Source of the DNA: Eledone cirrhosa | Taxonomy: Eukaryota | Length of the DNA: 28,208 bases | Assembly (NCBI GenBank): GCA_964016885.1 | Contig: CAXHJY010000496.1 | Location: 1-28,208, forward strand | Direction: 5' to 3' | The notes under the pieces: generated by a model | The model's database searches: none | Seen by the model: the letters and a program-made list of their open reading frames with translations, nothing else | Told to the model about the DNA's origin: nothing | Made by a program: the position numbers and the translations under genes | Shown here: positions 1 through 28,208 of the stretch, piece by piece | Position numbering within the stretch: position 1 is the first letter of the stretch | Layout of the letters: each line of letters starts with the position of its first letter

Positions 1-423
1 GGTTTCAGAGGAATCCAAGGTAGTGTGCAGGTGAGAAGACTGCGCTGGTACGGGCATGTTATGCACATGGACAATAATCGATGGGAGAAGAAGTGCCAGG
101 AAATCCCATTGGATAGGAAGACGCAATAGAGGTAGACCAAGAAAAACCTGGGAAGTGGTGGTAAGAGCTGACCTCAAATCACTGAGACTCGTAGAGGAGA
201 TGACAAAGGATGGAAAAGAGTGGAGACATGTCCATTGGTATGAAGCCACAATAGAGGTTGACCAAGAAAGACTTGGACAGAGGTTGTGAGGTCTGACCTT
301 AAATCGCTAAGTCTAGCAGATGAGATGACTAAGCAAATCGGCGATTGGAGAGATGCTGTGCTGGGAAGGACCCATCCAACTCATGCAAGCGTGGAAAAAC
401 GAACTATAAACGATGATGATGAT

Positions 424-426
<3 letters not shown>
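1..426 (+). mobile_element. RTE-clade LINE 3' end, decayed, with duplicated C-terminal segment and (GAT)n tail
   Basis: Frame 1 reads VRRLRWYGHVMHMD, then after a frameshift RGRPRKTWEVVVRADLKSLRLVEEMTKDGKEWR. These match the LRWxGHVxRM and GRPRxxW motifs at the C-terminus of RTE ORFs. A second diverged copy of the segment starts at 249 and ends in (GAT)n at about 412-426. Confidence 0.85.
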
Positions 427-457
<31 letters not shown>

Positions 458-559
458 ATGCATGTGTGTGTATCTCTTGCGTGCGACATTGGTAGATGAA
501 AATTCCGTGGAAGCCTGTTTATGTCAGACACGTAATTTACAGATTCTACAAACCTAGTT

Positions 560-665
560 CAATAAAATAGATTAAACGAAATATTGGGTTCGATATGATC
601 GAATTAAAATCATTGAAGACGATGCCCCAGCTTCACTGCTTGGCAATGACTGAAATAAAACAGTA
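560..665 (+). mobile_element. Degenerate SINE 3' portion
   Basis: GATGCCCCAGC...AATGACTGAAAT is shared with the reverse complement of 19150-19185, and is preceded by a GGGTTCGATATGATCGA segment resembling the main SINE family. Confidence 0.45.
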
Positions 666-1151
666 AAGGTCCCCCTAAGACATCGTTGTGAAGAGAGAAG
701 TGTCACATTGTATAATGGTGTTCTAGATACACAGTTCTCAAGAGAATAAAAGGCCGATCCTAAGGAGATTGTCTTTGATATTATGTCTGCTCAATCATGA
801 CTGACCTGGGGTTAAAAAACAGCAGCAACAACAACACTTATCCTAGTTTTTGCAGTAACGTGTTTATAATATGGGAATATATACATGCATACGTACATCA
901 GTATTGACATACGCGTGTGAATAACATAGCGGTTCGACAAGAAAGTATCGATAAAATAATTACTGCTACTGAAACCAGAAAAACAACAATAATATATATA
1001 TACACATACATAAACACATATCTCTCTATATATACATACTCACATATATACTCAGATGTATATATATATACACATACATATATACATATATAAAGAGATC
1101 TATCTATATATATATATATATATATCTATACACTCATATATACCTATATAT

Positions 1152-1332
1152 AATTGTTTCCACTTTTGGCACAATGCCAGCTATTAATCCAGTGTATTAC
1201 TGGTACATTATTTTATCGACCCCGTAAGGATGAAAGGCAAAGATAACCTCGACGAGATTTGAACTCAGAATGGCAAGGGCCGTAACTCAATGCGTCAAAG
1301 CATGGCGTCCGGCCCTCTACCGATACTGCCAA
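1152..1332 (-). mobile_element. tRNA-derived SINE (main family, short variant)
   Basis: Minus strand has A-box-like TGGCAGTATCGG, B-box GAGTTCAAATC and the central block CTTTGCCTTTCATCCTTACGGGGTCGATAAAATAA, which recurs about ten times in the window. Confidence 0.85.
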
Positions 1333-1683
1333 TATATATATATATATACATACATACATAATGCCATCTCCACGCGCATATATAACTATTTTTTTTCCTT
1401 TCTTTCTGCAAGTCAATGACAAATTTTAATTCGAAAAAAATTATGTGTGTGTATGTGTGTGTGAGCGTGAGTGTGTGTGTATGTGTATGCATGTATGTGT
1501 GTATGTAGGTGTGTGTCATCCACTCCACCCCCGCTCTGAAAATATTCATACAATTTCATGACATTAGCTAATTTTTTATCTTATTCCTTTCTGTTTATTT
1601 GGCATTTTTTTTAATTGTTTGTCTTTTATTTGGGCTGTTTTATTATGTTTTTTTTTTTGTAAACAGAAACCCTATAATTGTAT

Positions 1684-2075
1684 GAACGACAACGACAGCA
1701 ATGACAACAATAACAACAATGACAGCAATGACAACAATAACAGCAATGACAACAATAACAACAATGACAGCAATGACAACAATAACAAAACAACAAAAAC
1801 AACGAGAACGAGAACGATGACAAACAATAACAACGATAACGAAAACAACAACAATGTAAAATAACGACGACGATGACAACGACGACGATAAACGATGACA
1901 ACGACACTAACAACAAAAACTGACAAAAACCGATAGTGAAAATCACCGACGACGACACCGACAAACAACGACGACAACGACAAACAACGAGGACAACGAC
2001 AAACGATGACAATGACGATGACAGATAACGATGACAAACAAACAATAACAACCACAACAACGACAATAACGACAA
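1684..2075. repeat. Degenerate (ACA/ACG/ATG)n trinucleotide repeat
   Basis: Runs of CAA/CGA/TGA triplets with a higher-order unit AATGACAGCAATGACAACAATAAC. Confidence 0.95.
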
Positions 2076-3386
2076 TGGCTGCGGCAGAAAAATATAGACG
2101 AAAATATATATTAACTTTTCTAATTCCTTAAAAAAAAAAACGGAAATAATAATATTATATAAGAGACCAAAAAATACCTCCATAAATGTAATTAAAGTAA
2201 TTAGTTTATATAATAAAGGTAATAATAAAGGTAATAATATTACTTTTATCGTTATTTACCTGTGATTCGGCTTGTTTTGTCCTTTCAACGAAAACTTATC
2301 GTCTGCTGGTCAGTGTAAAAAGTTCGGTAAACCCAACAACTCGAAGAACCGATAAGGCGTAAGAATAATTCTCATATACATTCATATATATACGTAAGTG
2401 TGTATACACAGACATCGTTATATATATAAATAAATGTATAAATATATATATATGGGTGTGTGTGTGTGTGTATATATATATATAATTTATATATATATAT
2501 TTCTTAAGTGCTGTGGGTTATATAAGCATATATCTATTTTATATATATATGCGTGTCTATATATATATAATATGAATATATATATGTATGCCTGTATGTA
2601 TATGTATATATATGTATGTATTTATATGTATGCTTGTATGTACATGTGTATATACATGTATGTATGCTTGTATGTATGTATATATAAATATATACACTCA
2701 CAATATCAAAACAAAATAAGGCAGACGAGAATTTCTAATGCTTTTGGTTTGAAGAACTGAAGTGAAATAAAATAAGAGGGAAGGAGAAAAGAAAAAAAAC
2801 ACGAGTTGATTGGTTCTCCTTTTCTCTCTCTCCCACCCCCGCTCACTACCTCCCTCCCTCCCTATCGTTTCTCTTTTGTTTATTTATACGATACCCCTAC
2901 CCACCGCCTCCCTCCTTCACACGCTTTCCCGCAGAAGAAGTCGGACAAATAGCATTTACGACACACACAGTTAATGTGGTATTCCTTCGCATGAACCAAT
3001 GCAATCGTAGGAGAAAAAGTAGTTCCATGACATAAATGCATGCACAAACACAAACTCACACACAAACACACAAATGATATAGGATATATCTAACTAGGCG
3101 CACTCTGATATCCATATTACTATATATATATATATGTTCATATTATATATGCATATATGTATATATGCATGTTTGTATATATATTCATACATATACATGC
3201 ATACACCTATATATTCATACATATACGCACACACATATATATGTATGTACACACACACACACACACACACACACATGCATACATAGAGAGAGAGAGGTGG
3301 GAGTGTTTACTGCAGTTAAACGCATCACAGATCAAATGTAAGATGTTTAGTCTAAAATTATCCATTTTCATCGGAGTGTGAAGATG

Positions 3387-3430
3387 CATGACATAAACAA
3401 ACAGGAAACATGACATAAACAAACAGGAAA
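3387..3430. repeat. Perfect 22-bp tandem duplication
   Basis: CATGACATAAACAAACAGGAAA occurs twice, head to tail. Confidence 0.9.
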
Positions 3431-3663
3431 CGTAGCTACAGTCACGGAAACGAACTCATTAACCACACAAACATGTCTGTTTTTCTGTCTTTAACAACAC
3501 TATTAGATTTGTTATTACCTGTTGAAGCTGAATTACAGGTAAACCTTACTCAAACTATTTTTAGATTCAACCTCTAAAATTATTTTTTGGAAACTATCCG
3601 TAGAAACACTAACCCTTTTGATATCAACTCCCTTGAAACCATATAACTGGTTTGTCTACTGTT

Positions 3664-3716
3664 TATATATATATATATAGAGAGATAGAGAGAGATAGAG
3701 AGAGAGAGATAGAGAG

Positions 3717-3767
<51 letters not shown>

Positions 3768-3782
3768 GAGAGAGAGAGAGAG
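3664..3782. repeat. (TA)n/(GA)n/(GATA)n compound microsatellite
   Basis: Seen directly. Confidence 0.95.
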
Positions 3783-3840
3783 CGGATCTAGCTGTCGAAA
3801 CGGACGGAGCTCAGCCGTCGGTGTCTTGACTCTTTTCCTA
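3783..3840 (+). mobile_element. Fold-back family A, single arm (subfamily A2)
   Basis: GGATCTAGCTGTCGAAACGGACGGAGCTCAGCCGTCGG...GACTCTTTTCCTA then (TA)n. Matches the right arm of the copy at 23794-23993. Confidence 0.85.
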
Positions 3841-3859
3841 TATATATATATATATATAG

Positions 3860-4146
3860 TAAAAAAGAAAAGAACAGTAGAAAATGCTAAAGAGATTTTC
3901 TCTCAGAATAACATCAAAACATTTATTTACAAAATAGAAATTTCCACATTAATTGTACCGGTTTCAGCTTGTATGCTTTTTCAACGACGGAAGTGTATAA
4001 TGCAATTAAATTGCATATTGTTAAGAATAATAAGAATATGCGGAAATATTTTTTTTTGTTTTTACATACATATTTAATGAGAAAAGTTGACATTTTTTCA
4101 TATGGGTACCTTATTTACTGTGGTTAACCCCAATTTCGCCCGGGAT
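3860..4146 (+). mobile_element. Decayed PLE-like fragment with inverted minimal hammerhead and 3' tail
   Basis: Minus strand 3956-3984 reads TTGAAAA-AGC-ATACAA-GCT-GAAAC-CG-GTA. The tail at 4100-4145 is homologous, in reverse complement, to 21094-21140. Boundaries are approximate. Confidence 0.55.
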
Positions 4147-4514
4147 CTATCTATCTATTCGCTTTTCAAATCAAGTGGTATCACTGTTTAAGTCTCACTG
4201 CCGATACCTTGGGTTAATTTCTTCAGGTATTGCTTGCGGTTGAGCAATGCCTTGTGAAAAAACGTGGTAAATGGAATTATTGTGTAAGTGGTTAAGTATA
4301 CCAAAGACATTTGCGCCCGTTAACAGAATTCTCAGGGATATTCAGTGTGGCAATTCAGCACTGACAATTCCGGCTTTGAATTATAGAGATCGTTCAGTAG
4401 ATGAGCTTTCAAAACATATTCCATCTACTCGATCTCGCTCAAAATGAAATGGAAAATAACACGGTGTAGGATCTAACCGTAGGCGAAGAGCTGGAACAAA
4501 TAACTAGACAGTTT

Positions 4515-4700
4515 AATCATGCTTTCTGATTTAGGTATAAGGCCAGCAATATCTTTGGCAGGAAGGAAAAAATCGATTAAATCGAGTCCAGTGCATTACT
4601 GGTACTTTATTTTATCGACTCCTTAAGGACGAAAAACAAAGCTATCTTCGGCGGGATTTGAACTCAGAACGTAAAGGGCCGTAATTAAATGCCACGAAGA
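4515..4700 (-). mobile_element. tRNA-derived SINE (main family)
   Basis: Plus strand has TTACTGGTACTTTATTTTATCGAC...GGCGGGATTTGAACTCAGAACG. Confidence 0.8.
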
Positions 4701-4710
4701 ATATTGCAAT

Positions 4711-4928
4711 AATTATGGCTTACGATTTAGGCAGAAGGCCAATAATTTTTGGCGGTGAGGAAAAGGTTGATTAAATCAACCCCCAATGTTTTGCTGGTAC
4801 TTTATTCTAACGACCTCCTAAGGATGAAAGGCAAAGCTACCCTCGGTGGGATTTGAACACAGAACTTAAACTTATGTAACTATATGCTTGCAAAGCGCTT
4901 TGTCCAACGCTCAACCGGTTACTGCCAA
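4711..4928 (-). mobile_element. tRNA-derived SINE (main family), tandem to the previous copy
   Basis: Same central block and B-box, ending in CTGCCAA (A-box on the minus strand). Confidence 0.8.
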
Positions 4929-5244
4929 AACTATTGAGAGACCAAAATAAGAACGTGAAACAAGAAAAAGAGCACAAAAAAAAGAAAGAAAGAAAGTGAA
5001 TGAGGAAAGAGTTTAAAGAGATTTAGAAGCCAAAGTTGGATGAATGTGGTGATCAGTTAGACATTTCTACAGAACACACTGGAAGCTAGAAAACGATACG
5101 GAAAATTGATATAAAAAAATGTTAAGATAATACTTACATATATTTGAACAATGACTAGGACTATCCAACTTCCTATAGAGTCTCCGCCTGTTAGTTAAAT
5201 GTATCACAAACACACATGTTCTCTTTTCCGCTCTTCTCTATCTA

Positions 5245-5361
5245 CATCTCTCTCCTTCTCTCACCAACTTTCCGCCCTCTCTCTCACCAACTTTCCGCTC
5301 TCTCTCTCCTTCTCTCACCAACTTTCCGTTCTCTCTCTCTCTCCTTCTCTCACCAACTTTC

Positions 5362-5396
<35 letters not shown>
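5245..5396. repeat. Minisatellite CTCTCACCAACTTTCCG x4 in a (CT)n background
   Basis: Four copies of the core separated by variable CT tracts. Confidence 0.9.
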
Positions 5397-5398
<2 letters not shown>

Positions 5399-5548
5399 CC
5401 CAAAGACGTACAGCACACCGCTGCATCCATCCACTCCACCTATCTATTTATTTACGCCTATAAGAATGGAGGTGGTTTAAAATACAACAGTGCGTAAAAC
5501 ATTCAAATATTAATTGAATAAGTACTCAATATGCCTAATTAGTGTGTA

Positions 5549-5590
<42 letters not shown>

Positions 5591-5593
<3 letters not shown>

Positions 5594-5734
5594 AGAGTTT
5601 ATATATAGATCAGAAAATCTGATGAGAAGATCGGGTTGAAACCAGGTCTATAGCATTTACATAGATCCTGAGCTACCCAGCTGTGAAACAGACGTAACTT
5701 TGTATAACCAATAAAGGCCATAATGTGAAACCTC

Positions 5735-5737
<3 letters not shown>
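5591..5737 (+). mobile_element. Hammerhead-bearing short element (family C) between two (TA)n tracts
   Basis: CTGATGA at 5619-5625, GAAAC at 5685-5689, GTA at 5694-5696. Homologous to the reverse complement of 18451-18565. Confidence 0.7.
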
Positions 5738-5788
<51 letters not shown>

Positions 5789-6026
5789 CATATATACAGT
5801 TAAAGAAAACATTATAAACACACAATGAGATGTAAAAAAACAAAATTCTTATTCACGTTTAGGAGGAAGTGCGGGTGTGAGAGATAGATAGATAGATAGA
5901 TATATTTCTTAATTAGCCACAGGGGCACAAAAGAAGGGGACAAATACAAAGGGGGAAGTTTACATACAATAAAAACGTGTAAAATGTTATCACAGATGGA
6001 ATTTAAAAGTTAGTCGAATTTCCCCA

Positions 6027-6027
<1 letters not shown>

Positions 6028-6071
<44 letters not shown>

Positions 6072-6158
6072 GAAATAGAGAGATAGATAGATAGAGGAAT
6101 AGAGAGATAGAGATAGATAGAGAGATGGATAGAGAGATAGAGATGGATAGAGAGATAG

Positions 6159-6216
<58 letters not shown>

Positions 6217-6305
6217 ATAGAGAGATAGATAGATAGAGGAATAGAGAGATAGATAGATAGAGATAGATAGAGAGATGGATAGAGAGATAGAGAGATAGAG
6301 AGAGA
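6028..6305. repeat. (GATA)n/(GA)n compound microsatellite
   Basis: Seen directly. Confidence 0.95.
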
Positions 6306-6416
6306 TCTTATTTCGACGACTAACAGTTCCGGGTTCAGAGTTGCAATTAACTTTTCGATTTTGAAAAAAGCCCCCCAAAACTTGAATTGAACTAACAGAG
6401 CCTATGTGAACCTACC

Positions 6417-6467
<51 letters not shown>

Positions 6468-6469
6468 TT

Positions 6470-6636
6470 ATGGGAAAAGAGAGGACCCCGACGGCTGACC
6501 TCCGGCCGTTTCGTCAGCTAGATCCGAACAGCCGTCGGGGTCCTGACTCTTATCCTATTACCCACTCTACTACCCTAAGTATTGAGTACTCTGGCATGTT
6601 ATGGTCCACCTGGTTTCTTACCACACTTTCAATGTT
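6470..6636 (+). mobile_element. Fold-back family A (A2), internal deletion in the right arm
   Basis: Left arm GGACCCCGACGGCTG...TTTCGTCAGCTAGATCC, shortened right arm, then the family tail ATTACCCACTCTACTACCCTAAGTATTGAGTACT...CTTACCACA. Preceded by (TA)n. Confidence 0.9.
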
Positions 6637-6736
6637 TACATCTCCACACACTCACATACATATATATATATTTACATATATATATATATATACATACATA
6701 TATGTAATAAGCTGTAATAAAAAATATATTGTCTCA

Positions 6737-6857
<121 letters not shown>

Positions 6858-7314
6858 ACACACACAGTGTGAGGTGATACGCCCACATAGATAATTATAT
6901 AGGTATAATCGTACAAGTGGAAAGAAGTAAAAGTAGTATTAGAGAGAGAGAGAGAGAGATGGGTCATGGAGTACACGTGAACGGAATCTAAACGAGTAGG
7001 AAAGGCAGATTGTGAGACACACCGCCGGATGCCTGGCGGTGCACAGGCTTCAAGGACATACGAAATGTGTGTGTGTATGTATATATATGTGTGTATGTGT
7101 GTGTAAGTACTAATGCACCTGGTTATGGTGGGACTGATAATGTTGTAGGAACTCAATGTGTCCTTGGAAGGACGGTTGCAGTGAGAATCGCAATGTTACC
7201 GGCAGTTTTTGTGGTAGGTGATCACCGCCTACGGTACCCTCGAAGAAAATACATCCGGGCTATAAAGTTATTTACATATATTTGTTTGTGTGACTTCTGT
7301 TTTTATTGTTCTAT

Positions 7315-7350
<36 letters not shown>

Positions 7351-7351
<1 letters not shown>

Positions 7352-7549
7352 ACGAAGGAAATGTGGTAAGGAACCAGGTGGACCATAACGCACCAAAGTA
7401 CTCAATACTTAGGGTAGTAGAGTAGGTAATAGGAACGAGTAGGACCCCGACGGCTGAGCTCAAGCCGTTTCGACGGCTAATTCTGGACATTCGAGTCCAG
7501 AATTAGCCGTCGAAACGGCTTGAGCTCAGCCGTCGGGGTCCTACTCGTT

Positions 7550-7554
<5 letters not shown>
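7351..7554 (-). mobile_element. Fold-back family A (A1), intact copy
   Basis: Perfect 60-bp arms at 7429-7488 and 7495-7554, 6-nt loop, 78-bp unique tail, (TA)n on both sides. Each arm carries the hammerhead 3' half GAAAC-GGC-loop-GCC-GTC-GGGGT. Confidence 0.92.
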
Positions 7555-7584
<30 letters not shown>

Positions 7585-7589
<5 letters not shown>

Positions 7590-7792
7590 AAAAGAGTCAG
7601 GGCCCCGACGGCTGAGCTCCGGCCGTTTTGACAGCTAGATCCGAACTGTTTGGATCTAGATGTCGAAACGACCGAAGCTCGGCTGTCAGGGTCCTGACTC
7701 TTTTCCTATTACCCACTCTACTATCCTAAGTGTCGAGTACTCTGCTGCGTTATGGTCCACCTGGAATCTTACCACACCTTCTTTCTTTCTTT
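7585..7792 (+). mobile_element. Fold-back family A (A2), diverged full copy
   Basis: Imperfect palindrome centred on GATCCGAACTGTTTGGATC, followed by the family tail. (TA)n on both sides. Confidence 0.9.
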
Positions 7793-8584
7793 ATATATAT
7801 ATATTTATATATATATATACTTAAGAAAATTAACAGAGGACAAGACAACGAACGGAAACAAAACAAAACGAAACGAAACGAAAAACAATTTTTTAATGGG
7901 AAACCTTAAAAAATTATTTAAAAAAATAAATATACAAACGAAGGACAGAGAACTTTATGATCATCGGCCTTTGAGGTGGACGTAGGCAGTTTCGACCCCT
8001 ATCAACAGTATTGCTAGTCCATTTGGGGTCAATGTTTGGTGTCCATAACACGTAAATCATGAGTGAAACAAATATATATATAATTAAATAGGAAGTATAT
8101 TGACTTCCTCTTAGTCGAATGTCCAAAAGGCAAACATATTTTGTGTTATTTCAACCAAGTTGATATATTGCTGATAGAGTCAGTTGACAGGCGGAGGGAC
8201 ATAGGTTAACAAGATTGTTATGCCAAAAATGCATTGGAACAAATTAAAAATGAAAGATCTCGCCAATAGCTGCAGGTATGTTACAACTCACAAGCATGTG
8301 CTTACATTAGCATAGCTGAAACTCTGCACGTAAATACCCAATACCGGATTTACATATAAGTTAACTAGGTTGAAGTCTCATATTCCACGTCTCACCCCCC
8401 CCCCCCATCGTGTAGTTTTAAATATATTTAAAAATATATATTAATATGTAGCTATTAAACACATGATAAAATTATATATTAATATATAGCTATGAAACTT
8501 ATGTTGGTAGAAAAATAGAATACTATAATCGTTATTAAATATATTTCTATTTTTACTGTTGATGTTATCTCAGGTTTAGAGGTC

Positions 8585-8860
8585 GGTATGACTCGTGGCT
8601 TAGTAGTTAGAGAATTGGGTACGCAATTGTGTGGTTGCGAGTTCGATTCCCGGACTGGGCAGGGCGATGCATTATCTCCTTGAGGAGGGCATTTTATTTC
8701 ATGTTGCTTTCTGCCAGGCTTTGGGACCGGTAGATAGTATCAGAAATGGAAAGACAAATGGAAACATTGTTTCCTTGGTCCGATTTGACAGGTGCCACCC
8801 GCACTCGGTAAGCGAAGGAGGTCTGGGAACTTGTCCATCGATGCAACGATACTAGCATCT
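8585..8860 (+). mobile_element. tRNA-derived SINE, second family (CORE-like)
   Basis: A-box TGGCTTAGTAGTT, B-box GAGTTCGATTCCC, CORE-like TCCTTGAGGAGGGCATTT. Collinear with 16120-16308. Confidence 0.75.
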
Positions 8861-8949
8861 CAGTATAGTTTGATATGTAGGTCTAGACTCGTGTACTTAA
8901 TATTTCAAGCTTCTAACAAGCAGCTGCAGAGGCCGCCAAATATTTTTTA

Positions 8950-9215
8950 TTTTGCTCGAGGTCTATCTTTGGGTTCCCTGCCGTGTATTTTATTTTTTCT
9001 TTCCCGTAAAATCCGTTCAGCGATTCTTTCCTTAGAAATCTTAACCATAAGTCTGTCGTATCATATCAGAGCTGTGATTTCTCGATGTAGAGAAGTAGCG
9101 GCTTTACCTGGAAAGTTTCCTCGATCTTGGAATTTCGTGTCTTGTCAAGTAACGTTACTCCAAAGAACCTTTGGAGGAACCATCTTTCGGCTTCTTGTAT
9201 TTACTATCGTATTCT
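8950..9215 (-). mobile_element. RTE-clade LINE ORF C-terminal remnant
   Basis: Manual minus-strand translation: AERWFLQRFFGVTLLDKTRNSKIEETFQVKPLLLYIEKSQL*, frameshift, then MVKISKERIAERIL...GREPKDRPRAK. This fits the RTE C-terminal pattern FLRRIxGVTxxDxxRNxxIR...QLRW...GRPR. Confidence 0.75.
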
Positions 9216-9490
9216 TCCTAAAATAAGTCTCGAAAATAAGACTCGAAAATCTACCCTGTGTTCTGGAGGCCGAAGGTTGTATTTCTCAAAGGCCTACCCT
9301 AACCCCAGAGGAAAATTATCCATACCATGAAAATAAAAAGAAACTTAAAAAAAAAAAAAGAATTCTTTGATCTACTACTTAGCCTATCATTTCACCGCCT
9401 ACTCACCTTACAGTGTAGTCATTAACAGTTTAAACACTATTATTACCAACAAATGTCTATTATTTTTTAGTTGTCTCAAGTACTCAAATT

Positions 9491-9620
9491 AAGGCGGAAA
9501 ATTGTCAGAGTTGTAAAAACGTTGGATAGAATGTTTTGCAGGATATTCTTTCCAACTTTCCGAGTTCAAATCCCACCGAGGTCAACTTTACCTTTCGTCC
9601 TTTCGAGGTCAATAAAAAAA
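9491..9620 (+). mobile_element. tRNA-derived SINE (main family), 3'-truncated
   Basis: GAGTTCAAATCCCACCGAGGTCAACTTTACCTTTCGTCCTTTCGAGGTCAATAAA. Confidence 0.75.
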
Positions 9621-10330
9621 TAGAAATAGTGTCTTCGACGCCAGGAAATACGGTAATTTTCGCGAGCAAGCTGTCTATTCCGTTGAACGAAAAACTAAAA
9701 CTATCATCATTGAAACTGACGAACGTCCGTTCCATTCATCTCTTAACAAAATAAAGCAGTTTTTTTTTTCCCCCTCATAAAATTTCTTTTTCTCCTTTTT
9801 TTAATTGCTAGTTCACAGGTATTTCGTTTGAAATATATCTATGAGGTTACTCTCTGGCAGGTGTGTTTAAATACATATTCACAGACGAGGCGTTTTTTGA
9901 ATTCTTGGAAACAATTACATGGTGAAACTTTATCTCGTTTTTCTTTTGGAACAATTTCATAACGAAGTTTCATCTTCGTTTCTTTCTTAATATATCATTG
10001 CGGAATTCTATCCTAATTTCTTTTAAAACTATTTCTCTATGCAATTCCACTTGCATTTCCTCCTACCTACAACATATTTTTCTTGTTGTTCTTGGTGATG
10101 TAGTTGTTTAGCGCTAAATTAAAATTTTAATTGAGATTTTTTTTTTCGATTTTTATTGCGTGGATATTTCATGGAAAATAAGATTTCATTGAAACATTTT
10201 GTATGTTTGTTTGTTTTTATTACAATAATCCCGTGGGGGTGTTGTTTTAACCGTCGTAAGTGTGTGTGTGTGTGTGTGTGGGGGGGGGGATACTTTCTTG
10301 TTTTTTATTCACATAGAGGGAAAAATAGAC

Positions 10331-10361
<31 letters not shown>

Positions 10362-10396
10362 GAGCGAGAGGGGGAGCGAGCGAGAGAAAAGAGATG

Positions 10397-10455
10397 GCCC
10401 GCCAAAGAATGAATGTCAAATTTGACCTGGGAGGTATTCGAACTTACAACGTTAT
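10397..10455 (-). mobile_element. Highly degenerate SINE fragment
   Basis: GAATGAATGTCAAATTTGACCTGGGAGGTATTCGAACT resembles GGATGAAAGGCAAAGTTAACCTCGGCGGGATTTGAACT. Confidence 0.45.
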
Positions 10456-10512
10456 GTCTTCAGACAACATACCAGAGGAGATAAAAGATGTAAACCAGCT
10501 GCATCAATGTAT

Positions 10513-10574
<62 letters not shown>

Positions 10575-10691
10575 ATGTTTGTGTATTTAGGTGTTTGTGT
10601 TTATGTGTCAGGGTTTATGTATATATATATGTGTGTGTATGTATGTGTATATATGTTTGTGTATTTATGTATGTGTTTATGCACCTGTGTG

Positions 10692-10748
<57 letters not shown>

Positions 10749-10869
10749 ACAATTAACACCCAAACAACAACAATTACCAAGAAAGAAATGATAGGAATGC
10801 TGGAGATGGATTCGTTTCGTCTGATATAAACCACAACAAAGATAATATTGCTCTACCTGTTACAACAAC

Positions 10870-11081
10870 GACAATGATTTGTAGTATAGCCACAAGGCCA
10901 GTAATTTGGGGGCAGGGGAAAGTCGATTAAATCAACCCCAGTGCATTATTGGTACTTTATTTTATCAACCCCGTAAAGATGAAAGGCAAAGTTAACCTCG
11001 GTGGGATTTGAACTCAGTCCGTAAACGGCCGTAACTCTATGCTACAAATCATAGCGTCGACGCTCTACCGATTCTGCCAAT
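10870..11081 (-). mobile_element. tRNA-derived SINE (main family), near full length
   Basis: A-box TGGCAGAATCGG, B-box GAGTTCAAATCCC, central block and 3' GGCCTTGTG segment are all present on the minus strand. Confidence 0.88.
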
Positions 11082-11083
11082 CC

Positions 11084-11194
11084 AATAATAATAATAATTG
11101 TTTCTATTTTCGGCACAAGATCAGCAATTACCCCAGTGTATTACTGGTACTTTATTTTATCGACCCCGTAAGGATGAAAGGCAAAGTTAACCTC
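11084..11194 (-). mobile_element. SINE (main family, short variant), 5'-truncated, with (ATT)n tail
   Basis: Central block is well conserved. Abuts the previous copy head to tail. Confidence 0.85.
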
Positions 11195-11402
11195 TGATGT
11201 GGTATAATGTGTGCAGGAGTAAGGTAAGGTTATTCACAAATATAGAAATCAAAGAAAACACACACAAGCACACAGACACACAGACACACACATCCTCAAA
11301 AAGGCAGACAGACAGACAGACAATAACAGAATGCTGATAATAATATAAAGATAATAACAAAGATAATATCAAAACAACTTGATTGTGAGTGGCATCGTAA
11401 GA

Positions 11403-11405
11403 GTA

Positions 11406-11474
<69 letters not shown>

Positions 11475-11628
11475 ATGTATATGTGTGTATACATGTGTGT
11501 ATACATATGTATATATATATATGTGTATATATATATATATATGTGTGTATGTATATGTGTATACATGTGTGTATACATATGTATATATATATATGTGTGT
11601 ATGTATATGTGTATACATGTGTGTATAC

Positions 11629-11671
<43 letters not shown>

Positions 11672-11810
11672 TATATTTATATATGTACACACACGTGTAT
11701 ATATAAGTGGGTGTATATATATATATATATATACATATATATATACATACATACATACACACATATATATATATATACATACACACACATCTATATATAT
11801 ACATACATAT

Positions 11811-11841
<31 letters not shown>

Positions 11842-11935
11842 CATATACACACACACATATATATATATATACTTACAGATATACACACATATATATACAT
11901 ACATACATACAGATATATATGCATATACATATATA
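11403..11935. repeat. (TA)n/(TG)n/(CA)n compound microsatellite with higher-order unit
   Basis: Unit ATGTGTATACATGTGTGTATACATATGT(AT)n occurs three times. A TG-rich half is followed by a CA-rich half. Confidence 0.95.
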
Positions 11936-12201
11936 AATATCCCCTCCCCACATACTTACATTTACGTGTAGGAGTGCAAATAAAAGAGAAAAAAAAAGAA
12001 AATAAATATGCAGCAAAGCGAAGACAAACAAATAAACAAATAAAGAAATAAACAAAGAAATAAATAAAGTGAAACAAAAGAAATATGAGAGGGAGGATGA
12101 GAGGGAAGGAATTAACATTTGTTGCCAACAGATGGAATCTAAAGACTGTGGCATAACTGAAGAGAGAGCTACCTTCTTACATTCCTTGTTAACTATCTCT
12201 C

Positions 12202-13971
<1,770 letters not shown>

Positions 13972-14037
13972 GGGGAATTATTAGAAGAAAGCCCCATTCG
14001 ATTTCAGTGGTTTCGGCATGTGTGATCAGTAAGCCTT

Positions 14038-14114
<77 letters not shown>

Positions 14115-14309
14115 GGGTGCATACGTAACGTGATTAAAGCTTTTAAAATTAATTATTTCCTAATTTTAACTGATACGAAAATATAGACCTTAAATCGTGA
14201 ATATGCACCGGAGTTAAAGGTAAATACATACGGTTTCACCTAATTTGTGTTTGTGCGGGTGAACATAATATAGTACGTTACACATACACACACACACATA
14301 TATACATGT

Positions 14310-14496
14310 AACGAAGGATGTGCGGTAAGGAACCAGGTGGACCATAGCGCTCCAGAGTACTCATTACTTTGGGTAGTAGAGTGGGTAATAGGTAAAGAGT
14401 CAGAACCCCGACGGCAGAGCTCAAGCCGTTTCGACAGCGATTTAGGTCCAGAAATAGCTGTCGAAACGGCTTGAGCTCTACCGTCTTGACTCTTTT

Positions 14497-14500
<4 letters not shown>
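14310..14500 (-). mobile_element. Fold-back family A (A3)
   Basis: Tail on the left, palindrome centred on GATTTAGGTCCAGAAAT, (TA)n on the right. Confidence 0.9.
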
Positions 14501-14538
<38 letters not shown>

Positions 14539-14694
14539 TATATATATATTACATAAAACACATATGTAATATACATGTATATACACACATATATTACATA
14601 ATACACACATGTGTATTATACATATATATGTACACACACACATTTTGATTACTTGCACAGGAAATATTTATTAGAATGCGGTTTAAGTGTGTAT

Positions 14695-14718
14695 AAATCT
14701 TTTAGGACACCCTGTGTA
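14695..14718 (-). mobile_element. Possible Tc1/mariner-type terminal inverted repeat end
   Basis: Reverse complement reads CAGGGTGTCCTAAAAG next to a TA tract. No convincing partner end was found. Confidence 0.3.
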
Positions 14719-15258
14719 TATACATATATATATATATATATATACGTGTGAACACACACACCACACACACAAATATACATACATATATATATATAAACCA
14801 CACATTCACTCAGACAATAAGTGTGTGTCTGAAATAATAGGAAATTCTTGAGCAATTTAGATAATTCGAAATCGAGCAGAAACAATGTAATTTATTAAGA
14901 GCTGAAAAAAGAAAATCTTCCTGCTTAAAAAAAAACATAAACAACAACCATCTTCCCCCAAATATAAATAGAATAGATTCACAATTTGACTAAATGTCTT
15001 AAACGCATAGACAGAAATGTTTAAGATGTGCCGCCACATTCGTAAGTATTTCCTCTAAAACAGAAATTTATTATCACCAGTTTTAACAGCTCCATACTTA
15101 ACAGCTACGCTTGATATTATAACGTGTGTTTTTATTCTACATAATCAGGCGGATGTTTTTCCACACCACCACACCCCGGCGCCTTCTGTTTTGCAATCCA
15201 TGCAACTCATATGCATTGCATATCTCTATTTTTGTGCATATTTGGCATGCCTGTATGC

Positions 15259-15294
<36 letters not shown>

Positions 15295-15298
<4 letters not shown>

Positions 15299-15564
15299 AT
15301 AGAGGTGTGACAAAGAGTTGTGATATATTAGTAAAAAGGAAAAGAAAATGGTGATACATTTTTCCCAGTGAAAAATAGTTTAATTAGGAATAAGTATAAA
15401 TTAGTAATAAATATTGGTTAGTAATCAGTTTTAGTTTTAAGTTTTTACCGGTTGCGCATTTCTAATGCTTTTCAAAATTAATTTTGAGATAGAGCGCCCG
15501 TGATGTTTGCTCTAATCTAGAGCAATTTATACTTATTCCTAATGAAACTATCTTTTCCTTTTTA

Positions 15565-15573
<9 letters not shown>
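15295..15573 (-). mobile_element. Fold-back element with degenerate minimal hammerhead
   Basis: Inverted arms at 15323-15402 (with an insertion) and 15524-15573. Minus strand 15446-15475 reads TTGAAAA-GCATT-AGA-AATGC-GCAAC-CG-GTA. (TA)n on both sides. Confidence 0.65.
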
Positions 15574-15596
<23 letters not shown>

Positions 15597-15651
15597 CTTT
15601 GGTTTTGAATCTGTTTTGCACATTTTCTCATCTGCAAACGTGTGTTAAACA

Positions 15652-15835
15652 GTGTAGGACAGAGCAAAGGAGAGATACGAAATAATATACCAGTCACTCA
15701 GGAGGTCACAGAATGTGTGACAAAAGATCTTTGACAATAAATGAACAAGCATCCGGTTAATGAACCAACGAACCAACTGGAAATTCGTAATAGATTGATG
15801 TGAAAACTAACAGGTGCGTGTGTTTTTATTGGCAG
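15652..15835 (-). mobile_element. Copy of the family D tail region
   Basis: Reverse complement aligns by eye with 25085-25297 (GCCAATAA..ACACACGCACC..; TCACACATTCTGTGACCTC..AGTGACTGG). Confidence 0.75.
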
Positions 15836-15854
15836 CATAGCCATCCCAAAGTAT

Positions 15855-15894
<40 letters not shown>

Positions 15895-16119
15895 CTCACT
15901 CCGACATGCGTGAAAACTCATTCACACATATACACACAGAAACCTATATAACCAAACGAGTAAACACACGTACACACACACAGACACACAACTAGAGTAA
16001 TTGACAGATGACAGTAATGTACCTACAGCAAAACAAAAGTTTATTGTAATTCACTCACATATAAACATAAACCAAATGGGTCCTCCGTCGGTGTGACTGA
16101 CTCTTTCAAGTCTGTGTGA

Positions 16120-16306
16120 AGGCATGTGGCTGAGTGGTTAGAGAATTTTTTGTGAGCTCGATTCCCAGACCGGGCAATGCGTTATGTCCTTGAGCAAGGC
16201 ACTTGATTTCACGTTTCTCCTTCTACCTGGATTTATGACCGGTAGATAGTATTAATAATTGTAAAAACCAATGGAAACATTGTTTCCTCGGTCCGATTTG
16301 ACGGTC

Positions 16307-16308
<2 letters not shown>
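16120..16308 (+). mobile_element. tRNA-derived SINE, second family (CORE-like)
   Basis: TGGCTGAGTGGTT A-box, GAGCTCGATTCCC B-box, TGTCCTTGAGCAAGGCACTT CORE-like block. Homologous to 8585-8800. Confidence 0.78.
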
Positions 16309-16346
<38 letters not shown>

Positions 16347-16624
16347 GTACACCTTTATTTTATTACATAATTCCACAATTCGTATTTCAAAGGGGTTAGG
16401 GTTTATATAATATAAAAAAGCCGACAGATTATTTCATCAACTGAATAATATATATATATATATACACACAACATGAAAGAGTCATACACACAAACGTATT
16501 TACTCACGATATACACACACACACATTACGATATAACCACACAGACACATACATCACTATACAGCTATACACACATACACAGAAAAAAAAACCTATCACA
16601 ATACAGCCACACACGCTGAAAGAC

Positions 16625-16927
16625 ACCACACCACAGTATAGCCACACACACACACACACACACCACAGTATAGCCACACACACACCACAGTATAGCCACA
16701 CACACACCACAGTATAGCCACACACACCACAGTGTAGCCACACACACACACACACCACAGTGTAGCCACACACACACACACACCACAGTGTAGCCACACA
16801 CACACACACACACCACAGTGTAGCCACACACACACCACAGTATAGCCACACACACACCACAGTGTAGCCACACACACACCACAGTATAGCCACACACACA
16901 CACACCACAGTATAGCCACACACACAC
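16625..16927. repeat. Minisatellite CCACAGT(A/G)TAGCCA(CA)n, about 12 units
   Basis: Conserved core with variable (CA)n spacer. Degenerate units continue leftwards. Confidence 0.95.
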
Positions 16928-16992
16928 TCAGGTCAGACTACCTGACAATATTTCAATGAAAATACAACAATTGGGTCATATCTTAATTTAAG

Positions 16993-17670
16993 AGGCGGTG
17001 GTGGTGGTGGGAATGTGGTAGTGGTGGCGGTGGTGGGAATGTGGTGGGGTAGTGGTGCGGGTGTTGGGAATGTGGTGGGGTAGGAATGTGGTGGGGTAGT
17101 GGTGGTGGTGGTGGGGTAATGGTGGTGGTGGGGTAGTGGTGCGGGTGGTGGGGTAATGGTGGTGGTGGGGCTGTTTAGAATGTGGCGAGGTAGTGGCTGT
17201 GGTGGTGGTGGTGTTGGGGATGTGATGTGGTAGTGGTGGTGCTGGTGGAGGTGGTGTTGGGAATGTGATGGGGTAGTGGTGGTGGTGGTGGTGGGAATGT
17301 GGTGGGGTGGTGGTGGTGTTGGGAATGTGATGGGGTAGTAGTGATAAAGGTATTCGTGGTAGTGGCGGTGGTGCTGGTGGTGTCAACAGTTTGGTAGTAC
17401 AAATAGTAGTAGTGGTGAAGGTAGTAGTAGTAGTAGTGGTGGTGTCACAGTGTAGTTGTAGATATAGCGATAGTTGTAGTAGTAGTAATAGTGATTGCGT
17501 AACTTGGTTCTTGTTTATGGTGTGGTAATGAAGTAGTAGTAGTAGTAGTGGTAGTAGTAGTAGTGGTAGTAGTTGTGGTTGTAGTTGGTGGTGCTGATGG
17601 TGTTAGTAGGAATGATTTGATGGTGGTGGTGGTGCTGGTTGTAGTAGTTGTGGTCTTAATAGTGGTGGTG
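16993..17670. repeat. (GGT)n/(AGT)n degenerate trinucleotide tract with a recurring GGGAATGTG unit
   Basis: Seen directly. Confidence 0.95.
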
Positions 17671-18164
17671 TACAAGGCAACCCGCCACCGAAATATCTCT
17701 CTCAAGGACATAAATATACCGCTGGAAATCGAACTAACGTCCTTTCCAACCAAGTTTAACAACAGCCAGCACAACTATTCCGTCTATTCAATTGGCAATG
17801 GACTCGACATGGACTCGAATAATTTGAAGTAACTTATGTAAGAGGTGTCGTAAGAAAGTGGAAAGCAGCGATGGGCACAGCTGAAGCACAAAACCCTTGA
17901 TGGACCCGGAAGTTTAAAATGAACCAGATTCGATAGTAGCAAGCAGGAAGTTCGTACAAGAAATGTTATGGGTTTCGAAGGAGCGAATAATCAGATCACT
18001 GACATTGTGAAAACAAACAAGGTCCTTCGATAAAGTAGGGAACAAGCGGTGTGTGTGTGTGTGTATATATATATATGTCATGTTTCATTTAAAAGAAATC
18101 ATTCCTGATGTTTTCGTTTGAATGAAACAGTTCTAGTATGTATATATATATATATATATATATA

Positions 18165-18305
18165 AGGAAAAGAAATCGAAAATGCAACTGGAGCCTTTCT
18201 AAGAATATTTATTTGTTTCCTTTACCGATTTCACAGTTCTTATGCTTTTCAATAGTAGAAATGAGATGCAGAGTTTGTGGTTTTTCAATGATTATTTGTT
18301 CCTTT
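18165..18305 (-). mobile_element. Decayed PLE-like fragment with minimal hammerhead motif
   Basis: Minus strand 18223-18252 reads TTGAAAA-GCA-TAAGAAC-TGT-GAAAT-CG-GTA. Follows a (TA)n tract. Confidence 0.45.
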
Positions 18306-18312
18306 ATATATT

Positions 18313-18430
18313 AATTGTTTCTACTTTTTGGCACAAGGCCACCAATTACCCAGTGCATTACTGGTACTTTATTTTATCGACCCCGTAAGGATGAAAGGCA
18401 AAGTTAACCCCGGCGGGATTTGAACTCAGA
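18313..18430 (-). mobile_element. SINE (main family, short variant), 5'-truncated
   Basis: Well-conserved central block and B-box. Confidence 0.88.
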
Positions 18431-18450
18431 CCTTATATATTAAAATTAAA

Positions 18451-18565
18451 GCGAGGTTTCACATTAAGGTCTGTATTGAATATCAAAGTTACGACTGTTT
18501 CACAGCTGGGTAGTTCAGGATCCGGTTCGATCTGATCATCAGACTTGTTGATCAAGCAAAACTTA
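18451..18565 (-). mobile_element. Hammerhead-bearing short element (family C)
   Basis: Reverse-complement homologue of 5591-5737. Confidence 0.7.
18486..18546 (-). ncRNA. Candidate type I hammerhead ribozyme
   Basis: AAGT-CTGATGA-[34 nt]-GAAAC-AGTC-GTA-ACTT. The core is intact and stem I AAGT/ACTT pairs. Closure of stem II is poor. Confidence 0.5.
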
Positions 18566-18845
18566 TCATATAGTCCTGATTTTGGTTCCTTCCTCAGTAA
18601 ACCAGGAATCTACTGAACCACTTGTGTGTGTGTGTGTGTTTTACACCCGTGTATCGATTACATTCATATAGACAGGCGAGATGTTTCTGGTTAAGACGAG
18701 TAAATACATTATTCAACGCAGTACTCAATACTTAGAGAAAGTTGAGTATATATATTATTATAGGATATAACCAAAAACAAGAACTTACCTTAGACATTAT
18801 TAAGTTTTTAATCCAATTAGGCTTCAAGAAATCTCTCTATATATA

Positions 18846-18925
18846 GTAGTGGAAAACCAGGTGCTTATATCCGAGGTTGGTAGAGCACTCAGTCCAAAGG
18901 ATGAGTTCGGTATAGAGTTACTTCC
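18846..18925 (-). mobile_element. PLE-like 3' tail fragment related to the 22941-23143 element
   Basis: GAGCACTCAGTCCAAAGGATGAGTT matches the reverse complement of 23083-23107 (GAGTACTCAGTCCAATGGACGAGTT). Abuts a TA tract. Confidence 0.55.
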
Positions 18926-19375
18926 ACCAACTTTGATCACTGTAAGGGCTCACTTATTTGTTGTGGAACAAACTAACTATATATATATATATATATATCA
19001 ATATGTAAGAAGGTTGGAGGGTTTATGTTTTTCACTGTTTGGTATAATTAATATACAACCACTACTAATTATAGAGTTAATAATAACACTTGGTATTAGT
19101 GGCTACTGAAGCTGTTTTCTCTACCTTCTTTCTGTATGTTCCCTTACGAATTTCAGTCATTAGACTGCGCTCATACTGGGGCATCTGTCCCTTACGTTAA
19201 TAGAAGTTTTCGTTTTCTTCTATTTCTTGTAGTTGTTTCTACGAGTTTTATCTTAGCTGTAAGTCCAATGTTTAAGCAATCCCAACGTGTGTGTATTTGT
19301 GTGTATATAAATACTTTAGTTTTTCACCTGAATTGAATTTATATATATGTGTATATATAAACTTAAGATTATTCG

Positions 19376-19412
<37 letters not shown>

Positions 19413-19825
19413 CTGTGTGTGTGTGTAAGAAAATTTAGACAAGAAAACTTTCTTTTAAGAAAAAGAAAATACGCGCCCACCTTTTAAGTTGTCAATCGAT
19501 ACTTGTGTTTACCTTGTAGACTTATATAATAAATTATTGAGTCGGCGCATAAGATCTAAATGTCCTTCCCACGCCAGTGGGTGAGGCTGTCATTGTTTGG
19601 GGGTTGTGTGTGTCTCATATCAATATATGTGTGATATCTATACGTTTGTGTATATCAATTTATTATATGTTCTGTATGTGTGTGTTTATCAATATATGTA
19701 TAGGTGTGTGTGTGTGTGTATTTGCAAGTGGTCAATCAACTCAGACAGGTAGGAAATATCCACTCCCCAACATTGCTTCCTCGCTTTATTGTTGATTTTT
19801 TATGAGCAGCTAAGCGACACGCCGA

Positions 19826-20046
<221 letters not shown>

Positions 20047-20176
20047 GCTATAAAGTGTTTGACGGAGGCGATTGGTTGGTGACATCCCCGTCACCACCAT
20101 TATAACACCACTAGTGCCATCGCATACCCGACACCCACCGCCGCCGCCGCCACCTCGAAGATGTTATAACAGCGAA

Positions 20177-20580
20177 GGTGGTGGGGTGGGGAGGGGGGGG
20201 GGGTGATAGTAAGATATGATAAGTGTCAAGATAATGGTGGTGGAGGTGGCGGCGGCGATGATGGTGATAGCGATGATGATGGTGGTGGTGGTGGTGGTGG
20301 TAATGGTAGATGTTGTGGTGATGGTGGTGGTGGTGGTAATGTTGATGGTGGTGGCGCGGCGGTGATGGTCGTGATGACAGTGATGGTGGTGGAGGTGGTG
20401 ATGGTCGTGATGGTGGTGGTCATGGTGGTGGCGGTCGTGATGGTGGTGGTGGCGGTGATGGTGGTGGTGTGATGTGGAGGGGAAGAGAGTTAAGGTGGTG
20501 ATGATTGTGATAATGGTGTGATGGTGAAGGTGGAGGTGAAGAGTGGTGTAGTGGTGGTGGTGTGATGGTGGAAGTGAAGG
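20177..20580. repeat. (GGT/GAT)n degenerate trinucleotide tract
   Basis: Seen directly. Confidence 0.95.
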
Positions 20581-20756
20581 TCTCTGGTATGGCGGCTAGA
20601 CAAGCACTAGCATGGTTGACTGGGTTTTACCTTTATGCATATGTTTCAATAGAATTGGAATGTCGTGAAGTGGGAGAGTCTATTTAGATAGTTTAAAATC
20701 TATTTTCTTTGTGCTTTCGACTGAGCATATGAATATATATATATATATATATATAT

Positions 20757-20889
20757 GAACGAGTAGGACCCCGACGGCTGAGCTCAAGCCGGCGGGGTCC
20801 TACTCGTTCCTATTACCCACTCTACTACCCTAAGTATTGAGTACTTTGGTGCGTTATGGTCCACCTGGTTCCTTACCACATTTCCTTCG

Positions 20890-20891
<2 letters not shown>
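20757..20891 (+). mobile_element. Fold-back family A (A1), hairpin centre deleted
   Basis: Tail nearly identical to that of the 7351 and 27511 copies. The palindrome is collapsed at CAAGCCG|GCGGGG. Confidence 0.92.
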
Positions 20892-20919
<28 letters not shown>

Positions 20920-20921
<2 letters not shown>

Positions 20922-21095
20922 CACAACGGAATTGTGGTAAGGAACCAGATGGACCATAACGTACCAGAGTACTCAAATTTTAGGGTAGTAGAGTGGGAAA
21001 TAGGAAAAAGTATGAGCCCGACGGCAGAGCTCAAGCCGTTTCGACGGCTAATTCTGTCCAGAAATAGCCGACGAAACGGCTTGAACTCTGCCGTC
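20920..21095 (-). mobile_element. Fold-back family A (A3), short arm ends at GTC
   Basis: Tail on the left, palindrome centred on TTCTGTCCAGAA. The right arm stops at CTGCCGTC. Confidence 0.9.
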
Positions 21096-21222
21096 CCGGG
21101 TTCAATCGGGGGTAACCACAGTAAGTAAGGTACTCAATACAAAGCAGAGTATAAATATTTAATATAGAAATGACTTCTACAGGACTAGAACTGTTTGATT
21201 CGGGAGAAATCATCAGGAAGAT
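21094..21222 (-). mobile_element. PLE-like tail of a different family fused to the family A copy
   Basis: CCCGGGTTCAATCGGGGGTAACCACAGTAAGTAAGGTACTCAATA matches the reverse complement of 4100-4145. The right boundary is approximate. Confidence 0.6.
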
Positions 21223-21249
21223 ATATATATTCATATATATCATATATAA

Positions 21250-21347
21250 GGGGAAAGTTGATTAAATCGACCCCGGTACATTACTGGTACTTTATTTTAT
21301 CACCGTAACGACCCCCGTAAGGATGAAACGCTAAGCTAACCTCGGCG
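21250..21347 (-). mobile_element. SINE (main family) fragment
   Basis: Central block with a small internal duplication. Confidence 0.8.
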
Positions 21348-21527
21348 ATTTGGGGGGAGAGGTAAGTCGATTAAATCGACCCCTGTGTATTACTGGTACT
21401 TTATTTTATCAACCCCGTAAGGATGAAAGGCAAAGTTAACCTCGGCGGGATTTGAAATCCGATCATATATAGCGCTGTAACTCTATGCTGCAAAACATGG
21501 CGTCCGACCCTCTACTAATCCACCGCC
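21348..21527 (-). mobile_element. SINE (main family), tandem to the previous copy
   Basis: Central block, B-box-like segment and head region. Confidence 0.82.
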
Positions 21528-21904
21528 ATTTAACCCGTGAATCAATGACTATAAACAGAACTTAACTATTCACACACGCTACTTAGAAACTTTTACATAA
21601 TCAGAAAAATATTTAGTAAAAGTGCACCATTCTGATCAGGTGTACTCTGTGTAATATCTTACCCGTAGATTGTATTGCAGGTCATACTATTGAAAAGTAA
21701 TACTTGAAATGGATCATATCGCTTGTATGAATATATCTGTGGTGCGTCAATAACCTAAAACTATAGCGATTGACTCACCAGACTAATACATGTTAAACCC
21801 TATAAGGACACACAGACATATTATGGAATAAGAGCGAGGGGAGTGGCGGAGCTAACGAAGTTGGGGGGGGGGGAGGCGATTAAATCTAGACCTGAGAATG
21901 CTCG

Positions 21905-22010
21905 TCAAATACTGGGGTTGATATAATATAGGTTCCCCAGTCATACTCATCGCTTCTCTTATGTCAAAATTGCTGTCCCTGTGTCTAAACTAAAGTAAAA
22001 ACAATTATTA
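21905..22010 (+). mobile_element. SINE (main family) degenerate 3' part
   Basis: TACTGGGGTTGATATAAT...AAAATTGCTGTCCCTGTGTCTAAA...AACAATTATT. Confidence 0.55.
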
Positions 22011-22029
22011 TATCTATAATACCCACCAT

Positions 22030-22168
22030 AGTTACGTCCGTTTACGATCTGAGTTCAAATCTCGCCGAGGTTAACTTTGCCTTTCATCCTTACGGGGTCG
22101 ATAAAATAAAGCACCAGTAATGTACTGGGTAATTGCTGGCCTTGTGCCAAAAGCAGACACAATTATTA
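22030..22168 (+). mobile_element. SINE (main family, short variant)
   Basis: GAGTTCAAATCTCGCCGAGGTTAACTTTGCCTTTCATCCTTACGGGGTCGATAAAATAAAG...GGCCTTGTGCCAAAA. Confidence 0.88.
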
Positions 22169-22389
22169 TATCTATAAAATATCTTTAGTGGTACAGATGA
22201 CATTTATCCAGTAGCTTCCCTATTCCCCTTTTCAACTTTAAACTCTTCATCTATGCTATACCGCCTTAAGTCTTTATGAAACACGGTACCACACAGTGCA
22301 AAAGACGTTCGGGCTACTGATATTTCGGGAGAAGAAAATTTGCTGTACTTTGAAGGTTCAACTCAACAAAAAAAAAAAAATACCCCTCA

Positions 22390-22444
<55 letters not shown>

Positions 22445-22549
22445 CATATATATATATATACATAATGTGTAAGTGTCTATCTATCTATCTATGAATGTGT
22501 ATTCTATATATATCATTTATGTTAGGTTGTTTACCAAAGGGTAGAACTG

Positions 22550-22629
<80 letters not shown>

Positions 22630-22940
22630 CTAGCAGACAAACGGACGCCAAATCTACGTAATCTTATAATTGTTTTAGACTTTTCCCTTGGCATCGACAT
22701 TCAATGAAATAGTTAAGTACATTTGGGGTCTAGTTTTATTTTATTTAACCCCTTCAGTACCATTTATTTATTCATTAATTATTCAATCAATTTAAACGTC
22801 CGCATAGAGCTAATAAGCCCTGCCAGACTATGAGAGATATCTAATGTATTTAAAATATCATAATATGATTGAATATTAAAACTATTTCGGTATTGAACAC
22901 TCCTTTCTCTCAGCCGTCAGCCAAATACGGATATATATAT

Positions 22941-23136
22941 ATTTAGTTATAAAAGTGACATATACAGGTATTTAAGTCTCGTTGGCTTCAGCACCCCACC
23001 TTTTTCAGCCTCGATGAGATGGGATGTATTACCCAACGAAAATTAAGTACCTGTATATGTCAAATTGTAACTAATAATACTTAACTCGTCCATTGGACTG
23101 AGTACTCTCACCCTAGCATATTTCTACCATACCTTT

Positions 23137-23143
<7 letters not shown>
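22941..23143 (+). mobile_element. Fold-back element (family E) with degenerate hammerhead and tail
   Basis: Imperfect arms at 22943-22985 and 23033-23074. Segment 23006-23053 reads CAGCC-TCGATGA-GATGGG-loop-CCCAAC-GAAAA-TTAA-GTA-CCTG. The tail contains TGAGTAC. (TA)n on both sides. Confidence 0.7.
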
Positions 23144-23194
<51 letters not shown>

Positions 23195-23277
23195 ATATAA
23201 GGTTATATATATAATAAGGTTATCAATGCCAGTACCGGTTGTATCTCAGCGCACTCCATAATATATATATATATATA

Positions 23278-23757
23278 ATAAAATATTAAAAAAATAATGG
23301 ATAAAACAATGAAACAGTTCCTTATATTAAACAAAAAAAAAATCCTTATTTAACGATCGTTTCTAGGATATATATGTATTAGAATTGGCATGCATATTCA
23401 ACAGATCTATGTACAAAATTATACAAAATTATACAAACTATCAAATTTAATATACATACCAACACATATATATGCCGTCTTCAGAAATAATTATTTCTGT
23501 TGAATATGCATGCCAATTCTAACACATATATATCCTAGAAACGATCGTTAAATAATGAACTTTTTTTGTTTAATATAAGGAACTGTTTCATTGTTTTATT
23601 CATTATTTTTTTAATATTTTATCTTGACTCTGTATTCCGTTTATCTTTCACCGAAAGTGATTTTTGAATGCATCTCTTCTTTCCATGATATCCGGATTAC
23701 ATTGAGTTCTTCATACGGATTGGACACTACCGTAAACTCTTGGTAGATTTATCTACA
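23278..23757 (+). mobile_element. Large fold-back element (family B): ~128-bp inverted arms plus 135-bp tail
   Basis: Near-identical inverted arms at 23278-23405 and 23496-23622, unique tail at 23623-23757, (TA)n on both sides. Confidence 0.85.
23346..23490 (-). ncRNA. Candidate complete type I hammerhead ribozyme with long stem II
   Basis: TTATTT-CTGAAGA-[~114 nt whose ends pair: GGCATATATATGTGTTGGTATGTATATT with AATATGCATGCCAATTCTAATACATATATATCC]-GAAAC-GATC-GTT-AAATAA. 6-bp stem I and palindromic stem III. Confidence 0.7.
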
Positions 23758-23793
23758 TATATATATAATATATATATTATATATATATTATAT

Positions 23794-23992
23794 TAAAAGA
23801 TTCAAGGACCCCGATGGCTGAGCTCCGGCCGTTTCGACAGCTAGATCCGAAAAGTTTGGATCTAGCTGTCGAAACGGATGGAGCTCAGCCGTCGGGGTCC
23901 TGACACTTTTCCTATTACCAACTCTACTACTCTAACTATCGAGTACCCTGGTGCGTTATGGTCCATCTGGTTCCTTACCACACTTTCTTTGT

Positions 23993-23993
<1 letters not shown>
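23794..23993 (+). mobile_element. Fold-back family A (A2), full copy
   Basis: Palindrome centred on GATCCGAAAAGTTTGGATC, family tail, (TA)n on both sides. Confidence 0.92.
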
Positions 23994-24025
<32 letters not shown>

Positions 24026-24066
24026 TACCTGTATGGTGTGTTACCTGTATATATATATGTGTGTGT

Positions 24067-24142
<76 letters not shown>

Positions 24143-24744
24143 TACCTGTATGCTCTGGAGTAGCTTGCTCCTCTCCCACCTGCATCAACTATGAAACATT
24201 CATTAGAAAAACATCAAATGAGAACACCTGCACAGTTCAAGGACATGGCGTTTCTTGTTAAAATAAACAATAAATTAAAAGAAAGAGATTGAAAAACAGA
24301 TAGAAACCTTTAAGAAGATATAATTTACATAATATGAACGAATACAAAACATTATATGACATTGCTGAAATATTAATTAAAATGATTCATAAATAGATTT
24401 AAGGAGATAATATATATAATATGAATATATATATATAAAAAAATGTCAAAGCAACAGATATCGTGTATTGAGAAATTCAATCTACCATATTGAATATTTC
24501 TATTGGGTGTGCTGCATCTCTGGTTCATTTTATTATCTGACAATATGTGTAATATTACACTTATATGCTATAGAATTCTTGACCTCAGAAGTCAGTCCAA
24601 ACGACTTCGCACAGCAGATGCTTAACAAACATTCTTACTCACAAAAATCAGGTCTTACGCTTGAAAAGTTCGCCAGTGTTACATAGATTATGTTACGACC
24701 GATGTACGTCTCGCAATTGTATAAAATATTTTGTATTTCAGGTA

Positions 24745-24862
24745 CAGCACCAGCAAAATATTTTCCAAGGGAAGAGATATGTCGATTAAATCAACCCCAG
24801 TGCGTTATTGGTACTTTATTTCATCGACCACTTAAGGATGAAAGGCAAAGCTAACCTTGGTG
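24745..24862 (-). mobile_element. SINE (main family), 5'-truncated
   Basis: Central block present. Confidence 0.8.
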
Positions 24863-24889
24863 AGAAGACACTCGGTATGAAATGGAAAC

Positions 24890-24953
24890 AAAATAATGTT
24901 TCTACTTTAAGCACAAGGCCTGCAATTTGAAGGGGAGGGGAAAGTCGATCGAC
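24890..24953 (-). mobile_element. SINE (main family) 3' fragment
   Basis: GTTTCTACTTTAAGCACAAGGCCTGCAATTTGAAGGGGAGGGGAAAGTCGAT. Confidence 0.7.
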
Positions 24954-24984
24954 TGTCAATACACACACACACACACACATATAT

Positions 24985-25300
24985 TTATTAAAATAACAGA
25001 TTAAAGTTTAAGCAAAGAATCGCTGCTTTCACCCTTAACGGGATCTTCAGAAGATCCCGTTAAGGGTGAAAGCAGCGATTCTTTGCCAATAAGAAACACA
25101 CGCACCAGTTGCTTTCACTTCAACTTATTTTAATAAATTTATAAATTTAGGAATTTATAAATTTCCGGTTGGTTGGTTCCACAACCAGATGGTTGTTTAT
25201 ATATTGTCAAAGTTCTTTCGTCACACATTCTGTGACCTCTTCAGTGACTGGGGATTCTTTTCTTTGTTTTTGTGCCTCTCCTTTGTTCTGTCCTACGCCA
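24985..25300 (+). mobile_element. Fold-back element (family D) with perfect 37-bp palindrome
   Basis: Arms at 25012-25048 and 25050-25086 with a 1-nt spacer. The minus strand across the centre reads CTGAAGA-TCCC-GTTAA-GGGT-GAAAG. The downstream region is homologous to 15652-15835. Confidence 0.8.
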
Positions 25301-25478
25301 TCTTGTTTCTCTTGAGAAACAAGAGCTTATTTTGCGGGTGATATGGCGCATGTCTTTCTGGCATGACACCCATAATTTTGATTATCTTAATTTTGAATAT
25401 AGATATATAAATACGGCTCCTTAATTGTAGAGCTAACTCTGTTGAAAGGATTTGACTGCTGTTTCTAGTTGTCGATAA

Positions 25479-25645
25479 CCCAACTCTTACACGGGAGGAC
25501 GCCGTCCGTGCAATTTTTGCTCGGAGGAAACTTTACAAATGCTGTTTTCGACGGACCAACTCCTAAACAAGAAAGACAAACTGGTAACTGCATGCAAACA
25601 CAGATTGCCTAGGACTTACCTCGCCCTCAAACCCCATAATGACCC
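25479..25645 (+). mobile_element. Penelope-like element ORF C-terminal remnant (end of GIY-YIG endonuclease region)
   Basis: Manual translation PNSYTGGRRPCNFCSEETLQMLFSTDQLLNKKDKLVTACKHRLPRTYL matches, from memory, the PLE C-terminal pattern Y-x5-C-x-LC-xx-EK...LLNKRxEL-xxx-C-R/K-H. No start codon, and it is absent from the ORF track. Confidence 0.72.
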
Positions 25646-25678
25646 GGGGGGTGGGGGGTGGGGGTGGGGGGTGGGGGG
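25646..25678 (+). repeat. (G5-6T)n tract, G-quadruplex-capable
   Basis: Five G-runs separated by single T residues. Confidence 0.8.
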
Positions 25679-26079
25679 TTAGACAAGGGCTGTAACACCC
25701 CATTTGCCGACTTTGTAATGGGTAACCCCTGCTTGCAAAGGTAGACGTAAGATCTTCTTTTATATCATTTTATCGTTTCCTCTATATTTCCTTCTTCCCC
25801 CATCCCTTCCTAGTCCTTCCAACCCAGTCCAGTCCTCCTTCTTTGTCGTCGTCCTTTTCACTTTCTCGCCCACCCGAGGCAGCCCCTCGGTCCTTTGTAG
25901 CCTCAGTACCCCCACCCCCTATTCTATGATAGAATTGGCCGACTCCGCTTTTTATAGCAGATGTGATAGACCCCATATACTTGCTGTCTTATCCAATGAC
26001 TGCCCCATTTCCGTGCTTTCTACATTTCTTAGTGGTATCTCTGCTTTAATTTCTCGTATATCAGTATTTATTGGGGGGG

Positions 26080-26332
26080 GGGGGATTCTGAATTAATTTT
26101 CCGCATCAAATTTTTCATATACCTCGTACGAGCATTTATGTAGTTTGCACTAGAATTATGTATCGTAACGGCACCCTTAGAGATAGTATTAGTATTCATT
26201 TTCGGGATTCTGAATTATTATTTCGTATTGGTTTATTTTTTGCACTGGGTGATTGCTAACCTTGTGCCTAGAGTAGAAACAATTATTTCGTATTAGTTTC
26301 GGGACTCTGAATTATTATTTCGTGGTAGTTTC
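26080..26332. repeat. Dispersed direct repeat GGGA(T/C)TCTGAATTATTATTTCGT x3 with an embedded SINE tail
   Basis: Copies near 26082, 26204 and 26301. A SINE 3' piece TGCACTGGGTGATTGCTAACCTTGTGCC lies at 26241-26287. Confidence 0.7.
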
Positions 26333-26775
26333 TTTAGTATTTTGGCCCCCCACCCCCACTTGTTGACCTGTCACCGTAAGATATACTCGGTTGATTACTA
26401 CTAACTCTTAAAATGGTCTCATTACAATTCCGTCCCACCTAGTAAACTTTTCTATAGTTTAGCAGTTCCAGTGAGAGACTTGATGGCTGTCGTTAGGGAA
26501 TAGTAACCAGAAATTGTTTTTCTATATTTTTAACATTCTTGGTATTCTTCTATATATTTACTCCATATCCCCCCTCCCTAGTATACTTGCTTGACCTCCT
26601 GCCCTTCTGTAGTTGGTACTATAAACGCACGACTAGGTTTCCTCCACTCCCTCTCTCTTCTACTGGCAGGTTCAGCTACCTCTTCCTTCCACAAATTGCC
26701 ATGATAGAATTATGTGTCTCAACAACAAACTTTTGACCAATCCTTGTGACAATCACTTTTACCATATATAGAATT

Positions 26776-26863
26776 ACCCCCTGAGAAGCTCGGCTATTCA
26801 TATACCAGGATAAAAATGTTCATTTAGTCCAGAACTAGCCGTCGGGGTCCTACTCGTTCCTAT
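26776..26863 (+). mobile_element. Family A-related copy retaining the hammerhead 5' half
   Basis: ACCCC-CTGAGAA-GCTCGGCTATTC...GTCCAGAACTAGCCGTC-GGGGTCCTACTCGTTCCTA then (TA)n. The GAAAC segment between the two AGCCGTC repeats is missing. Confidence 0.7.
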
Positions 26864-26867
26864 ATAC

Positions 26868-26910
<43 letters not shown>

Positions 26911-27442
26911 GTTCCATACACCAACATAATTATAAGAAGGTTAGTTATATTACTAAATTTCGCTCCACAAAATTTCCTGATCTGATTATAGGTAGCGTCG
27001 TTCATTAGGAATGGTAACGAAAGGTTCACCAGAAATTGTAGAGTTAATGTTTTTATATCGCCATAAGCATATTTCGTCACCATGTAAATAATTTTTAGAG
27101 CTTCTAAAACGTAGATAGCTTTCAATTCTTGATGTCTTGTTTAATGGGACATTTGATAACTGCTTCCTGCTTCGAGATAAAAGCTTATACAACCTACAAA
27201 CCTTCTAACAGGCAATGATATAGATGTCTTCATCCCTAGAACAATTTATTATTTCTGTGTGGTGCCTGCGTGTGTGAGCGTGCGTACGTGTATTGAAGGG
27301 AGAGAGAGATGTGAACATATATATAAATATATATACATATATATGAAAATAGGGAGAAAAAGACGATTATTAGGAAGAAAAATATATTTTTTTCCTTTTA
27401 TATATCAAGTAAAGTAACGGAGTAAATAATGAAAACACTCCA

Positions 27443-27496
<54 letters not shown>

Positions 27497-27510
27497 ATAT
27501 ATATATATAT

Positions 27511-27706
27511 AACGAAGGCAATGTGGTAAGGAACCAGGTGGACCATAACGCACCAAAGTACTCAATACTTAGGGTAGTAGAGTGGGTAATAGGAACGAGT
27601 AGGACCCCGAAGGCTGAGCTCAAGCCGTTTCGACGGCTAATTCTGGACTCAGAATTAGCCGTCGAAACGGCTTGAGCTCAGCCTTCGGGGTCTTACTTGT
27701 TCCTAT
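27511..27706 (-). mobile_element. Fold-back family A (A1), full copy
   Basis: Nearly identical to 7351-7554, with a shorter apex (TTCTGGACTCAGAA). (TA)n on both sides. Confidence 0.92.
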
Positions 27707-28208
27707 ATATATATATATATATAATGCTTTCACATGAGAGGTTCTTCGTATAAATTATAACAACCTCTGAGCCACACAACCCAGTGACAGAGACGTAGAA
27801 GATTGCTAGACTTGCTAGAAATAGCAGTCTATTCTCCCACAAATCACACTTTAACATTTTATAAAAGAAAACATTGGATAATGTTATTCAGAGTTCACTG
27901 TACATTAGAAAATGGAAAAATAAAAATCTTAGCTACGAGGTTCTCTTCCAAGCCACGGTGAAGATCTTTGCAAACGGCATTGCCTTTTTTCAGAACTTCT
28001 TAAGAACGCAAAACCACATGTGGGGTGAGAGAGGAGTGAATTTTCCACGATAGGTCTGGCTCTATGACAGCCTGGGGTTAGTCAAGATGAAAAAGAACTA
28101 AACTTTTGTATGGTGAGCAAATAAAGTCGTCCCACGTGCTGGCCTCCCCACAGCCTCAGCGGACAGAATGGAGAAGGCGTTTCCCCGAGGATGGTTGTTG
28201 TTCACTGT

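Follow-up and report, generated by a model that had tools for sequence, protein, structure and literature searches.

The window, by which we mean the whole 28,208-nt stretch of Eledone cirrhosa DNA that was analyzed, carries a repeat at all ten places where a preliminary description had put it. In the focal copy a one-sided, 77-nt tail (7352-7428, minus strand) is followed by a tailed arm (7429-7488, minus strand), a few junction bases (7489-7493), and a tail-less arm (7494-7554, plus strand), with (TA)n runs on either side; arms of about 60 bp and a single tail had been correctly described. Positions within the repeat are numbered here with the G of the hammerhead GAAA as 0; cutting after GTC gives a 3′ product from +23, the tail-less end lies at +42, and the tailed end at +119. 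The tail (+43 to +119) ends at (TA)n. The tailed arm starts at -17 in loop II and continues through the 3′ strand of stem II, GAAA, stem III, the GTC cut site, and the 3′ strand of stem I; the tail-less arm covers -18 to +42 and ends in TTCCTAT at (TA)n. The final junction base is a G; it takes the place of the T that precedes the A at -18 in the source. The two 60-bp arms show no mismatches around a 6-nt spacer, and the predicted fold of the 126-nt hairpin has an energy of -129.4 kcal/mol, compared with -37.4 ± 3.4 for 100 mononucleotide shuffles.

As had been proposed, each arm contains the 3′ half of a type I hammerhead ribozyme. What stands opposite the sense arm is its own reverse complement and not the native 5′ strand of stem II, a point against snap-back on stem II. 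An Rfam scan of the window listed no hammerhead, only sub-threshold miRNA-type hairpins, among 150 of 229 matches.

Hairpin copies on the minus strand also lie at 27512-27706 (tailed arm to -18, tail-less arm from -14, one C common to both), at 14311-14498 (an older subfamily), and at 20921-21095 (tail-less arm shortened). On the plus strand are a copy that has lost its centre back to stem III (20753-20890) and three copies of subfamily B, at 23794-23993, 7585-7776 (decayed), and 6470-6628 (tailed arm partly deleted). The picture of a ten-copy hairpin element needs amending: the feature at 3783-3841 (plus strand, subfamily B) is a lone tail-less arm, the copies at 6470 and 20757 have deleted centres, and what was noted at 26776 is no hairpin but the terminus of a 1.38-kb copy. 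This last copy (25480-26864, plus strand) is long, 5′-truncated, and tail-less, and comprises an open reading frame (ORF) C-terminus (25482-25646; the last 55 codons, 94.5% identity), a 3′ UTR, and a ribozyme 5′ half (CTGAGAA near 26782); the part with GAAA and stem III has been lost between two GCCGTC repeats. Neighboring hairpins at 20753-21095, and likewise at 7351-7776, share a single (TA)n run, and new copies appear to land in (TA)n left beside older ones. Hammerhead-like motifs at 25220-25300 (CTGAAGA..GAAA, minus strand near 25240) and 5619-5645 (CTGATGA..GAAA near 5619) are probably the ends of further families of Penelope-like elements (PLEs).

Parent element and hammerhead ribozyme

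The hairpins are probably the shortest head-to-head insertions of an autonomous, 3.53-kb PLE with Hydra-clade motifs, whose terminal repeat is the hairpin repeat. The PLE origin suggested earlier was borne out by long copies that combine the ribozyme 5′ half with a reverse transcriptase (RT) and GIY-YIG frame; the predicted link to such an ORF was found, with a core that is mostly TTGANAA or CTGAGAA, not the CTGANGA anticipated. Upstream of the repeat the parent has a 1.28-kb 3′ UTR and the RT plus GIY-YIG frame in a single ORF. The three tandem arrays that were read have units of 3,531-3,546 bp with 99.8-100% identity, and a frame of 717-719 aa is present in six of seven whole array units (the remaining one stops at 222). 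The genome has 349 tail-to-ORF junctions, marking the tandem or partial-tandem units that form pseudo-LTRs; such units, a single ORF with telomerase-like RT and C-terminal GIY-YIG, and inverted 5′-truncated copies with a one-sided tail are the traits of EN+ PLEs, and the parent shows all of them. A pattern search returned 1,563 long copies of subfamily A3, and subfamilies A1, A2, A3, and B all possess long copies.

Among 8,000 candidates scored, 2,049 are homologues of the 717-aa protein; VIY..YIG, R, H, E, and N are conserved across 116 homologues, and the top homologue carries PF01541. Neither the ORF nor its profile had a significant match in sequence searches of Pfam, NCBIfam, and PDB. An alignment-based model of the protein (pLDDT 93.5) has telomerase TERT (3du5) as its best Foldseek match (E 3e-8). 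Motifs of the Hydra clade are found at 117 (DKT), 35 (RLRWR), 572 (CNCPDRSIC), 670 (CNLC), and 698 (CKH), the likeness being judged from motif descriptions and from comparison by eye with the N-terminal regions of Hydra proteins in the supplement to Craig et al. (2021). The clade's preference for (TA)n is reflected in the flanks of the copies.

Arrays of more than four near-identical, intact units (L234-L237; G000:C1, 437.20 Mb and 91.48 Mb), in which an A-U pair of ribozyme stem II has been restored, are compatible with a circular or multimeric RNA template. Elsewhere on the same contig (L206/L207; G000:C1:27009493-27010094) a hairpin adjoins the ORF start and is followed, some 115 bp of ORF-side sequence later, by a second repeat that begins at -21; this looks like a template jump following run-off.

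Stems I-III fold in natural copies around a core with a GUC cut site, as in a type I hammerhead; the stem II domain is extended and measures about 55 nt. The CTGANGA pattern has 145 matches, with whole ribozymes in nine of the first 100 listed, and ACCCC followed by CTGANGA has none, because the parent core has A8. A loosened core pattern recovers 1,725 whole ribozymes (G8 in none of the first 100 listed), unlike the canonical CUGANGA hammerhead of the Hydra clade. When 80 whole copies were compared across subfamilies, all 28 A2 cores had U3-A8; the 37 A1 cores comprised 21 with mismatched C3.A8, 13 with U3-A8, two with C3-G8, and one other; and nine of ten A3 cores read TTGANAA with a variable N. 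A single copy of subfamily B and several A copies have C3-G8, and N7 is variable. U3-A8 is a covariation described for PLEs (PMC4209133), and breaking the 3-8 pair abolishes cleavage in anole Poseidon, in the experiments cited from PMC11167929; the C3.A8 ribozyme of A1 would accordingly be expected to be weak. Arms that begin near -20 to -10 and are fused to the hammerhead 5′ half of other families, one of them over a shared CAGAAT, were seen among fusions selected by the search pattern (L022, L025, L028, L040, and L042).

Pairing of tailed and tail-less arms

Exact patterns run against the 3.0-Gb genome found at least 73,009 arms and at least 15,482 hairpins with both 15-bp cores intact, and reversed-pattern controls found 0; matches listed are the first along contigs C1-C22, not random draws. 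Hairpins in such numbers sow thousands of near-perfect palindromes across the genome. Perfect palindromes are a known class of artefact, and an assembly or library fold-back, or else a DNA transposon (MITE or Helentron), might be suspected on that ground. We regard this as barely credible: the ends at +42 and +119 are fixed, divergence of the arms is copy-specific, and opposite-strand joints in the fold-back zone are present in contigs of run X4 and of run X5, the latter from a second organism and study. Linkage of the repeat to, and its continuity into, the PLE's RT frame refutes both possibilities.

Almost every hairpin has one tailed and one tail-less arm. Of 41 hairpins chosen by centre from the first 40 stretches listed, 39 follow this rule, as do 19 of 20 long head-to-head pairs (the exception has three arms) and 19 of 20 hairpins ending at the ribozyme cut site. 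Either arm may be the longer: among 56 hairpins it was the tailed arm in 26 and the tail-less arm in 23, with seven equal. In two insertions (L200 and L202) the ORF sits in the tail-less arm, and tail-less arms of about 2.8-3.3 kb and 16 kb oppose tailed arms of about 230-280 bp (16 kb versus 281 bp in one array). Fold-back of a tailed cDNA cannot yield a longer tail-less arm, and a tail-less cDNA cannot yield a tail; we therefore infer that the arms are separate RT products.

The preliminary description had proposed, as one of two readings, that one cDNA snaps back on stem II and self-primes the second arm. Arms do resemble each other more within a hairpin than between hairpins (median one versus four differences in 36 nt), certain junctions, such as that of 27512-27706, can be drawn as a fold-back with a 4-nt loop, and later deletion of the centre could blur arm lengths. 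Snap-back in loop II is nevertheless improbable, given that the mirror junction with the longer tail-less arm is equally common (23 versus 26; also L273), that 490 hairpins have both arms reaching -18 around a one-base spacer, and that the arms of one hairpin (L324) belong to different subtypes; for long insertions such as L200, L202, and the 16-kb array it is contradicted. The same fold-back point had also been claimed for the intact copies. Instead there is a zone, with arms mostly starting 10-23 nt before the G of GAAA, and 56 typed hairpins gave 56 different junction keys, a count that is inflated by point mutations, certain junctions being recurrent. Some junctions (L015, L061, L132, and others) contain iterated templated insertions and long T-runs, like those of polymerase-theta end-joining or RT stutter.

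This heterogeneity, together with a one-tail architecture that spans insertions from about 120 bp to 16 kb, speaks against the earlier suggestion of a non-autonomous family copied as a unit; the companion suggestion, a stereotyped abortive product, was upheld. A non-autonomous PLE family or retrozyme, for which unit copying, an inherited structure, and a whole ribozyme are expected, was likewise rejected on the heterogeneous junctions and half ribozyme. It might still be supposed that the arms stem from a SINE-like non-autonomous family with its own internal promoter, mobilized in trans, and the excess of short arms over long copies (73,009 versus 1,725 and 1,563 matches with the two long-copy patterns) and the maximum of contig depth on the terminal repeat would suit it. 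Such a family could coexist with the explanation favored here if the hairpin were rebuilt at each insertion. We give it little chance, since junctions are not inherited as a unit, all four subfamilies have long copies, and ORF-linked 5′ repeats stop in the same zone as the short arms.

Where the arms end

Arm starts are concentrated at -23 to -10. Taken from the first 100 entries in a list of 6,125, 92 tailed A1 arms were placed: 66 begin between -26 and -1, six between -63 and -27, 13 further upstream, and seven at or beyond 0; the stop is leaky, with 19 of the 92 extending past -27. In A2, 23 of 30 arms start at -26 to -1. The 30 ORF-linked 5′ repeats include six that start at -21 to -3, two at +22/+23, three further down, four at -60 to -300, 13 that are long, and two that were unaligned.

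The 490 hairpins with both arms at the A of TTAGT (-18) have C or G as the spacer base in 45 of the first 50 listed and A or T in five, where the template would give A or T; for A3 at -23 the count is C/G 11 versus A/T 1 (among 50 listed). By analogy with L1 and SVA, in which an untemplated G marks a capped 5′ end (PMC4859970), an untemplated C or G at -18 would be as expected from an RNA cap. Start sites of PLEs have been located in the pseudo-LTR (PMC8557442), and TTAGT has been seen at an initiator position (PMC10695386). We would place the putative 5′ ends of the transcript at -18 and -22/-23 on the strength of these sequence features. Other junctions are less uniform. Single arms adjoining (TA)n had G in six, C in five, and A in one (12 informative of 44 places), and a broader junction class had C in 16, G in ten, and T in three (hand count). 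All C-added ends come after T in the cDNA, and the cut-site end comes after C; the choice of base could therefore reflect the neighboring sequence and not a cap. A recurrent A3 junction (24 of 50) reads as templated out to -29, identically to the source, and was dropped as evidence of a cap. Two other candidates were considered: a 3′ splice site at TTTAG was rejected, as many arms keep TTTAG, and a lariat branch at -22 explains neither the -18 peak nor the added C.

A second (TA)n-associated PLE family has a hairpin at 24985-25095 in the window, 1,467 hairpins in all, and a one-sided tail of about 85 nt; its ribozyme 5′ half is degenerate, and its ORF start resembles that of the first family (L301). 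Its arms stop at the same TTAGT motif, with C added in 18, T in five, and G in two (hand count, 50 of the 1,467 hairpins).

A second stop lies at the hammerhead cut site, at or near which (+23) 231 mini-hairpins fold. In the 69 that have a one-base spacer the preference is reversed, with A or T in 41 and C or G in nine of the first 50 listed, where the template would give C or G (Fisher p 1.5e-13 against the -18 class). The first 50 of the 231 include 37 of A2, 11 of A1, and two intermediates; with 6,558 A2 and 6,125 A1 tailed arms as denominators A2 is enriched (p 2.7e-4), a comparison confounded by subfamily age and by the 13 of 37 A1 cores that are U3-A8. In two copies (L357 and L233) the sequence starts at the cut site, crosses the tail, and continues into the ORF. 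Taken at the level of sequence, this pattern suggests that the compensated (U3-A8) ribozyme cuts in vivo.

The stop near -20 could, under the same two-primer integration, be a place where RT pauses because loop II is structured or bound by protein, much as at the template boundary of telomerase, instead of an RNA 5′ end. The stop does fall on the 3′ strand of the predicted apical helix of the extended stem II, T-runs ahead of TTAGTCC in several junctions suggest stutter, the RT is TERT-like, and single arms show no clear G. We nonetheless think a pause unlikely: the bases added at -18 and at the cut site are sharply different, starts sit on an A after a pyrimidine, the second family stops at TTAGT in other sequence, and arrays of more than four units cross the site repeatedly.

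Integration and relation to known elements

Run-off at RNA ends is, on balance, the explanation that we favor for the whole data set and consider likely. A promoter in the terminal repeat would initiate capped transcripts at two A residues, the one in TTAGT (-18) and another 4-5 nt further upstream; both starts would fall inside ribozyme loop II, so that of the hammerhead the front of the RNA would contain the 3′ half alone. Acting probably as a dimer, on the model put forward for anole Poseidon, the enzyme would cut both strands of a (TA)n target, and both cut ends would prime RT near the front of the RNA, from +119 at one end and +42 at the other. With the 5′ repeat as template, both cDNAs, of about 137 and 60 nt, would run off the likely capped 5′ end; end-joining, through microhomology or with small insertions, would then link them head to head. 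RT starting on a downstream repeat would produce long arms and arrays, and ribozyme-cut RNA would produce mini-hairpins of 97 + 20 nt.

Inverted truncated copies, tails, and PLE hammerheads are already known. The closest relatives, Hydra-clade PLEs such as Hydra-1_Obim and Penelope-n_HM, share with the parent a single ORF with RT followed by GIY-YIG, the motifs DKT and RxRW, a CxCx5C linker, CxxC and CxH around conserved E and N, (TA)n targets, and a type I hammerhead near the 3′ end, as set out in the sections of Craig et al. (2021; PMC8557442) drawn on here. According to the same sections they are generally shorter than 3 kb, whereas the parent has 3.53 kb with its 1.28-kb 3′ UTR, and all ribozymes listed there have CTGANGA and short loops, in contrast to the U3-A8 or C3.A8 and the stem II of about 55 nt that predominate here; the ribozyme of Hydra-1_Obim is unlike the parent's. 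Head-to-head arms, a tail at one end, and partial tandems are described for PLE insertion units (Fig. 2 legend of PMC8557442; PMC4209133), and opposite-strand ribozyme pairs as well as the U3-A8 covariation have been noted in Schistosoma (PMC4209133). The one-sided tails given in PMC8557442 are 30-40 bp, against 77 nt here. The present insertions further differ from the known units, as these sources describe them, in that truncation is piled at two places instead of being random, one-tail asymmetry reaches about 95%, and the shortest class is the commonest.

The Poseidon element of Anolis carolinensis (Frangieh et al. 2024; PMC11167929) offers the nearest biochemical parallel. The in vitro results cited from that paper include two RT start sites bounding a tail, cutting and extension of both strands, an AT-rich target, a product length limited by the RNA 5′ end, and a dimer model. 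The arm asymmetry agrees with this scheme and, by analogy, would add that the two sites are paired one of each. The Poseidon start sites lie in the ORF, whereas those proposed here lie upstream of it; in the cited experiments the two sites did not differ in strand preference, and reads terminating at the cut site were not found, in contrast to the genomic class that ends there. In L1 twin priming, too, two target ends prime on the RNA, but non-overlapping parts are inverted, while both arms here copy the same stretch (relevant part of PMC4859970).

Our search of the literature, which covered open papers (subscription papers, Repbase, and Dfam being outside it), found no report of PLE hairpins terminated at a cap or cut site, of strict one-tail pairing, or of subfamily-resolved cut-site products. 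The mode of PLE integration, the reason for inverted, tailed insertions, and hammerhead cutting in vivo are named as open questions in the parts of PMC8557442 and PMC11167929 consulted. For these questions the family supplies tens of thousands of natural integration products, which point to transcription start inside the ribozyme, show one RT start site used per target end, and give subfamily-resolved hints, at the sequence level, of in vivo cleavage.

Retroviral minus-strand strong-stop DNA is a short cDNA that runs off a capped 5′ end; it is tRNA-primed and not integrated. The hairpins would share with it the run-off from a capped end and differ in being integrated. More speculatively, PLEs might replicate by such a retrovirus-like strong-stop, an idea to which we give less than even weight. 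An asymmetric RT dimer would then start at two fixed sites of the 5′ repeat on a capped RNA; with the promoter inside the hammerhead, the front ribozyme would be born split and incapable of cutting by itself; a full-length copy would require either transfer to the 3′ repeat or a template that is multimeric or circular; the more than 15,000 hairpins would be failed transfers; and subfamilies would tune ribozyme activity (C3-G8, U3-A8, and C3.A8). If this is true, in vivo cleavage by each subfamily has left a record in the genome that can be counted. The young arrays with an intact 717-aa frame make the claims on transcription start, paired RT start sites, and cleavage testable in vitro.

L1-like ORF pairs (L088) and other Hydra-like PLE frames (L083, L093, and L295) were seen near the copies examined.

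Follow-up and report, generated by a model that had tools for sequence, protein, structure and literature searches.

A hammerhead-bearing fold-back in Eledone cirrhosa as a Penelope-like element fragment whose two arms were probably primed at two fixed sites

The window analysed here, i.e. the whole 28,208-nt stretch of contig CAXHJY010000496.1 of Eledone cirrhosa, has on its minus strand a complete hammerhead motif of type I (23490-23346), which lies within a head-to-head fold-back centred at 23490/23491. Read along the minus strand, this motif comprises stem I (23490-23485, 5' TTATTT, paired with 23351-23346, 3' AAATAA), the CTGAAGA core (23484-23478), a 114-nt stem II hairpin with paired (AT)n that is common to the whole family (23477-23364) and GAAACGATCGTT (23363-23352), which holds the second part of the core (23363-23361), the palindromic stem III and the GTT triplet; the predicted cut falls at 23352/23351. 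The self-complementary stem III region AACGATCGTT (23352..23361, minus strand) would form a stem of 2 bp as a monomer and is predicted to form a 10-bp duplex as a dimer. An earlier note on this DNA had recognized the core, the palindromic stem III and the 114-nt stem II with its (AT)n on the minus strand, and we confirmed their coordinates. Element positions are given relative to the C of CUGA, which places the predicted cut at +132/+133.

The hammerhead is part of Arm 1 (the 'site-1' arm; 23278..23491, minus strand), a terminal-repeat segment of a Penelope-like element (PLE) that runs from -7 to an upstream fixed end (+206), where it adjoins (TA)n. Its boundary at -7 (23491), which is the 5' boundary of the family and the likely RNA start, lies within the 18-bp palindrome CAGAAATAATTATTTCTG at the head-to-head junction (23482..23499, centre 23490/23491). 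Beyond a 4-nt insert (23492-23495) that precedes a TCTG microhomology, the plus strand resumes at that TCTG (23496) as Arm 2 (the 'site-2' arm; 23496..23756, plus strand), which extends from inside stem II (about +77 to +79) to a downstream fixed end (+339), is devoid of the CUGAAGA core and adjoins (AT)n. This arm alone bears a 'tail' of ~133 nt, the segment between the two fixed outer ends (23623..23756, plus strand). The (TA)n target microsatellite flanks the fold-back on the left (23260..23277) and on the right (23757..23795). The inversion right at stem I and the resumption of the plus arm inside stem II, both described in the earlier note, are thus found at these positions. Of four hammerhead-like matches in the window only the motif at 23490-23346 has a stem I of at least 6 bp; two further hammerhead-like motifs, at 25244-25210 and 18542-18490 (both minus strand), have a 4-bp stem I. 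No hammerhead family appeared among the 150 listed of 180 Rfam matches, these being microsatellite and hairpin-driven miRNA matches, and neither a tRNA nor a real ORF was found in the window. The locus is an ordinary dead, short, ORF-less fragment of a known kind of element. Elsewhere in the window there is a perfect 75-bp inverted repeat at 25012-25086 and, just upstream of the fold-back, a diverged one at 22943-23074 with arms 72% alike.

Folding the reverse complement, a check proposed in the earlier note, gave a predicted three-way junction for the 162-nt hammerhead fragment (-39.2 kcal/mol, z = -3.64). The 6-bp stem I reported before has its six pairs at this locus, but in uninverted copies of the family stem I has 10 bp, the window copy being without the 7th pair. 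The type I core (CUGANGA, GAAA, UH) and the three helices are present, and conservation of the core among homologues, on which the earlier note had made its reading depend, was found in three subfamilies that differ only at N7 (A/G) and H17 (U/A). Stem II measures 114, 104 and 99 nt in these subfamilies, making its length a family-wide trait. Covariation of the stems, named there as well, is also seen: in 14 hand-picked copies from the three subfamilies 96.7% of 517 stem cells pair, and compensatory changes affect two pairs, U-A to C-G in stem I and A-U to G-C in stem II, along with several G-U/A-U swaps, but the count of compensated pairs did not beat a shuffle control (437/500), three related subfamilies affording few independent covariation events. 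At the base of stem II all three have C opposite A in place of G10.1-C11.1, and the canonical loop I/II tertiary contact is not evident with the 114-nt stem II. Such C-A and also U-U oppositions at the stem II base occur in PLE hammerheads of the PMC8557442 supplement.

When downstream sequence is included, the monomer hammerhead fold lies 10.3 kcal/mol above the predicted minimum for the window copy and 4.9-10.2 kcal/mol above it for four others. The stem III palindrome is predicted to form a duplex at -11.8 kcal/mol in a dimer, in line with the dimer action proposed in PMC4209133 (here and throughout, what is said of published work refers to the consulted parts of the papers cited). We take the hammerhead to be a conserved, putative ribozyme, probably slow and dependent on dimerization or on a protein, that went uncut in the templates. 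The window copy is no better a ribozyme candidate than other copies. Its designation in the earlier note as the best candidate for an active ribozyme stands within the window but fails at the level of the family: 6,842 copies genome-wide keep the same 3' core (a pattern that serves only as a count of intact cores), stem I is weaker here, and in a read-through of the window copy with its inverted arm the hammerhead fold is predicted to cost 66 kcal/mol. Among the genomic loci examined there are also many further families of type I hammerheads, whose stem II gaps span 12-88 nt (e.g. L048, L046, L063, L192 and L200), many of them with a C-A or U-U mismatch at the stem II base; hence 99-114 nt is the long end of the range. 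One literature search returned no report of a natural hammerhead with a long stem II, which is weak evidence of absence. As 99-114 nt falls outside the usual descriptors, such ribozymes are probably undercounted.

A 26-nt anchor downstream of the motif has 5,444 exact copies in the genome as against none for its reversed control, so that the family match is not due to chance and the element is present in at least 5,444 copies. Searching the same genome at the DNA level, with 40 of 499 candidates scored, yielded 58 matches, the majority at 93-97% identity. Uninverted copies run upstream through an AATAAA into a microsatellite-rich 3' UTR and an ORF. At one locus (L261) two hammerheads enclose a full unit of 6,599 bp; its ATG stands at +494 and is followed by an ORF in the same sense, in which inspection revealed FDID/YRDD motifs of a reverse transcriptase (RT) followed by a C-terminal GIY-YIG endonuclease (..SYIGAT..RF..H); this ORF is frameshifted near residue 743. 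DKT (SDKTGNLY) replaces DKG, RVRWRAY represents an RWR variant of RWK, the linker carries CxCX5C (CNCRNKANC), and CRLC and CNH in the C-terminal frame provide a CxxC and a CxH around conserved E and N residues, with no CCHH. While Pfam and PDB sequence searches of the ORF gave no significant match, its Atlas neighbours bear RVT_1, GIY-YIG and HTH_animal domains. The element prefers (TA)n as its target, nearly all of 100 arm ends adjoining AT repeats, and a locus at C1:43.87-43.88 Mb together with 31 divergent pairs displays the PLE-type arrangement of a partial tandem with terminal repeats, an inverted 5' copy and a tail at one end. By motif match to the published definition of the clade (DKT, RW(K/R), CxCX5C, no CCHH, C-terminal GIY-YIG; PMC8557442), the element is assigned to the Hydra-clade PLEs, which agrees with the earlier suggestion of a PLE-type hammerhead with a palindromic stem III. 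A Neptune-clade label was dropped, as the linker has CxCX5C rather than CX2-5CxxC and CCHH was not seen. A non-LTR retrozyme, i.e. short head-to-tail tandem repeats with a hammerhead in each (bioRxiv 2026.07.22.740005), was also rejected, given that the short copies occur as head-to-head pairs or singly and the tandem unit is of 6.6 kb and contains an ORF. The 3' UTR of ~3-3.5 kb consists mostly of (TA)n, (TG)n and mixed microsatellites (L261:3300-6900, L033:6050-8880), and the element thereby spreads its own target type of sequence.

The outer ends of the copies follow a strict rule. All of 100 sampled arms end at a fixed site, 58 at +206 and 42 at +339, and in 30 of 31 divergent pairs within 13 kb there is one arm of each kind (P = 7e-9), the exceptional pair being an internal repeat that runs on into the ORF. 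In 24 pairs the two arms differ from each other by 1.1 changes, as compared to 5.2 from other copies. Among 28 adjacent pairs, the window's included, in a set that kept only arms ending at +206 or +339, every pair is mixed; 17 have equal inner ends and 11 unequal ones, and in all 11 of the latter the +206 arm reaches further 5', so that the tail-bearing arm is the shorter. In eight of the 28 the arms do not overlap at all, the +339 arm consisting there of tail sequence only. A second, selected set gave 33 mixed pairs out of 33 resolved, with one unresolved, and a polarity of 6:1 in its seven unequal pairs, L004 being the single pair of opposite polarity. The junctions carry varied inserts and both arms have been truncated independently. 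An assembly fold-back artefact was rejected in view of the several positions at which the arms differ, the occurrence of junctions on many chromosomes and a contig of another organism with the same junction.

The inner ends were examined in an unselected sample, namely the first 100 anchor matches on contig C1, not chosen for a junction. In this sample 36 arms continue into the 3' UTR, 45 end at most 25 nt upstream of the core and 19, mostly truncated, are without a recognisable core; among these 45, the end falls precisely on -7 in 19 and lies between 0 and -8 in 39. Genome-wide, the match to the element is lost in 889 of 2,588 arms at -8, in contrast to 174 of 2,762 at -7 and 62 of 1,699 at -9. 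Comparison of junctions across genomic copies, another check that had been suggested, thus established the stem I junction as family-wide: the exact palindromic centre of the window type recurs at 194 loci, and the same junction at -7 was seen in the contig of another organism. Position -7 is the A of TCATTATTT and of a TCA kept in the three subfamilies, which we take to resemble an initiator consensus. At -8 the foreign base is G in 231 of the 889 arms, whereas G was counted in 9 of the first 100 arms for -7 and in 5 of 62 for -9 (P < 0.001). At 30 loci with such a G none is a substitution in an uninverted copy; 16 are without a source in the partner arm, 13 are explainable by the partner and one is ambiguous. 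In subfamily C the palindromes are centred at the same place with no clear G signal (6 G of 27), its G's at -8 being mostly explained by the partner arm or by substitution. An extra G derived from the cap marks full-length L1 5' ends (PMC11702581); in the Penelope of Drosophila virilis the hammerhead is preceded by a distant start, from which an intron separates it (PMC2377424, PMC4209133). From the step in the matches and the added G, -7 is likely to be a capped RNA start and not a ribozyme cut. As to expression, the contigs X1, X3 and X8 yielded nothing across the hammerhead, contigs being in any case unable to reveal a start.

The exact junction of the window is unique in the genome; its layout is shared by locus L277, where a reiterated TATTTCTG insert at the junction is followed by a jump into stem II. 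Reiterated templated inserts of 10-14 nt were noted at the head-to-head junctions of L184, L187, L197, L202, L207 and L277, and resemble polymerase-theta-type or telomerase-like repeat synthesis.

We consider it probable that the paired arms arise by two reverse transcriptions, one primed from each strand of the cut (TA)n target, and that these begin at two fixed positions of an uncleaved sense RNA likely capped 7 nt before the core. The enzyme, probably as a dimer, would nick both strands of the (TA)n target; a leading RT would prime at +206 and a trailing one at +339, each proceeding to the 5' end of the RNA unless it stalls, and the two cDNA 3' ends would be joined by microhomology with short templated inserts. 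Where the arms do not overlap, neither can have been copied from the other, which indicates that both were primed on RNA. More frequent stalling of the trailing RT would account for the polarity of truncation and suggests one shared RNA; the usually full overlap of the arms requires either that a strand be displaced or that two RNAs be used. The short ORF-less palindromes would come from priming on the transcript's 5' repeat, and the long copies from priming on a read-through 3' repeat. For the window copy, the leading cDNA would have reached -7, the trailing cDNA would likely have come to a halt within stem II, at about +78, and a snap-back of 8 nt (TATTTCTG) may have supplied the TCTG used in joining.

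The earlier note had read the junction as a snap-back followed by a template jump. For the few junction bases this is a fair description, as the near-twin L277 suggests, but it is not supported as the origin of the large fold-back, whose arms begin at two different fixed sites. An origin of the entire fold-back from single priming with snap-back, or from self-priming on an antisense template as proposed for the Penelopes of rotifers (PMC3846280), with the endonuclease resolving the copy at the second site and leaving a one-end tail (such resolution was proposed in PMC8557442), would account for mixed ends and near-identical arms, and perfect palindromes are common, as snap-back would give. Nevertheless, we regard it as improbable: the eight pairs that share no sequence between their arms contradict it unless each represents a later deletion, the tail-bearing arm is the shorter one in all unequal adjacent pairs, and neither the varied inserts nor the independent truncation of both arms fits. 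A further alternative concerns the window copy alone: the original insertion could have been a full palindrome in which both hammerheads were intact, and a deletion between two TCTG repeats could afterwards have removed 76 nt from the plus arm. The junction does keep the exact 18-bp centre of the 194 loci, TCTG flanks the missing part, and the uniqueness of the junction in the genome is as a later deletion would have it; on the other side, it is the site-2 arm that has been shortened, which also holds for the other unequal pairs of the unselected sample (10 of 10), and L277, built in the same way, carries a reiterated insert of a kind that simple deletion could not produce. The layout of L277 and its insert favour stalling and a short snap-back over later deletion, which we hold to be a possible, if somewhat doubtful, history of this one copy.

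The nature of -7 is a separate question within the same two-primer origin, since it could be a poly(A)-site cleavage end near AATAAA-N7-CA, or an RT stop at stem I. AATAAA indeed stands 7 nt before CA in three subfamilies despite a varying spacer, and about half of the -8 G's have another possible source. Against a poly(A) end, a cut after CA would leave the U at -6 first, whereas the step includes the A at -7 (889 vs 174), and 7 nt is short for a poly(A) site, the usual distance from signal to site being 10-30 nt; an RT stop does not predict an excess of G. We therefore judge either of these to be unlikely and prefer the capped start. That ribozyme cleavage itself makes the fold-back junctions is very improbable. 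The peak of junctions at stem I lies 140 nt upstream of the cut site and so does not record cleavage, and just one of the 100 unselected arms begins at the cut site, ambiguously. When 30 of 557 loci were chosen for a break at the cut, 27 proved to have an unbroken hammerhead in which position 17 is A or C, and three to be junctions; extrapolated to the 557, and set against the 6,842 intact cores, this amounts to ~0.8% of arms at the cut site, about what 7-nt microhomology gives. In favour of cleavage, 12 loci genome-wide join a site-1 arm to a site-2 arm that starts at the cut via 7-nt stem I complementarity; these junctions (L131 and L148 among them) may be occasional relics of cleavage or may reflect microhomology alone. 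Snap-back priming of the cDNA of a cleaved RNA through stem I was rejected, no such junction being present among the 100 unselected arms. In the genomic copies there is no excess of truncation at the cut, and by this measure the templates were uncleaved.

Among the features of the element, the hammerhead, the (TA)n target, the one-sided tail and the inverted copy all have precedents in PLEs (PMC8557442). With the Hydra-clade PLEs described by Craig et al. 2021 (PMC8557442), such as Hydra-1_Obim, it shares the RT with a C-terminal GIY-YIG, DKT, RW(K/R), CxCX5C and lack of CCHH, and also the (TA)n target, a sense type I hammerhead in the terminal repeat, an inverted 5'-truncated copy and the one-end tail. 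By eye, Hydra-1_Obim in the supplement of that paper resembles the Eledone element and is a distinct family; two exact peptides and one DNA motif of the latter are absent from the same supplement. The Eledone element differs in its 6.6-kb unit with a microsatellite-rich 3' UTR (Hydra-clade elements are <3 kb), in a tail of ~133 nt rather than 30-40 nt and in a stem II of 99-114 nt, compared to stems of 3-7 bp and loops of 3-10 nt in the Hydra hammerheads of the supplement. Metazoan PLE hammerheads (Cervera and de la Pena 2014, PMC4209133) are likewise of type I with a short palindromic helix III predicted to act as a dimer, and have low in vitro activity, but their helix II is of 6-8 bp, in contrast to a hairpin on the scale of ~50 bp with a C-A base here. 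That study noted pairs of hammerheads on opposite strands 100-700 bp apart, which the pattern of this family would also explain.

The closest biochemical parallel is Poseidon PAc of Anolis (Frangieh et al. 2024, PMC11167929), for which both strands of the target are cut and extended in vitro, with two internal RT start sites delimiting the tail; a dimer is predicted, uncleaved RNA is the substrate and the ribozyme is protein-assisted. In the consulted part of that paper we found no derivation of the inverted copy, the pairing of one arm of each kind, the truncation polarity or the cap-site junction. L1 twin priming (PMC11702581) offers a second parallel, sharing a second RT from the other end of the target, an inverted segment, internal end-joining and a cap-derived G. 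However, L1 has a variable second priming site and segments with hardly any overlap, whereas in the Eledone element both sites are fixed and the arms usually overlap fully; moreover, unlike in L1, nearly every paired insertion uses both priming sites. The origin of PLE inverted repeats and of the one-sided tail was named as open in PMC8557442. The one-of-each rule, the polarity and the cap-site junction were not found in the open-access PLE texts consulted. In the Eledone copies the genome keeps a record that can be counted; it speaks against simple snap-back and broadens the in vitro result of 2024 (PMC11167929) to a per-event rule with polarity. Generalizing, one might tentatively propose, with chances a little under even, that twin priming is obligate in PLEs: a single RT-endonuclease dimer would prime both target strands from one capped and uncleaved RNA, on which it uses two fixed sites, the leading cDNA would be displaced by the trailing RT, and the ends would be fused. 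Inverted terminal repeats, one-sided tails and palindromic junctions would then share a single mechanism; here the transcript would open with a hammerhead that has a structurally constrained stem II of exceptional length and could decap its own mRNA. The family-level pattern and the very long stem II have testable consequences for PLE insertion, in a reconstituted reaction and in cap mapping.

A second, unrelated repeat family in (TA)n has the same head-to-head layout of a long and a short arm, with copies in the window at 6469-6630, 7352-7554, 7585-7790, 14299-14501, 20753-21103, 23795-23992 and 27512-27706. Its 28 pairs comprise 18 long/short, nine long/unresolved and one unresolved/short, with no long/long or short/short pair, and the shorter-ended arm is favoured in seven of eight unequal pairs. 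It possesses GAAAC and hairpins, with no CUGANGA in the part examined, and its 5' end lies at an AGTCC.. start; it is probably another PLE or a non-autonomous partner. A chimera at L141:1480-1715 joins a short arm of this second family to a subfamily B hammerhead arm and is then interrupted by a SINE-like repeat; the joining of two families shows that the two cDNAs need not derive from one RNA. Finally, dispersed copies of yet another repeat, probably a SINE, are found in the window at 1139-1333, 4514-4928, 9555-9621, 10873-11194, 18305-18439, 21248-21515, 22028-22176 and 24737-24949.

Follow-up and report, generated by a model that had tools for sequence, protein, structure and literature searches.

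A 5'-truncated Hydra-like Penelope copy in Eledone cirrhosa and the probable loss and return of a core pair in the hammerhead of its lineage

The window considered here, the whole stretch of 28,208 nt analysed from the Eledone cirrhosa assembly, carries towards its right-hand end a truncated Penelope copy, in which the tail of an endonuclease gene, a 3' UTR and a type I hammerhead follow one another and run into a (TA)n microsatellite (Table 1). This copy represents the 3' 1.38 kb of a 3.53-kb unit, is truncated on its 5' side and displays the short type of end, the facing inverted arm being absent. Longer copies elsewhere extend leftward into a frame encoding a GIY-YIG endonuclease and a reverse transcriptase (RT). 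The initial annotation, made from the letters of the window, had assigned the hammerhead to a family of short palindromic arms (family A) and supposed that the sequence to its left might be parental too; this held back to position 25480, reaching the end of the endonuclease gene. Left of that position the window DNA matched other repeat families, and family A identity was rejected there for this reason. General repeat finding in the window was dominated by microsatellites. The window copy itself is an ordinary dead fragment.

Table 1. Coordinates of the truncated Penelope copy and of its parts in the window
Feature	Position	Strand	Basis or remark
Truncated Penelope copy	25480..26863	+	Aligned, from 25480 on, with full units L044 and L050 and with many loci
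GIY-YIG endonuclease region, C-terminal 55 codons (CxxC ... E ... N ... CxH)	25482..25646	+	Translation corresponds to the end of the intact 784-codon frame
Element 3' UTR	25647..26775	+	80-90% identical to this region in other copies
Hammerhead stem I, 5' strand ACCCC	26776..26780	+	Pairs with 26844-26848
Core 5' strand, positions 3-9, CUGAGAA (DNA CTGAGAA)	26781..26787	+	C3-A8 mismatch form of the family core UUGANAA
Stem II: G10.1-C11.1, CGGCUA/UAGCCG, inner loop of about 40 nt	26788..26843	+	Three pairs with two-sided changes between subfamilies
Fused AGCCGTC repeat, junction of the 23-nt deletion	26837..26843	+	Predicted cut site would follow 26843
Stem I 3' strand GGGGT (26844-26848) and short 3' end	26844..26862	+	About 17-19 nt past the predicted cut; CCTA at 26859-26862
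(TA)n microsatellite target	26861..26906		Tandem Repeats Finder; other copies share the target

Several other repeats were found within or beside the copy. Its 3' UTR contains, at 26241-26292, a 45-50 nt repeat of another family, which looks like a later insertion and has further copies at 1150-1194, 11093-11138, 18312-18357, 22121-22167 and 24888-24926. Adjoining the copy on the left, a dispersed repeat (25083-25310, minus strand) with a canonical minimal hammerhead-like motif (CTGAAGA ... GAAA near 25245-25215) was present in at least 8 unrelated loci at 87-95% identity and likely belongs to a different Penelope-type family. A short palindrome of a third repeat family (24979-25086) displayed a CTGAAGA ... 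GAAA motif as well, its arms being 93-99% identical in many loci. CTGATGA followed by GAAAC occurred in repeat-like context at 5619 (plus strand) and 18542 (minus strand), possibly marking other hammerhead families.

Judged from its sequence, the parental element is a Hydra-clade-like Penelope retrotransposon, a known kind. A protein search returned many stop-to-stop open frames of 784 codons, several of them in head-to-tail arrays. The single ORF, with its ATG 190 nt past the predicted cut, encodes a product of 717 aa, RT first and GIY-YIG endonuclease at the C-terminus, with YRDD and VIY...YIG motifs. This protein had 2,052 homologues at about 40% identity over the full length, the top match carrying PF01541; a Pfam scan of two element proteins returned 0 families. 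The translation harbored the Hydra motifs SDKTGN (DKT), CNCPDRSIC (CxCx5C linker), CNLC (CxxC) and CKH (CxH), with a conserved E and N within the CxxC/CxH region and, as judged by eye, no CCHH. The clade was assigned by motifs, and the Hydra proteins were compared by eye over the first 400 residues given in File S4 of PMC8557442, where Hydra-1_Obim was colinear with the 717-aa protein. The C-terminal position of the endonuclease led us to reject the Naiad clade. Copies are inserted into (TA)n, occur in tandem and can carry inverted 5' arms and a tail.

In the youngest subfamily, 18 units of 3,528-3,553 bp differed from each other by 0-40 substitutions, and the units on contigs C1 and C22 by none, which suggests that the element has recently been active and is likely still spreading. 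The two RNA-labelled runs among the seven runs covered 5-9% of words, scraps of the 3' UTR only, and left the ribozyme uncovered. In run X3, whose kind is unrecorded and which may derive from the assembly's own sample, the letter of the U3-to-C change took about 25% of the depth, against 23.5% in the assembly. Within the arrays at L058 (G000:C1:377710500-377720499) and L039-L042, neighbouring units were closer to one another (2-7 substitutions) than to most other arrays, and both units of L058 share one frameshift; such similarity is compatible with local duplication and also with copying that runs round a circular or multimeric RNA.

The hammerhead of the window copy belongs to an abundant family. 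The pieces named in the initial annotation (ACCCC, CTGAGAA, CGGCTA, TAGCCG, AGCCGTC and GGGGT) all stand where it placed them, with the stem II letters at 26788 (G), 26791-26796 (CGGCTA) and 26836-26841 (TAGCCG), and the segment starting at 26776 is indeed the 5' half of a family A type I hammerhead with stems I and II paired as proposed. When the 126-nt stretch 26740-26865 was searched against its own genome (3.0 Gb), 40 of 1,382 candidates were scored, and all of these full or 5'-side matches were 90-100% identical. Given these matches and the 1,118 genome-wide occurrences of the 19-nt motif CCCCTGAGAAGCTCGGCTA, against 0 for the reversed control, the feature is not due to chance. Some matches share the deletion of the window copy, and others carry GAAAC-GGCT-TGAGCTC-AGCC-GTC directly after the same 5' half. 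As anticipated, the segment is joined to family A arms elsewhere, an undeleted GAAAC/stem III arm being present in L019-L022 and L024-L030; complete natural copies with both halves thus make it needless to reconstruct a full hammerhead from separate pieces.

A search that left the ten core letters free returned 5,437 matches to the 5' half genome-wide. This count bears directly on the idea that the window copy is an uncommon remnant of a parental element since lost, whose core was the canonical CUGANGA. Other family A copies in the window are short palindromes without the 5' half, as that idea would have it; the 5,437 5' halves, the intact tandem arrays, the absence of canonical cores among the first 100 of those matches and a mere 9 exact C3-G8 motifs among the 52 with G8 refute it, and we leave it practically no probability.

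The family core is UUGANAA, a known U3-A8 covariant, and the window subfamily carries a C3-A8 mismatch. CTGAGAA does lie one letter from CTGANGA, as had been remarked, but it is TTGAGAA (U3-A8), the state carried by most of the family, to which it is truly related. Exact motifs numbered 5,070 for U3-A8, 1,559 for C3-A8 and 52 for G8 genome-wide, these being counts of motif copies, often two per insertion, in which decayed subfamilies are undercounted. A Watson-Crick 3-8 pair is present in 5,070 copies and in family B (a more distant family also found in the window, with U3-A8 in 89 of the first 100 of its 261 matches), and is lacking in the window subfamily, with its 1,559 C3-A8 copies. By hand count of the first 100 of the 5,437 matches, all from the start of contig C1, position 3 was U in 76, C in 23 and G in 1. 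Position 7 was G in 79, T in 12 and A in 9 (C also occurs in the family), and U4, A6, A8 and A9 were found in all 100, G5 in 98 and G10.1 in 97; variation at position 7 between fixed neighbours indicates that the core register is fixed. Nine or ten scattered copies (G000:C2:54380596, C1:91387781, C1:237402073 and 6 more) displayed canonical C3-G8, derived from the mismatch state, with no founded subfamily apparent.

Pairing around the core was examined in 37 natural intact copies, picked from 78 complete ones to span the subfamilies. The three helices, with stem I open, had 88% of 851 cells paired, against 26-55% in slid controls. Stem I was paired in 97% of cells with no compensatory change; two-sided changes affected three pairs, all in stem II and none in stems I and III, and they mostly mark the split between family A (CGGCUA/UAGCCG) and family B (CAGCUA/UAGCUG), hence few events. 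The 10.2-11.2 pair was formed in only 3 of the 37 rows. GAAA, A15.1-U16.1, G10.1-C11.1 and the NUH triplet were present in intact copies, whose rows had been picked by a pattern asking for most of those core letters; the window copy has neither GAAA nor stem III and so lacks the three-helix arrangement. No Rfam hammerhead match was obtained in the window at gathering score, the weak hits being (TA)n artefacts, nor on the intact L050:5500-5750 at E up to 10. A family with over 20,000 ribozyme arms in a single genome is thus overlooked by Rfam and by searches for CUGANGA cores with short loops.

The loss of GAAA and stem III between two AGCCGTC repeats, read earlier from the letters, removed exactly 23 nt. 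Deleted junctions (198 exact copies) amounted to about 0.9% of the intact ones (21,061), and uniqueness of the deletion to the window copy was rejected on that count. It was also rejected as a subfamily mark, since the 14 deleted rows did not form one clade (p-AU 2e-48) and facing arms are intact: among 30 deleted loci, this was the case in 20 of the 20 having another arm, and the 10 others had no second arm. The deletion is likely a recurrent copy-level slip across the small hairpin between the 7-nt direct repeats, which may have occurred either during insertion or in later replication. By hand count, the youngest subfamily contributed 6 deleted junctions in the first 100, versus 37 of the first 100 5' halves, so that deletions look rarer there; age and the imperfect repeat are inseparable as causes.

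Folding, computed with one representative per core type and yielding modest z-scores (-1.99, -0.96), set the window subfamily apart from the youngest one. In the former, the two AGCCGUC repeats allow a competing fold predicted to lie about 4 kcal/mol below the hammerhead in L014, the same fold being obtained in L025. In the youngest subfamily, A10.2 is paired, the second repeat has the sequence AGCUGUC, and the minimum-energy and centroid structures are both the hammerhead; no other abundant family A type tested had the hammerhead as its fold of lowest energy. The older GUU types and family B come close to the hammerhead fold, lacking only G10.1-C11.1. Among published mutants, the single changes C3G and G8C abolish cleavage in the Anolis Penelope ribozyme (PMC11167929), and single 3-8 changes in a type III construct give low activity that only a G-C swap rescues (PMC9901934), according to the parts of these papers that we used; from this last result U3-A8 may be weak too. 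Our literature search, mostly outside subscription journals, found no measurement of cleavage by a C3-A8 mismatch. The C3-A8 core is predicted to be impaired, and the hammerhead of the window copy would then be dead twice, by the loss of GAAA and stem III and by the mismatch of its subfamily. The rebuilt RNA proposed in the initial annotation would also carry C3-A8 and is predicted to misfold, so that a negative assay on it would be uninformative against the family ribozyme.

The order of the core states was read from a tree of 95 of 132 distinct 5' halves with at least 265 nt of homologous upstream sequence, core letters excluded, 11 of 32 family B rows serving as outgroup. Rows were chosen by core type and not at random, and the C3 group was defined once a first tree had been seen. 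At the base of family A the tree gave no resolution, U3 and C3 rows occurring there together. Starred nodes above this base formed a ladder from C3-GUU rows to C3-GCU rows (the window subfamily), and 33 U3 rows, the youngest subfamily included, were nested inside this C3 grade at starred nodes; a single clade for the 53 C3 rows was rejected (p-AU 9.6e-5). G7 and C10.2, absent from the older U3 rows, are common to the C3 grade and its closest U3 descendants, which makes back-mutation a simpler explanation than recombination. Median end branches were 0.022 for C3-GCU, 0.026 and 0.029 for the U3-GCU groups, 0.005 for the youngest subfamily and 0.136 for family B, of which only the last two are set apart, contrary to a tidy succession; the overlap of the C3-GCU and U3-GCU values means that the order rests on nesting and not on age.

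C3-A8 elements were full-length. C3-A8 stood at both unit ends in 5 of 20 long loci and U3 at both ends in another 5 of 20, and L246 has an unbroken 740-codon frame with C3-A8. L044 was rejected as an intact C3-A8 element because its 794-codon frame is shifted at the N-terminus. Given the nesting, the lineage probably spread while its ribozyme was impaired and regained the 3-8 pair afterwards: the passage through C3-A8 and the return to U3-A8 are well supported as a history of sequences, and the biochemistry is predicted.

An impaired phase would not have existed if the C3-A8 core cleaved well enough, through a C-A wobble or a register shift pairing G7 with C3. Position 7 is G in nearly all C3 copies and could serve a shifted C3-G pair, the mismatch state lasted through two subfamilies (GUU and GCU at 10.1-10.3), and some natural core variants keep low activity, as described in part of PMC3088659. 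However, G7 also occurs in the descendant U3 subfamilies and may be just inherited, the published single 3-8 changes were inactive or low, and the lowest-energy fold of the subfamily is not the hammerhead; we regard a working C3-A8 core as unlikely. The reading that we prefer and find quite probable is that of a 5'-truncated Hydra-like Penelope copy with a ribozyme predicted to be doubly dead, from a lineage that underwent a mismatch phase and later restored the pair. A more ambitious version can be offered tentatively, at somewhat under an even chance: an autonomous lineage would have spent a long phase with a broken, misfolding hammerhead, leaving more than 1,000 copies, before a three-step rebuild (U3-A8 pair, a stem II base pair, removal of the competing fold) preceded the present burst. 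If true, this rebuild would be an in vivo record of Penelope ribozymes being dispensable for jumping and yet favoured in the long run.

How copies could spread with little cleavage is suggested by their ends. Among 216 distinct arms, two classes of end stand out, with 88 arms terminating 16-19 nt past the predicted cut and 92 terminating 96-104 nt past it. Another 16 continue into the following unit or for more than 200 nt, and the remaining 20 have other ends; facing arms usually combine one short and one tailed end. In PAc, a Poseidon element of Anolis carolinensis, two RT start sites make the tail, both target strands are extended and ribozyme mutants insert in vitro (Frangieh et al. 2024, PMC11167929, as far as the portion consulted goes). 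In the proposed mechanism, the RT/endonuclease would nick (TA)n and initiate copying at either of two positions beyond the ribozyme cut, both target strands being extended as in PAc. Since both start sites lie downstream of the cut, the template RNA would be uncut or religated there, and a cleavage-poor lineage could spread. Early stops inside loop II would produce the short palindromic arms, and the excess of 3' junctions (21,061) over 5' halves (some 5,400-6,700) indicates that such palindromes are common; the window copy is a longer, short-end product without facing arm. The mismatch would have lowered cleavage without stopping the spread, a subsequent C3-to-U change would have re-established the pair, and the youngest subfamily would have shed the competing fold through two more changes. 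In the 28-kb window, seven clusters of short family A and B arms, cut off inside or after loop II, were observed (3789, 6435-6628, 7315-7800, 14280-14534, 20727-21095, 23753-23998 and 27503-27723), most of them consisting of one short and one tailed arm facing each other.

The same ends could also be read in terms of a hammerhead that, in the whole family, is vestigial or serves only as a structural signal, with the changes at 3, 7, 10.2 and 16.3 carried along neutrally by one master copy after another. In favour of this, the cut site lies upstream of both end classes, the PAc ribozyme mutants insert normally in vitro, C-to-T is a common change, the long loop II has no recognisable tertiary contact and Rfam gave no match. 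Against this, the core stayed fixed while position 7 and loop II diverged between families A and B, three stem II pairs are compensatory (few events), and the hammerhead of the youngest subfamily is the minimum-energy and centroid structure, which makes a vestigial hammerhead decidedly unlikely in our judgement. On our preferred reading, the family offers natural paired, mismatched and re-paired versions of a ribozyme in one lineage, with copy counts for each and intact young elements. Such a natural variant series could test whether Penelope ribozymes matter: the role of the hammerhead in Penelope-like elements has been called unclear (PMC8557442, in the part seen), and in one in vitro system it was unnecessary for insertion (PMC11167929).

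Compared with PAc, the Eledone element shares the two end classes downstream of the cut that define a tail, the extension of both strands and an ATG downstream of or at the ribozyme, and differs by a tail of about 80 nt, versus 30-40 nt, and by its core, which is C3-G8 in PAc (PMC11167929); PAc was tested in vitro and the Eledone element is known here from sequence alone. The U3-A8 core is a known natural covariant (Perreault et al. 2011, PMC3088659), with about 1,300 U3-A8 hits in the Cercyon Penelope elements of Schistosoma mansoni (Cervera and De la Pena 2014, PMC4209133). Core covariation, type I topology and a palindromic loop III are common to these variants and to the Eledone family, whose bulged stem II recalls Drosophila virilis Penelope; clade and host differ, and stem III is full here instead of minimal. 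The consulted parts of both papers report neither an amplified C3-A8 lineage nor a regain of the pair. With the Hydra clade (Craig et al. 2021, PMC8557442, from the sections and files used), the element shares a single RT and C-terminal GIY-YIG frame of about 710 aa, the DKT, CxCx5C linker, CxxC and CxH motifs, the (TA)n target, a hammerhead near the 3' end and tandem and inverted structures. It differs by its 3.53-kb unit with a 1.1-kb 3' UTR, the described families being generally under 3 kb (a tendency, not part of the clade definition), and by RWR at the place of RWK. All 26 rows of File S2 have CUGANGA cores and short loops, in contrast to UUGANAA or CUGANAA, a loop II of about 40 nt and a stem III of 5-6 bp in the Eledone family. 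Both the kind of element and the covariant core were already known, and what is new is their combination for the Hydra clade.
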